Shown in pieces: positions 1-64,000 of a stretch of DNA of 64,000 nucleotides. Origin of the DNA: Leptolyngbyaceae cyanobacterium (GTDB lineage Bacteria; Cyanobacteriota; Cyanobacteriia; Phormidesmidales; Phormidesmidaceae); the NCBI GenBank assembly GCA_965263355.1, contig CBDHHL010000032.1:608001-672000 (forward strand), given 5' to 3'. The translations under genes were made by a program, and so were the position numbers. Position 1 is the first letter of the stretch. The number at the start of each line of letters is the position of its first letter. The notes beneath the pieces are model-generated. The model did no database searches. It saw only the letters and a list, made by a program, of their open reading frames with translations, and was not told the origin of the DNA.

Positions 1-2
1 GA

Positions 3-272
3 AGCTACTTATTATCCTTTTTCCGAGGCATTGGCCTTAGCCGTCATGTAACTCGCATGATCAATATGCCCCTCTGGCAAAGACCCTTAATGTTCTGGAT
101 TTACGTTGCTAACGATTTGCGTAAAGCACTGCATCATGTAGTGCTCTATCGTGGACTGCTCAAGACACAAATCGTTCCAGCCTGTGAACTTCAGTTGTAT
201 ATCTACAGTTTGATCAGTCCGCTTTATATTTGGTGGTTACTATTGCTAAGAGGATTAAAAAAGAAGTCTTGA
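3..272 (+). CDS. hpsE: 3' end of hormogonium polysaccharide glycosyltransferase HpsE-like (partial, runs off window start)
   Basis: Frame is open from position 3 and reads SYLLSFFRGIGLSRHVTRM...WQRPLM...NDLRK...ACELQL...SLISPLYIW, resembling the HpsE C-terminus as I recall it. The ORF track's start at 57 is internal. Confidence 0.75.
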   Translation, partial: SYLLSFFRGIGLSRHVTRMINMPLWQRPLMFWIYVANDLRKALHHVVLYRGLLKTQIVPACELQLYIYSLISPLYIWWLLLLRGLKKKS

Positions 273-374
273 AGTATTAACTCCGACCAGTATTTTGGGA
301 ATATAGATCCTTAGAATCTATGTGTACTGTTTAGCAGTTGCCTGCTTCAACCAAAAATCCATAGCAGTGAATAT

Positions 375-1352
375 ATGAATTTTTTTAGCGCTGCGCTCGT
401 ATTGCCAGTCCGAAATCGAAAAGCTTATACATCAGCGATTTTGCAACAGCTAAGTTGTCAAATCACAGACACAACCGATGCCCAAACCATTGATGTTGTT
501 GTGGTTGATGATGGGTCTACAGATGGCACGGTTGAACTGATTACTAATAACTTTGGGGATGTGCACTTAGTTAAAGGGGATGGCAATTTATGGTGGACCG
601 GTGCAATCTCCACTGGCATGGATTACATTCAAAAGCATCTACACACAGACTATATCGTTTGGCTAAATGATGACATTACCCTAGCTGATGATTTCATACC
701 TCAGCTCATCCAGGTATGTCAGAGGAATCTACACAAAAAAGTAATCACTGGCGGCATCGTTTGCGATCAATCTCACCCAGACTGGATCGTTTTTGGCGGG
801 GTGATCGCCAGCCGCCCTATTAACAACATGCAGCAATTTAGCCAGACAACCACCCTCCAGGTAGATGCCTTAAATGGCAATATTGCCGTCCTACCAACTC
901 AATTGATCTCAGGCATTGGCTTACCCAATGTAGAACGCTTTCGTCACTATGGAGGCGACTACGAATACATTTGTCGAGCTAAAGAAGCAGGTTATAAAGT
1001 ACAGCTATCTAGCCAACTAAAAGCAACCACCGATTGGCAGCCCAATGATGTCATTCGCTACATGCCCCTATGGATTCAGTGGTACATCAGCCGCTCTCCT
1101 GCCAGTAAACTCGCTGTTCTAAAAAGTTTGACCAATCGCAAATCCCCCCACAATGTAGAACATATGGTCAACAGCATGCACCGACAATCAAGCCAGGTTT
1201 CACGCTGGACCTATAGCCTTTTTCACATCAAAAAACTCATCAAACTGATCGGCAGCGAATTTATTCCCCCATCGATACGCCGCAAACATATCGAAGCGTA
1301 TTTCCAAAACCACAACGTACCCCAAGATGTGGTGCAGTCTGTCTTAAGGTAA
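375..1352 (+). CDS. Glycosyltransferase family 2
   Basis: VVVDDGSTDGT, GNLWW, WLNDD, HYGGDYEY motifs. Confidence 0.9.
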   Translation: MNFFSAALVLPVRNRKAYTSAILQQLSCQITDTTDAQTIDVVVVDDGSTDGTVELITNNFGDVHLVKGDGNLWWTGAISTGMDYIQKHLHTDYIVWLNDDITLADDFIPQLIQVCQRNLHKKVITGGIVCDQSHPDWIVFGGVIASRPINNMQQFSQTTTLQVDALNGNIAVLPTQLISGIGLPNVERFRHYGGDYEYICRAKEAGYKVQLSSQLKATTDWQPNDVIRYMPLWIQWYISRSPASKLAVLKSLTNRKSPHNVEHMVNSMHRQSSQVSRWTYSLFHIKKLIKLIGSEFIPPSIRRKHIEAYFQNHNVPQDVVQSVLR

Positions 1353-1361
1353 CTAAATTCA

Positions 1362-2606
1362 ATGAAAGTCCTGCATCTCAGCACATCGGATGCCAACGGA
1401 GGAGCCGCCCGTGGTGCCTACTGGCTACACACAGCCCTCAAACAAGCTGGTGTCGATTCCCACATGCTCGTCGCTGAGAAGTACACCAACGACAACACAG
1501 TCATTGGACCAAACAACATTACTGGCGGGCAAAAGATTCTCAACGGGATCCGTCAAACCGTTGAATATTGGCCCCTCAAACGTTACCCCCAAAAATCACC
1601 TGGTCTATTTTCCCCAGCTATCTACCCCCATCCTGTTATTAAACGAATCAAGCAAATCAAGCCAGACATCATCAACCTACATTGGGTAGGACTCGGACTA
1701 CTCCGACCAGAACACTTACAAACATTTACCCAACCCATCGTATGGACGTTGCGAGATATGTGGAGTTTTACCGGTGGCTGCTGTTATACCGAAGGCTGTA
1801 CTCGCTATCAACAGCAGTGTGGCAGCTGTCCTATATTGGGCTCCAACCGAGAGAATGACCTATCTAGAAAAGTTTGGCAGCGTAAATACCGTGCTTGGCA
1901 AAACCTCAATCTCACCCTGGTACCCATTAGCCACTGGCTTGCGGACTGTGCCAGTAAAAGTTCCTTGTTACATCACTATCCAGCACGAGTCATTCCCAAT
2001 GCCGTAGATACGCATATCTTCCGCCCCATTGACAAACATGTTGCCCGTGACATCCTGCAACTACCTCAACACGATAAGCTAATCCTTTTTGGCGCATTAA
2101 GTGCCACCACCGATAAGCGCAAGGGATTTGACCATTTGACAGCGGCGCTCAACCAACTTGAAACCAATGAGTCCTTACCCCTTAGAGCCGTTATCTTCGG
2201 AACCGATACCCTTTCACCCTCTATGAAACCCCATATTCCCCATACGGTATTGGGACGCTTAAACGATGACACCACCCTAGCATTAGCCTATTCAGCCGCC
2301 GATGTTATGGTCGTACCGTCGGTTCAAGAAGCCTTCGGCAAAACTGCCATAGAAGCCATGGCCTGCGGCACCCCTGTTGTATCCTTTGATGCCACAGGCT
2401 TACGAGACATTGTTGAACACCAAGGTACTGGCTATCGAGCCGCATGCTTCAATGATAAAGACCTAGCTAAAGGTATTATGTGGGCCCTTGAAAATCCAGA
2501 AAGAAATAAAAAGCTTTCTGAAAATGCACGCAAGCGAGTCGAAACATTCTTTTCTTTTTCGGTTCAAGCCAATAGCTACATTGATTTATATAGAAATCTC
2601 CAGTGA
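1362..2606 (+). CDS. Glycosyltransferase family 4 (WcaC-like)
   Basis: GGAARGAY N-terminus, LRDMWSFTGGC, EAFGKTAIEAMACGTPVV. Confidence 0.92.
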   Translation: MKVLHLSTSDANGGAARGAYWLHTALKQAGVDSHMLVAEKYTNDNTVIGPNNITGGQKILNGIRQTVEYWPLKRYPQKSPGLFSPAIYPHPVIKRIKQIKPDIINLHWVGLGLLRPEHLQTFTQPIVWTLRDMWSFTGGCCYTEGCTRYQQQCGSCPILGSNRENDLSRKVWQRKYRAWQNLNLTLVPISHWLADCASKSSLLHHYPARVIPNAVDTHIFRPIDKHVARDILQLPQHDKLILFGALSATTDKRKGFDHLTAALNQLETNESLPLRAVIFGTDTLSPSMKPHIPHTVLGRLNDDTTLALAYSAADVMVVPSVQEAFGKTAIEAMACGTPVVSFDATGLRDIVEHQGTGYRAACFNDKDLAKGIMWALENPERNKKLSENARKRVETFFSFSVQANSYIDLYRNLQ

Positions 2607-2616
2607 GCGAGACAAT

Positions 2617-3435
2617 CTAAGCCCAACTAAACTTTTGAGATAATAAATCACATAGTTCTTGGTTATGTGCCTTAAAATAAGCGTTTAATTTATCTTTTGT
2701 CTGGCCTGACACAGGTGAGTATTTATTCACATTATACTTCTTGAAATTTATATTTTTCCAGTCTTCAAGGCCCAAGAAATCTAGGATCTCCTTAAATGCA
2801 AATAAAGTATTGCTGTAGAAGTATTCAGCTTCCATAATTAAAAACCGCTCTCTCGGAAAGAATTCAAACCATCGTTGAATTTGTTCCGCATAATGACCAC
2901 GATTTAAATATGAAAAGTGCATATACTGAAAACTATTATAGTTTTCTAGATTTATTATCTTCTCTTTTTCACCTGCTAGCCTCTGTGCCTCAGCTTCAAT
3001 AGCTTCTTCAAATGTTTCTAATGGTTCAAACCCACGTTTTCGCTCATGCTGATAATGCGAATAAGCTCGATCAATTGGGTTCTTCAATAAAACAATGAAT
3101 CGGGCTTTTGGGCATGTATTAAAGATACGTTCTGGCACTAAAGGATGAAACAAATAATAGGGAGTAGCCTCACCATATAAAAAGCTTTTGCCTTGGAAAA
3201 TCTTAGCTTTATATTTTGGAAGAAACGTTGGAAAATGCTCACGATACCAATCAGTACCATTAAAAAAGTTTTCATCAAAGAAATGGACTTCTTTAATTAA
3301 AGGGGTTCTAATGTAGGGATGTGCACTCAGGTAATGATGCAAGGAAGTAGTGCCTGATTTCTGAGCGCCTATAATAAAAAAGTCTGGCAGTAATCGGAAA
3401 AAATTCAACCATCCTAAATCCTTATTTTTTTCCAT
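2617..3435 (-). CDS. Sulfotransferase (heparan 3-O-sulfotransferase/NST-like)
   Basis: PDFFIIGAQKSGTTSL PAPS-binding loop, KEVHFF, GEATPYY, NPIDRAYSHY. Confidence 0.9.
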   Translation of the reverse strand: MEKNKDLGWLNFFRLLPDFFIIGAQKSGTTSLHHYLSAHPYIRTPLIKEVHFFDENFFNGTDWYREHFPTFLPKYKAKIFQGKSFLYGEATPYYLFHPLVPERIFNTCPKARFIVLLKNPIDRAYSHYQHERKRGFEPLETFEEAIEAEAQRLAGEKEKIINLENYNSFQYMHFSYLNRGHYAEQIQRWFEFFPRERFLIMEAEYFYSNTLFAFKEILDFLGLEDWKNINFKKYNVNKYSPVSGQTKDKLNAYFKAHNQELCDLLSQKFSWA

Positions 3436-3510
3436 TTTTTATTTTATTTCTCTCTCAAAAATCAGAGTATCCAGTCTTTATATCCAGTCTTTAAATAAAA
3501 TAAATCACAC

Positions 3511-4413
3511 TCAAATCAAACTTAGCTTGATCACCTTGCTTCTCAATTTAGCCAGCATTCCTCCTGGTGATGCCTTAAAAGCTCTTAAAAGCATCGAGAA
3601 ATAAAAGGGAATATTTTTTTCTTTCTGCCATAGCTCACGGGCAATAATCAAGGCCCAATCTCTCCTGATCTCTCCTTCTAAGTCCTTATAGTTTTGACCA
3701 AGAGACGTCGAAAAAAATATGTCCAAGGTTAGAAAAACGTACTTAGCCCAAGTTTTATAATCTGAGGAAATATTACTATCATGCATTACTCTTGTAACCA
3801 AACATTGAGGTATATGAATGACATTTCCAACATCTAAAAGTCGTATGTACAATTCTCTATCGTGACAAATATCCAACATTTCATTGAGCAATCCAGCTTT
3901 ACGAAGCGCAGACGTACGTACTATAACTACTGACATTGTAAAAATAAAAACATCTGCTAGAGAGCGATGAATTAAATCTCGATATTTTTTTGTGGCTTTG
4001 TAGCGTATGTAGTGCTCAACACTAGTTTCTTTGTTGACTTCTCTATGGTCGCAAAAAGCAAAGCTACTGCTGGAATCTTTTGATAACGAATTAACCAGTT
4101 TATCTACATAATCAAGATTCCAATAATCATCAGAGTCTAAAAATGCAATATACTCTCCCGTAGCAGCTTTTATCCCTACATTACGAGCCCCAGCAGCACC
4201 GCAATTTTCTTTCAGGCTAATTAATTTAACAGTTGGATAGTTTTCTCCTATCCAACCAGAAGTTCCATCTGTGGAACAATCATCGACCACTATTAGCTCA
4301 ATGTTGGGATAAGTCTGCCCTAAAACGCCGTCTAATGCAGGTTTCAGTAAGTGTTTACGGTTATAGGTTGGAATAATAGCGGAAACCTTAGGGAGGGACA
4401 CAGGTGGCTTCAT
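3511..4413 (-). CDS. Glycosyltransferase family 2
   Basis: VSAIIPTYNR, VVDDCSTDGT, GEYIAFLDSDD; ATG at 4413 preferred over the track's upstream start. Confidence 0.9.
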   Translation of the reverse strand: MKPPVSLPKVSAIIPTYNRKHLLKPALDGVLGQTYPNIELIVVDDCSTDGTSGWIGENYPTVKLISLKENCGAAGARNVGIKAATGEYIAFLDSDDYWNLDYVDKLVNSLSKDSSSSFAFCDHREVNKETSVEHYIRYKATKKYRDLIHRSLADVFIFTMSVVIVRTSALRKAGLLNEMLDICHDRELYIRLLDVGNVIHIPQCLVTRVMHDSNISSDYKTWAKYVFLTLDIFFSTSLGQNYKDLEGEIRRDWALIIARELWQKEKNIPFYFSMLLRAFKASPGGMLAKLRSKVIKLSLI

Positions 4414-4682
4414 AGTTGAATTGCGAGCTGAAGAGCTGAAATTATGATCGCATTTATGCTTCAAGGTTCCCAGATATGAAAAATAATTCCCAAATTAAGA
4501 AGTTTACATCCAATAGATAATCGCCAATTGTGAAATAGTTAATGTATTCAAAAATCCTAATACTGAAAAATCCTAGTGCTGACCTAGATTGGTTTCACGC
4601 ATAAGATGAATGGGCAAATTATTGATAACAATCAGATATACAGTAGGTATTTACTTAGTAGTTACAGGATGGGATATAGAAA

Positions 4683-5537
4683 ATGGTGCTTAAATATCGA
4701 TATTTTATTGTTGGATGCCCTCGTTCCGGGACTACTCTATTGCAAAGCTTACTAGCATCTCATTCAACAGTTAACTCTTTTCCAGAATCACATTTTTTCT
4801 GCAACTTATTTGGAGACTACGAGCCAAAACGACGTATGTTAGGCATCGCATCCAGACGAATCTATCCGAGAATCCAAGAATTCTTAAAAGAATTAGGTCA
4901 AGAAAATCAAAATAATTACTTACCTAGAAATTTAATATTTGCCAATCAATACACTAGTTTTTTTATCCATCTTTTAGACAGATTAACAATAGAAAAAAGC
5001 AAAAAAATATGGATAGAAAAAACACCTCCACACCTTCACTACATAGATTATATTGAGCAGAAGGTTGTCGGCGCTTGCTTTATACATATTGTTCGTAATG
5101 GTGCAGATGTAGCCGCATCAATCTATGATTTAAGAAATAGGTACCCTAGTATATGGGATGGCAATAAGAATCAGATTTCAGATTGTATAAATCGATGGAT
5201 CGAAGATTTTAAAATCACTCTTAAACATATTGAAAAACCAAACCACTACTGTATTAGATACGAAAATTTGATTACTAATACAGAATCAGAACTCGTAAAG
5301 TTATGTCAGTTTATGAAGCTACAATTTGAGCCCAAAATGCTGACTGGATACTCCTATCAAGCTAAAAAAGTTAGCTTAAGTAAGGAGACATGGAAAGAAT
5401 CCGTAGGAGAAAAAATTCAGAACAAACAGCAACAGAAATTCAAAGAGGTTTTAAGTTTAGCAGAGCAGAAATATTTGCTCCAGCAACTGAAGGAATGGAA
5501 TCTCGATGAGTTTTTTACGTCTGATAGGTTAGCTTAA
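4683..5537 (+). CDS. Sulfotransferase family protein
   Basis: FIVGCPRSGTTLL, PESHFF, WIEKTP, RNGADVAAS, RYENL. Confidence 0.9.
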   Translation: MVLKYRYFIVGCPRSGTTLLQSLLASHSTVNSFPESHFFCNLFGDYEPKRRMLGIASRRIYPRIQEFLKELGQENQNNYLPRNLIFANQYTSFFIHLLDRLTIEKSKKIWIEKTPPHLHYIDYIEQKVVGACFIHIVRNGADVAASIYDLRNRYPSIWDGNKNQISDCINRWIEDFKITLKHIEKPNHYCIRYENLITNTESELVKLCQFMKLQFEPKMLTGYSYQAKKVSLSKETWKESVGEKIQNKQQQKFKEVLSLAEQKYLLQQLKEWNLDEFFTSDRLA

Positions 5538-5657
5538 TTTTACTTATTGGTGACAATAGACCGAACCTTTGATGTTGGGTCATCACCTCTTGTAGCTGAT
5601 AGGTGTTTACCAATAAAAATTAGCAAAGTACCCAATACGTCGCATATTCGTAAGCTG

Positions 5658-7646
5658 ATGGCAACCATGCTCGAGAAAGGAAATATCAGTATCCATACTG
5701 AAAACATTTTCCCCATCATCAAAAAATGGCTCTATTCCGACCATGAAATTTTTCTGCGGGAGCTAATTTCAAACTCGGTAGACGCTATTAGTAAGCTCAA
5801 CATGGTATCCCGCAGTTCAGACTTCAGTGGTGACGTCGGCGATCCCGAAATTTCTATCGCCATTGATAAAGATGCCAAAACCCTTAGCATTACTGACAAC
5901 GGCATCGGTATGACCGCTGATGAGGTCAAGAAATACATTAACCAGGTAGCCTTTTCCAGTGCTGAAGAATTTGTCTCAAAATTCAAGGACAGTGCTGATC
6001 AGAATATAATTGGCCACTTTGGTTTAGGCTTCTATTCTTCATTTATGGTGTCTGACCAGGTAGAAATTGACACCCTGTCTTATCAGGAAGGAGCCACCCC
6101 CGTTCACTGGAGCTGTGACGGAACCACCACCTTTGAACTGAGTGATTCTGACCGGGCAGAACGGGGAACTACGATTACTCTGCATCTAATGGAAGAAGAA
6201 GCAGAATATCTAGAAAAATCCCGTATTCAGCAGTTGATCAAGACTTACTGCGACTTTATGCCCGTCCCCATCAAACTGGAGGATGAAGTCGCCAATAAGC
6301 AAAATGCGCCCTGGAAGCAGTCCCCTAGCAGTCTTAGTGATGACGACTATCTAGAACTTTATCGCTATCTCTATCCCTTCCAGGAAGATCCGCTGCTATG
6401 GGTTCACCTAAATACGGACTATCCCTTTGTCGTCAACGGAATTCTCTATTTTCCCAAGCTAAAACCCGATGTTGATGTCACCAAAGGCCAAATCAAACTG
6501 TTCTGTAATCAGGTTTTTGTCAGCGATAACTGTGAAGAAATTATTCCCCAGTTTTTGCTACCCCTACGTGGTGTCGTAGACAGTAGCGATATTCCCCTAA
6601 ACGTATCTCGCAGCTTTCTGCAGAATGATCGCACTGTTCGACGCATCGCTGATTACATCGCTAAGAAAGTTGGTGACCGCCTCAAGGAACTCTATCGCAC
6701 CGATAAAGCTAAATATATTGAGTGTTGGCAAGACTTAGGTACCTTTGTTAAATTCGGTTCCTTAAACAACGATAAGTTCAAGCAGCAGATCACTGACTTT
6801 GTCATTTTCCGGACCACCGCAGAATTAGAGAGCAGCAGCGACCAGCCAAAAGTAGAAGTACAGGCGGCAGAGGAGGATGCCTGGCAATCTGCCGATGGTG
6901 AAAATGCGGCAGCTGTGGATTCCGATGGCAATGCCTACACCACCCTCAAGGAATATCTAGAACGGAATAAAGAGAAGCACGAAAATCGAGTTTTCTATGC
7001 GACCGATGATGTTGCCCAGGCCACATACATTGATTTGCATAAACGTCAAGGACTAGAGGTTCTATATCTTGACTCATTTATCGATACTCATTTTGTACCG
7101 TTTTTGGAACGGGAATATTCTGATGTCAAGTTCTCCCGCGTCGACTCTGACTTGGATGAAACACTGATAGACGAGTCGGCCAGTAGCAGTGACATTGTTG
7201 ACCCAACTACTAATAAAACTAAGTCAGAACGTGTGAAGGAGCTATTTGAGCAAGCTCTGGATAAGCCAAAGGTAACCATTCGTACCGATGCCTTAAAATC
7301 TGACGATGCCCAGGGTGCTCCCCCTGCCATTGTGCTGTTACCCGAGGAAATGCGGCGCATGCAAGAAATGATGGCCATGATGCAGCAACAAACTGCAAAA
7401 TTCCCAGAGGAACATACATTATTGGTCAATACGGCCCATCCTCTAATTCAAAACCTGCTTGACATTAGCCAGGGAGCCATCGTTCAGACAGGTGGTGGTG
7501 AATCTCCATCAGCGTCTATGGCAAATATGATTTGTCAACATGTGTACGACCTAGCTTTGATGGCTCAAAAAGGCTTTGATGCCGATGGCATGAAGTCCTT
7601 TGTAGAGCGATCAAATAGTCTGCTGACAGGTTTAACAAAAGCGTAG
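5658..7646 (+). CDS. htpG: Molecular chaperone HtpG (Hsp90)
   Basis: IFLRELISNSVDA, DNGIGM, IGHFGLGFYS, PLNVSRS; start at 5658 or 5667. Confidence 0.97.
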   Translation: MATMLEKGNISIHTENIFPIIKKWLYSDHEIFLRELISNSVDAISKLNMVSRSSDFSGDVGDPEISIAIDKDAKTLSITDNGIGMTADEVKKYINQVAFSSAEEFVSKFKDSADQNIIGHFGLGFYSSFMVSDQVEIDTLSYQEGATPVHWSCDGTTTFELSDSDRAERGTTITLHLMEEEAEYLEKSRIQQLIKTYCDFMPVPIKLEDEVANKQNAPWKQSPSSLSDDDYLELYRYLYPFQEDPLLWVHLNTDYPFVVNGILYFPKLKPDVDVTKGQIKLFCNQVFVSDNCEEIIPQFLLPLRGVVDSSDIPLNVSRSFLQNDRTVRRIADYIAKKVGDRLKELYRTDKAKYIECWQDLGTFVKFGSLNNDKFKQQITDFVIFRTTAELESSSDQPKVEVQAAEEDAWQSADGENAAAVDSDGNAYTTLKEYLERNKEKHENRVFYATDDVAQATYIDLHKRQGLEVLYLDSFIDTHFVPFLEREYSDVKFSRVDSDLDETLIDESASSSDIVDPTTNKTKSERVKELFEQALDKPKVTIRTDALKSDDAQGAPPAIVLLPEEMRRMQEMMAMMQQQTAKFPEEHTLLVNTAHPLIQNLLDISQGAIVQTGGGESPSASMANMICQHVYDLALMAQKGFDADGMKSFVERSNSLLTGLTKA

Positions 7647-7720
7647 GTAAGGTGTTTTTTCAAAAAAGCTATATCGGTTGCAGGCCTCTCCACCTCCTAA
7701 TCTTGGAGTGATAAGGATTT

Positions 7721-7745
7721 AAAGCCTCCAGATTTGGAGGCTTTT
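7721..7745 (+). terminator. Hairpin terminator after htpG
   Basis: aaagcctcca-gatt-tggaggctttt. Confidence 0.55.
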
Positions 7746-7951
7746 GGACAAGAGTAACTGATAGCCTTTTTCCTAGAAATCTCCTTAATTGCTAGTTAAT
7801 TGCTAGAAAATTCAATTAATTTGCAGCTGATTAGTTCTTTGAATCGTAGAAGGGCTAATCAGCTTAATTGCTTGTAGACCTTAATTTTTAAGGGTTGATT
7901 TGTATAAAGTGCTTATGTAATAGTAGTGAATTGTATTCTAAGGACCACGCC

Positions 7952-8188
7952 ATGAGCCGCAGATGCGATCTGACTAACAAAAAGGCTAACAATGCCTTTG
8001 CTGTTTCCCACTCCCATAGACGTACTAAGCGTTTACAACAGGCTAATCTTCAAGACAAACGAGTTTGGTGGCCCACAGGCAAACGCTGGGTAAAGCTTCG
8101 TTTATCAACTAAAGCTATTAAAACCCTTGAGAAGAAAGGAATTGAAGCAATGGCTCGTGAAGCAGGTATTGATTTAAGCAAGTATTAA
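7952..8188 (+). CDS. rpmB: 50S ribosomal protein L28
   Basis: [34 protein letters not shown]...; 78 aa. Confidence 0.97.
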
Positions 8189-8306
8189 GCAGCCGCTCAT
8201 ATCGATCAGCTAGCTTATTGGTAGTCAACGTTTGATTCAAGCCTCATGGCCTTATTACGTTTGTCTACTGTCATTGCGAAACTTAAAGTTTTGGTATATT
8301 CACTGA

Positions 8307-8339
8307 TAAAACCTCTGGCTAAATAGCGCAGAGGTTTTA
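8307..8339 (+). terminator. Terminator-like hairpin after rpmB
   Basis: taaaacctctg...cagaggtttta inverted repeat. Confidence 0.55.
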
Positions 8340-8663
8340 GTGTATGCAACAACGGTTAAATACCTGAACCCCTTATGTTGAGGTCAATAATGATTAGCAA
8401 AAATGCATTGGCTCTCCGTTTTGATGACTGCCTGATCGTTTTGCTACAACGAATGGGTAAGTTCATTATCGAATAGTAAGGCATTATTACGATTACTATT
8501 TAAGTAGATGTTGCGCAAAATAATTATGGGGCGTATGATTCTTGCCACCTTAATCTGCGCTGTTCCCTCAAAGACCTAAACATTTAGCCCTGACGGGTTA
8601 TGTATCTATAGCTAGAGTGGTGTTAATTACACCAGCACTACTGCTCGTTTTTAGAAATCAGTA

Positions 8664-11600
8664 ATGTCTACCCCAAAACGCTCTCGAGTTTCTAATCGTC
8701 GTCACGGCTTTCTAAGACAGGTTAAACGGTTACCAAACCAGTTTATGGCCTGGCTGCTCCGGCTTATTTTCGTTAGTGCTCGCTTCAGTCGCACTAATCA
8801 AGCAGGCTTTGTATTACCAACAACGGTTTTACTTTTGTTGATATTGACGTTAACCGTTTCTGCTTTGAGTTTTCGCTCATTTTCTCGCAGTGCACAGGTT
8901 ATTGCAGCTCGTGAGCAACAGACTATCGATAATATAGCTGCCCCTGCTATTGACCGAGCTAAAGCCAAACTTGAGTATATGTTTCTGAGAGATGCACGAT
9001 TCCCTGGGGGTGTGCCCTCTAGTGATGTCTTGCAGAGCATGATGCTAAATGACGGTAACAATGGTATTCCCGAAGTTACCGCTGGTGAAGGTGATCCTTA
9101 CACGTTTCCTGATGAAACCCGATTAGACATAGACGAGGATAGCAGTGATGATAATGCCTGGGTGTTTGAAACGGATGTCGATGGCACGTCACAGCTTATT
9201 GCATACTCGATTCTAATGGACGATGAAAATGCGGGTAATGAACTAACTGATGACATTAGTACTGCTAAAGCACAATCTAAGGTTACGCGTAACGGCCCGA
9301 TCAATACCCTTGAATCATTCGCAGGATGCGACTCTGCTAGGGCACCAGAAGGGGGATGGCAAGTCATCAATCCAGCTACAGTACAAAAGAACTTTCAGAT
9401 CACAGCGTTTGCCTCTAACGGCAGCAATATAAATCGTACGACAACGGCCCTGGAATTTCAGCAAGTGCGTCAAGCCGATCGGGGCAACAAATGGGGAGCC
9501 TGGTTTAAGTACGATCTTGAACTCTTCCCAGGTGCAGCTGATGACTTTTTGTGGAATGGGGCAATGCACACCGAAGGTAATTTCATAACCCGAGGTGATT
9601 TAAAAGCTCGTCTTATTAGCTCTCCAAATTCTTGCCTCTATACCGAAGATGCCTCAGAAATAACGCTTGCAGAACACGATAATTTCGAAGGTCAGGCTAT
9701 CTTTGGCACGACAGGTAATAACCGTTTTGGTCAAAAAAATGGAAATGAAGGTGAAGAGCCAGATTTTGATCTCCATGATGGGCCTTTTAATCAAGAATTT
9801 CAACGGGATGAAGACTCTGTGGATGGGGGTGCCGACGAAGCGAATGCAAAAGTAATTGAGAACATTGCTCTGGATCCAGTAGCCCTTTTTACTAAGGACT
9901 TCTTTTTCCATCGCTCACCAGACGATTGGACTGCTGAGCCTGATGGTGTACAGAGTAATCTGGTGCAGACGAATTTTTAATGATGACTGTTCGGACACCT
10001 TTCCTAGACGATACGTTTCGGGCTGACGATCGTTATGGGCCAAAGCCAGATTATGACCCAGAAAGTAATCTAGATGATTTTACGGTTCCTATTGGTAGAC
10101 GAATTATTGGTTCTGGTTCAGAAATTCTTAATGATCCTGTAGGTGGTCTAGATGGTTACTGGGAACGTCAAGCCATTGACCGAGGGCTGCGTATTATTGT
10201 GGGGCAGCGGTTAGAGCTAGGTAATACCTATGGTTGGCAAGGCGCAGATGATCCCCTTTATCCAGTTAACGACTATGGCTCCTTAGAGCAAACCCAGCGA
10301 CGCTCACTGAGAGATAATCTGGCAGCTGTCCAAGGGATGGTTGTTTACCACTATGAGACTAATAATGATGGTGATGGTTTCACATTTCCCCTAGCCTGTG
10401 TCGCGTCTACGGTTCATCCAGGGACAGAGCAAACGATTCTTAATAGTCGAAGCTTTGAAAGCTTAGCTCTAACCGCCTCCGCTGACACTGTCAGAACTGA
10501 CTTTTTAGAGGGGGTAGGTACCAATGGTTGGGAATTTGGTTACAACACCAATTTTGATTCACGATTTAAGTTTAGGGGGCAGTACAACAACAGTACTACC
10601 CCTTTGAAAAAGGCGTTGACTAATCTCGCCTATTTTGCGGGTGATCCAAATGGGGGAGCACCTTCATTTGAGCCAGTTCAGGATGACTTTGTGCATCCAT
10701 TTCCCTGGATGGCTATGTGGGGTGACTTCTCAGTACTTCGTCGCATTATTGATAATGGGTTTTCTTTTCAATTCCTGAGTCCCGCAGACCAGGCAACCGT
10801 CCACTCCGCCACATGTACCCTTGGTCTGTTAGCTTACAATTTGCAAAGCCTTCAGGCGGAGTTTGATGATATCGAGGCTTCCGGAAGTTGGAGTAGTCCT
10901 TTAGCTTTAGATCCAGAACAAGAAAGGGCTGCTAAGCAGTTTTTACAGGTTTTAAGGGATAGAACTTACGGATTCAATACAGAGAGACTTAATGGGGTTT
11001 GTGATGATGCTACCTTAACTAGCCTAGGTGTCTCAGTAACTCTTTCAAGTGCTGACAAAGATGCGATATGTCCTGCTGTAGGTGAAGAGGTCAAGTACCC
11101 TTCACTCCATTACTTGTTTCCCAGGTTCGACCATGACCAGAGTTCATCAGATGCTGCCACTGACACATCATCAGTGTTTGGAACTGACGAAAGTGTGTCA
11201 CAACCTGAAACAGAAGAATACATTGACGCGACTACCGATGTGTCAGGACAACCACTTGATACATATTTAGTTAGTGGTAACCCAGTTAACGATGGTCTGA
11301 CCTATCAAGTCGTCAATGCAAGCGATCCTGACAATTTTGATGTTTTTGCTAGCCCTGTTCGATTGCCTGAAACAACAGCTACGTCTCCTTGGAAATTGCC
11401 TAGAACTTTAGATGGAGCGGGAACGTTCACCGACCCGGATTTGCCTGGCGAATCCATGCTGATCACTAATCCTAATGGTGGCACTGTAGAAGTTAGTCTG
11501 CTTGATAAGGGCATGTATGACGGTCGAGAACTTATTGGCAGCCGCATGCTTGATGTAGATATCGACAACCTGACATCAGGAACAAACCCTGACGGTGCCG

Positions 11601-12979
11601 ACCACTGGATTGCCGATGTTGATGGCGTTGTCTATGCATTCCGTGAGGATGCTGTGCGTGAAGATTCAATCGTTCGTCCGAAGGACTCTGGTACTGAATG
11701 GGTTGATTGTGACGAATGGGCGGAGAATGATAGCGACCCAAATTGCAGACTGAGTGTTATCGGGACCCCTGATGCTGCACGAAAGATCTTTTTACAGGAT
11801 CCGCCGCTACCAGATGATTCAGGCGAAAACAAGATTACTGTAAAACCTGTGGATTTCTACGCAGATCCAGCTCGTCGTCCCTATGGCTTCCGCTTGATTA
11901 ATGGAACTACATTCAATCGAGGTGATGATGTTCTGTCTGGCATGACATTTGTCTCAGATAACTCGGTTTATATCAAGGGAAATTTTAACCTCCATACGAC
12001 CGACCCAACCAATGCACCCAATACACCTGCTGAATGTGATGATCTTTTAGAAGAGTTTACTGAAAGATTAGATACCGATTGTGACGGTGAAGAAGACAAC
12101 GATTTTTATGGTGCTCGCAATACCCTTAATACTGATACTTTTGCAGCCCCTGATAAGGATAAGCTGGCGACCAGCTGAGGTTGTAGGGGATGCAGTTGGT
12201 GTACTATCAGCTAATTTTTTAGACGGTAGTGTCGAGGATGGTTTTACCCTGGATCGTCTTCCTGCTGGCAGATGGTGGCAGGAACGTCTTCTTATCAAAA
12301 CCAGAATCGACCTGCTGGTGATACCCCAGGCACTGCCTGGTATCGAGAAGACTTAACAGTAAAAGATGATACTGTCCCTATTCGCATTGATCGCGACGGC
12401 AATGCCTCACGCGATGGCATAACCCCCTTTACTAACTACCTGCTGGTTAGTGACTATCTTCCCGACGACCTTGGCGATTTAACTGAGATTCGTAATGATG
12501 ACCAGCAGACACCATCTCCAACCCGTGTAAATGCAGTGTTTGTCAGCGGTATTATTCCGTCACGTGCTGGCCAAACCTATGGTGGTATGCACAATTTCCC
12601 ACGATTTTTAGAGTACTGGGATAATGTGAATCTCTATATTTCCGGTGGGTTCTTCCAATTGAACTTTAGTACGGCGGCAACAGCGCCGTTTGATCAAGAA
12701 GCTTTAGAGCCTGGTAATACCGCTGATGTCAGCACAGAAGAGTTTCTAACCCCCTTCTATGGTGCACCCACACGAGTTTGGGGATATGACGTTGGTTTGC
12801 AGTATGCGCCCGCTGCCCCCGTGGCTAGACGTTTTGTTACCGTAGGTCGTCCCCGCAGTGAGTTTTATCGAGAATTACCTGTGGATGATCCTTACGTAGA
12901 AAATCTACGATGTGCCCTTACACCTCCAGGAGGTACGAGGCCTGATGATCAGGTTGATCCATTCGCTGACTGTGCATGA
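8664..12979 (+). pseudogene. hpsA: Hormogonium polysaccharide biosynthesis protein HpsA, split by frameshifts near 9970-9990, ~12160 and ~12270 (real pseudogene or sequencing indels)
   Basis: Pilin-like QAGFVLPTTVLL start; HpsA-type motifs AIDRAKAKLEY, NKWGAWF, RADDRYGPKP, DGYWERQA, LRDNLAAVQ, WRPAEV, YGGMHNFPRFLE, WGYDVGLQ are spread in order over four consecutive ORFs. Confidence 0.85.
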
Positions 12980-13032
12980 ACCTAAAAACTGAAAATTTCC
13001 AATATTTCCAATATTTAGGCGGTAAAAAACCG

Positions 13033-13776
13033 ATGTTGATTCCTCCAAAATGTCCGATTAAGAAGTTTACTAGCAAAGCTGATGAACAGGCTGGATTAAC
13101 CCTAATAGAAAGTGTGGTTGCCATAGCCGTTATTGGTATTACGGTTGCAGTTGCTTCCCCGGTTGTGGTGTTATCGGTTGCCACTCGAGTTCAAAATCAG
13201 CGTGCTGAGCAAGCCTGGCGGTTAGCACAGTCAGAAATAGACAATATTAGGCTTTTAGTCGAACGGGGTGGGGACTATAGTGCGGAACTGGGTGTTTATC
13301 CTGAAACAACTGAAGCTAATATTCAAGACACAGCTGCGCCTACTAGTTTTGCAGCAGATTTTGATAATACTGATCCTCTGATCGCTAGAGAAGTCAGCAT
13401 AGATGGTGATAACGTTCCTGAGTTTGCAGTTCAGGTGTTTCGAACAGAAGATGCTCAAGCGGCTAGAGATGCAACTGATACTGTTTCTATTGGATTTGAA
13501 GTTGTTGCTAGAGTTTACGACCATCGGGCGGCTGAACCTAATTTAGGAGCATTAGAGACTGATGAAGCTCGTTTAGGGCTTACGGGGCCAGGTTCAGAGC
13601 CAAATCCCGATGGTACTACTGGTGGCGGCACCCTATTTGGCAATCGTGCTAGGCAACCATTGGCAGTGGTGTACACCACGATCTTGCAAGGTGAGCGGGA
13701 TGGAACTGGAGATTATTGTCAATATTGGGAGTATATTGAGCCCGGCGTTGACACGGATGGCCTTAATTGTTCGTAA
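13033..13776 (+). CDS. Type IV minor pilin/pseudopilin (HpsB-like)
   Basis: Prepilin motif G|LTLIE, hydrophobic helix, VATRVQNQRAEQA; start at 12976 or 13033. Confidence 0.85.
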   Translation: MLIPPKCPIKKFTSKADEQAGLTLIESVVAIAVIGITVAVASPVVVLSVATRVQNQRAEQAWRLAQSEIDNIRLLVERGGDYSAELGVYPETTEANIQDTAAPTSFAADFDNTDPLIAREVSIDGDNVPEFAVQVFRTEDAQAARDATDTVSIGFEVVARVYDHRAAEPNLGALETDEARLGLTGPGSEPNPDGTTGGGTLFGNRARQPLAVVYTTILQGERDGTGDYCQYWEYIEPGVDTDGLNCS

Positions 13777-13834
13777 ATGATGCGGCTGAACTTGCTGTTG
13801 TAACTAAGTTGTAATTCCCATAGGCAAAATAGAC

Positions 13835-14836
13835 ATGTCAGTGCATGCTTTTTATAAGAGTTTATTTAAACAGCACAAGAGGTCAAGCTGTTATTCACAT
13901 AGCGGATTCACGCTGATTGAGCTTTTGGTTTCCCTTTTTATTGGCGGGATTCTAATTACAGGTTTACTCGCTATAATCGTCGATTTTCTAAAAGTTGATC
14001 GCCGTGAGGTTATCCTTGAACAAACTCAACAGGATATGAGCCGAGCGATAGACTATATTGCCGATGATTTACGTGAGGCAGTCTATGTTTATACTGATCC
14101 AACTGTTGTGACCGATGAACTAACTGACGAGCCTGCTGGAACGCCAATCTTAGCATTTTGGCGGCCTGATGCTATTGAAAATGATCTTCCGGATTGTGGT
14201 GCTGTAGCAGCTGCACTAAAGGATACTTGCGATGTATTAAGATTGCGGCAGGCGGCCTATTCTCTAGTTGTTTATTTTGAAAGAGATATTGCCGATGCTC
14301 CAGATCCAGATACATGGGTGGGACCGTCACAGATTGTTCGTTACGAGTTGGAAAGATTTGCCAATCTTGCAAATTTGACTGAACGTGATGGATATCTGGA
14401 TCCAAGTTCTAATAATCAAGGTGTTAGTTTTGCTAACTGGGAAAGAGATGACGGAGATGCTAATACAGCTGGTGAGGCAAATGTATTAGTTGATCTGCTA
14501 GATGCTGGAGATACCCCCTTCAATAGGGCACCTTTAACCGATACTACTCCATGCGAAACTACATATGGTCCAAGCTATGTAGTTGTTCCAGCCACGGCAG
14601 CACCAGATAGCAACACTAACTTTTTTGCCTGCGTTCGTAATCCAGACTCTGATGACCCCGATGATGATGGCAGTTCTAACCAAGATGTCTATATTTTTTT
14701 AAGAGGAAATATTGCAAACTTAGCCGGTAGAGCCTTGGAACTAGGACCAGTCAGAGACAATAACAGCGGTCTACCTACTTTAGAGACACGAGTTTTAGCT
14801 AGGGGCGTAATCAACAAAAGCCCAGTTGATAATTAG
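13835..14836 (+). CDS. Type IV minor pilin/pseudopilin (HpsC/PilW-like)
   Basis: G|FTLIELLV, RAIDYIADDLREAVYVY, PILAFW. Confidence 0.85.
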   Translation: MSVHAFYKSLFKQHKRSSCYSHSGFTLIELLVSLFIGGILITGLLAIIVDFLKVDRREVILEQTQQDMSRAIDYIADDLREAVYVYTDPTVVTDELTDEPAGTPILAFWRPDAIENDLPDCGAVAAALKDTCDVLRLRQAAYSLVVYFERDIADAPDPDTWVGPSQIVRYELERFANLANLTERDGYLDPSSNNQGVSFANWERDDGDANTAGEANVLVDLLDAGDTPFNRAPLTDTTPCETTYGPSYVVVPATAAPDSNTNFFACVRNPDSDDPDDDGSSNQDVYIFLRGNIANLAGRALELGPVRDNNSGLPTLETRVLARGVINKSPVDN

Positions 14837-14880
14837 TTATTAGTATCACTGTTGTTTGACAGCCAAAACCCATATTCACT

Positions 14881-15426
14881 ATGAGATTTAAGCACTTAAC
14901 TAAGAACAATTCGCAATCGGGATTTACGTTACTGGAAATTCTGGTGGTTATTGCGATATTAGGTATTTTGGCTGCAATTGCCGCCCCTGGCTGGTTAGCG
15001 TTTTTAGGAAGACAACAGCTTAATGATGCTCAAAATACTGTTTATCAATCGATAAAAGATGCTCAGAGCAAAGCACAACAACGTAGCGAGCGTTGGCAAT
15101 TTAGTATACGTGATACAGGTGATGCACTAGAAATAGCGACCCATAGAGCAACTTCACCCCCAAACCTTTGGAATCCCATCAATGATAGTGGCAACTTAAA
15201 CATTGATGATACTGATCTCAACACAATACCCAATACTGGCGGAGTATATTCTGTAATTTTTGACCATCAAGGTAATGTTGTTAATGGAGACGTTACTAAT
15301 GACGATGGTGATGTTTTCTCCTCAGGGACGGGTAACATAGCTCTTCTAGGCGAACGTACTGGCCAATTAACGCGATCAGTTAATGTGAATACACTCATCG
15401 GTACAATTCGTAAGTCAAACGATTAG
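14881..15426 (+). CDS. Type IV minor pilin (FimT/HpsD-like)
   Basis: G|FTLLEILVVIAILGILAAIAAPGW; C-terminal TLIG. Confidence 0.85.
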   Translation: MRFKHLTKNNSQSGFTLLEILVVIAILGILAAIAAPGWLAFLGRQQLNDAQNTVYQSIKDAQSKAQQRSERWQFSIRDTGDALEIATHRATSPPNLWNPINDSGNLNIDDTDLNTIPNTGGVYSVIFDHQGNVVNGDVTNDDGDVFSSGTGNIALLGERTGQLTRSVNVNTLIGTIRKSND

Positions 15427-15579
15427 TTTTTCGTTATCGAAGATTTTCTAGTTTAAGCTCAGAACCAACAGAAACGAGGTTCAACATCAAGGTCATCAAT
15501 CGTTCAGAATCTTCTTTAGAACACCTATGGCTTAGGCGGGAATGTTAGGTCTGTATTTACTGACTGAGTCCTGATAACC

Positions 15580-16119
15580 ATGGGTGTATTCAATTCTTCG
15601 AAGGATCTGACAAAAGAAGACCAAGATGGATTTACCTTACTTGAAACTCTTATAGTTGTTTCCATGCTGGGTATATTAAGCACTATTGCTATAACTGCAT
15701 ATCTTAGCTTTTTTGAAAATTATCAACTATCCATCGCCCAAAACAAACTACATCAAGCTATCCGTCAGGCCCAATCAACTGCCAAACATGAAAGTACGGC
15801 TTGGAGATTTGGAGTTCGGGATAATGCTGGCACTATTGAGTGGTCTGTCTATAAGGATGGAGCAACGGATATGCAATGGCATACGCTGAGTAACTCTCTC
15901 AAATTAGATGAGGAAACAACGTTACGTAAGTCTTCTACAGGTACTTATTCTGCCAAGTTTGATTACAAAGGTAATGCAAAAATTTTAGGTAGAGTAACTC
16001 TTGTTGGTAAATATAACTCTTCTTCCAAACGCTGTGTGATTGTGTCCACATTAATTGGAACAACACGCCAAGGTAGAGGACATACAAAACCAAATTCTTC
16101 TGGGCGTTACTGTTATTAA
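15580..16119 (+). CDS. Type IV minor pilin (FimT-like)
   Basis: G|FTLLETLIVV; KRCVIVSTLIG; terminal Cys pair. Confidence 0.85.
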   Translation: MGVFNSSKDLTKEDQDGFTLLETLIVVSMLGILSTIAITAYLSFFENYQLSIAQNKLHQAIRQAQSTAKHESTAWRFGVRDNAGTIEWSVYKDGATDMQWHTLSNSLKLDEETTLRKSSTGTYSAKFDYKGNAKILGRVTLVGKYNSSSKRCVIVSTLIGTTRQGRGHTKPNSSGRYCY

Positions 16120-16148
16120 TCTACGGGAGTCTCATCAAATCACTGCTT

Positions 16149-16787
16149 ATGCATTGCACGAGTGTTATTGACAATATAGTTTTTGACTTGGGTGGAGTCA
16201 TTGTCAACTTAGATTATGGGCTAACAATTCAAGCGTTTAGTAAGTTGGCAGGCTATGACATCACTCAGCAATATAGCCAGCAAAGTCAGGCAGATATTTT
16301 TTCCCAGTTTGAAGTGGGTGATCTTACAGCGGCTGAGTTTCGTCAGAAACTTATGGGGTTGCTGCAGTTTGAAGCGGATGATGAGGCTATTGACCAGGCT
16401 TGGAGTGCGTTGATTCTGGATTTTCCGCCGGAGCGGGTGGAGTTGATACGTCAACTCGGCAAGCAAAAGCGGATCTTTTTACTTTCAAATATTAATGAGC
16501 TGCATTTAGCGACGAGCGATCGCAAATTTACTCAAACTATGGGTCATAACATTGGCACCCTGGCCGACCAGTTTGAGCGGGCCTACTATTCGCATCTGGT
16601 GCGCGATCGCAAACCAAATTCCAGCATCTTTCAACGGGTGGTTGACGAAAATAATCTCGACCCAACCAAAACATTATTTCTAGACGATACCGCCCACAAT
16701 TTAATCGGAGCCCAGCAGGTTGGTATGCAAACCATCCACATTAACCAAAAACAACCTATCGAAAGCCTGAATTTGCTCGATTTATAA
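16149..16787 (+). CDS. HAD-family phosphatase (YihX-like)
   Basis: FDLGGV, LSN, KP, FLDD motifs. Confidence 0.9.
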   Translation: MHCTSVIDNIVFDLGGVIVNLDYGLTIQAFSKLAGYDITQQYSQQSQADIFSQFEVGDLTAAEFRQKLMGLLQFEADDEAIDQAWSALILDFPPERVELIRQLGKQKRIFLLSNINELHLATSDRKFTQTMGHNIGTLADQFERAYYSHLVRDRKPNSSIFQRVVDENNLDPTKTLFLDDTAHNLIGAQQVGMQTIHINQKQPIESLNLLDL

Positions 16788-16862
16788 GGATTTTGCGCAC
16801 GTTAGCAACAGACAAAAGGATAAAATAATTATCTGTGTCCCCCTTTGACGTTGCAATTTCCT

Positions 16863-17678
16863 ATGGTAAGCCCCACTGATTTTGTCCTATTTGCCCTCCT
16901 CGGTATTGGTACCGGTACCATGGCTGGCATGCTTGGCATTGGCGGGGGCATGCTGATTGTCCCTGGATTGTTCTATCTTTTTTCTCTGATGGACTTACCC
17001 AGCTATAGTCTGATGCATCTTGCGGCAGGCAGTGCTATGTGCATCATGATTTTCACCTCCGCATCGTCGACCTTGTCCCATCATGCTCGGGGCGATGTAC
17101 AGTGGACAATTTTTAGGCGAATTATTGCCGCCATCGGCATCGGTGTTATTCTAGGTAACTTGCTATCCAACCATTTAGATACCCATTGGTTAGAAATTAT
17201 TTTTGGTGCTTTTCTCTTATTTGTCTCCGTTAAAGTTTTACTGGATTGGAAGCCAGCTTTTGAAGAAACAACCACACCGCCTCTTTGGGTGACAGCCTTA
17301 GTAGGTACATTAATCGGTTTCAAGTCAGGGATTTTAGGCATTGGTGGTGGAGCTATTAGCGTTCCATTTTTGTTGTATTGTGGCCTACCGATGAATAAGG
17401 CAAGTGGCACATCAGCCTCGTTTACCCTACCTATTGCCATTGTTGGCACCCTATCCTTCTTATTATTTTCCCAGGGATATACAGATATTTCCTGGGCAAC
17501 CGGCTACATCTATTGGCCAGCCGTAGCCCTAGTAGCTCCATTTACCGTGATTGGTGCCCCCATTGGCACAAAACTATCCCACGTTATTTCGCCCCAATAT
17601 CTGCGACGAATTTTTGGCCTATTGCTAGTAGTAATTGGCCTAAGAATGTTTGGAGGCGGTATGCAGTTTTTTGCTTGA
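16863..17678 (+). CDS. Sulfite exporter TauE/SafE family membrane protein
   Basis: Duplicated GMLGIGGGMLIVP / GILGIGGGAISVP; multiple TM segments. Confidence 0.9.
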   Translation: MVSPTDFVLFALLGIGTGTMAGMLGIGGGMLIVPGLFYLFSLMDLPSYSLMHLAAGSAMCIMIFTSASSTLSHHARGDVQWTIFRRIIAAIGIGVILGNLLSNHLDTHWLEIIFGAFLLFVSVKVLLDWKPAFEETTTPPLWVTALVGTLIGFKSGILGIGGGAISVPFLLYCGLPMNKASGTSASFTLPIAIVGTLSFLLFSQGYTDISWATGYIYWPAVALVAPFTVIGAPIGTKLSHVISPQYLRRIFGLLLVVIGLRMFGGGMQFFA

Positions 17679-17692
17679 GGCACAGAAAAGAA

Positions 17693-18964
17693 TTAACCCA
17701 CATACTCCTGCTGTTCAAGAAACCAGTCTTTGGCCCAAAGCAGGGCCTCATCAGCACTGGTCAATTGTCCCTGCGCTTGGGCAGTTTCAATAGCACTGAG
17801 CAATTGTCCTATTTGAGGACCCGATTTTAGATCTAAACGGCGCATTATCTCTTTGCCACTGACCAGTGGTATGGGATGGGCAATGGGGTCATCAGCTGTT
17901 TGATAACGTTTCACCATCGCAACTACTAACTCAGCAGAGATACCTAAAGATAACGCTACCAAAGACACCGCTGGAAAACTAGTACTCGCAGTCTTAAACA
18001 GGAAGAACTGATCCGCTCTCGATAAATATCCCCCTTGATCAGCCATACGGCCTAAATAAGGCTGAGACTGAAGAACTCTAAAGATAGATTGCCCTTCACT
18101 ACGGCTGTACTTTAATCGTACCAACCAACGGTTAGCGGCCTCTTCATCCAGCGGTAGTAAACGCGATAAGCGAGCAGCTTTAATCCAGCTACGATAGTGG
18201 CCTGCAGGCACAGTATCCTTCCATCCGTGCAACAATTTCAGATAGCCTGACATCTTTGGCAAATTTTCCAGGGCCTGATCTAAGGCCGCTAATTGTTCTG
18301 TATGTCTGGCATTTAAATGGGGCAACCAAGCAGCAAACAAGCCATCCTGCCAGGCCATCCGAAAACAAGTTGCTCCGTTAGGCTGACTTAGCAGAGCATC
18401 TAGTTCATGGCGAATGCGCTCAGCAGCAATATTCTGAAGCAGGGGAGCTAATTCACGAATCGTACAGCGCGTATCATTATCGATGGTAAATCCTAGTTGG
18501 GCTGCCTGCCGGTAAGCCCGCAACAATCGCAACGGATCCTCAGCCAAGTTTTCACGGCTGACCATACGTAGGGTTTGTTGTTTTAGATCGGCCATGCCAT
18601 TGAGTGGATCGATCAACCGGTCGCTTTGGGGATGGTAAGCAATGGCATTAATAGTAAAGTCTCGGCGCTGTAAATCAGTTTCTAGGGTAGGCCCCACCTG
18701 TTGAGCAAAGTCGATGGTGGCCTGGTCGAATACAGCACGGGCAATTTGATTGTCGGCATCAAGCACCACAAAGCCTGCCCGATAGCGTCTAGCAATATCA
18801 CTTGCGATCGCGACCGCTCCATCCGGCAAAACAAAATCCAAATCTAAATAATCCGCCTGGCGCTCCAGCAAAGCATCACGAACACTGCCCCCGACCACAC
18901 AGGCCGTTTCCGGCAGCAAGCGACTATCAAAGGGCCAAGTTTTCGGGATTAGGGCAGACGCCAT
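17693..18964 (-). CDS. CCA tRNA nucleotidyltransferase family (probably the CC-adding enzyme)
   Basis: VGGSVRD, DLDF, RRDFTINA, EDPLRLLRAYR; short form without CBS domains; start uncertain. Confidence 0.88.
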   Translation of the reverse strand: MASALIPKTWPFDSRLLPETACVVGGSVRDALLERQADYLDLDFVLPDGAVAIASDIARRYRAGFVVLDADNQIARAVFDQATIDFAQQVGPTLETDLQRRDFTINAIAYHPQSDRLIDPLNGMADLKQQTLRMVSRENLAEDPLRLLRAYRQAAQLGFTIDNDTRCTIRELAPLLQNIAAERIRHELDALLSQPNGATCFRMAWQDGLFAAWLPHLNARHTEQLAALDQALENLPKMSGYLKLLHGWKDTVPAGHYRSWIKAARLSRLLPLDEEAANRWLVRLKYSRSEGQSIFRVLQSQPYLGRMADQGGYLSRADQFFLFKTASTSFPAVSLVALSLGISAELVVAMVKRYQTADDPIAHPIPLVSGKEIMRRLDLKSGPQIGQLLSAIETAQAQGQLTSADEALLWAKDWFLEQQEYVG

Positions 18965-19268
18965 AGACGACACAAACTTCAACGATGCAGCTCCAAAACG
19001 TAGTGCGGCTTACAATTCTCCTACATTGCGTCGCCCGTAAACACGGATTTTGATAGCAATTTTTTAGGATTTTGATAGGTTTCCTCTCAAATCATCGGGC
19101 AACTGCACAATTTGAAACAAATTTTCCTGCCCATATTTTAGCTGCGCTAAAGTAGTTGCAAAGCGCATTCCATTGAATGGAATACCCCTAATTACTGTGC
19201 AGTCTATATTATTCTTTCTCTGCCAGTTTATCCGATACACCCTCTGCTTTCGTTCCCTTTTCGCTTTC

Positions 19269-19341
19269 TAAACCACGTCTAAGTTGAAACCTATTGGTTC
19301 TTCTATAGAAAAACTCTAGTTCTGGACGTGGACAAGGTTTA
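19269..19341 (+). repeat. Dispersed ~72-bp MITE-like repeat, copy 1
   Basis: taaaccacgtctaagttgaaac...ttctggacgtggacaaggttta; similar to copies at 24386 (reverse) and 27461. Confidence 0.75.
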
Positions 19342-19380
19342 ATTCAGAAGTCCAGTCTTCAGTACAAGTTTCCCCGTTAT

Positions 19381-19662
19381 ATGTGTATTTGCATCAACTG
19401 CCATTATGTTGACCGCTGCATTACCTACCATGCAGTTGAAACTAATCATCGGCAACCCCATTTAACCGATACCCCAAATTTTGATCCTCAAAATCCCACC
19501 ATTAACGCCAATATCATGCCCCCCGTCGTCAGTGTGGAAGGCGATCGCATTGTCCAGTCCGGCGATTTTGGCTTTGAATACGATGTAGTAGGCTGTGATA
19601 GCTTTCAAGAAGATATGGGTAAATGGGCCAGATTACGCCCCGGTGAAGCCATTCCGACATAA
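19381..19662 (+). CDS. ycf34: Ycf34 family Fe-S protein
   Basis: MCICINCHYVDRCITYHAVE...EYDVVGCDSF...GKWARLRPGE.IPT. Confidence 0.93.
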   Translation: MCICINCHYVDRCITYHAVETNHRQPHLTDTPNFDPQNPTINANIMPPVVSVEGDRIVQSGDFGFEYDVVGCDSFQEDMGKWARLRPGEAIPT

Positions 19663-19701
19663 TTTGCTGGGTGAATTAAACGCCATCGCGAATCGTACAG
19701 A

Positions 19702-21459
19702 GTGAACCAAAACCGTTACGAAATTCTCGAACCCCTTGGCAAAGGACAAAACGGCCAAACTATCCTGGCCCATTTTGTCGCCCCGAATAGCTCCCAACCC
19801 CTGATTGTCATTAAGCAACTGAACGCCCTTCAGGAACCGTTTAGCGCTCTCACCAAACGCCTAAAAGCCGTTAGCCAACATCCCCAGCTACCCAGCCTCA
19901 TCGACAGCTGGCAGACATTAGGCAGCCAGTTCTTTGCCTTCGAATATATTGCCGCTCCACCCATTACTGAGTCCCAGACACCTCCCTGGTCGCCAATACA
20001 AGTCGAAACCTGGTTACTAACACTTTTGCCGGTTCTAGAACATATCCATAGCTTTCGACTGATCCATGGCGATATCCGACCAGACAATATTCGTGGAGGC
20101 CATCAGTCATCGATTTTGATTGACCTGCGGATTACTCAGCGTCTGGGCAAACACCAAACCGCCATTGACGTTATGGGGGGAGATGCTATCTATGCAGCCC
20201 CCGAACAGACCCTGGGCCAACTGGTATATGCCAGCGATCTTTACAGCCTGGGCTTAGTTGCTATCCATTTATTAACTGGGCTTACCCCCTTTGACCTCTA
20301 CTCGGTAGCTGACAATCGCTGGATCTGGTCTGATCTAGTTACAGAATCGTTGCCCCAAAACCTGAGGCAGGTTCTTAACAAACTTTTAGAACGCTCCCTT
20401 GAAAATCGTTATACCAATGCAGCTCAAGTTATTAGGGATCTCAAACAGTCGCCAACCTTATCCTTATTGAACAAGGCCCGCTCTTTTCTCCCTCTCCAAG
20501 AATCCTTACCCCTCTCCTTACCAGCGATAACTAAATTAAAATCTCTAGCTTTTAGCCCATCTACAACAACTAAGCGCCAGCCAAACTCTGAGCGCCAAGT
20601 CAGCTGGCAACTGCTACACCAACTATCCAATGGCATCACCACAGCCTTAGCCCTTCAAGGAACCAGCTTGGCCATGGGTAATAGTTCAGGCTCTGTTCTG
20701 CTCTGTGACCTGGCCAAAGGTGCAGAGGTTTATCAACTAAGGGGTCGTCTTCATAGCGATCGCGTCACTGCCTTAGCATTCCACCCCCAGAATCGCATCC
20801 TTTACAGTGCTAGCAGTGACGGCAAGGTAAAACAATGGGACTTGCTCCGGGGCGAACTCGCACATACCCTAAGCCAGCCAGGTTGGCAGCCAACAGATTT
20901 GGCTGTTGCACCACCGTATCTCGTCGTTAGCGATGGTACTGGCTATATCGATTTATGGGATTTAGACGATCTCAAACATCATCACAGATTCAATCAACAT
21001 CAAGACTGGGTAAACGCTATTGCCACCAATGGTCAACGGTTAGCTAGTATTAGTCGAGATAGAACCCTGCGGTTGTGGTCATTATCAGACAAGACATTGC
21101 TGAATACATTATCCATTAGCCCAAGTCAGGCATTGGCTCTGCATCCCAGCGGCAGCTATGTAATTGTCGGTAATGACCAAGGCCAGGTAGAAGTTTGGTC
21201 GTTGGGGCAATCAGTTCAATCTGAAAACCTTTGCACTGAGACAGATGGCATTATAGAACTGGCATTAAGTCCAGATGCGCGATTGCTCGCCGTGGGGACC
21301 GATGGTAATGCACTACGGGTCTATCAAGGAACGGATGGTCAGTGTGTTTCTGAATTGGTCCAGGGATGGGGTGTGGTGGCTATTGCGTTTGATGGACGCA
21401 CCCTCGTTAGCAGTAGTCAGGATGAAATCGTCACCATTTGGCAAAGAAGAATGGAATAG
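19702..21459 (+). CDS. Ser/Thr protein kinase-like domain (degenerate) fused to WD40 repeats
   Basis: YEILEPLGKG, IHGDIRPDNI, YAAPEQ, SDLYSLG; C-terminal WD40 repeats. Confidence 0.88.
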   Translation: MNQNRYEILEPLGKGQNGQTILAHFVAPNSSQPLIVIKQLNALQEPFSALTKRLKAVSQHPQLPSLIDSWQTLGSQFFAFEYIAAPPITESQTPPWSPIQVETWLLTLLPVLEHIHSFRLIHGDIRPDNIRGGHQSSILIDLRITQRLGKHQTAIDVMGGDAIYAAPEQTLGQLVYASDLYSLGLVAIHLLTGLTPFDLYSVADNRWIWSDLVTESLPQNLRQVLNKLLERSLENRYTNAAQVIRDLKQSPTLSLLNKARSFLPLQESLPLSLPAITKLKSLAFSPSTTTKRQPNSERQVSWQLLHQLSNGITTALALQGTSLAMGNSSGSVLLCDLAKGAEVYQLRGRLHSDRVTALAFHPQNRILYSASSDGKVKQWDLLRGELAHTLSQPGWQPTDLAVAPPYLVVSDGTGYIDLWDLDDLKHHHRFNQHQDWVNAIATNGQRLASISRDRTLRLWSLSDKTLLNTLSISPSQALALHPSGSYVIVGNDQGQVEVWSLGQSVQSENLCTETDGIIELALSPDARLLAVGTDGNALRVYQGTDGQCVSELVQGWGVVAIAFDGRTLVSSSQDEIVTIWQRRME

Positions 21460-21561
21460 ATTTATTTACATAGTTCTTCTAACTGCAATTCAAGAAGATT
21501 ACGGACAGTTGTAAATCTGATTTAGGGAATCTCACTTGTGACATGATCAGAGACGATTTCT

Positions 21562-22494
21562 ATGGGTTCCTTCATGACTTACGGTCTGCCCGCTCCTTTA
21601 AAACCCGGCGATTTACTCTATGCAATTGCGCCTAGCGGAGTTCTGCGAGAAACAGAAAAATTTAAGGCGGGTTTACAGATTTGGTGCGATCGCGGCTACC
21701 AGGTAGAACTCAGCCCTATCTATGACAACCGTTGGGGCTATTTAGCAGGCACAGATGACCAACGTCGTCAGCAACTACTGGAAGCCCTGACTAATCCTAA
21801 ATACAAAGGCATCCTCTGCGTCCGTGGCGGCTACGGCGGCACTCGCTTACTGGAAAACTGGCAATGGCCCGTCGATATCAATAAATGGCTGATCGGCTTT
21901 TCCGATATCACCAGCTTGCTATGGAGCTGTCAGCTTAGTGGTGGTGTTCATGGCCCATTACTCACCACCATCAGCCAAGAACCCGACTGGTCGCTGAAGC
22001 GATTATTTAACTGGTTAGAGCAGCAAACATTAGAATCACTGACAGGGGAAAGCTGGGTCAGCGGAATGGCTATAGGTAAACTGTTACCAGCCAACCTGAC
22101 GGTAGCTACCTGCCTCCTCGGCACATCCCATGAGCCTGACTTTACCGGATCAATCTTGGCCTTCGAGGACGTGACCGAATCTCCCTATCGTCTGGACCGC
22201 ATGTTGACCCATTGGCGAATGTTAGGCAAATTCGATCAAGTGGCAGGCATTGCCTTAGGTCGCTTTAGTCAATGCGAACCACCGAAAAATACACCCAGCT
22301 TTAGCGCCCTAGAAGTGCTACAAGAACGTCTTGGGGATCTGGGGATTCCTATCGTTGCTAACTTGCCCTTTGGCCATGACGGTGTCAATGCCGCCCTGCC
22401 GTTTGGTATTCAATCAAAATTAGAGGCTAGAACCGATGGTTCTGGCCTCTTATCGTTTCCAAACCATAACCCACCCACCCCAAACCCTATGTAG
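21562..22494 (+). CDS. ldcA: LD-carboxypeptidase (peptidase S66)
   Basis: RGGYG, GFSDIT, FEDVTE, FGH catalytic motifs. Confidence 0.92.
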   Translation: MGSFMTYGLPAPLKPGDLLYAIAPSGVLRETEKFKAGLQIWCDRGYQVELSPIYDNRWGYLAGTDDQRRQQLLEALTNPKYKGILCVRGGYGGTRLLENWQWPVDINKWLIGFSDITSLLWSCQLSGGVHGPLLTTISQEPDWSLKRLFNWLEQQTLESLTGESWVSGMAIGKLLPANLTVATCLLGTSHEPDFTGSILAFEDVTESPYRLDRMLTHWRMLGKFDQVAGIALGRFSQCEPPKNTPSFSALEVLQERLGDLGIPIVANLPFGHDGVNAALPFGIQSKLEARTDGSGLLSFPNHNPPTPNPM

Positions 22495-22523
22495 GGGCGT
22501 TGCATGCAACGCCCCTACATAGG
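22486..22523. repeat. Perfect 38-bp palindrome, GTAG-type REP-like element / bidirectional terminator
   Basis: cctatgtaggggcgttgca|tgcaacgcccctacatagg between convergent genes. Confidence 0.8.
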
Positions 22524-22530
22524 AAAATCC

Positions 22531-23946
22531 TTACGCCTTAACCATTTTTTTATCACCATTACCCACGGTGACGATTTCTGTTTCCATTTCATTGATTACA
22601 GTCTCAGATAACGCAGGAATTGAATCATCACCTGTAATCAAACGGGCACCACGCTGATAGGTGAAATAGTTCCACCCCCACTGCAGCAGCACCAACAGCT
22701 TGTTATCAAATTCGATTAAGAAGTAGATATGGACAAAAATCCAAATAAACCAGGCAGGAAATCCAGATAGCTTCATAAAGTTGAGGTCAGCTACGGCCTC
22801 ATTGCGACCAATCACAGCCATGCTGCCCTTATTCTTGTAGTTAAAGGCAGTCACTGGCTCATTAATTAGCTTAGCTTTGACGGTTTTAGCCAAATAACTG
22901 CCCATCTGCATCGCTACAGCTGCCGTGCCCGGCAACGGCTTGTCGTCTTGATGAGCATAGTGAGCCAAATCGCCCGCCACATAAAGGTTGGGATAATTGG
23001 GCACACTCATGTCAGCCTCAACCATCACGCGACCAATACGGTCGGTTTCAGTCCCAGTCCTTTCGGCAATCGCTTTACCCAAGGGTGATGCTTTAATGCC
23101 AGCTGCCCACAGCACAGTGCAAGCTTGCATTTCAGTGATTACACCATCATGCTTGATGGAAACCGTATCGCCATCAATGTTAGTTACCAGAGACTGCGTA
23201 CGAACCTCAACACCAAGCTTTTCTAAAGACGCTTTAGCCGCTATCGATAGGTCAGCAGGATAGGGAGGCAAAACCCTATCCATCCCCTCGAGCAAAATAA
23301 TTTTGGTTTCCTGGGGGTCAATATCGGTAAAATCGTCCTTAATGGTTTCATAGGCCAGTTCTGCCAAAGCACCCGCTAATTCCACACCGGTTGGTCCAGC
23401 ACCCACCACCAGGAATGTGAGCAACGCCTTACGACGGTCAGGATCAGTTTCCTTTTCAGCCGCCTCAAACGCTAAGAAAATACGCCGTCGCACTTCTAAG
23501 GCATCCTCAATGGTCTTCATACCAGGGGCAATGTCAGCCCAGTGGTCATTACCAAAATAGTGATGGCTGGAACCTGTCGCTAAAATGAGGCTATCGTAAC
23601 TGATCACCTCATTACGCTTTAGAGTTACTATTTGGGCATCGGGGTCAATATCCACAACCTCACCCATCAGCACCTTGACATTTTTCTGACGACTCAACAC
23701 AGAGCGCAGCGGTGAGGAAATATCACCTGCTGACAGACCACCTGTAGCGACCTGATAAAGTAACGGCTGAAATAAATGGAAATTACGCTTGTCAATGAGC
23801 GTCACCCTTACTGGGGCCTTGCTCAAAGACTTTGCGGCGTAAAGACCGGCAAAGCCTCCACCGACAATCACCACATGATGTAGAGAATTTTGCTCTGCTG
23901 TTGTCCTTTGGGCTATAGAAGCCTGACCAGAAAGGGCTGCTGTCAT
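22531..23946 (-). CDS. Type II NADH dehydrogenase (NDH-2)
   Basis: VIVGGGFAG, FQPLLYQVATG, VGAGPTGVELAG, AGD. Confidence 0.93.
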   Translation of the reverse strand: MTAALSGQASIAQRTTAEQNSLHHVVIVGGGFAGLYAAKSLSKAPVRVTLIDKRNFHLFQPLLYQVATGGLSAGDISSPLRSVLSRQKNVKVLMGEVVDIDPDAQIVTLKRNEVISYDSLILATGSSHHYFGNDHWADIAPGMKTIEDALEVRRRIFLAFEAAEKETDPDRRKALLTFLVVGAGPTGVELAGALAELAYETIKDDFTDIDPQETKIILLEGMDRVLPPYPADLSIAAKASLEKLGVEVRTQSLVTNIDGDTVSIKHDGVITEMQACTVLWAAGIKASPLGKAIAERTGTETDRIGRVMVEADMSVPNYPNLYVAGDLAHYAHQDDKPLPGTAAVAMQMGSYLAKTVKAKLINEPVTAFNYKNKGSMAVIGRNEAVADLNFMKLSGFPAWFIWIFVHIYFLIEFDNKLLVLLQWGWNYFTYQRGARLITGDDSIPALSETVINEMETEIVTVGNGDKKMVKA

Positions 23947-24385
23947 AGCATTAAAAACTATTACGTATGATAAACAATCTTATATCTTCTATTTCTGAGT
24001 TGGGTACATAAACAATCGTCTTCTTCAAAGTTTGTTTAAATTACCCAACTTGCTATTCAGGCCCACGACAAGGGATTTCCATATACTTAAATATTCCCTT
24101 TCAAGGCGTAAAAATCTGAAAATATCGCCCTAATCAGTTCTTGAGATCGATGACATATTTACCCCTAACCATGTTTCGTAATATGTCATGGGATTTACAC
24201 AGGTACGCCTATGTGGTTTTTTATCCTAAAAGTATATTCAAGGTCGATTAACAAGTCCTACGTGCCAAGAGGGGACTTGACTTGGTAATCTGGTTAACCA
24301 GGTTTATCAACAGCATTAAGAGCAAATATTTCTGATGGTTTGGGCAATACAAACCTACTCAGAGGGAAAACTCCCAGAGGAGAAA

Positions 24386-24459
24386 TAAACCTTGTCTACG
24401 TCCATAATTGGAACTTTTCCGTAGAAGAACCTACAGGTTTCAACTTGGACATTGTGTTA
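24386..24459 (-). repeat. Dispersed ~72-bp MITE-like repeat, copy 2 (reverse orientation)
   Basis: Reverse complement reads gtccaagttgaaacctgtaggttcttctacggaaaagttccaattatggacgtagacaaggttta. Confidence 0.75.
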
Positions 24460-24505
24460 ATCAGAAAAAATTGATTGTGCGGATTGGAAAGGGGGCAGCA
24501 AAACT

Positions 24506-26311
24506 ATGGCTTTAATTGTCCAAAAGTACGGTGGTACATCGGTGGGTAGTGTTGAGCGTATTCAAACCGTTGCCAAACGCGTACAGACAACCGTACAGGC
24601 AGGCAACTCAGTTGTTGTAGTTGTATCAGCCATGGGCAAAACTACTGATAGTCTAGTTAAACTCGCAAGTGAAATTTCTAGCCAGCCAAGCCGTCGGGAA
24701 ATGGACATGCTGCTCTCGACAGGAGAACAGGTTTCGATTGCGCTATTGAGTATGGCCCTCCAGGAACTTGGTCAGGCGGCTGTTTCAATGACCGGTGCGC
24801 AAGTCGGTATCGTTACAGAAGCCCGTCATAGTCATGCTCGTATTTTGAGAGTTGAAACAGAGCGAGTTAAACGCTATCTAGATCAGGGACAAGTTGTAGT
24901 TGTGGCTGGTTTTCAGGGCATTAGCGATGCTCCAGACTTGGAAATTACCACCCTCGGTCGAGGCGGCTCCGACACATCGGCTGTGGCCTTAGCAGCTGCA
25001 ATCCAGGCTGATGCCTGTGAAATTTGCACTGATGTTCCTGGTATTTTAACGACTGATCCTCGGCTGGTCCCTTCAGCCCAGTTAATGGCTGATATTACTT
25101 GCGACGAAATGCTAGAGTTAGCTAGCTTGGGAGCCAAGGTCTTACATCCAAGGGCAGTGGAAATTGCTCGCAACTACGGTGTCATGCTAGTTGTACGATC
25201 TAGCTGGACTGATGAGCCTGGAACCAGAGTAATTGCACCCAGCCGACTACTGCGTCCCTTAGAAGGGTTAGAACTAGCTCATCCTGTTGATGCCATTGAG
25301 TTTGATACTAACCAGGCCAAGGTAGCTCTACTGAGGGTACCGGACCGTCCCGGGATTGCCGCCCATCTATTTGGTACGGTTGCCCAGGAAAACCTCAACG
25401 TTGACTTGATTATTCAATCTATTAACGAGGGGAATTTTAACGACATTGCTTTTACAGTCGAAAAGAATGTGTTGCCCCAGGCAACGACAGTGGCCTCATC
25501 CCTCATCCCCTCTCTGCGAGGTCCATTTGATGATGGGAATACGATTGACTTACTGACGGATACCGAAATTGCCAAGGTCAGTATTGCTGGGGCTGGCATG
25601 ATTGGTCGCCCAGGAGTTGCAGCCAGGATGTTTTCTACCTTGGCTGCTGCCGGGGTAAATATTCAGATGATTGCAACGTCTGAAGTGAAGGTGAGCTGTA
25701 CAATTGCAGCAGAGGATTGCGATCGCACCATCGCCGCTCTCTGCCATGCCTTCGATCTTAACCAGTCCCCTGCCCGTTTGGATACCACTGCTACAGTTAC
25801 GGGTCCAGCCGTTCGCGGCGTAGCCCTTGATCGCAATCAAGCCCGATTAGCACTTCGCTATGTTCCTGACCAGCCTGGGATGGCTGCCAAACTTTTTCAG
25901 ATACTCGCCGATCGTGGCATTAGCGTCGATATGATTATCCAAGCCCAGCGCTGCCGAGAACATAATGGCATACAAACCCGCGATATTGCGTTTACTGTAG
26001 CCCAAGCAGACGCAGATATGGCCAACGATGTCCTTCACTCCCTGGCAACTGACTTTGGCAGTAGCGAAATTGTACTGGATAAGGCTATCGCTAAAGTCAG
26101 CGCTGTAGGCATTGGTATGATGACCGAATCTGGAACAGCTGCAAAAATGTTCCAAGCTCTGGCAGACTGCAACATCAATATTCAGATGATCGCCACTTCA
26201 GAGATCAAGATTAGCTGTGTTGTAGCAGAGGATAGCGGCATTGACGCACTTAAAGCTGTACACACAGCCTTTGGACTAGCCGGCAGTCAAGAAATTGAGG
26301 TGCCGGCCTAG
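24506..26311 (+). CDS. lysC: Aspartate kinase (cyanobacterial, four ACT domains)
   Basis: [24 protein letters not shown], duplicated [11 protein letters not shown] repeats. Confidence 0.97.
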
Positions 26312-26324
26312 TAGACTGTTAGGC

Positions 26325-27170
26325 TTAGTGCCCCATCTTCTCCAGTGACAACCGTGATGCAATAGTCTCAACTAGTGGAATGGGACTCGATAGCCGATTA
26401 AACAATTCCCAGAGAACTTGATTTCCATCTGCCGCCGACTGCGGGGCACGGGAAAGCAAAATATCACGGCATACCTGCCGAAAATCGGCATCTTCAGCCG
26501 AAAACTTGATGCCTTCACATTGACATACCTGGGCAATCATCAATTGGGGACGTAAACTAGATTGCCCTTCGGGAAATACTTGCCGAAAAAATTGCTGCAC
26601 AATTCCAACTACCAAGGTAGCAGACTCATGGGAAACCCCTATTAGCTCCATCAGGAGCTTTTGCTGTGCCAAAACATTAGGCTCTGGCAATCGAATTGTA
26701 ATTAATCGATCAAACAGCGCGTTTTGGGTACCGTAGGTACCGCAATACTCCTCAGAGTTGGAGGTAAAAATTACTCGAAACTCAGGATGAACAGACACAT
26801 ACTCTGACCCAGACGCATTAGTTAGCACTAACATCCGCTCTTCTAAGGCAGACAGCAAAATTGTATTTATCTCAGGACGAGATCGATTAAATTCATCGTA
26901 GATTAAGGTCCATCCCTCACAGCAAGCTAACCTCAACCAAGAGTCTGGCTGACTGGATATGGTTAAATCATGGCCTCCTACCACCAGCAACATTTGCCGC
27001 TTTCGACAATCAGCTAAATGCATGGCCAAGGTAGTTTTACCAATTCCAGTGGGGCCTTCTAAATGCACAGAGTAGCCAGAACGCAAATATCGTAGCGCTC
27101 GCTGCATAACCTGCTCAAGTGCAGCGGTCCTCACAAACTGCTTAGGTCGCACCTGAATTACCGTGGACAC
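26325..27170 (-). CDS. GvpN-like AAA+ (MoxR-type) ATPase, shortened
   Basis: RALRYLRSGYSVHL, GPTGIGKT, YDEFNRSRPE, VHPEFRVIFTSN, ALFDRLITI. Confidence 0.82.
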   Translation of the reverse strand: MSTVIQVRPKQFVRTAALEQVMQRALRYLRSGYSVHLEGPTGIGKTTLAMHLADCRKRQMLLVVGGHDLTISSQPDSWLRLACCEGWTLIYDEFNRSRPEINTILLSALEERMLVLTNASGSEYVSVHPEFRVIFTSNSEEYCGTYGTQNALFDRLITIRLPEPNVLAQQKLLMELIGVSHESATLVVGIVQQFFRQVFPEGQSSLRPQLMIAQVCQCEGIKFSAEDADFRQVCRDILLSRAPQSAADGNQVLWELFNRLSSPIPLVETIASRLSLEKMGH

Positions 27171-27460
27171 TAAAGATACCGATCCTTTGTAAATGGAGTA
27201 TGGGCTATAACGTATACATTGCCCACGAAAAATTAGTTCGCACCGCTGTTATTCAAAATGCTTTAATCTGCCAACACTTACTAATTTCTGAGAGCACAGA
27301 TAGGAATATCTCGAAAATCAGCAGTAGCATTTGCTTTAGCCTTCCCCAATGGGGTATGCCACTCTCTATTATCCCCTCCAGATCTATTCATCTTTCAACA
27401 AGTGCTTTCCGTATCATTCAGACCTAGTGTTACCTTCCTTATCTTGCAGCATTGCAAACT

Positions 27461-27531
27461 TAAACCACGTCCAAATTGAAACTGTAATTCTTCACCAGAA
27501 AAACGACCGTTTTGGACGTGGACAAGGTCTA
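27461..27531 (+). repeat. Dispersed ~72-bp MITE-like repeat, copy 3
   Basis: taaaccacgtccaaattgaaac...ttttggacgtggacaaggtcta. Confidence 0.75.
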
Positions 27532-27571
27532 ATGCACTCAGCAAAATTCGCCCGATCGATTTGTCTAACCG

Positions 27572-28042
27572 ATGGATTCTGCCTATATTGATCGCCTACT
27601 ACAGGCATTGAAAGATTCAGATGAAACCCTGCGTAATCAAGCAACAGGCGAATTCTGGCACATGTGGTTCCACCAAAAAGGTGTGCACGGTGCTAAGCGT
27701 TTGATTGAGAGTCAAACCTTAGTTGAAGCAGAGCGTAATCAAGAAGCCAAAGCCATCCTTGATGAACTCATTCTCACTCAGCCCGACTTTGCTGAAGCCT
27801 GGAACCGACGTGCCGTCCTATATTACATGCTAGGCAGATACGATGAAGCCATTCAGGATTGCGAAAAAACCCTTGAGCTGGTTCCCCATCATTTTGGGGC
27901 GCTTCATGGCCTTGGTTTATGCTACGCGTCCATCGGAAATTATCTCGATGCTATTAAATGCTTTCGACGCACCCTTGACATTCAACCTTTCTCTCTAATT
28001 AATCAGCGCCTAATTTTAGAATGTACAGCCAAATTAACTTGA
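27572..28042 (+). CDS. Tetratricopeptide repeat protein
   Basis: PDFAEAWNRRA, HFGALHGLGLCY TPR motifs. Confidence 0.9.
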   Translation: MDSAYIDRLLQALKDSDETLRNQATGEFWHMWFHQKGVHGAKRLIESQTLVEAERNQEAKAILDELILTQPDFAEAWNRRAVLYYMLGRYDEAIQDCEKTLELVPHHFGALHGLGLCYASIGNYLDAIKCFRRTLDIQPFSLINQRLILECTAKLT

Positions 28043-28136
28043 ATCCTGACAATGTCGCCCAGGTTGCCAGTACGGACTTGCATTTTATGGCACCCTAGCA
28101 AAATACAATAGGCAAGTAGACGTACATTCGCTGCAC

Positions 28137-29363
28137 ATGCAAACTCTGACGCCCCCTGCTACTAATACCGGCGCAAACGAACTGGTGGATACCAAAATTA
28201 TTCGTCGGAAGACTCGTCCAGTCCCTGTTGGCAACGTCATCATTGGCGGTGGAGCCCCTGTTGTCGTGCAGTCGATGATTAATGAGGACACCCTAGATAT
28301 CGATGGCTCGGTAGCCGCTATTCGCCGTCTACACGAAATTGGTTGCGAAATTGTTCGGGTAACCGTGCCTAGCATGGCCCATGCTAAAGCCTTAGCCAAA
28401 ATCAAGGAAACATTGGCAACGTCCTATCAGCTAGTCCCTTTGGTGGCCGATGTCCATCACAACGGCATGAAAATAGCGCTAGAAGTCGCTAAACATGTGG
28501 ACAAGGTTCGTATCAACCCGGGTCTTTACGTGTTTGAAAAACCCAGTGATAGCCGTACTGAATACACCCAAGCAGAGTTTGATGCTATCGGTGAAAAAAT
28601 TAAAGAAACCCTAGAACCTCTAGTGGTTTCCCTAAGGGACCAGAATAAAGCTATGCGTATTGGTGTCAACCATGGCTCTTTAGCAGAACGCATGTTGTTT
28701 ACCTATGGTGATACGCCTGAGGGTATGGTGGAATCTGCCTTAGAGTTTATTCATATCTGCGAATCCCTCAATTTCTATAACCTGGTTATTTCTCTAAAGG
28801 CATCCCGAGTTCCGGTCATGTTGGCAGCTTACCGACTAATGGCAAAACGCATGGATGGACTCGGCATGAACTACCCACTCCATTTAGGTGTAACTGAAGC
28901 TGGGGATGGCGAGTATGGTCGCATTAAGTCTACTGCTGGTATTGGCACACTCCTAGCCGAAGGTATCGGTGACACCATTCGGGTCTCCTTAACTGAGGCA
29001 CCTGAAAAAGAAATCCCAGTGTGCTACAGCATTTTGCAGGCTCTGGGGTTGCGTAAAACTATGGTGGAATACGTTGCCTGTCCATCCTGTGGTCGCACAT
29101 TGTTTAATTTGGAGGAAGTTCTGCATAAAGTACGAGCAGCTACTAACCATCTCACAGGGTTAGATATTGCCGTCATGGGCTGTATTGTGAATGGTCCTGG
29201 AGAGATGGCTGATGCAGACTATGGCTACGTCGGCAAAACACCTGGCTACATCTCTCTGTATAGGGGGCGTGAAGAAATCAAACGGGTACCCGAAGATAGC
29301 GGTGTAGAAGAATTGATCAACCTGATTAAAACGGATGGTCGCTGGGTTGACCCGGAAAACTAA
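28137..29363 (+). CDS. ispG: (E)-4-hydroxy-3-methylbut-2-enyl-diphosphate synthase
   Basis: [44 protein letters not shown]. Confidence 0.98.
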
Positions 29364-29395
29364 CAATACAGCAGTAGAACTATAGATAGTTTTGC

Positions 29396-29449
29396 CCCAC
29401 GTAAAACCGTTGGTTTGTATAGGACAGCCAATGGTTTTATGTGGGTTTT
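29396..29449 (+). terminator. Hairpin terminator after ispG
   Basis: cccacgtaaaaccgttgg...ccaatggttttatgtggg followed by T run. Confidence 0.6.
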
Positions 29450-29761
29450 AAGTAACATCCAAGGAAACCTTCATCTTGATCCCATGCCAATTTGTTAGGG
29501 TATGAAGGTAGATTAAACTCACTCAAACGTCCAATTACTAGTGATGGGCAGTCTAACTTGCTAATCAATTAATGATTGATCGTCTATTCGCCAGCGTTCT
29601 TGCAGACTTGCTAAGCTGCACAAGATGACTAAAGATTTGTGAGGATTTGTACGACCCCTACAACAATTGAGCAAAGCTTATATATTTGTAAGGGGTGTGG
29701 GTTGATTATTTATACTGGCTAACTAAGTTCATATCGTCCTAATTGTTCTGGATCACTTTTT

Positions 29762-31060
29762 ATGGCAACCAAGAAGCATGGCCTGATTCTGGGTGCAGCA
29801 GCTTTGGCAAGTATGGCCGTTGTTGTTGCAGGAACAAACATTCACTGGTCTCAAAGTCAGGCATTCTTTAGAGAGAGCCCTAAAGAGGTAATTGATGAAG
29901 TTTGGCAGCTAATCGATCATGAATATGTTGATGAAACATTTAATGATCAGGACTGGCAAGCAATCCGTACTAATTATTTAAATCGCGACTACATTGACAG
30001 CAGTGCTGCCTACGAAGCTATTCGTGAAATGTTGGATACCTTGGAGGATCCCTACACGCGCTTCATGGATCCCCAAGAGTTTCGCAACATGCAAATTGAT
30101 ACTTCCGGTGAACTCACAGGTGTCGGTATTCAAATTTCTCAGGACGAGGAAACAGAGGAGATTGTAGTGGTTTCTCCAATTGAGGATACACCGGCCTTTG
30201 AAGCTGGCATTCGATCTGGGGACATTATTATAGGGATTGATAGCGAGACCACTGAAGGCATGGACCTAAGCGATGCTGTTAATTTAATCCGAGGTCCCGT
30301 TAATTCTGAGGTGACGTTGACCGTATTGCGGGACGAGGAAGAGATCAATTTCGACTTGATTCGGGCTCGGATTGAAATTCATCCTGTACGCTACGCCTAT
30401 CATCCCGAACAGGAAGGGGGTGTAGGATATATTCGTTTGACCCAGTTTAGTGCCAATGCAGCAACAGAGATGCGCGAAGCCATTCAAGAACTAGAGCTTC
30501 GCGATGTGACTGGCTATATCTTAGACTTGCGCTCTAATCCTGGTGGCTTGCTCTACTCCAGTATTGATATTTCTCGCATGTGGTTGAGCGCAGGCACCAT
30601 TGTATCCACTGTTAACCGCGAGGGTACCGTGGATGAAAATGTAGCTAGCGATCGCGCCTTAACTGATAAACCGTTAGTGGTATTAGTCGATGGTGGTTCT
30701 GCCAGCGCCAGTGAAATTCTATCAGGGGCACTACAGGACAATAACCGAGCGGTGCTGGTGGGGACAACGACCTTTGGAAAAGGGCTGGTACAGTCAGTAC
30801 GAGGTCTAGGCGATGGTTCAGGCATTGCGGTAACCATTGCCAAGTACCTAACGCCTAGCGGTCGAGACATTAATACTCTGGGCATCGAACCCGACTTTAT
30901 CGTAGAACTCACCGATGAAGAACGGGAGTATCTGAGTGAAGATCGCGAGCGTATTGGTACGACAGAAGATCCACAATACGCCAAGGCCATTGAGGTCCTT
31001 AATGATGTGATTCGAGGGCAGCGTGAAGCGGCCAGTGTTGGCGCAGTTTTGGTCAACTAA
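29762..31060 (+). CDS. ctpC: Carboxyl-terminal processing protease (S41, CtpC-like)
   Basis: PDZ domain, DLRSNPGG, SASASEI, TFGKGLVQ; paralog assignment is tentative. Confidence 0.88.
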   Translation: MATKKHGLILGAAALASMAVVVAGTNIHWSQSQAFFRESPKEVIDEVWQLIDHEYVDETFNDQDWQAIRTNYLNRDYIDSSAAYEAIREMLDTLEDPYTRFMDPQEFRNMQIDTSGELTGVGIQISQDEETEEIVVVSPIEDTPAFEAGIRSGDIIIGIDSETTEGMDLSDAVNLIRGPVNSEVTLTVLRDEEEINFDLIRARIEIHPVRYAYHPEQEGGVGYIRLTQFSANAATEMREAIQELELRDVTGYILDLRSNPGGLLYSSIDISRMWLSAGTIVSTVNREGTVDENVASDRALTDKPLVVLVDGGSASASEILSGALQDNNRAVLVGTTTFGKGLVQSVRGLGDGSGIAVTIAKYLTPSGRDINTLGIEPDFIVELTDEEREYLSEDRERIGTTEDPQYAKAIEVLNDVIRGQREAASVGAVLVN

Positions 31061-31071
31061 TTCACTTAAAG

Positions 31072-31284
31072 TTACTTGGGTAAACATTTGCCAGCCCGAA
31101 TCAGACCTACTCGTTTAGCAATCGCTTCGGCACGGCTGGTAAATGGCCCCCAGATATTTGAATTTTCTGTAACCTGGGCCATTTCAGTTTGACTAAAGAT
31201 TTCACAATGACCACCTGCTTGTTGGACAACGTGCCAGGATTTTTTTGTTTGAGTTGCTTCGGTGTTGTCTATTTCAGCAGTCAT
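31072..31284 (-). CDS. Conserved small cyanobacterial hypothetical protein
   Basis: WGPF.SRAEAIAKRVGLIRAGKC motif; co-oriented directly after pgsA. Confidence 0.75.
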   Translation of the reverse strand: MTAEIDNTEATQTKKSWHVVQQAGGHCEIFSQTEMAQVTENSNIWGPFTSRAEAIAKRVGLIRAGKCLPK

Positions 31285-31288
31285 GGGA

Positions 31289-31807
31289 TCAGGTAGCTTG
31301 AGACGCGGTTAAATAAATTAGACCAGACCACAATGTCAGTAGTACAGCCAGCCAAAACAGCCCTAGGGCCACTAGAGGATAACTTTGGGATAGAGGAGAC
31401 ATGAGGACTGCGATCGCACCAATTTGCACGACTGTCTTGGCTTTCCCCCATAAGTTGGCCCCCACAATCTTAGTTTGACCAACCCGCCAACCTGCAATGG
31501 TCAGCTCCCGAGCCAAAATCAAGAATACTCCCCATGCAGGCACTGTTCCTAGCTGCACCAACATTATTAGTGGTGCTAGCACCAGCAGCTTATCCACTAG
31601 AGGATCCAAGAATTTTCCCAAATCCGTCACCTGATTCAACCGTCTGGCCAAATAGCCATCCAACCAATCGGTACAGGCTGCCAGCAAAAAGACAGCCACT
31701 GCCCACCAACAACGAGGAACTGAAGGATTAGCCAACAGCATAAACAACGACGGAATTGCCATTAGGCGTGACACCGTAATCCATGTAGGTAAATTCATGG
31801 AGTTCAT
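31289..31807 (-). CDS. pgsA: CDP-diacylglycerol--glycerol-3-phosphate 3-phosphatidyltransferase
   Basis: TDWLDGYLARRLNQVTDLGKFLDPLVDK. Confidence 0.95.
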   Translation of the reverse strand: MNSMNLPTWITVSRLMAIPSLFMLLANPSVPRCWWAVAVFLLAACTDWLDGYLARRLNQVTDLGKFLDPLVDKLLVLAPLIMLVQLGTVPAWGVFLILARELTIAGWRVGQTKIVGANLWGKAKTVVQIGAIAVLMSPLSQSYPLVALGLFWLAVLLTLWSGLIYLTASQAT

Positions 31808-32709
31808 CGATAGCTAATGTGCTCTTCCCGATAGTTAGGCGGCTCTACATGGATGGTAACCCGAATTGGACCAAAGGCCTGCTCCAACGTTTGCTCAACA
31901 ACTTCAGTAATATCATGGGCACTGACCACATCCTTGGGCTCCACAATCAAATGCATATCAATAAATACCTGCCGTCCCAATACCCCCCGTGAAGCAATAC
32001 TGTGGCAATTCACAACACCAGGTACCCGCATCACTTCACGATGGATTAACTCCGGCGCAATGGCCATTTCATCTACTAGCCAAGGTAAATTGGCAGATAA
32101 CACAACCCAACCACTGTGAAGTACCAAAATTGCTACGGGCAAAGCCATCACCATATCCAACCAACCAATTCCTCGCCAAACACCGATTAAACCAGCAATA
32201 ACGACGATCGTGATCCAGATATCGCTCATCGTATGGTGAGCATCAGCAATCAAAAGCTGACTACCCAAACGCACACCCACACGTCTTTCGTAAACCGCAA
32301 CGATAATATTGATCCCCAACACCAATAGCATGATCCAAAGGGCACCAGGCGTTAGTTCCACAGAATCTGCCCCAAGCAACAAGCGCTCAAACGCTCCCCT
32401 TAAGATTTCAAAGCAAGCAATACCTAAAAACGCAGCAATACCTAAAGCACCAACTGCCTCATATTTTTGATGACCATAGGGGTGCTCTCGGTCAGGTTTT
32501 GGTGATGCCAACTGGTTTGTGACCAGCCCTAAAACGTTATTAGCACTATCTGTAACACTATGGAGCGCATCCGCCAGTAAACTTAAGGATCCTGTCCAAA
32601 AGCCGACAAATACCTTGAGAACCATCACTAAAAGATTGAGAAACAGGGTAATTAGTAGAACCTGCCTCACTTCAGACTGATAGCTACCACCAGAAACTTC
32701 AGTAGACAT
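31804..32709 (-). CDS. Cation diffusion facilitator transporter (FieF-like)
   Basis: ADALHSVTD, HPYGH, ADAHHTMSD, IHVEP. Confidence 0.93.
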   Translation of the reverse strand: MSTEVSGGSYQSEVRQVLLITLFLNLLVMVLKVFVGFWTGSLSLLADALHSVTDSANNVLGLVTNQLASPKPDREHPYGHQKYEAVGALGIAAFLGIACFEILRGAFERLLLGADSVELTPGALWIMLLVLGINIIVAVYERRVGVRLGSQLLIADAHHTMSDIWITIVVIAGLIGVWRGIGWLDMVMALPVAILVLHSGWVVLSANLPWLVDEMAIAPELIHREVMRVPGVVNCHSIASRGVLGRQVFIDMHLIVEPKDVVSAHDITEVVEQTLEQAFGPIRVTIHVEPPNYREEHISYR

Positions 32710-33027
32710 GCACGACTTCTCCGCAGCATGTCTAATAGTAGCGAAAGAGGTTACCCAACGGGCATTAAGCTGCTAAACAGACAATCCAACAATTCCACAG
32801 GATTTTATAAACTGATAGGGTTAGCGTACACTCGATATGTCAGTCCTTATTGCTTTAGTAATACTTTCCATTAGTCTAGGGCTATGCTACTTAATCGATG
32901 GTCTTCCCCATCTGTGGCCCAGTCTGTCGATTGCTCCGATATGGCTATGGTTATTTTTGGGCTCAATGGTTTTGAGCTGGTTTATGCAGGACAGCTAACT
33001 GATTTTTACATAAGGTTATAACAAGCC

Positions 33028-33354
33028 ATGGCTAGAAACTTTGACCTGGAACAATTAGAGCAGCTTGCTGGTGGTGATAAAACATTTGAAAAAGAACTGT
33101 TGCAGATGTTTATAAGTGATACAGAAAATAGCCTCAGTCAGCTAGCAACTGCAATTAGCATGGAAAATCAAACAGCCATACAAGAACTTGCGCACTATAT
33201 CAAAGGCGCAAGTGCAAATGTTGGTGCAGTAGGGATGTCTGCAGCAGCAGCCAAGCTTGAGATGCTAGCCCAAAAAGGGAGCCTCAGGTCAGCTCCTGAC
33301 AACCTTATAAAACTGCAGGCTTTACATCAAGAGGTTAGACGTTTAGTCCGTTAA
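33028..33354 (+). CDS. Stand-alone Hpt (histidine phosphotransfer) protein
   Basis: AHYIKGASANVGA. Confidence 0.9.
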   Translation: MARNFDLEQLEQLAGGDKTFEKELLQMFISDTENSLSQLATAISMENQTAIQELAHYIKGASANVGAVGMSAAAAKLEMLAQKGSLRSAPDNLIKLQALHQEVRRLVR

Positions 33355-33389
33355 CAAGGTCAAACGGGGCTTGCTAAACATGCTTCTCT

Positions 33390-33429
33390 AAATTAGAGAC
33401 CCAAAGCTTAAGCCCTGGGTCTCTAATTT
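33390..33429. terminator. Bidirectional terminator-like hairpin between convergent genes
   Basis: aaattagagaccca...tgggtctctaattt 14-bp stem. Confidence 0.65.
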
Positions 33430-33462
33430 GGCAAAACTTACCTACCTATCGAAGACTTTTCT

Positions 33463-33879
33463 TTAGACAGATGTACGGCTTTCAGTTGGCTCAGTAGTGC
33501 CATAAAGTTCTGGCAAATCACGCGATGGTGGCAGTGTTTTGGATTCACGGGTTTCAATATAGCCCGTATAGTAGGCACCGGGTTCAATTTCTAAGGCACC
33601 TGCCACAACGTCTCCTTCTAACCGGGCAGTGCTACTCAACGTCAGTTTACCTTCTGCATATACCCGCGCTTTCAAAACTCCTTGAACCGATATGTTTTGA
33701 GCGCGAACTTCTTGGCCTTCCACCAAACCGGTTTTAGAAATTTCTAGATCTCCCTGGATATCAACAATTCCATGAACGATACCATCAACAACTAACTTAC
33801 CTTCTGCATGTATATTGCCCTCTAGTTCACATGTTTTGCTGAGATACGTAAAACTAGTCGCTGGCTTTCGCTTAAACAT
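33463..33879 (-). CDS. Bactofilin (polymer-forming cytoskeletal protein)
   Basis: Beta-helical ELEGNI..VDGIVHG..VEG..RLEGDV..LEIEPGA; ATG at 33879. Confidence 0.9.
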   Translation of the reverse strand: MFKRKPATSFTYLSKTCELEGNIHAEGKLVVDGIVHGIVDIQGDLEISKTGLVEGQEVRAQNISVQGVLKARVYAEGKLTLSSTARLEGDVVAGALEIEPGAYYTGYIETRESKTLPPSRDLPELYGTTEPTESRTSV

Positions 33880-34280
33880 AAACACAGTAATGAGTACCCG
33901 TTCGGCTGGACAGTAATAATAATCGAAGGTTCCTACGGGGTAAGGCCCCAGATGCACACTTAATCTGAAACGTTTGCTATTGAACCATGGCTCAAAATTT
34001 TACCTTCTAAGCATTAACAAGCTGAGTAACAATTAAACAACTTTCTTTTCAAACTTTAAGGCTTTTCTTGCCTAAACTTTAGCATCAAGTTTTTAATTCA
34101 GACTGTTGCTTAGGCTATTTGTTTACTTGATTTTTTATACAAGGGGTCTAAAAAATCGTCCATATACGTAGATAACTCCTTAAATAAGACACCATCAGAT
34201 AGTACGCGCAGGCATCGCAGGTAAGGGTTCCATAACTTTAATTTTCTTGAATAAGTAAAATTTAAAGACCTTATAAAGGC

Positions 34281-34970
34281 TTATCCCAAGAGGCTGGTTA
34301 ATGCTAAAGCCATAGCAGCTGAACCAATCGGGACAGTTAGATTATCAATGCCATATTTGGAAACGGCTTCGAGAGCTGTGGCTGCGATCGCAACCCCCAA
34401 GGCCACCCCCATAAGCGCCCAGCTCATGCCCCATAACCCGCCCAAGACAACTAATACGACTAGGGCACTTGCGATCGCCATAGTGCAACTACCTTCCCAA
34501 CTTTTTTGCTCACCCCAAAGCTCGTACCTGTGGCGACCCCAACGCTGTCCTACCAAAGCCGCCAAACCATCTCCCCAGCACATAATCAAGATACCGATCA
34601 CTCCAAAATATGGATATTTCTGAGGCCAGCACCAGCCCATTAGCACACCTATACTAACTGCATAAAAAAAAGTACCCCAGCTACGACGTCCTACACTGTT
34701 AATACCTGGCAAAATCGGAAACCGATAGGAAATTAGAGCGATCCCGGCAAATATAACGGCGGCGGCTACACCCATCCAAGCAGGTAACCTTAACCACCAA
34801 GCCAGCAAAATTACGTGTCCTGCACCAATATGGACAATCTTACGGGTAATTTCTGGACCATACCCCAGCCGTCGCGCCCCTTCAGAAGCACTGCCAATCA
34901 ATAACAACCAGACCAATACCAGTCCTACCTGCCAGCCGTAAACGGATAATCCAATGTCTAATTGCCCCAT
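34281..34970 (-). CDS. Phytol/dolichol kinase family (CTP-dependent)
   Basis: RKIVHIGAG, GDGLAALVG, KSWEGS, IDNLTVP. Confidence 0.9.
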   Translation of the reverse strand: MGQLDIGLSVYGWQVGLVLVWLLLIGSASEGARRLGYGPEITRKIVHIGAGHVILLAWWLRLPAWMGVAAAVIFAGIALISYRFPILPGINSVGRRSWGTFFYAVSIGVLMGWCWPQKYPYFGVIGILIMCWGDGLAALVGQRWGRHRYELWGEQKSWEGSCTMAIASALVVLVVLGGLWGMSWALMGVALGVAIAATALEAVSKYGIDNLTVPIGSAAMALALTSLLG

Positions 34971-35092
34971 GCGCTATCAGCCAAATCCCCTCAACGCGAT
35001 TGTAAAGCCTACATCAGATCCTTACTCAATGCGGTTCCCCTATCACCCTCAGACTGCTATCTTGATGGGGAAATTCAGTCACAAGCCACCGC

Positions 35093-35821
35093 ATGGGGAA
35101 TACCTACAAGCGAGTACTACTAAAACTTAGCGGCGAAGCCCTGATGGGCAAACTGGCCTACGGCATTGACCCAACTATAGTAGATGCCATCGCCCAGGAA
35201 ATTGCAGCCACCATCACTCAAGGAGTTCAAATTGCTATCGTCGTTGGCGGAGGCAATATTTTTCGAGGCGTAAAAGGCGCTGCCTCAGGCATGGATCGCG
35301 CTACAGCAGACTATATTGGCATGCTTGCCACGGTCATGAACGCCATGACCTTACAAGATGCCCTAGAACGTATTGATGTACCTACTAGAGTCCAGACAGC
35401 CATTTCTATGCAGGAAATGGCTGAGCCCTATATTCGCAGAAGAGCCATTCGTCACCTTGAAAAAAATCGAGTTGTCATCTTTGGCGCTGGTTCCGGTAAT
35501 CCATTCTTTACAACCGATACTACCGCTGCCCTCCGTGCAGCTGAAATTAGCGCCGAGGTACTCCTTAAAGCCACCAAGGTAGATGGCGTTTATGATTCTG
35601 ACCCTAAAACTAATCCCAACGCAAAACGTTATACCAGTTTGACCTATAGTCATGTTCTAGCCAAAGATCTCAAAGTGATGGATGGTACAGCCATTGCACT
35701 GTGTAAAGATAACAACATCCCCATCATGGTGTTTAATCTAGCTGTTGCTGGCAATATTCAACGAGCCATGACTGGGGAACCAATTGGCACGATTGTGGGA
35801 GGATCTTGTGAAGTTAGCTGA
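35093..35821 (+). CDS. pyrH: UMP kinase
   Basis: [27 protein letters not shown]. Confidence 0.98.
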
Positions 35822-36365
35822 TATTAACGATGTAGAGCAGGCGATGCAAAAGGCGGTTGAAGCCACTAAGCGTTCTTTCAACACCATCCGCACTGGGCGC
35901 GCCAACGCATCCTTATTGGATCGTATTTCCTTTGATTATTACGGTGCCCCTACACCATTGAAATCAATGGCTAGCATCAGCACCCCTGACCCAAGTACGC
36001 TAATGATTCAGCCCTACGATGCTAGCATTCTCAGCCAAATTGAGAAGGCGATTTCTCTGTCTGATGTTGGCCTAGTGCCAAACAACGATGGTTCAGTTAT
36101 TCGGTTAAATATTCCACCCTTAACCACCGAACGTCGTAAAGAATTTGTCAAACAGGCCAGTAAGTACGCTGAAGAAGGGCGTGTAGCCATTCGTAACGTT
36201 AGACGGGACGGCATGGAATTTGCTAAAAAGCAAGAAAAAAGTGGTGACTTATCTGAAGATGAAGCTCGCGATTTGCAAGATCAGGTCGAAAAGCTAACTA
36301 AGCAATACATTCAGAATGTCGATAAGGCATTTGAAGATAAGGAAAAGGAAATCATGAAGGTTTGA
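35808..36365 (+). CDS. frr: Ribosome recycling factor
   Basis: [26 protein letters not shown] start overlapping pyrH. Confidence 0.97.
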
Positions 36366-36477
36366 TTCAATAGCATTCAGATTCTAAAAAGAAAAAGCTA
36401 CCTAGCTCCCAATTGCGCTGACTCCAAGATTTAGTAGCCACAGCCCCTTAAAATAAAGCGGGTCATATCAGGAGTGC

Positions 36478-37611
36478 ATGATGTTTGACTGTATCGTCGT
36501 AGGCGCTGGACCTGCAGGTAGTACAACCGCGTATCAGCTAGCAAAGCAGGGCCACTCTATATTGCTCATTGAAAAGCATGACCTCCCCCGCTACAAGCCT
36601 TGTACGGGGGCTGTGGCACCAAGTATCGCCAACTGGCTTGACTTTGATATCACACCCGCTATCGATCAAAAGCTGCGTCGTATTCGTTACACTTGGCAGC
36701 TGACTGATCCCATTGACTCAGAAATCGAAACCGATGAGCCCATATGGGTTGTTCGTCGTGATGTCTTTGATCAATACTTAGTTGACCAAGCCTACAGGCA
36801 GGGTGTAACCATCAGAGATAGTACACCTGTTTTAAGCATAGAGTTCAAAAGCAAAACTTGGACAGTCAACACGGCAAACGGGTCATTCGTTACCCGTTAT
36901 CTAGTAGCCGCTGACGGGGCCGATGGTCCAATGGCTAAATGGCTGGGATTTAAATCTGAAAAAGTGCGTCAGAGTTATGTTCTAGAGCTGGATTTACCTG
37001 CACCTGTTGACAATCCCACCATGTCATTTGAATTTGGCTTGGTTAAGCAAGGTTGCCTTTGGAACTTTCCAAAACAACAGCGTTATTCCCTAGGCATTGC
37101 TCGTTTCTTGGGCGATACTCTCAAAAATCCAGAAAAATCTTTAGCTACCTATGCCGAAGCATTAGGGACCCATATCGAAGCAGGCCAACTCTATACCCAT
37201 GGCCTTAAACTTTGGAATGGCAATCGCCCTCTCCATACAAACCAAGCACTCTTAGTGGGTGAAGCAGCTGCCCTGGTAGATCCCATGACTGCCGAAGGTA
37301 TTCGTCCTGCAATTTTTAGCGGGATTAAAGCTGCCATGGCTATCAACAGTGCCTTGAAGGGAAATGAACAATCTCTGGCCAACTACAGCCAGACCATTCA
37401 CAATGAATGGGGCAATGACATCCAGTGGAGTCAGCGCATTGCCAACGTGTTTTTCCGCATACCTAAAATTGGCTATCGAGTTGGCATCAAGCGACCAACT
37501 GCAACTAAACGATTGGGCCAACTACTAACTGGTGAAATCCACTACGCCGACTTAGCCAATCGAGTGATAAAACGCCTCAGTAGTGGCTTTTTACCTGGCA
37601 GAGAGAGCTAA
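36478..37611 (+). CDS. Geranylgeranyl reductase family FAD oxidoreductase
   Basis: VVGAGPAG, PRYKPC, AADGA, GEAA..VDP.TAEGI. Confidence 0.88.
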   Translation: MMFDCIVVGAGPAGSTTAYQLAKQGHSILLIEKHDLPRYKPCTGAVAPSIANWLDFDITPAIDQKLRRIRYTWQLTDPIDSEIETDEPIWVVRRDVFDQYLVDQAYRQGVTIRDSTPVLSIEFKSKTWTVNTANGSFVTRYLVAADGADGPMAKWLGFKSEKVRQSYVLELDLPAPVDNPTMSFEFGLVKQGCLWNFPKQQRYSLGIARFLGDTLKNPEKSLATYAEALGTHIEAGQLYTHGLKLWNGNRPLHTNQALLVGEAAALVDPMTAEGIRPAIFSGIKAAMAINSALKGNEQSLANYSQTIHNEWGNDIQWSQRIANVFFRIPKIGYRVGIKRPTATKRLGQLLTGEIHYADLANRVIKRLSSGFLPGRES

Positions 37612-37904
37612 GCAATCTTTTTTCAAGCAGAGTGGTTATTTTTACCGACTTAAGTAAACAATAATCATTTATTGTAGAAAATAAAAATTAAAACCTTATC
37701 AAAAAAATTCACAAGTAAATCCTTGGAACAGTATACGAGATTGCAATTTATATAAAGCAAATCTTTAGATTAAACATTTTAAGAATATTTTGTCTAAACA
37801 TATTCTTCACAAGACTAATAACTTTTATATTTTAAATTTCCGGCAGTTTGGTCATTTCTAGAACCACATAAAAGTGTCTAAAAATACGCGGGACTAGGGC
37901 TCTG

Positions 37905-37948
37905 GCGACAGCGGGGATCGCCTGCCAAGAGGCGATCCCCGCTGTCGC
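37905..37948. other. GC-rich perfect 19-bp stem-loop in an AT-rich intergenic region
   Basis: gcgacagcggggatcgcct-gccaag-aggcgatccccgctgtcgc. Confidence 0.8.
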
Positions 37949-38024
37949 TGTAACTTTTGACACATTGTCGCAAACATAAGAGCTTGTCATAATTAAGACC
38001 TACCTGTTTTTTTAATAAGTTCTT

Positions 38025-38213
38025 ATGAATACTGTGATTCAAACTGTCCATTGCCCAAACTGTGGTCAATCCGCTGAGCGGCATTATTTAAACAATCAGC
38101 AATTAACCCGAACTCAATGTTCAAGCTGTGATTACTTAATGATTGTTTGTCAAAAAACTGGCAAAGTTATCGAAGCATATGCCCCAGGAATCGCTTCAGT
38201 GATGGCTAGCTAA
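38025..38213 (+). CDS. Small Zn-ribbon protein, conserved in cyanobacteria
   Basis: CPNCG..AERHY...TQC..CDYLM..C..TGKVIEAYAPG. Confidence 0.8.
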   Translation: MNTVIQTVHCPNCGQSAERHYLNNQQLTRTQCSSCDYLMIVCQKTGKVIEAYAPGIASVMAS

Positions 38214-38276
38214 CATTAAATGAGCAAATGGCAAATCCCTATAAAAATTGGAGAACAAGTTTTCTACAGCCTGAGA

Positions 38277-39335
38277 CTAAGCTTCAACTTTGGATGCGCG
38301 TAACTGCCCACAAGCCGCATCTTTTTCTAGCCCCCGTGAATAACGAACACTGACAGCAATTCCTGACGTTTTTAAGCGGTCAGTAAATTGGTTAATACGT
38401 TTACGTGAAGGACGCTGATAGTCTACTTCATCGATAGGATTATAGGGAATTAAGTTGACATGGCTTTGAAATCCACGCAGTAACTGCGCCAACTCACCAG
38501 CGTGGTCTTCACAGTCATTCAAACCTGCTAGCAAAATATACTCGAACGTAACACGACGCCCTGTAATAGCAACATATTCACGACATTCATCCAGTAAATC
38601 TGCCAAGGGATATTGTTGTGCACTGGGAATCAACTGCGTTCGTAGTATTTGATTAGAGGCATGGAGACTGACAGCTAATGTTACTTGCAACTGATGCTGG
38701 GCAAGTCGACGAATTTTCCCTGGAATCCCAACTGTAGAAATAGTGATGCTGCGCTGACCAATACCAATATCCTGGTTAAGGCATTTCACTGCTGCCACAA
38801 CATTTTCTGTATTGATCAACGGTTCTCCCATACCCATAAAAACAATATTGCTAACCCGCTGCTTAAAGGCTGCTTGCACAGTCAGCACCTGGTCAACAAT
38901 TTCATGAACAGCTAAATTGCGAATAAATCCACCTTTACCCGTTGCACAAAAATCACAGGCCATGGGACATCCTACTTGAGATGACACACAGACGGTCAGA
39001 CGTTTGTCCGTTGGCATGCCAACGGCCTCAATCATTTGCCCATCGCCTAAGCGCAACAAGAACTTAACCGTTTGATCAGCAGCCACAGAGCGATGATGAA
39101 TTTCAGAGCGACCAACAAAAACGCTCTCCATCTCCTGACGCCAGACTTTTGGAAAAACTGTAATGTCTGTTAATGAACGAGCACCCTTGCTGTATAACCA
39201 CTGGTGCAGTTGCTTACCTCGATAGGCAGGCTGTCCCTGGGTCTTCACCCAATCAGTCAACTCAGCTTGGTTCATCCCTAGAAGAGGACGCTGAGGTGAT
39301 TCATTGATTTGAGCACCATCTAAGGTAACAACCAT
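38277..39335 (-). CDS. rlmN: 23S rRNA (A2503-C2) methyltransferase RlmN
   Basis: [28 protein letters not shown]. Confidence 0.97.
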
Positions 39336-39442
39336 GGTTAAAGCTAATAAAAAGTAGTCCAGGGCAATTGCCAGAACTACATCTTAGATGATGATGAGGG
39401 GTAGTCGGCAGCATGTCACCATTCACCCCTCATTTCATCACT

Positions 39443-40261
39443 TTAATTATTAGCCTCAGGATTGTCATTAATCAGGTCAACTAATCCTTCGGTCAATGCC
39501 CTGGGATCCATAAAGACAACCTTAGAATTATCACTTTCACCTAGCTTTTGATTTGCATCTACATAACGCTGAGCAATCAAAAACTTCATAATGTCACCTT
39601 GGCTTAGCTGACCATCAAACGCCTGAGAAATCAGACGCATCGACTGAACATTACCCTCTGCTTCCAGGATAGCGGCCTCCTTTAAACCTTCGGCTTTAGT
39701 AATTGCAGCCCGTTTAGCAATTTCAGCGGCCTGCTCAAGTCGCATAGATTCTTCCACTTCAGATGGGATTTTAATCTCTTGAACTTCTACACGATTTACC
39801 TTGACCCCCCAAGGTTCAGTCGCCTCATCTAAGACATCAAGCAAAGCCTTATTGATAGCTTCTCTGGAGGAGAACGTTTCCTGGAGGTCCATCTTACCGA
39901 TTTCAGACCGTAGCGTTGTAACGACTAATTCCTGGATAGCAGTTTCCACGTCTTCAATGGCATAGTAAGTTTTCTCAAGGTCCAGAATACGCCAATAAAT
40001 CACAGCATCTATCTCAACATTGACGTTATCTCGAGTAGTGCCACTTCTGGGTTCAATATCTAAAATTTGTTCCCGTAGCGTATCTTCAATCACTAAAGAA
40101 TCGAGCAGCGGCACGATGAAATTAACACCTGGTTCTAAGGTGGAGCGGTAACGCCCCAATCGCTCTATCAAGGCTGCATTGCCTTCTTTGACAACCCTGA
40201 CAGAACCAACTGAGTAGCCAATAATTATTAACGAGAGAATAGCAAGAATAGAAGAGCCCAT
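39443..40261 (-). CDS. SPFH/stomatin-like (band 7) protein
   Basis: N-terminal TM, ERLGRY, TRDNV, ATEPWGVKV; ATG at 40261. Confidence 0.92.
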   Translation of the reverse strand: MGSSILAILSLIIIGYSVGSVRVVKEGNAALIERLGRYRSTLEPGVNFIVPLLDSLVIEDTLREQILDIEPRSGTTRDNVNVEIDAVIYWRILDLEKTYYAIEDVETAIQELVVTTLRSEIGKMDLQETFSSREAINKALLDVLDEATEPWGVKVNRVEVQEIKIPSEVEESMRLEQAAEIAKRAAITKAEGLKEAAILEAEGNVQSMRLISQAFDGQLSQGDIMKFLIAQRYVDANQKLGESDNSKVVFMDPRALTEGLVDLINDNPEANN

Positions 40262-40414
40262 GGGGAACTGGAGCGCTAGCGCAATGAAATGAATGTGCTC
40301 ATGGATAACACATCTTTTGAGTTTCTGTCTAGCGTACGATACGGAAATTGGGATAATCTGCGTGTCAAATACCCTCAGTACTTGACACGCCATTACTCAT
40401 AACAACCAACATTC

Positions 40415-41152
40415 ATGTCAGAAAAGTTAATAGTCCAACATGTTATGCAACATATTAGGTCTACAACTAATTGGTTAGGAGCACTTACGTTCGTTTTAGG
40501 GCTAGGATTTGAGGCAGGCTATGGGTCAAAAGTAATGGCCCAGCATAGCCACAGTGGCTGTTATATCAAAGATGAAAATGGTGATTTGTATGATCTTGGT
40601 TTGCTTTGTACAGTTCCTGATGATCGCAATGTTGAACCAATCTTGCAAACCGGTGATGTCCAGGTAACGCTACGTTGGAATACTAGGGATGATTTAGATT
40701 TAATCGTTGTGGATCCAGCCGGTAGTGTCGTGGATTTTGGTTCCCCCAGATCGCCTTCGGGGGGACAACTGGATGTGGATGCCAACAGCTTTTGCCAAAC
40801 TCAAAATTTTTCCCCGGTTGAAAATATCTTTTGGCCAACGGGAACAGCTCCCGTTGGTCAGTATTTGGCTTACGTTACCCTGGCAATACCCTGTAGTTTA
40901 GAAAACTTAGTCAGTAGTGATATCACCGCTGCTAATAACGCGTATGGAGCCCTGGAAGTCCCCTATACACTAACCATTTTGAATGAAGGGGAAACGACAA
41001 CCTATGATGGCATTAGCAGACCTGAAGAATTTGGAGTGGACTATCCTTTTCAGGTAGGCCCATCAGCTGGAACGACTCCCCCTTCCTTGTCTGAAACAGA
41101 GCCGCCTAAAGATAGTTTAGAATTGCCTAGTTTTGGGTTACCGGAATTGTAA
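40415..41152 (+). CDS. Exported hypothetical protein with YfaP/DUF2135-like domain
   Basis: GDVQVTLRW..DDLDL.VVDP, GGQLDVD, PVENIFW; N-terminal signal-like segment. Confidence 0.7.
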   Translation: MSEKLIVQHVMQHIRSTTNWLGALTFVLGLGFEAGYGSKVMAQHSHSGCYIKDENGDLYDLGLLCTVPDDRNVEPILQTGDVQVTLRWNTRDDLDLIVVDPAGSVVDFGSPRSPSGGQLDVDANSFCQTQNFSPVENIFWPTGTAPVGQYLAYVTLAIPCSLENLVSSDITAANNAYGALEVPYTLTILNEGETTTYDGISRPEEFGVDYPFQVGPSAGTTPPSLSETEPPKDSLELPSFGLPEL

Positions 41153-41175
41153 GAGCGGCAATGCTCTTTGCTGTA

Positions 41176-41901
41176 CTAACGACGACGACCTTGGTTGAAA
41201 GGGCCTTGCCCTCTAGGAAATAGCCCTAGTAATGGACCTAGCACCACACCGAATACAAATCCACCTGCATGGGCCCAGTAAGCAACACCGCCTGAGCCCA
41301 TATCAGCATTGGCACCTAGGCTAGCAACGCCATAGAAAGCCTGCTGTACAAACCACCAGCCTAGAAAAAAGACGGCTGGAATACGCACGGTCGTAAAGAT
41401 AAAAAATAATGGTAAGAGTGTGAGAATCTGAGCCTTAGGAAAACGAATGATATAGGCTCCCATGACACCTGCGATCGCACCACTGGCTCCTAACGTCGGC
41501 ACCATAGACGCTGGCGCAAAGACCCACTGGGCCATGCCTGCCAATGCCCCACAGGCCAGATAAAATACAATAAATCGCCCGTGCCCCAGCTGGTCTTCAA
41601 TATTGTTACCAAAAATCCAAAGGTAGAGCATGTTGCCCCCCAGGTGGGCAAAGCCACCATGGAGAAACTGGGAACTGATTAAGGTAAACCACTCACCGAT
41701 AGGATTCACAGACTGCCCACCAAAGCTCTCTGTAAGCTCAGCTGGGACAATGGCCCATACATTAAAAAACTGATTTAGGGCTTCTTCTCCCATACCCTGG
41801 AGAGAAAGTTCGTATACAAAAATCAAGACATTGAGAACAATCAACACAAACACTACATAGGGCGTTGTGCGGGTTGGATTATTGTCGCTTAAGGGAACCA
41901 C
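41176..41901 (-). CDS. Rhomboid intramembrane serine protease
   Basis: FLHGG..HL.GNM, GASGA, AHAGG. Confidence 0.95.
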   Translation of the reverse strand: MVPLSDNNPTRTTPYVVFVLIVLNVLIFVYELSLQGMGEEALNQFFNVWAIVPAELTESFGGQSVNPIGEWFTLISSQFLHGGFAHLGGNMLYLWIFGNNIEDQLGHGRFIVFYLACGALAGMAQWVFAPASMVPTLGASGAIAGVMGAYIIRFPKAQILTLLPLFFIFTTVRIPAVFFLGWWFVQQAFYGVASLGANADMGSGGVAYWAHAGGFVFGVVLGPLLGLFPRGQGPFNQGRRR

Positions 41902-41985
41902 AGAACAGTAGATAAGCTGGCTACTTACCTATTGTCGGTGATGAGTTTTGATACGCGCAAGCACATGGCCTTGGACCCCTATCTT

Positions 41986-42008
41986 AAGTTTTGAATTTTA
42001 AGTTTTAA
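41986..42008. repeat. Short heptamer tandem repeat (STRR-like)
   Basis: aagtttt gaatttt aagtttt aa. Confidence 0.4.
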
Positions 42009-42015
42009 GACCTTC

Positions 42016-42939
42016 CTACGCCGCCTTAGATTCACTGGGTTTACCGCCCCAGACCGCCTTAATTGTGTCTAAAAAAGCAAACACTGATGGTGGCTGCAAT
42101 GCATCCACCAGGGTAATAACGCCAATCACCCGTTCAAACGGTTCTGGCAGTTGAGCAACCGTAATATCGTCAGGAATGGGTTCAGCGGCCAATCGAGCCA
42201 TAATTGTCGCGCCTAACCCCCGTCGTACCATGCTGACAATGGTCGAGTCTTCGCGCACATCGTAGGCCACGTTAATCGGCTGATTATGGCGTGTTAAATA
42301 ATTCTCAATGTTGTAACGACAGCCATCGCCTGGAGGCGTTTGAATCAAGGGATAATTAAATAACTGCTCCCAGGTCAGCTGGGCATCTATTGGTTTTGCG
42401 GTGGGCGGTAACAATACTACATATTCATCTCGCAATAATTCCCACGCATCAAACTCAGCACTTGCCGGTAAATAGCTAAAGCCAATATCAAGCCGCCCCT
42501 GACGGAGATGGTCTTCAACCCGGTAGTAATGATTAAACTCTTCGATAGTGACGCTGATGCCAGGGTACTGCTGGCGGAAACGTTCAATTACAGCAGGTAA
42601 AATATGGGTGGCGACACTACGAAAGCCACCCATACGTACCTGGCCTGATTGCAAGCCTTTGGCTAACTGGGCCTGCTGACAAATTTTGTCTAACCGCTCC
42701 AATACTTGTTGGGCTTCAACGGTAATGGCTTCACCCACTGGGGTAAGTACAGCGCCCTGGCGACCTCGGTTGAGGAGGATAACTCCGAGTTCAGTTTCTA
42801 GGGTGGCGATCGCATGGCTCACCGCCGATTGGGATAGGTCTAATTGCAAAGCTGCATCGCTAAAGGTACCGGTCTTAGCAATAGCCACCAGCGCCCTTAG
42901 TTGGGAAAGTTTAAGTCGATTGGGATTGCTCTCGGCCAT
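42016..42939 (-). CDS. LysR family transcriptional regulator
   Basis: FSDAALQLDLSQSAVSHAI HTH plus substrate-binding domain. Confidence 0.95.
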   Translation of the reverse strand: MAESNPNRLKLSQLRALVAIAKTGTFSDAALQLDLSQSAVSHAIATLETELGVILLNRGRQGAVLTPVGEAITVEAQQVLERLDKICQQAQLAKGLQSGQVRMGGFRSVATHILPAVIERFRQQYPGISVTIEEFNHYYRVEDHLRQGRLDIGFSYLPASAEFDAWELLRDEYVVLLPPTAKPIDAQLTWEQLFNYPLIQTPPGDGCRYNIENYLTRHNQPINVAYDVREDSTIVSMVRRGLGATIMARLAAEPIPDDITVAQLPEPFERVIGVITLVDALQPPSVFAFLDTIKAVWGGKPSESKAA

Positions 42940-43184
42940 GGAGCCCCTAAAAATTGGATGATGCCTAAAAACGCATCCAAGGTAAACACCCTAAGGTTGT
43001 TTCAAAACTATAGTTTTTGAATATGGACACGATCTATTTAGATATTGCCTTAGGGTGCTCAATAAAATCGATTAAATCCATCTATACCTTTCATACAACC
43101 TTTGCAGCAGACCTCTTGATTTGTTCAGTTGCTAACCCATAAACTAAGCAACTGGGAATCAGAACTACAGCCAGAGACAGGACT

Positions 43185-44177
43185 ATGGGTCTAATCAGTA
43201 TTCGCCCTGAAGGGTTGTATTGTGAAGCTGGCAATTTTTATATTGATCCTTGGCGCTCAGTAGAAACGGCACTGATTACCCACGCCCATTCTGATCATGC
43301 TCGCGCTGGTTCAAGGCATTATTATGCGATCGCAACCTCAGACGGCATTTTACGTAAACGCCTGGGCAAAGACATTCAACTAACATCTACGCAATATGGC
43401 AAAAAAATCAAACTAGGTAACACCTGGGTTTCATTTCATTCAGCCGGTCATGTACTCGGCTCAGCCCAGATTCGAGTGGAGCACAGAGATGAAGTTTGGG
43501 GCATTTCAGGAGACTATAAACGGTGTGCAGACCCGACCTGTGAGCCCTTTGAGGTGGTGGAATGCGACACGTACATCACAGAAGCCACCTTTGGATTACC
43601 CATCTATCGTTGGCAGTCAGGAACAACAACAGCCGAGCAAATCTATCATTGGTGGCACAGCGATTTAGAACGCCCATCATTGTTATTTTGTTATTCCTTT
43701 GGCAAGGCCCAGCGAGTGTTGGCAGAGCTGACTCAGTTTACCGATAAAACTGTCTATGTCCATGGAGCAGTACAAGCTCTGACAGATATTTATCGAGAGG
43801 TGGGCATACAAATGCTCCCTACTGTACCCACCAGTCAAACAGAGAAATCCTACAAGTTTCAGGGAGACTTGATAATTGCTCCCCCATCAGGCCATCGTTC
43901 CTCTTGGATGAAACGATTTAAGCGCCCCCAAACAGCCTTTGCCTCAGGATGGATGGCAGTAAGAGGTGCCCGTCGTCGCCGAGGATATGAACGGGGATTT
44001 GTTCTCTCAGATCACGCCGATTGGCCCAGTCTCATCAAAACCGTCAAGCAAACCAACGCTAAAACAGTCTACGTCACCCACGGGCAAAACGATGTTCTGT
44101 CACGTTATCTTACAGAGCAGTTGGGCATTAATGCCATGCCATTAGATACCCTATTCGAAGGCGAGGTAGACACTTAA
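43185..44177 (+). CDS. Ligase-associated DNA damage response exonuclease (MBL/beta-CASP)
   Basis: THAHSDH, AGHVLGS, EATFGLP, YSFGKAQR, LSDHADW. Confidence 0.92.
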   Translation: MGLISIRPEGLYCEAGNFYIDPWRSVETALITHAHSDHARAGSRHYYAIATSDGILRKRLGKDIQLTSTQYGKKIKLGNTWVSFHSAGHVLGSAQIRVEHRDEVWGISGDYKRCADPTCEPFEVVECDTYITEATFGLPIYRWQSGTTTAEQIYHWWHSDLERPSLLFCYSFGKAQRVLAELTQFTDKTVYVHGAVQALTDIYREVGIQMLPTVPTSQTEKSYKFQGDLIIAPPSGHRSSWMKRFKRPQTAFASGWMAVRGARRRRGYERGFVLSDHADWPSLIKTVKQTNAKTVYVTHGQNDVLSRYLTEQLGINAMPLDTLFEGEVDT

Positions 44178-44253
44178 GAAACCGATTAATTAACTATTTA
44201 TCTCACTCGTCACTTGCCTAAAATGCTTAAGAATTTGTAGTGCAGTAGCAAGC

Positions 44254-44431
44254 TCACACTTGGAATAAATAACGCCGCCGCAGCTCATGCAACGCCATTT
44301 GGTCAGACTCTACCAGACTTAGAAAATCCCTCTGCCACTCCGCAAAAAATCCCTCATCCTCATTGCAGTGTCAAGTTAAAGCGTCGTTCTACTTCAGCAA
44401 GGGTAGTAATTGCTTCAATAGCAACTGTCAT
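44254..44431 (-). pseudogene. Frameshifted, truncated N-terminal fragment of a cyanobacterial 'restriction endonuclease subunit R'-like family
   Basis: Minus strand reads MTVAIEAITTLAEVERRFNLT/RNEDEGFFAEWQRDF...ALHELRRRYLFQV* with one +1 shift near 44367; family recalled from memory. Confidence 0.6.
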
Positions 44432-44534
44432 GGGAAGGGCGATATGCGATTTGCACAATACTAGCAAACCCAGAGAATAGCTATCATCTAAAACTTTGGA
44501 AACAGGATAGTCGCCTAGGAACTAACGCTGAGTA

Positions 44535-44556
44535 ACTTTGCAGAAAACTACAAAGT
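44535..44556. promoter_or_regulatory. Imperfect palindrome, candidate operator, copy 1
   Basis: actttgcag-aaaa-ctacaaagt, upstream of the response regulator; 18/22 match at 47893. Confidence 0.45.
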
Positions 44557-44803
44557 CCATGGCTGTTTTTATCAACGAAACTGCAGAATTTGATTATTGT
44601 CGAACAGGCTGCTCAAAAACTAATGTAGAAACACTGATAGATAGGGTTTTCTGACATTTGGAAATGTTCTGTCATCGGTACTAACGAAATGCCTTAAATA
44701 ACCTTGTGCATCTAAGTAGCAAAAACGCGTCAAATAAATGTTGGGGGCAACTGACCGTTAATGCTTTAGCATCTACAACAGCCATAGATAGTGAACATGA
44801 ACC

Positions 44804-45493
44804 ATGGGCCCCACATCCAACGAAACACCTGCCGGTAAAATCCTGATTGTTGACGATCACCAGGTCGTCCTGAGTGGCACCATCGATATCCTGCGTCAAC
44901 ACTACCCAACCTATGACTTATTAACGGCTAAAACAGCCCAGGAAGCGCTTGAGAAATTAGCCAACCATCGACTTGACCTGGCGATTTTAGACCTGTCTAT
45001 TCCTGACGCGTTACACCAGGATGCCAAGGTGGAAACTGGCATTGAGCTACTTAGGCAAGTGATGAAACACTACCCCGAGCAAAACATTGCCATCCAAAGC
45101 ACCTACATCAAGGCTCTAGTTCGAGTTAGATCCGAGATCGACAGCCATCAGGGTGGCTTTACCATCGTCGATAAAAGCATGTCTAGCCAGGACATTTTTC
45201 AGCGCATTGATGGTGCCTTAAAAGGATTTAGCCATACCCGAGGCATTAAAGCACTACAGGCTGGCATCGAACTAAAACCCGAATGGCTACAGGTTCTCAC
45301 CTTTGCGTTTCATGAAGGTCTACAGGACAAAGCCATTGCCCAAGCACTGAGCGTACAACCCAGCACAATTCGCCATTACTGGAATAAACTCTACGACGTG
45401 CTGGAAATAGACCCTGAGCTAGACAAAAAGGAAGGAAAAAATCTGCGTAGCCTAACTGAAATCCGTGCCCGTGAGCGAGGGCTACTGGACTAA
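44804..45493 (+). CDS. NarL/LuxR-type response regulator
   Basis: ILIVDDH, AILDLSIP receiver domain; C-terminal HTH (GLQDKAIA..TIRHYW). Confidence 0.92.
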   Translation: MGPTSNETPAGKILIVDDHQVVLSGTIDILRQHYPTYDLLTAKTAQEALEKLANHRLDLAILDLSIPDALHQDAKVETGIELLRQVMKHYPEQNIAIQSTYIKALVRVRSEIDSHQGGFTIVDKSMSSQDIFQRIDGALKGFSHTRGIKALQAGIELKPEWLQVLTFAFHEGLQDKAIAQALSVQPSTIRHYWNKLYDVLEIDPELDKKEGKNLRSLTEIRARERGLLD

Positions 45494-47460
45494 TGGACGC
45501 TGCTGGATTAGTAGAAGAACGGAGTCGCTGGGGAGAACTTTTAGAAAAGCTCAAAACAGGACTCTGGGGGATCGGTATTGTCGCATCCATCATAGGTGCC
45601 CGTTCCTTAGGCGCATTTCATGTTTTGGAACTTATGGCGTTAGATCGCCTATTTGCCACGCAGCTATCCTTTGAAACAGGCGATAAGGCCATCACGATCG
45701 TTGAAATTGGCCCTAACTATGCTGATGGTTCTGAAGAACAGGGCTACACCATTGATGCCACATCGTTGGCAGACGTCTTAGACAATATCTTCAAAAATGA
45801 ACCGGCTGTTGTTGGTGCAGATATCTTGTCTTATCGAATTACAGGAGATATTCAAAATAACCTGCTACCAACTATTGAAAAACATTCCAACCTGATTACA
45901 GTCGAGGGGATTTTAGCTAATCCAGCAGAGCCATTACCGGGTCTCTCTGAAACGCAATTAGCACAGCAAGTTGGATTTAATGACTTGGTTATTGATCAAG
46001 ATGGTACTGTTCGTCGTGCCCTTTTAGATGCCTATAAAAATGAAGAATATAGGACATCCTTTGCTATTCAGGTAATTCAGAGCTACTTCAAACGTGAAAA
46101 CTCCAGTGGTGAACGACTTGAATTGAAAAATGGTACTAAGGATTCAGCCACTATGAGTTTTGGAGAGGTTGAAATTCCAAGAATTAAAGCTGGATATGGA
46201 TATACTAGCGGTGATGTATTTAGTCTCCAAACCCTCATTAACTATCGAGGTCAGGTAAAACCATTTAAAGTTATTAGTGCGACTGATTTACTCACCTCCC
46301 AAAACGATCAAAATGACCTAATTAAAGATAAGGTCGTTATTATCAGCTTGGTAGGTTCACCTCACGACTATAAAATTCCACTAACCGTATTTAATCGTTT
46401 AATAGATAATTCTCAACTAGTTAACGGTGTCGAGATCCAGGCCTACGTTATCAATCAAGTTATTAAAGCAGTAGAAGATCAGCAACCACTTGTTTGGACT
46501 AATCGAACAGTTCAATATATATTCTTGCTATCTTTGTCAATTCTTAGCATTGTTGCTAGCAGATTTTCAAGGGATGTAATTAGTGGCTTTATTCAATTAT
46601 CGATTATTACTTTTTTAAGTATTTTACTTAGCTATATCCTATTGATGCAGATAGGTCTCTGGTTACCTCTGTCAGCTACCCTTGCGGCTGTCACTTCCAA
46701 TGGTCTTATCTACATTAACTATGCTCAAAATGAGCGTCGTTGGACTAGGTTAATAGCTCAACGAAACCTTGCTCTTGAAAAGGAACGCCATCTATCTGAA
46801 AAATTGGCTTTTGAACGGCAAAAAACGATAGAAAATGTATTTGACTCCATTCATAATGGCCCCTTGCAAACCTTAGCTAATTTATTAAGACGTACTCGCG
46901 ATGAGACAATTGGACTATCCGATATTTGTCTAAGCTTAGAGGATCTAAACCGTGAAATTCGCTATATCGGTGACTCTATTAAGCAAGATGCCACGGAGAA
47001 AAAGGAACGTCTTGATGTTAGCTATGCAGGGACTAAATTTGATTTAAATATTCCTCTTCAAGAGCTATTTCAGGAAGTTTATGATGCAATGTTGTCAAGA
47101 CCTTTATTAGGATTTTCAGACCTCAAGTTCACTATCATATCGTTTGAGCCAATTGAGACAGAAATGCTCAATGTTGAAGTTAAGCGTAAACTATGTAGAT
47201 TTCTAGAAGAAGCCCTAGGAAATGTTGGAAAACATGCTGTTGGAGCTACACGGTTAGTGGTGACCGGAAAAACTAAAGACAACTATTATGAGTTAACCGT
47301 AGCTGATAACGGTCCCGGTTTTCCTCATCATGATACTGAAGCTGGTGAAGGCACCCGTATCGGTAAGGAAATTGAAAAATTAACTCGAGGTAAATTTGTA
47401 CGTAGACAAAATGTACCTAAAGGTTTCTTCTGTCAATTAACGTTTCCGATATCAATCTAA
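45493..47460 (+). CDS. CHASE2-domain sensor histidine kinase (HisKA_3-type)
   Basis: CHASE2 motifs (VGADI, VGFND...D.DG.VRR, GVEIQA), three TM helices, H-box IHNGPLQ, EALGNVGKHA, DNGPG; TAATG stop/start overlap with the regulator. Confidence 0.9.
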   Translation: MDAAGLVEERSRWGELLEKLKTGLWGIGIVASIIGARSLGAFHVLELMALDRLFATQLSFETGDKAITIVEIGPNYADGSEEQGYTIDATSLADVLDNIFKNEPAVVGADILSYRITGDIQNNLLPTIEKHSNLITVEGILANPAEPLPGLSETQLAQQVGFNDLVIDQDGTVRRALLDAYKNEEYRTSFAIQVIQSYFKRENSSGERLELKNGTKDSATMSFGEVEIPRIKAGYGYTSGDVFSLQTLINYRGQVKPFKVISATDLLTSQNDQNDLIKDKVVIISLVGSPHDYKIPLTVFNRLIDNSQLVNGVEIQAYVINQVIKAVEDQQPLVWTNRTVQYIFLLSLSILSIVASRFSRDVISGFIQLSIITFLSILLSYILLMQIGLWLPLSATLAAVTSNGLIYINYAQNERRWTRLIAQRNLALEKERHLSEKLAFERQKTIENVFDSIHNGPLQTLANLLRRTRDETIGLSDICLSLEDLNREIRYIGDSIKQDATEKKERLDVSYAGTKFDLNIPLQELFQEVYDAMLSRPLLGFSDLKFTIISFEPIETEMLNVEVKRKLCRFLEEALGNVGKHAVGATRLVVTGKTKDNYYELTVADNGPGFPHHDTEAGEGTRIGKEIEKLTRGKFVRRQNVPKGFFCQLTFPISI

Positions 47461-47625
47461 ATCAGTAATAAATCAGACATTTAACCCATCCTTTTATCTC
47501 AAAATAATTATATAAAGGAGTAAGGGAATAAAGACTATTTACTTGTTTTTTTATTCCTAATAAATAGACAATATTTAAGATGTCAGGCAAACATCTATCC
47601 ACGTCAACCTAATAATTTCTAGGAG

Positions 47626-47808
47626 GTGATTAAAACGTCTGCATTAAGCATAACAAAGCGGCTATGGCTCAATTTAGTTATAGCAACATTCATTTCCCTG
47701 CCCATCATTCCTTTGACGGGTATTGCTGCTAACGCTAATTTTGAACCGCAACTACCGCGACCAGATCCTGGCCAGCCTACTGGTAGGACAGGGAGTTCTA
47801 CTCGCTGA
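47626..47808 (+). CDS. Small secreted Pro/Gly-rich peptide precursor (signal peptide + ~23-aa mature peptide)
   Basis: Basic N-region, hydrophobic H-region, ANA cleavage site, NFEPQLPRPDPGQPTGRTGSSTR*; AGGAGG at 47621; terminator follows. Confidence 0.65.
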   Translation: MIKTSALSITKRLWLNLVIATFISLPIIPLTGIAANANFEPQLPRPDPGQPTGRTGSSTR

Positions 47809-47841
47809 ATTTCCTAATTGGAAATGATTTAGATCACATAG

Positions 47842-47877
47842 GCGTGGTGATTTTATGCAAAATCACCACGCTTTTTT
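47842..47877 (+). terminator. Rho-independent terminator after the peptide gene
   Basis: gcgtggtgatttt-atgc-aaaatcaccacgc-tttttt. Confidence 0.85.
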
Positions 47878-47892
47878 AGTAAAGTCAACTGC

Positions 47893-47914
47893 ACTTTGTA
47901 GAAAAGTAGAAAGG
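47893..47914. promoter_or_regulatory. Candidate operator, copy 2
   Basis: actttgtagaaaagtagaaagg, 18/22 identical to 44535-44556. Confidence 0.4.
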
Positions 47915-48150
47915 CCTTTAAAGAGAAGATGTAGTACGGCTGGAGAAAAGGTAACAGAGAACTGCATAAAAGCAAATTGTTTTGATAAAGAGCCTTAGGT
48001 ATTCTGTAATTGTTCGATAAACATTAGTGATTTGGCTTACTTTTTTGCTTATCTCACTGATTTACATCTGAACCGTTATTACAAGGTCAGATGATTTATG
48101 TCACTGCTGACCGACGACTGCTTCCTTATTGTGATCTTGGAGCTTGTGCA

Positions 48151-48294
48151 ATGCCTTTCCTACCATTTTTCACAGTTTGTCTGGCCTTTTTTCTCTTCTC
48201 CGAAGTTTTGACTCCCAAGCCCCAGTCTAAGCAAAAGGAAACAAAAGATAACGCTACCAAACTGTTAATCGAGTTGAAAAACGCCGATAGTTGA
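48151..48294 (+). CDS. Small single-pass membrane protein (47 aa)
   Basis: MPFLPFFTVCLAFFLFSEVLTP hydrophobic segment then charged tail; GGAG upstream. Confidence 0.5.
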   Translation: MPFLPFFTVCLAFFLFSEVLTPKPQSKQKETKDNATKLLIELKNADS

Positions 48295-48673
48295 TTAACT
48301 CAGCAATTATTTGATTTAAGCACTAACTAACCTAGTTTGAGAGGACTTCACCATGATCGTTCTATCTTCAATGACAGCAATGAGAACACAGCGTCTAGAG
48401 TTATTCGCGACCTTGGTGATGTCCTTGTGGAATAAGCTCAAACAGCAACCAGGGTGTGAAGCGGATTGCTACTAATATCACATATTTATCTAATACGTTT
48501 TTGGTGTTGTTGATTGTAGGGATGACCGCATCTGAAAAGCGTTAACTCATTACTAACGCAACAGATCGCAACATTTTCTGGATCAGCAACGGTATTTCTC
48601 AAGTTTTGCTGTGACAGTCAGGGGTAAAGTTCGCTAAAAGGCGGCTTTGCTCCTTTTTCTTAAGTTTTACAGA

Positions 48674-50011
48674 CTATTGGTTTTGTTCGTCACGGTTAAA
48701 GCGGAGATTGTCGAGGGTTTGTCCCGGCGGGAGATCGACAAACACTCGATCGCCTGGGGTGACACCTTCTAAAATTTGGATTTGCTTTCCTACTTGGGGA
48801 CCTAGGGTGACAGGGCGAAAGCGAATGTTCTTTTCCTTTTTATCGGGGACGAGGACACCGGTTTCTCCGCCTTGGGTGACAACAGCAACAGCAGGCACAA
48901 CAAGGGCATCACTCAGGCGATCACCCAAAAACGCCACGTCTACATTCATATTTGAGCGCAGCTGCTCTAGTCCATTTTCTAGACGCACCCGGACTTGGAA
49001 AATGGTGACATTTTGACGTTCAATGGCTTCTGGAGCAATTAAACGCACGGTTCCTTTGAATATTATTTCAGGATAGGTTGGCGATATAATCTCTACGGAT
49101 TGACCTACCTGAATCTGTCCTAAGTCAGCTTCGGGTACCTCGGCAATAACCTCTAACCCATCGGCAATGGCAACAATGGCACTGGAGGTAGCTGAGGCTG
49201 CTTCTGAAGCGGACGTAGTCGGGGTGACAAAGGCTCCAACTGTGGCAAATTTTTGGGTTACAACTCCCCCAAATGGTGCACGGATAATTGTATTGTCAAT
49301 ACGGGTTTGAATAGCCGAAATTTGTCCCCGTGCCCGCTCAACACGGGCACGAGCCTGGACGACATCTTCTGGATCTGGGTCATCTGCCAAATCTGCCAGG
49401 CGTTGCTGGGCCTCGACAACGCGTGCTTCTAGTTGTTTGACATTGGCTTGGGCACTATCAACAGCATTTTCGCTGTTGTCGAGTTCACGGGCAGAAATCG
49501 CTCCTTGGCGATAGAGATTGAGATCGCGTTCTAAATCTCCTTCCACCAGACCCAATCGTGCCTCAGCCTCTACCAGTTGCGATCGCACCGCCGCCAAATT
49601 GGCCTGGGACTGGGCTAACTGCGGTTGCTCTGCCCCCTGCAACAAATCCTGCAGTTGAGCCTCGGCTTCCGCTAAATTCGCTTGGTTTTGTTGCAGCTGA
49701 GCATCGAGATCATCAATATCCATGCGAGCAACCACCTGACCTTGCTCGACTACATCCCCCTGTTCGACCAACAGTTCATCCACAATGCCTGAATTTTTAG
49801 GACTCAGGTTGACTATCCTAAACGCTTCTACCTCACCACTGGCATTGATGCGAATCGTTACTTCCGTTGACTCTACTGGCACTGTCAACGCGGTCACATC
49901 GTAGTTGTTGCTGCGGTAACGTCGCACGGCAATTGCACTGATGCCGATAATTGCGATCGCAACACCGCCCATAATCCACAGCAGAGACCGCTGTTTATAA
50001 ACCCATTTCAC
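48674..50011 (-). CDS. Efflux periplasmic adaptor subunit (HlyD/MacA/DevB-like)
   Basis: N-terminal TM, lipoyl-like VEQGDVVEQGQ, long coiled coil, IRAPFGG. Confidence 0.92.
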   Translation of the reverse strand: MKWVYKQRSLLWIMGGVAIAIIGISAIAVRRYRSNNYDVTALTVPVESTEVTIRINASGEVEAFRIVNLSPKNSGIVDELLVEQGDVVEQGQVVARMDIDDLDAQLQQNQANLAEAEAQLQDLLQGAEQPQLAQSQANLAAVRSQLVEAEARLGLVEGDLERDLNLYRQGAISARELDNSENAVDSAQANVKQLEARVVEAQQRLADLADDPDPEDVVQARARVERARGQISAIQTRIDNTIIRAPFGGVVTQKFATVGAFVTPTTSASEAASATSSAIVAIADGLEVIAEVPEADLGQIQVGQSVEIISPTYPEIIFKGTVRLIAPEAIERQNVTIFQVRVRLENGLEQLRSNMNVDVAFLGDRLSDALVVPAVAVVTQGGETGVLVPDKKEKNIRFRPVTLGPQVGKQIQILEGVTPGDRVFVDLPPGQTLDNLRFNRDEQNQ

Positions 50012-50100
50012 TCGCTAATAACTCCATGGTAATGCCCGAGATAACTAGATTCACAAGCCCGTATTGTTGTCCCTATGTAGCTTAGCGAAAGAACGCTCTA

Positions 50101-50796
50101 TCAGGCTGAAACCCAAGCCGCTAGATTTTCTCGGGATTGGCATTCAAACCGCTGGCAAAAAATCGACGAACGATACAGAACAGAACGGTCTAAAAACTCA
50201 GTTAACAAGGCCTGCCGCTTAGCTCGATACACCGTTTCCGGCATCCAGGCATATTCTTGACGGATCTGATGGTTATAGTGCAAAAACCGTTGAGCACTAG
50301 CCCCTAAAATAGCCAGGTCGATATCCACCATCAAGTTAGTCAGCTCAGCCATTCCACCGGGCTGAGACTCGGCAAAATGACAGGTGGCCATAATCAATGA
50401 ATCAACCCAGTTAATCTGAGCGACTTCCCTCCCATGCGTTTGGAGAAATAAAATCGCCTGGTCAGCACTTTGTCGTTCATTGTCAAACCCTTGAGGGTGA
50501 TAAACCACGTCGTGGTACCACAGTGCCATCTCTAGCACTAAAGACCATTGAGGGGGCATAGACCTATGCTCAATAGCCCAGTCCAGCAGGTTTAGACATT
50601 CATTAATATGCTGAGCAGTGTGATACGCCCGATGGGCCTCGGCGTAGGCAGCAGCAATCCGCTTAAATTCCAATTCGATTGCCGCCTGATCATCTATGCC
50701 AAATTGTCGACACAGGCAATGCCAACGGGACAAACTTAAGCTTCGATCAGACTTCAAAAGTCTATTAGTTGTTACCAGACAATACCGATTGGCCAT
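50101..50796 (-). CDS. HD-superfamily metal-dependent phosphohydrolase (COG4339-like)
   Basis: HRAYHTAQH, WYHDVVY, NERQSA, DIDLAILG, IRQEY; start uncertain. Confidence 0.85.
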   Translation of the reverse strand: MANRYCLVTTNRLLKSDRSLSLSRWHCLCRQFGIDDQAAIELEFKRIAAAYAEAHRAYHTAQHINECLNLLDWAIEHRSMPPQWSLVLEMALWYHDVVYHPQGFDNERQSADQAILFLQTHGREVAQINWVDSLIMATCHFAESQPGGMAELTNLMVDIDLAILGASAQRFLHYNHQIRQEYAWMPETVYRAKRQALLTEFLDRSVLYRSSIFCQRFECQSRENLAAWVSA

Positions 50797-52489
50797 TCCC
50801 AGACAATACCGCCGTCAGCCCAGCTGGCACCAATGCGGCCGCCTGATTACGAGAAAAGTCTGCTAACGCAGTCCAGGCCGCATCAATCAGTTGATTGGGC
50901 TGCAGATCATCCTTCACCAAATCCCACAAACGGGACACTTCTTCGGTGTGAAGACGATTGTCCTCGGTGAGGGCTGCCAAAATTTGCTGACGCAAATACT
51001 GACCTTCATCGGACATCAAAAACTGCATCCCTAACCCAGCGGTGGGAATCAAGTTAAATCCTTGATCACTTTGGGCAATGCGAATCATGTTCTCAAGGCG
51101 CTGCCACTGAAAACGACCATCCTTAAACAACACCTCAATGAGTCGCTGTCGTAGGGACTCGGTTTCTCCCATTAACAATCGCCGTGCCACATAGGGATAG
51201 GCAATTTCTACAATTTTGAACTCTGGATTTAGGGTAAGGGCTAGCCCCTCCTGGGTCACCAGGGAACGAATAATTAGGGCAAACTTGGCCGGTACGCGGA
51301 AGGGATATTCATACATCACCTCTGAGAATTTATCGGTAATGCTCTTAAAGTTGAAATCACCAACACTTTCACCAATGGCACCGTCAAATACAGCTTGCAG
51401 AGCAGGCACAATGGGACGAACATCGACATCAGGGGTAAGAAAACCTAATTTGACAAAGTCATCGGCAAGTTTGTCATATTCCTGATTGATCAAATGGACA
51501 ACTGAGTCCACCAGGGTTTCCTTCATCTCCTGGGTAAGCTGATCCATCATGCCAAAGTCGATGTAAGCCATCATCCCATTAGGCATGGCAAAAAGGTTAC
51601 CGGGGTGGGGGTCAGCATGGAAAAAACCAAACTCCAACAGCTGCCGTAACCCTGAAGACACCCCAATCGTAACCAGGTCGTCAGAATTCAGCCCCGCTGC
51701 CTTGACCCGCTCAATGTCGGTCAGCTTGATTCCATCAATCCATTCCAGGGTAAGCACCCGAGTGCTGGTGTAACGCCAGTAGATCGCAGGTACCTTGACT
51801 TTAGGATCATCCGCAAAGTTGGCCGCAAACGCTTCAGCATTACGGCCTTCATTCAGGTAATCAATTTCTTCAAATAGCTTGGAGCCAAACTCATCCACAA
51901 TCAGGGTGAGGTCATGGCCAAGGTTAAGGGGCAACCAGGGGGCAATCCAACCGGCGGCCCAACGCATTAGATACAGATCGCGGCAAATAATCGGCACCAG
52001 CCCAGGACGCTGCACTTTGACCGCAACTGTTTCACCTGTATAAAGTCGGGCCCTATATACCTGACCCAGGCTAGCTGCCGCCACTGGTTCAGGTGAAATG
52101 TAACTATAAACTTCTTCCGGGGTACGCCCCAATTCTTTTTCAATAATCAGGCTAGCTAGGTGGCTGTCAAACGGTGGCAGCTGATCTTGCAGTTTAATGA
52201 GTTCGTCTAAAAATTTGGGATTAACTAAATCAGGTCTGGTGGAGAGGGCCTGTCCAACTTTAATAAACGTAGGCCCCAGATCCGTTAGTATCTTGCGTAG
52301 CTGAGACGCTCGCCTGGATTCATTGGTTTCTTGCCGTCCCAGGGCTCTATCAAACAGTAAGCCTAGGACAAAACTACCTAACATCAAGGCAACGGAAAAG
52401 GCCCGCCATAGAACGGTCCAAAGACGAAAACGATAGTGATCTGCGATCGCAACCGCGTCATATCGCCTCATCTTGTCAAGCTCAGCCAT
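50765..52489 (-). CDS. ABC1/AarF/UbiB atypical kinase
   Basis: LGPTFIKVGQ, AAASLGQVY, VAVKVQRP, FHADPHPGN, IDFG. Confidence 0.95.
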   Translation of the reverse strand: MAELDKMRRYDAVAIADHYRFRLWTVLWRAFSVALMLGSFVLGLLFDRALGRQETNESRRASQLRKILTDLGPTFIKVGQALSTRPDLVNPKFLDELIKLQDQLPPFDSHLASLIIEKELGRTPEEVYSYISPEPVAAASLGQVYRARLYTGETVAVKVQRPGLVPIICRDLYLMRWAAGWIAPWLPLNLGHDLTLIVDEFGSKLFEEIDYLNEGRNAEAFAANFADDPKVKVPAIYWRYTSTRVLTLEWIDGIKLTDIERVKAAGLNSDDLVTIGVSSGLRQLLEFGFFHADPHPGNLFAMPNGMMAYIDFGMMDQLTQEMKETLVDSVVHLINQEYDKLADDFVKLGFLTPDVDVRPIVPALQAVFDGAIGESVGDFNFKSITDKFSEVMYEYPFRVPAKFALIIRSLVTQEGLALTLNPEFKIVEIAYPYVARRLLMGETESLRQRLIEVLFKDGRFQWQRLENMIRIAQSDQGFNLIPTAGLGMQFLMSDEGQYLRQQILAALTEDNRLHTEEVSRLWDLVKDDLQPNQLIDAAWTALADFSRNQAAALVPAGLTAVLSGNGQSVLSGNN

Positions 52490-53020
52490 ACGTTTCTCCT
52501 AAGCAAAACGCCCAGTCAAGAAGGCACGGTGACACTTGGGTGGGACGAGTATCATCAGCCTTCGTCCTAAGCAATCGAACAATGGATCTAACTAGAGATA
52601 GCCCACTATCCAACAGTAAACATCTTAATCATAGTATAGGTAAATACACTTTTATTTAGATTTACTGTTGGCAACTCAATCCATTCAATCTAGTATCAAA
52701 ACCCAAAATTAGAATAAAAACGATAGTCATGAATGCTTAGCAGAGCCTCAATTATAAAAATTCGACTAAAAAAAAGAGAGTACCAATATTGGCAACTCTC
52801 CAGACAGATCTTTAATGCAAGCAAATTAAAAACTAAAACGACATCACTTGCTTACAGACTAGTGAGCTGTCAAGGATTTAATTTTGGGATGACAGAGGTG
52901 ATTAACAAAATAGCTTTTATCAGCGAAACACAACTCACTAATCACCGTTCACTACTCAATGTCTTTCCCGAAATTTATGGCTTGACACAATACGAGTCAA
53001 ATGTCGAACTCGTCAGACAT

Positions 53021-53368
53021 TTAAATGATGGCATTCAGGATAGACGTCAGAACTGATAGCAAAAAAGCACCGATAATTGCACTCCAGATGCCCCAACGTA
53101 GCCGAAAACCCTCAACTAACTTGGCAGATAGACCGAACAGGATGAGATTTAGTAAAAAAGTACCCAGAGTAATTAGCCAAAGCAAACCACCCAAAATGGG
53201 TAAACCTAAAATGACATTGGCAACACCGTTTAGAACACCGAAAACCAAGGCAGTAATCGCCGTCTTGCCAAAGCTGTCAGACTCTACACCAGTGGGTAAG
53301 AAGGTGATAATCACCAAAGCGATTGTGGTAATTAACCAGGCAACAATAAAGGGAACGAGAAAGTCCAT
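53021..53368 (-). CDS. Phage holin family 4 / YvlD-like membrane protein
   Basis: Four-TM small protein, ALVFGVLN, ITLG, LVEGF. Confidence 0.85.
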   Translation of the reverse strand: MDFLVPFIVAWLITTIALVIITFLPTGVESDSFGKTAITALVFGVLNGVANVILGLPILGGLLWLITLGTFLLNLILFGLSAKLVEGFRLRWGIWSAIIGAFLLSVLTSILNAII

Positions 53369-53491
53369 TGCAGGGCTCCTTAGAAGCGATAACTACGGAA
53401 TATCCGTATTTACTCGTAGCGATTTCGATTGAAGTATATCAAACTTGTTCTCTATACGTAATTAAAGGAGTGTTAAGAGCAATGCCTTTAA

Positions 53492-54157
53492 TTACGGCAG
53501 TTTCAGCCGGTAATACTGACTCAGGCGCTGTTGAAACTGCCCCCAGTGCTGGTCTAATTTATGTGGTGTGAGTGTAAAAAGCTGCGCTGGGTGGTCTTCC
53601 AGAGCAATAGCCACCATCGCCCGTTCCACCTTGATATCGTAATCTCGATACACCCAATTCACCGCCCAACAGTAGGCCGCCACCTGTAAAAAATAGTCTT
53701 CGATCCAGTTTGCTTGCTTAGGACGGCGAGCCGTTTTCCAATCACACACTACCAGCTCCCCGTCATAGACCATCAGCGCATCGGGGTAGCCAGCAAATTT
53801 AAGCGGGTGCCACACTGCGCCTTCAACTAGAAAAACGTCATCTATGTTCTCAAGTATCGGTTCAATCGATGCCCAAAATCCTTCGGTACCCTCGGGTAGC
53901 GTCCAGTCCTCCTGACGTAGATAGGCCTTAATCACCTTGTGGATTTTGGTCCCAGACCGCGAGGCCTTAGTTGTGATCCGATTAGCTTCATCGGTGCCTA
54001 CTCGTTCTCGCCAACGCCATAGCCGTTCTTTTGCTTCCCATGGCTTTGTGGCAGACAAAATCGTGGTTACCCCAGGTAGCCGCTGCCCCTCTATCTCATA
54101 GTGACGACGACGATTTACTGATACCTGCTTTGCTTTGAAATGGGGTAATAAAGGCAT
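53492..54157 (-). CDS. PD-(D/E)XK exonuclease (MGME1/phage-exonuclease-like)
   Basis: PGVTTIL, WRERVG, GTKIH, AGYPD, DWKT, QVAAY. Confidence 0.85.
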   Translation of the reverse strand: MPLLPHFKAKQVSVNRRRHYEIEGQRLPGVTTILSATKPWEAKERLWRWRERVGTDEANRITTKASRSGTKIHKVIKAYLRQEDWTLPEGTEGFWASIEPILENIDDVFLVEGAVWHPLKFAGYPDALMVYDGELVVCDWKTARRPKQANWIEDYFLQVAAYCWAVNWVYRDYDIKVERAMVAIALEDHPAQLFTLTPHKLDQHWGQFQQRLSQYYRLKLP

Positions 54158-54171
54158 TGCATGCAATACCC

Positions 54172-56256
54172 TTACTTAACGGCAAAGGATTCAATCATCC
54201 ACCTATCATCTTGCTTTTTGAGATTATATTCAACCGTCAGCTGCTCTTGATAAGACGCTCCATCACTCAGCACACCAAATTCATAAGCTTCAGCGACTTC
54301 TTCTACCTCAGCCGTTACCCGAATTTGCTCCTCACTCAATTCTTCAGCCGATAGATTCTGAATAGTTTGCTGATATTCAACATGGACACCATCCCGTTGG
54401 TTTTTCTCTACTCGACCAATCCATTCAGACAAGGCTGGTTCGATCAAAATTTCAGATAGGGCATCAATATTCCATTGGGGCCCCATAGCTTCAGACTTGG
54501 CTTGATACCAATTTTGAATAGCCCCCTCTGCAATCACCTGAACATCATCACTGGCGGCTGGTGAAAGCTCTTCAGACGGGAGTTCGATAGGTGGACTGGC
54601 CACATCAATATCTAACGGATCGCCTTTGAGCTGAGGTCCACCAAACAGCCCACCAAACAAATTCAATAGCTGAACCACGATAAACCCTAGCAATCCCAGC
54701 CCAAGTAGCCCCAGCAAGAGGACAAGGGCCAAACGGCCCCACTTAGGAGACGACGAACGCCGCCGCGATTTTGTCACCGACTCGTCAAACCCAACGGTAG
54801 CCGTCAGGTCATCCTCTAGTTGCCCGTCTGGTGATAGGTTAGACACCTCTTCAGGGGTATAAGCAGGCGTATTGTGGGAAACTGCCGCCGCCCCTACGCC
54901 TACAGCAGCTGCAGTCCCCAAGCCGATAGACTGTCCAGTCCCAAAAGATGGGCGACCATAGTCCGAAGTGCCATAGTCTGAGGTGCCATAGCCTGAAGCT
55001 CCGTAATCTGAAGTCTTGTAATCTGAAATGCCATAGTTGGAGGAGCCAAAGCGCCCTGCAGAAACCGTATCTTCCGTGGGCATTGCTTCTAGATAAGCCT
55101 GCACCTGCTCATTAGCAAAATAGTCTTTAAGAGTGACGTTGCTTTGATCTAAATCCCTGAAAAAGGGAAAAACATCTTGCTGTAGCCAACGCTCGGTGTA
55201 AAGACATAGCCCTGGCAATAGATCGGGGGCACCAGCAGAATGCTCCTTAATAAAGGATATGGGCTCATCTTCATGGCTACGCTCTAGGGCATAGGTAGCT
55301 TCTTCCGTTTGCCCCAATAACACCGCACATACGGCCTGTTCTAGATATACATCCTGACGCTCAGTCAAAAGAGCCAGCCTCTGCTTAGCTTGGCGGACAA
55401 GATTGGGCTGATGCCTAGCAAAGCCTCTGGCTAAAAGCGCGTAGACAGATAGATAAATACCAACGGATGAAGGCCGTTGAGCCTCAGTTGCAAAAATTTC
55501 CTGCTGTTCTGCAGAGGTCAAATAGCTACGTAACTGCTGTACAAAGCGCAGAAAATCCTCGACGTTTAACCCCGAGGCATCATCATTGGCACCATCGATG
55601 CCGCCCCGTGCCTGTAGCATGGATTTCAACAGAGCGATACCTTGCTGTCTGGCCAGCTTATCCGCTAAGGGGCGAGCCACAAGCTCTAAAATTCGATATG
55701 GCTTAAGCTTATCGAGGTCCGCCTGGATATCCGCTTGCATCTCAGGAAATAAGTTTTCCCGAATCATTAACTCCTGACCAGTTGCCAATGACTCGGCCGC
55801 ATTTTCATACTGGTGCTGCTGCCATTGTTCTCGCCCTAGCTCTAAACACGCTAACCCAATCGTTAAAACGACATCAGCCAGTGCTTCCTGGGAATTCCCT
55901 TCTAATTCACCAGCGCCACTGCTCAGGTACGGGCGTCCTAGACGAATGACCAGCTCATATTCACCCAATTCCAGCAAAATGAGTAATGCCCCAATCAGCT
56001 GTTGCTCATAAATTTCGATGGTAGCCGTTTCAGTTCTTGCAGCCAGTAGCTGAGCATCGTAAGCTTGACGCGTTCCAGAGTCCTTTAAGGCCACATAAGC
56101 GGCATCAATCAACTGTTTTCGCGATTGAATTGCAAATTCTGAGTATTCTCGACGAGGTAGCTGTAGAGTACGGTCACGGTGAGCTTGCTCCAGTTGTTCC
56201 GCTGTCGCTTGCATGGGCAACCCCAGAATTCGGTAATAATCTAGCGGAATTTGCAC
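54172..56256 (-). CDS. ftn2: Cell division protein Ftn2/ZipN (ARC6 homologue)
   Basis: IPLDYYRILG J-like domain, PYRILEL, DLLPGLCLYTERWL, TM, C-terminal IMS/DUF4101-like domain. Confidence 0.93.
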   Translation of the reverse strand: MQIPLDYYRILGLPMQATAEQLEQAHRDRTLQLPRREYSEFAIQSRKQLIDAAYVALKDSGTRQAYDAQLLAARTETATIEIYEQQLIGALLILLELGEYELVIRLGRPYLSSGAGELEGNSQEALADVVLTIGLACLELGREQWQQHQYENAAESLATGQELMIRENLFPEMQADIQADLDKLKPYRILELVARPLADKLARQQGIALLKSMLQARGGIDGANDDASGLNVEDFLRFVQQLRSYLTSAEQQEIFATEAQRPSSVGIYLSVYALLARGFARHQPNLVRQAKQRLALLTERQDVYLEQAVCAVLLGQTEEATYALERSHEDEPISFIKEHSAGAPDLLPGLCLYTERWLQQDVFPFFRDLDQSNVTLKDYFANEQVQAYLEAMPTEDTVSAGRFGSSNYGISDYKTSDYGASGYGTSDYGTSDYGRPSFGTGQSIGLGTAAAVGVGAAAVSHNTPAYTPEEVSNLSPDGQLEDDLTATVGFDESVTKSRRRSSSPKWGRLALVLLLGLLGLGLLGFIVVQLLNLFGGLFGGPQLKGDPLDIDVASPPIELPSEELSPAASDDVQVIAEGAIQNWYQAKSEAMGPQWNIDALSEILIEPALSEWIGRVEKNQRDGVHVEYQQTIQNLSAEELSEEQIRVTAEVEEVAEAYEFGVLSDGASYQEQLTVEYNLKKQDDRWMIESFAVK
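54956..55045 (-). repeat. Six degenerate 15-bp tandem repeats in ftn2 encoding (T/S)SDYG-like units
   Basis: ccatagtccgaagtg/ccatagtctgaggtg/ccatagcctgaagct/ccgtaatctgaagtc/... Confidence 0.8.
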
Positions 56257-56826
56257 AGTGACTTCCTTAGCATTCGAATTGACTTCAGCTTATGTGTGAG
56301 ACCTTGCAAAACGTTAGTACAGGTATTGGTAAACACCCTAATAAAAGAATGTATAGAAACTACCTGAGCCAGGTGAAACAGTTGTCTACATTTAAACCGC
56401 ATACATAATAGCGATGAAATGCTTATTTTTGAAAGCCTACAGCAATGAATCGATTTTTCAGACAATTTACCAAGGAAATTAAGGCTATAAACCCACGGTT
56501 TTTCTCAGGTGTTTTCACGTACAACAGTACTCGTAAATATATCCCTGTTGATAGTTAGCCCACCTTGGCAGTACTTGAATATTTAATTGTTACCAAAGAC
56601 TGTAGGATTCATTTATCAACCACACTTATCAAGACATAAACAAATATTCGAAATAGATTACATGTCATCAGTCACCGGGAAAGCTAGATTCTCGTCTAAA
56701 ATTATGTTCGGTTGATTTTAGATTGATCAGGCTAACAAGCATCCGCGTTATCGCGTAGTGATCATGAACTGATCACTTTTTTGGAATAATTACAATTTGT
56801 ATTGCGGCGAGGCGACTGGCAAGCCA

Positions 56827-57855
56827 ATGGTTCAGGAACGGACATTACCAACATTTCAAGCAACTTCGGCAAAGCTCGATAAGCAGGAGGGCCTGAGGCT
56901 ATATGAGGATATGGTCCTAGGTCGCTACTTTGAAGATAAGTGTGCCGAAATGTACTATCGGGGCAAAATGTTCGGATTTGTACATCTTTATAACGGTCAA
57001 GAAGCCGTCTCTACCGGCGTTATCAAATCCATGCGCCCCGACGACTATGTATGCAGCACCTATCGTGACCACGTCCATGCTCTGAGTGCTGGCGTATCTG
57101 CAAGCGCTGTCATGTCTGAGCTATTTGGTAAAGAAACTGGCTGCAGCAAAGGCCGAGGTGGCTCAATGCACATGTTTTCTAAAGAGCACAATCTGCTGGG
57201 GGGGTTTGCCTTTATCGGTGAAGGTATTCCGGTTGCCTTAGGGGCTGCATTCCAGTCACGCTATCGTCGTGATGCCCTGGGAGACACCTCTGCGGATCAA
57301 GTAACTGCTGCGTTCTTTGGAGATGGCACTACTAACAATGGTCAGTTTTTTGAATGCTTGAATATGGCAGTTCTCTGGAAGCTACCTATCTTGTTCGTAG
57401 TAGAAAACAATAAGTGGGCGATTGGCATGGCCCACGAACGGGCGTCTTCACAAACTGAGATTTACCGCAAAGCTAGCGTCTTTGGCATGCCGGGCTATGA
57501 AGTTGACGGGATGGATGTGTTAGCTGTACGTGAGGTAGCCCAGGCAGCGATTGCCCGTGCCCGCGCTGGGGAAGGTCCCACCTTGATTGAATGTTTGACG
57601 TACCGTTTCCGGGGTCACTCATTGGCGGATCCAGATGAGTTGCGATCGCAGGCCGAAAAAGACGAATGGCAGGCTCGTGATCCCATCATTCGCATGGAAG
57701 CCTATCTGATCGAACAAAACCTGGCCGATGACGCTGAGCTGAAGGCAATCAAAAAGCGCATCGAAGCCCATATAGAAGAGGCCGTTGCATTTGCCGAGTC
57801 AAGCCCTGAACCCTCTCCCGATGAACTTCATCGCTACATTTTTGCTGAGAACTAG
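56827..57855 (+). CDS. pdhA: Pyruvate dehydrogenase E1 alpha
   Basis: [14 protein letters not shown]...NN TPP motif, [10 protein letters not shown]. Confidence 0.98.
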
Positions 57856-57907
57856 TCAGTCGGTGGTTAAAGGAATCGCAGTTAGCAAGTTATTAACAGG
57901 TATCTAA

Positions 57908-58891
57908 ATGGCAGAAACACTTTTATTTAATGCCCTGCGGGAAGCCGTAGATGAAGAAATGGGACGGGACGAAACTGTCTTTGTTCTAGGTGAAGACGTT
58001 GGCCATTACGGCGGTTCCTACAAGGTCACCAAAGGGCTATACGACAAGTACGGTCCCCTGCGTGTACTAGACACCCCGATTGCTGAAAACAGCTTTACCG
58101 GGATGGCCGTAGGGGCTGCCATGACCGGTCTAAAGCCCATTGTCGAAGGGATGAATATGGGCTTTTTGCTGTTGGCCTTTAACCAAATTGCTAACAATGC
58201 AGGCATGCTGCCCTACACCTCTGGCGGCAACTATCACATCCCCATGGTAATTCGAGGCCCAGGGGGGGTAGGACGTCAATTAGGTGCAGAACATTCGCAA
58301 CGCCTAGAAGCTTATTTTCAGGCTGTACCGGGTCTTAAGATCGTGGCTTGTTCTACGCCTTACAACGCAAAGGGCCTCCTTAAGTCGGCTATTCGTGATA
58401 AAAACCCCGTACTCTTCTTTGAGCACGTGTTGCTCTATAACCTTAAAGAAGATCTGCCCAATGATGAGTATTTGGTGCCGCTAGATAAGGCAGATGTGGT
58501 CCGTTCAGGTAAGGACGTAACTATTTTGACCTATTCCCGTATGCGTCACCATGTCTTACAGGCACTCAAGGGAATTGAATCTCAAGGGTTTGACCCAGAG
58601 GTGATTGATCTAATTTCTTTGAAACCCATTGACTACGACACCATTGGTGCATCCATTCGCAAGACCCACCGAGTCATCATTGTTGAAGAATGCATGCGCA
58701 CTGGGGGGATCGCTGCGGAGATTATCGCCTCTATCAATGATCGATTCTTTGATGAGCTAGATGCTCCGGTGATGCGTCTGTCTTCCCAGGATATTCCGAC
58801 TCCCTACAATGGCCGCTTGGAAAGTCTAACCATTGTACAACCCAAGCAAATTGTGGAAGCCGTTGAAAAAATGATGACGGCTCTGGTGTAG
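57908..58891 (+). CDS. pdhB: Pyruvate dehydrogenase E1 beta
   Basis: [20 protein letters not shown]. Confidence 0.98.
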
Positions 58892-58910
58892 ACCATCGCT
58901 CAAACTCGAT

Positions 58911-58946
58911 AAAAAGCACAGGGAATGTTTTTCTCTGTGCTTTTTT
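58911..58946 (+). terminator. Terminator after pdhAB
   Basis: aaaaagcacagggaa...ttctctgtgctttttt. Confidence 0.75.
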
Positions 58947-59054
58947 ATTTCTAACAGAAGATTAATAGGGTCAAGAACGGCAACCTATAATAGGATGTTC
59001 TGTTGGAGAGCCACACGTACAAGGACCGGTGTATGGATAGTAGGGAGAAGGACC

Positions 59055-60488
59055 ATGGGTAAATATCGCTCGATGCTGGTAGTCATTGTTGGACTTGCGA
59101 TCGCAGCAGTGTTTACCATTGTGCAACTACCGACTCAACTGGGATTAGATCTGCGCGGTGGTTCCCAACTCACCCTTCAAGTACTTACCAACGAACAAGT
59201 CACCCAAATCTCCGAACGGGAGCTAGAAGCTGTCCAGCGAGTTATCGAAAATCGCGTTAATGGTTTGGGGGTCTCTGAAGCGATCGTTCAAAGTTCTGGC
59301 CAAGATCAGTTATTAATCCAACTACCGGGTGTTAGCGATCCTGCCCAGGCCCAGCGAGTTTTAGGAGGCACAGCCCAGCTTGAGTTTCGTCCTCAGAAAC
59401 CAGGTACTGAAGGTCAGCTAAGAGCGATCTCAGATATTGTTAACCAGCAAGAGGTCCAACAGGCAACTATCCTGGCAGTTGGCAACGAGAACATTACCGA
59501 GGAACAACTGGCTGAGCTTGATAAGGTTACAACCGACCTACAAGCGAGTCGTGAAACATTGCTTGAGCTTTTTGACGATACCGAACTAACTGGGGACAAG
59601 CTTACAGATGCCCTGGCTAGCCCCCTGGGCACCAGCCAAGCATGGCAAGTGTCAATTTATTTCAACAACGAAGGCGGCGATCTTTTCACCGAAATGACTC
59701 GCAATATTGCAGGTACAGGTCGAGTTTTAGGTATTTTCCTAGATAATCGTCTGATCAGTGCCCCCACAGTCGATGTACAGTATGCTGCCACCGGCATTCC
59801 CGGCAACAGTGCTACCATTTCCGGTGATTTTAATGCCGAAGCTGCTAGAGACTTAGAAATTCAACTACGGGGTGGGGCCTTGCCAGTCCCCGTAGAAGTC
59901 GTTGAAAATCGTACAGTAGGAGCTACCCTTGGTCGAGATAGTATTCAACGCAGCCTCTATGCCGGTATTGCAGGCTTGGTACTTGTACTCGTCTTTATGG
60001 CCGTTTACTATCGCCTACCCGGACTCTTAGCTAACATAGCCTTAGTGATTTATGCCCTTCTCACTTGGGCTGCTTACAACATTTTGGGCGTCACCATGAC
60101 TCTGCCCGGTATTGCTGGGTTTATCTTGAGTATCGGCATGGCTGTGGATGCAAACGTGCTTATATTTGAGCGTACCCGTGAAGAATTAAGAGCTGGTAAA
60201 ACTCTCTATCGCTCAGTAGAATCAGGTTTTTATCGAGCTTTCTCCAGTATTCTCGATAGTAACGTCACCACTCTCATTGCCTGTGCCGCACTGTTCTGGT
60301 TTGGCGCTGGCTTAGTCAAAGGATTCGCCCTCACCCTAGCTGTGGGTGTTGCCGTCAGCCTATTTACAGCCTTCACCTGTACCCGCAATCTCCTCTTTTT
60401 TATCATTAGCTTTCCGCAATTTCGTAAGGTGGGTTACTTTGCACCAAGTCTAGCCACCGATTTAACCTCTACTTCACAGCCGTCATGA
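59055..60488 (+). CDS. secD: Protein translocase subunit SecD
   Basis: [27 protein letters not shown]. Confidence 0.97.
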
Positions 60489-61435
60489 AACTGAACGTCG
60501 TTAAACAACGGGGCATTTGGTGGCTCCTTTCCGGTCTCCTGGTATTAGTTAGCATTGCCGTCATGGCATTGTCTTGGCAACAGTTTAATGGTCCTGTTAA
60601 ACCAGGCCTAGACTTTATTGGCGGCACTCGTCTGCAGCTAGAACGAAGCTGTACTGACAATACAGACTGTACTAATCCCATTGATATTGCCGATGTCCGA
60701 GCTATTTTGGATGAACAGGAACTGGAGGGCAGCAGCCTGCAATTGGTGGGTGACACCGGGCAAGCCCTATCGATTCGTACCCGAAACTTAACTGTAGACG
60801 AGCAGTCAACCCTACGTTCAGCATTAGAAGAAAATCTGGGTCAGATAGATCCCACAGCATCCAAAATCGATGTAGTTGGCCCCACTATTGGGAAACAGCT
60901 CTTAGTAGCGGGCTTACTATCCCTATTAGTTGCCTTTGCGGGCATTACTGTCTATCTAAGCCTCAGGTTCAAGTTTGACTACGCTCTGTTGGCTCTGCTG
61001 GCCCTGATCCACGACGTTGTTATTACCCTCGGTATCTTTTCTATTTTGGGCCTTACCCTTGGTTACGAAGCAGACAGCCTTTTCATCGTAGCGCTGCTCA
61101 CAATCGTAGGCTTTTCTGTCAACGATACGGTGGTGATTTACGATCGCATCCGTGAAAACTTCAAACTAATGCCTGACCAGGATGTGGCCCAAATTGTTAA
61201 TGATGCCGTTAACCAAACCTTGGGTCGCTCCATTAACACCACCATGACAACAGTGCTGCCTCTGTTAGCCATTGTGATTTTTGGCGGAGATACGCTTAAA
61301 TTCTTTGCTCTGGCATTAATCGTTGGCTTTTTAGCAGGGGCCTATTCTAGTATTTTTATTGCCAGTACGTTATTAGCTTGGTGGCGCTCTGGCTCTAACT
61401 CAAATACTGATATGGCTACACCAGCCATGGAATAG
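60485..61435 (+). CDS. secF: Protein translocase subunit SecF
   Basis: [28 protein letters not shown]. Confidence 0.97.
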
Positions 61436-61466
61436 GGCAAGTCATCGGACTGGGGAAATTGCTAAA

Positions 61467-61886
61467 ATGTGGAACGTGACTTCTTCCAAAGGTTCCAAAA
61501 ACACCGAAAGTACTTACACCAGCATCGCGACAGAGAGGGCGATTGAATCCCTGCGACAACATGCCCTAACAACTTGGTGGCGATTAACTGTGGCTGTGTG
61601 GTTAACTATTGGTCCCTTAACACTATGGCAGCTACGTTCTGAAATCAGTTTACTATTGGACTATTTCACCTGGACCTCGGTTTACTATGGGTTGAAATAC
61701 AATCTTTTAGGGGCGTTGGGGTTCTTTATCTGCATAGGTCTGGCTAGTACTCTATTGCTCCGAGAGATTCGCCATCTAACCTTAGGTATTTCCCCTGTCG
61801 AACGCAAACGTTTAGAAAGTCAGCTGGCCCAAATTCGTCGCCAAGGTTCTTCCCATCCATTGTGGTCCTTGGTCAATCGTCCATAG
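61467..61886 (+). CDS. Conserved hypothetical membrane protein
   Basis: Two TM segments; YFTW..VYYGL and IRRQGSSHPLW motifs. Confidence 0.7.
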   Translation: MWNVTSSKGSKNTESTYTSIATERAIESLRQHALTTWWRLTVAVWLTIGPLTLWQLRSEISLLLDYFTWTSVYYGLKYNLLGALGFFICIGLASTLLLREIRHLTLGISPVERKRLESQLAQIRRQGSSHPLWSLVNRP

Positions 61887-61891
61887 AGGCA

Positions 61892-61939
61892 TGAAAATTC
61901 TGTAGGGATGCTCCATGGAACGTCCCTACAGAATTTTCA
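61892..61939. repeat. Near-perfect 48-bp palindrome, GTAG-type REP-like
   Basis: tgaaaattctgtagggatgctcca|tggaacgtccctacagaattttca (2 mismatches). Confidence 0.75.
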
Positions 61940-62015
61940 ATAATTGCAAACTCGATAGCTATCGTTGTAATACCATCGCTAAAATGTCGAGTCTGTAATC
62001 TATAGCTCTATACCT

Positions 62016-62600
62016 ATGGAACTTACGACCAATCGATTAATAATTCGCCATTGGCATCCAATTTACGATGCTCAACAGGCGTTTGATGTTTATGGTGATC
62101 TACGGGTAACTCGTTGGCTGCAAGGCAATCCCGACAGCTCTATTCGAAACACTCAAGAACGGTTGCAAAGCTACTGCGATCGCTGTGCTGACGGTCTTGG
62201 CATTTGGGCCGTGGTTGAAAAAGCAATTGGTCGTGCTATCGGCAGCATTTTGCTTGTACCTTTACCCAACAGCGACAAGACAAACAGCGGCAAAATTGAA
62301 ATTGGCTGGCATTTTCGTCCTGCTAGTTGGGGCTATGGTTATGCAACTGAAGCTGCCAATGCCATCCTCAACTACGGCTTTCAAGCCCTGGAACTGCCCA
62401 TAATCTATGCTGTTACCACACCGGATAATATTCGCTCCCAGAGGGTCATGACTCGATTGGGTATGCAGGCTGTAGGCTTTACCAATGACTATTATGATTG
62501 CCTTTTACAGTTGTACCGCTTAGCCGCTGAAGATTATTCATCAGGCCAGCTAGCATCAATGGTTGATAAGACCATATCAATGTCTGCACCACTTACATAA
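62016..62600 (+). CDS. GNAT N-acetyltransferase (RimJ/RimL-like)
   Basis: TNRLIIR, EIGW, WGYGYATEA, NIRSQRVM.RLGM. Confidence 0.92.
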   Translation: MELTTNRLIIRHWHPIYDAQQAFDVYGDLRVTRWLQGNPDSSIRNTQERLQSYCDRCADGLGIWAVVEKAIGRAIGSILLVPLPNSDKTNSGKIEIGWHFRPASWGYGYATEAANAILNYGFQALELPIIYAVTTPDNIRSQRVMTRLGMQAVGFTNDYYDCLLQLYRLAAEDYSSGQLASMVDKTISMSAPLT

Positions 62601-63799
62601 TTCACCATCTCAGTCCAAAAGGTCCCTGTGCCCACAGCTGCAGGCATCAGATCAGAGCCATCAAACCGAACGGTTTCAGCCTGCGCTAAAATCGCTGCCA
62701 TTTGTCTCACACCATCATTAGGATAAACGGCCAAATCTACCTCTCGATGAGGACTGATATAACCACGAGCAGCCCAACTTTCATGGGGCACCACTGTAGT
62801 CAGGTAGGTCATTGCCGCTTTCGCAGCAGGGGTATTGTTAGTTATGGCAATCACTAAACCACCGGTCAGAAGTGGCGCATTTGGGCCATCTCCTGGTAAT
62901 AAAAAGACCTGAGTATCTTTACCTGGTTCAACAGCCTCCGGTAAAAAGTCAGTAATGAAGCTGGCTTGACGATGTAAATAACACCCTGGAGGTTCATCGA
63001 ACATAGGAGCTGGGGCATCACCAAACGGGGTACTAATAGCTCCAACAATGCCACCATAGACATAACTGTCGTTACGAACAAGTTCTCCAAAAGTTTGCAT
63101 AGCCTCTTTTACCGGTGGAGAATTAAATGGAATCTCATGGGCAACCCACTGGTCGTATATTTCGGGGCCAGCTGTCCGCAACAGAATATCTTCTACCCAA
63201 TCGGTACCTACCCAGCCACTGGCGTCCCCATTCTCCATGCCCAAACACCAGGGGGTTTTTCCCTCTGCACCAATTCTCTTGGTGAGGGTCATCAGCTCAT
63301 CCCAACTAGTGGGAATGTCATACCCAGCCGCCTCAAATACATCAGGCCTATACCAAACTAAACTTTTTGGATCAGACCGCATCCATAAACCATAGATTTG
63401 TTTGTCCACAGTGCTCAAGTTCACCCAATCGGGGCCAAACGCTGTTGTTAATACCTCTAGATCAACAACATCATTCAAAGGCGTAAGTGCCCCTTCCCTT
63501 GCCAAATCTCTCATTAGACCAGGCTGTGGGAACATGGCTAGGTCTGGGACATCTCCACCTGCCACGCGAATTGGTAACACTGTGGTAAAAGCATCTGTTC
63601 CCTCGTAAACCACCTCAATTCCAGTCTCGGCTGTAAACGGGGCAAACGCCTCTTCAACAATCTCCTCTCCCACCCCCGTTAGAGAGCCTAAAATCACCAG
63701 AGTATTCTCATCACGGTTATTCTGAGGTGCACCATCACAGGCTGTCAACAACAATAACAATCCACTGAAGATGCGAAGGGAAAGAGAAGTAAATTTCAT
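62534..63799 (-). CDS. ABC transporter sugar-binding lipoprotein (alpha-glucoside/glucosylglycerol, AglE/GgtB-like)
   Basis: Lipobox LTAC, PQPGL, KSLVWY, GWVGTDWVED, RFDGSDLMP. Confidence 0.9.
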   Translation of the reverse strand: MKFTSLSLRIFSGLLLLLTACDGAPQNNRDENTLVILGSLTGVGEEIVEEAFAPFTAETGIEVVYEGTDAFTTVLPIRVAGGDVPDLAMFPQPGLMRDLAREGALTPLNDVVDLEVLTTAFGPDWVNLSTVDKQIYGLWMRSDPKSLVWYRPDVFEAAGYDIPTSWDELMTLTKRIGAEGKTPWCLGMENGDASGWVGTDWVEDILLRTAGPEIYDQWVAHEIPFNSPPVKEAMQTFGELVRNDSYVYGGIVGAISTPFGDAPAPMFDEPPGCYLHRQASFITDFLPEAVEPGKDTQVFLLPGDGPNAPLLTGGLVIAITNNTPAAKAAMTYLTTVVPHESWAARGYISPHREVDLAVYPNDGVRQMAAILAQAETVRFDGSDLMPAAVGTGTFWTEMVNYVSGADIDMVLSTIDASWPDE

Positions 63800-64000
63800 G
63801 ACATCTATGTTGGTTGCTTTTAATAATTTATCCCTGGTCGGAGCATTGCATGTTTTGTAGTGACATCACGTGCAATGCTACTAACTAGAGGCGCTGGTGT
63901 AAAACCTTAGGGCAAATCGCCAAAATAGACGAGATATTTGCAATAGGCCAAAGGCGAGTACACAGGACCCTGCGAGCCATGAAACCTCGATTCGATTAAG

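Follow-up and report, generated by a model that had tools for sequence, protein, structure and literature searches.

Does the small gene behind a CHASE2 sensor kinase encode the ligand of that kinase? The question is raised by a locus in a stretch of 64,000 nucleotides from a Leptolyngbyaceae cyanobacterium (contig CBDHHL010000032.1, positions 608,001 to 672,000), called the window in the following. A first-pass annotation had proposed that a response regulator, a CHASE2 kinase and an exported micro-peptide form a three-component signalling module at this place. The peptide would be a candidate ligand for a widespread sensor whose ligands are described as unknown in the available part of PMC10581220.

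The regulator, the kinase and the small gene

The response regulator (229 aa, 44804..45493, + strand) has a receiver domain and a C-terminal LuxR/NarL-like helix-turn-helix. Pfam reports Response_reg above the cut-off (E 2.7e-12) and GerE as a sub-threshold match (12.1 bits against a cut-off of 23.5, E 0.16); PF00196 is found in several homologues, which their sources assign to the NarL/FixJ family. Residues D17, D18, D63 and K124 are invariant. The end of the regulator gene and the start of the kinase gene share one base (TAATG); the first-pass annotation had called this pair translationally coupled.

The sensor histidine kinase (655 aa, 45493..47460, + strand) consists of a first transmembrane helix, an extracytoplasmic CHASE2 domain (residues 30-352, 45580..46548, + strand), three further transmembrane helices and a DesK/NarX-like core with H454; in the structural model transmembrane helices flank CHASE2. 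It had been annotated as a CHASE2/HisKA_3 kinase. The CHASE2 half of this name stands (PF05226, E 1.9e-37, 129.7 bits against a cut-off of 26.3) and HATPase_c is found with E 2.1e-6, but Pfam gives no HisKA_3 match with E up to 1. We tentatively assign the kinase to the DesK/NarX type because H454 is invariant across 78 kinases and the best fold matches of the core are to DesK. Weak NCBIfam matches to UhpB, NarX and MacS all lie below their cut-offs.

The peptide precursor gene (47635..47808, + strand) is preceded by the Shine-Dalgarno sequence AGGAGGTGA (47621..47629, + strand), which is found in 20/20 close-relative loci. The ORF of about 60 codons seen at first pass is confirmed, its start is not. 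The GTG at 47626, which would give 60 aa, sits within the Shine-Dalgarno sequence, and it is out of frame in two relatives (L017 and L085). A codon 3-5 bases past the Shine-Dalgarno sequence opens the frame in 20 of 20 relatives (ACG in 15, ATG in 3, ATA in 2). The GTG is therefore rejected as the start; translation probably begins at the near-cognate ACG at 47635 and most likely yields a product of 57 aa. An ACG start would also explain why gene callers miss such genes. A sigma-70-like promoter pattern 5' of the peptide gene is present in 13/20 relatives and absent from the window. The gene is followed by an intrinsic terminator (47840..47878, + strand) whose stem is retained by compensating changes in most relatives; the 15-pair stem at 47840-47873 has -24.5 kcal/mol and a z of -6.5, reached by 0/200 shuffles, which bears out the strong terminator noted earlier.

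The precursor would begin with a Sec-type signal peptide (47635..47736, + strand), assigned from the sequence and the family pattern, that ends in A-N-A. Directly after A-N-A follows NFEPQLPRPDPGQPTGRTGSSTR, the putative mature peptide of 23 aa (47737..47805, + strand), so that signal peptide and mature part lie as the first-pass annotation had placed them. The ending G-x-x-(T/S)-R, which had been suggested for finding further members, fails as a family rule: 26 of 53 scored stand-alone peptides end in R and 27 have no terminal Arg. What the members share most consistently is an aromatic residue in position +2 from the signal-peptidase site with a Pro next after it (76/78 rows). In 62 of the 76, position -1 is Ala, and some distant members have no clear A-x-A.

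A DUF928 motif standing alone

The small ORF was kept behind the kinase in all 20 close-relative loci compared. Its mature part has a pN/pS of 0.18 (8 pairs, picked by likeness), the hydrophobic segment one of 0.29, and indels in the gene among relatives are in-frame only. Judged by these substitution patterns the ORF is under purifying selection.

The first-pass annotation had pointed to a similar motif at the N-terminus of DUF928 proteins, and this motif is real. A profile made of 42 full-length DUF928 motifs only gives the window peptide 16.9 bits, a score reached by 0/200 shuffles, and 16 of 20 peptides have at most 5 of 200 shuffles at their score. At the level of sequence the small ORF is the DUF928 N-terminal motif on its own. 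It resembles the DUF928 (PF06051) genes beside CHASE2 in its slot, its leader and its motif (aromatic-x-P...small-small-x-R); unlike them, the window gene stops at the Arg, and the Pfam domain, which starts about 4 residues before that Arg, is missing. For the small ORF Pfam gives no match up to E 1, not even to the 184-position model of DUF928, and the full-length neighbours in the same slot match PF06051. With a family profile the small ORF is found in the window at E 6e-13 and the runner-up at 0.13; as the profile contains this ORF as a row, the value is a specificity check only. Searches with the small ORF gave nothing in NCBIfam, no homologue in the protein database and no usable match in the Atlas; two of seven tested sequences are present in the protein collection. 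The sole DUF928-naming paper found describes, in its available part, one CHASE2-DUF928-WD40 cluster without the idea of a ligand (PMC5587647).

The distribution was counted over 111 non-redundant, decidable loci with a full kinase, in classes curated by hand which include four ligand genes (L032, L054, L071 and L143) missed by a regex screen and recovered by the profile. Of the 111 loci, 54 have a stand-alone peptide, 35 a full DUF928 gene and 1 has both, which makes 90 in all. Among loci lacking the upstream exporter block the share with either form is 55/56, and among kinases which have lost CHASE2, through some four separate deletions in the tree, it is 0/8. The relatives contain 14-27 CHASE2 genes and 10-17 DUF928 genes each, and the pairing of the two named in the first-pass annotation is found again in two relative genomes, where DUF928 lies at most 3 kb from the CHASE2 gene in 15/17 and 13/15 cases.

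In the other 21 loci the CHASE2 kinase is intact, and the fetched sequence, which extends as far as about 4 kb beyond it, contains no ligand gene; one Nostoc clade accounts for 14 of these loci. A search of four of these Nostoc genomes found no close copy elsewhere; the best matches are 37-39% identical, and those that were fetched mostly adjoin other CHASE2 genes. A search of five genomes for further stand-alone peptides of the window subfamily gave the known slot only in four and one full DUF928 in the fifth, plus weak matches. In one relative most orphan CHASE2 genes have neighbours of other kinds, FecR-like by eye, and a regex screen detected no motif peptide there.

The ORF could be a decayed DUF928 gene in which signal peptide and motif are left over with no role for the kinase. 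The Nostocales offer apparent stages of such a process at this slot: full DUF928, a frameshifted gene (L078), short copies with unrelated tails (L155), loci with no ligand, and the CHASE2-deleted kinases. We nevertheless hold decay to be very unlikely. All 26 rows of the window clade have the stand-alone form, and stand-alone peptides are spread over several separate parts of the tree, so the window ORF is not the unique truncation which the first-pass annotation had named as the outcome fatal to its proposal. In four separate parts of the tree (the window clade, L021, L071 and L075) the stop codon comes directly behind the Arg. Purifying selection, the restriction to in-frame indels and the conservation of Shine-Dalgarno sequence, start position and terminator also argue against decay, as does the binding predicted below.

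Co-variation and the predicted complex

Over 20 loci the mean identity is 0.92 for the regulator, 0.79 for the kinase core, 0.54 for CHASE2 and 0.43 for the mature peptide. The similarity of the peptides correlates with that of CHASE2 with rho 0.61 and with that of the regulator with 0.12. When regulator, core, membrane part and signal peptide are removed, the partial correlation of peptide and CHASE2 is 0.25, reached in 16 of 2000 permutations; these permutation tests ignore shared ancestry. The peptide also has partial correlations with the kinase core (0.29) and with the membrane part (0.35), and linkage thus explains part of the co-variation which the first-pass annotation had suggested looking for. 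Three peptide types are grouped by the CHASE2 tree (92/90, 96/96 and 100/98) and not by the tree of the regulator DNA. The window itself is nearest to L008 in the regulator, the flanks and the kinase-peptide spacer, and nearest to L015/L085 in the kinase and the mature peptide.

Co-folding, also suggested at first pass, points the same way. The complex was modelled from custom alignments with 7 signal-peptide residues still on the peptide; its predicted score is 0.74 against 0.02 for the best of 3 controls. The mark used for this score is reached by 116/157 solved pairs and 2/215 mismatched pairs, and passing it does not tell cognate from related peptides. The runs share at least 84% of their contacts, and the pLDDT of the partner is at least 65. 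We found no solved CHASE2 relative which the prediction could have remembered: a sequence search of the PDB gave none, one fold search gave none at E 0.001, and the best hit of a second fold search (Z 5.4, rmsd 3.6, 128 aligned) is no clear match.

The predicted peptide site comprises residues 110, 163-167, 312-316 and 210-221 of the kinase. In the model the C-terminus T-G-S-S-T-R lies along the conserved 163-167 strand, against D110 and G312-Q316, and the N-terminal F-E-P region is close to residues 210-221. The predicted interface columns as a whole separate the peptide types not significantly better than other variable columns (p 0.12) and are not more conserved over 78 kinases (0.57 vs 0.59). 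D110, which is among the closest predicted contacts, is Asp in 56/56 kinases with an Arg-type ligand and in 9/22 with a non-Arg ligand, and is the most-changed of 29 otherwise conserved columns, a pattern seen post hoc and resting on two clades.

Could the product instead stay uncleaved, as a small membrane protein with one helix which modulates the kinase through its transmembrane part? MgrB modulates PhoQ as a small membrane protein. The pN/pS of the hydrophobic segment, the co-variation of the kinase membrane part with the peptide and the distant members with no clear A-x-A fit this explanation. Against it, the A-x-A of the window clade stands immediately before the motif, the full DUF928 proteins use the same leader, and every contact in the predicted complex is in the soluble motif; we find it highly improbable. 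The exported-ligand proposal of the first-pass annotation is supported, because of the co-variation with CHASE2 and the predicted complex. We consider it quite likely that the peptide binds and regulates the adjacent kinase, and we lean towards the view that the small gene encodes the cognate ligand of this kinase.

A proposed signal and comparable systems

The mechanism would be as follows. The precursor of 57 aa would be translated at a presumably low level from the ACG behind a strong ribosome-binding site, its start position being given by conservation. It would be exported by Sec and cut by signal peptidase after A-N-A to leave the 23-aa peptide in the periplasm, where it may bind CHASE2 at the predicted site, C-terminus and N-terminus placed as in the model. 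As in other two-component systems, binding might shift the membrane part with its four helices together with the DesK-like core, which would alter the phosphorylation of D63 in the regulator, in either direction. Since the peptide and receptor types are matched and strain-specific, the signal would be read by the same filament or its kin and not by other strains. The full DUF928 proteins, with the motif at their N-terminus, could present this ligand in tethered or cleavable form.

The same binding could also be cell-autonomous. The peptide would then be a standing periplasmic co-sensor, and the kinase would read its loss, caused by a leak in the outer membrane, a protease or failing secretion, as a monitor of the envelope with no message between cells. 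Sec export stops at the periplasm and no outer-membrane exporter was found linked to the window locus; the full DUF928 forms are about 250 aa and adjoin TPR-CHAT proteases and ShlB/POTRA transporters; and, with so many CHASE2 genes per relative, specificity may be insulation between paralogues. Insulation, however, would not call for a joint change of type by the orthologous pairs of sister species, and the stand-alone form has no folded domain that would retain the peptide. We judge this explanation unlikely, of a weight that must still be reckoned with. If the peptide binds and regulates the kinase, the chance that it acts between cells, in the shared periplasm of a filament or in a biofilm, is a little better than even.

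A wider proposal can be made, which is tentative and rather doubtful: CHASE2 would be a peptide receptor and the DUF928 N-terminal motif its general ligand, presented either at the tip of a larger protein of the periplasm, from which a CHAT protease that cuts at Arg possibly releases it, or as a free peptide, for strain-specific, kin-restricted signalling between cells of filamentous cyanobacteria as in Gram-positive bacteria. In openly licensed literature (CC-licensed PMC papers and bioRxiv) we found neither a peptide ligand of CHASE2 nor a cassette of this kind described. The question of the CHASE2 ligand becomes directly testable, because an unmodified peptide of 23 residues can be synthesised and assayed on one purified domain, with the named contact residues and the natural cognate and non-cognate pairs as controls. 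Given the numbers of CHASE2 and DUF928 genes per relative, one answer could give access to a large part of cyanobacterial signalling that is still unread. Should the peptide pass from cell to cell, mat- and reef-forming cyanobacteria would have a peptide-based quorum or kin signal.

PatX and PatS of filamentous cyanobacteria are likewise small Sec-exported precursors acting through the periplasm; in the available part of PMC12756182, PatX carries HRGTGR, requires the peptidase PatP and inhibits the cytoplasmic HetR. The window product might follow that course, exported, trimmed to a C-terminal Arg-Gly peptide and re-imported to a cytoplasmic regulator and not to CHASE2, and the shared build (Sec signal, small size, Arg-Gly-rich end) would agree with this. 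An HRGTGR-type motif is absent here, the pentapeptide RG(S/T)GR given in that paper occurs in 0/78 rows, the gene has a fixed linkage to CHASE2 and co-varies with it, and the motif is common to DUF928. We regard this course as extremely improbable; the likely target is the membrane kinase.

Other CHASE2 receptors are also described in the available parts of their sources. The adenylate cyclases CyaD1, CyaD2 and CyaK of Sinorhizobium meliloti, with NsrA, resemble the present case as CHASE2 receptors answering a signal of protein nature (PMC13001267; PMC7529298), and differ in that the signal is plant-derived, an outer-membrane receptor is needed, no direct CHASE2 ligand is described and the output is cAMP. 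Dgc2 of Leptolyngbya boryana is a CHASE2 receptor whose c-di-GMP output controls motility and biofilm, with no peptide partner described in the available part of the source (PMC10581220). The passages available from a paper on bacteriocin clusters contain none on two-component or CHASE genes (PMC3140520).

The window locus shares with the cassettes of Firmicutes the peptide gene adjoining kinase and regulator, and also the conserved regulator and kinase core combined with a variable peptide and sensor that switch type jointly, which linkage here explains in part. Such three-component peptide cassettes are agr, ComCDE, ComQXPA and bacteriocin inducers such as PlnABCD; they have a dedicated processing or export enzyme and a double-glycine or AgrD-type leader, and their peptide builds up outside the cells with density and acts back on its own gene. 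The present host is a diderm; at the window locus the leader is of the Sec type, and an enzyme dedicated to processing or modifying the peptide is absent. The sensor is soluble, a CHASE2 domain attached to a DesK/NarX-like kinase, where those cassettes have a multi-helix membrane sensor, and the ligand motif is also the N-terminus of a larger protein, DUF928.

A further likeness, to the bacteriocin regulators, is found in the Nostocales, where the cassette lies downstream of a C39-peptidase ABC exporter and an HlyD gene (57 loci, duplicates included); the window clade has no C39 exporter upstream. A gene of about 235 aa upstream of the Nostocales regulator looked kinase-like by eye, and was rejected as such as it has no Pfam match and no significant BLAST match to the kinase of the cassette. 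Deep synteny with an HlyD gene, apparent over 76 loci, was also given up, since the genes split into two unrelated subfamilies: the HlyD-family gene downstream of the window cassette is convergent and 20-26% identical to the Nostocales one.

The cassette and its small gene

The first-pass annotation proposed a three-component module of response regulator, CHASE2 kinase and secreted peptide, and the three genes lie where it placed them: the regulator at 44804-45493 (+), the kinase at 45493-47460 (+) and the small ORF ending at 47808. The strong terminator ascribed to the small ORF is also present, a hairpin with a U-run downstream of 47808. The receiver domain of the regulator passes the Pfam cut-off, and its LuxR-type HTH is weak; D17, D18, D63 and K124 do not vary among 26 homologues, and its nearest named relatives are from marine Leptolyngbyaceae, Leptothoe and Adonisia. 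Its stop codon is overlapped by the start codon of the kinase, in which Pfam finds CHASE2 at residues 30-352 and HATPase_c and does not call HisKA_3. A kinase core of the NarX/DesK type is likely, because H454 is invariant across 78 kinases and DesK structures are the top fold matches. The block before the regulator, 44584-44803, is strongly conserved in pieces in 16 relatives; it may contain a leader RNA, or else a promoter together with sites for the regulator.

Loci of relatives (L numbers) were fetched with an alignment of 26 regulators, taking the 80 best of 473 hits from genomes and the 80 best of 210 from metagenomes, so that these 160 loci are a non-random, best-hit sample. Removal of three duplicates, with loci lacking the kinase end left out, gave a close-relative set of 20 including the window. 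In this set the small ORF proves to be a true gene. It is present in 20 of 20 loci, with the same Shine-Dalgarno sequence and leader throughout and the terminator in most, and its mature part has a pN/pS of 0.18, compared with values of 0.29 (leader), 0.30 (CHASE2), 0.10 (kinase core) and 0.03 (regulator) (8 pairs picked by likeness; simple counts, uncorrected for saturation). The codon 3-5 bases past the Shine-Dalgarno sequence is ACG in 15 loci, ATG in 3 and ATA in 2. Since this position is kept, and in L017 and L085 the earlier GTG is not in frame, the most likely start in the window is ACG 47635, giving a product of 57 aa; the annotated gene stands, and its start and ~60-codon length probably need correcting.

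Past the terminator there are two further small ORFs, 48151-48294 (+; 47 aa, hydrophobic N-terminus) and 48353-48475 (+; 40 aa, with a Cys-rich C-x-x-D-C end). They are conserved in close relatives, with BLAST matches in 9 and 19 loci respectively and more by eye, and have no Pfam or NCBIfam family. They may encode small proteins missed in annotation, or be controlled by the regulator.

Relation to DUF928

In many other cyanobacteria a full DUF928 gene (PF06051) occupies the slot of the small ORF. In 57 DUF928-like frames a leader is followed by an aromatic-x-Pro start and a small-small-x-Arg end ahead of the first Cys (51 found by script, the remaining 6 by eye). The window peptide scores 16.9 bits on a profile built from 42 DUF928 motifs only, and none of 200 shuffles scores as high, which bears out the earlier remark that a DUF928-like motif stands alone here. 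With the same profile 16 of the 20 peptides are matched or beaten by at most 5 of 200 shuffles; L082 (89/200 at or above) and L017 (21/200) are weak. The Pfam test does not place the small ORF in PF06051; judged from sequence likeness, it is the N-terminal motif of DUF928 on its own.

The DUF928 paralogues L161, L162 and L170 strikingly resemble the free peptides of L001 and L089 in the same genomes. Most DUF928 genes have a CHASE2 gene within 3 kb, namely 15 of 17 in one relative genome and 13 of 15 in another, and many CHASE2 genes there have no DUF928. CHASE2 proteins of the latter kind often adjoin an exported protein that is FecR-like by eye (L173, L178, L179, L185, L186, L187), which suggests a second class of CHASE2 partner.

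The DUF928 of L191 and L192 has the motif twice, in tandem. Each copy ends in Arg, as in a polyprotein precursor (L191:3278-4105, L192:4953-5792), and the loci are paralogous regulator-CHASE2 kinase cassettes. Clan CD proteases often cleave after Arg. Phormidesmis-type loci encode, past the peptide gene, a second exported low-complexity protein with an internal extra copy of the motif (L019:9072-9566, L020:3966-4295, L022:9029-9385, L025:9002-9403).

Co-variation and predicted complex

Among the 20 close loci the regulator has the highest mean identity (0.92), followed by the kinase core (0.79), CHASE2 (0.54) and the mature peptide (0.43). The peptide/CHASE2 co-variation which the first-pass annotation had put up for testing is present: peptide similarity tracks CHASE2 with a rho of 0.61, whereas for the regulator, which is partial in L089, rho is 0.12 and there is no such relation. 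With regulator and core removed the correlation is 0.35 (1 of 2000 permutations), and after also removing leader and membrane part it is 0.25 (16 of 2000), the permutations ignoring ancestry. Linkage adds to the co-variation, since kinase core and membrane part also track the peptide. When the peptides are sorted by eye into three types, the CHASE2 tree groups each type, and the poorly resolved tree of regulator DNA does not. L008 is closest to the window in both flanks (upstream 0.83, downstream 0.85), in the regulator (0.86) and in the kinase-peptide spacer (0.68 vs 0.35-0.51), whereas in kinase and mature peptide the window is closer to L015 and L085 (0.68-0.76 vs 0.44). Kinase and peptide have here switched together and the intervening DNA has not, in a single case.

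Co-folding CHASE2 residues 40-338 with residues 31-60 of the ORF (60-aa count; 7 leader residues and the mature peptide), with our own alignments, gave a predicted complex with a score of 0.74 (runs 0.60, 0.75, 0.74), the best of three controls reaching 0.02; the score mark, which 116 of 157 solved pairs and 2 of 215 mismatched ones attain, is only rough with such alignments. The runs share at least 84% of contacts, and the partner pLDDT is at least 65. The model supports binding of the peptide to CHASE2, and it is unlikely to be remembered from a like structure, because neither sequence nor fold searches turned up a solved relative of CHASE2.

In the tightest predicted contacts, residues 55-59 of the peptide meet residues 163-167, 110 and 312-316 of the kinase, which are CHASE2 hallmark motifs. 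All 56 kinases with an Arg-motif ligand have Asp at residue 110, vs 9 of 22 whose ligand lacks that motif, and among 29 otherwise conserved columns D110 is the most changed and G312 the third; this is a post hoc pattern drawn from two clades. Weighing against the model, the interface columns show no higher overall conservation and no significant separation of peptide types. In Stenomitos-type loci (L038, L045, L057, L066, L099, L109, L110, L123) the peptide has no terminal Arg and a conserved L-F-E/R-x tail end, and their kinases carry His and Ser at positions 110 and 312, respectively.

Distribution of candidate ligand genes and proposed mechanism

Removal of loci with identical kinase tails left 127, and exclusion of L091 (broken kinase) 126. 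The kinase is full in 117, of which 6 end too soon to judge. The 111 decidable loci comprise 54 with a stand-alone peptide, 35 with a full DUF928, 1 with both and 21 with neither, in hand-curated classes that include a frameshifted DUF928 (L078) and two genes truncated where the locus stops (L054, L143). A quick tree with midpoint root has stand-alone forms in several separate parts, and all 26 rows of the window's clade have one. In the Nostocales loci L071 and L075 the peptide stops exactly at Arg, its motif nearly matching the one in neighbouring full-length DUF928 genes; 26 of 53 scored stand-alone peptides end in Arg, and the rest end otherwise or bear a tail.

CHASE2 is missing from 9 kinases (6 checked by Pfam), and none of the 8 such loci with enough flank has a ligand gene. 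These kinases sit at about four places in the tree, and at three of these the closest full kinase is without a ligand gene as well. All the deletions fall among loci with an upstream exporter block (C39-peptidase ABC exporter, HlyD protein, unknown ~235-aa protein), a group that also holds 18 of the 21 ligand-less loci; a ligand gene is found in 55 of 56 loci without the block vs 28 of 46 with it. Loss is concentrated in one lineage and amounts to one or few events, because these genomes are related. No close ligand copy was found elsewhere in the four ligand-less Nostoc genomes searched; the fifth genome searched, that of L071, has the peptide in its slot. What the ligand reading chiefly leaves unexplained is that 21 receptors have no ligand gene.

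Support for the annotated ligand comes from linkage, co-variation and the predicted complex. Taking the gene, its conservation, homology, linkage and co-variation as observed, we consider it quite probable that the peptide regulates the neighbouring kinase. The proposed mechanism is that the precursor would be made at a low level (near-cognate start codons reduce output) and exported by Sec, and that signal peptidase would free the mature peptide. This would bind CHASE2 at the predicted site, altering kinase activity and thereby the output of the regulator. Filamentous cyanobacteria share a periplasm. As to range, we infer a strain-specific shared signal, which we place at the top; a peptide that lets each cell monitor its own envelope ranks behind it.

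In its proposed working the cassette resembles the peptide-kinase-regulator cassettes of Firmicutes; it lacks their export/leader feature and has a different sensor. PatX (PMC12756182) is built like the window precursor, but its RG(S/T)GR motif is absent from the window-family peptides. Other papers describe CHASE2 as having no known ligand (PMC10581220) or as a small-molecule receptor (PMC8195603), Sinorhizobium CHASE2 cyclases answering a protein signal via NsrA (PMC13001267, PMC7529298), and a CHASE2 cyclase gene preceded by mtxA (PMC4439547). In the openly licensed literature that was searched, a single paper names DUF928 (PMC5587647), and no description of a peptide-CHASE2 cassette was found.

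The exporter block stands right before the regulator on the same strand in L034:1308-5875 and 56 other loci, mostly Nostocales, where the adjoining C39 exporter is a candidate target of the regulator. By eye, the ~235-aa protein has Arg at the expected position of the H-box His in 59 of 75 frames.
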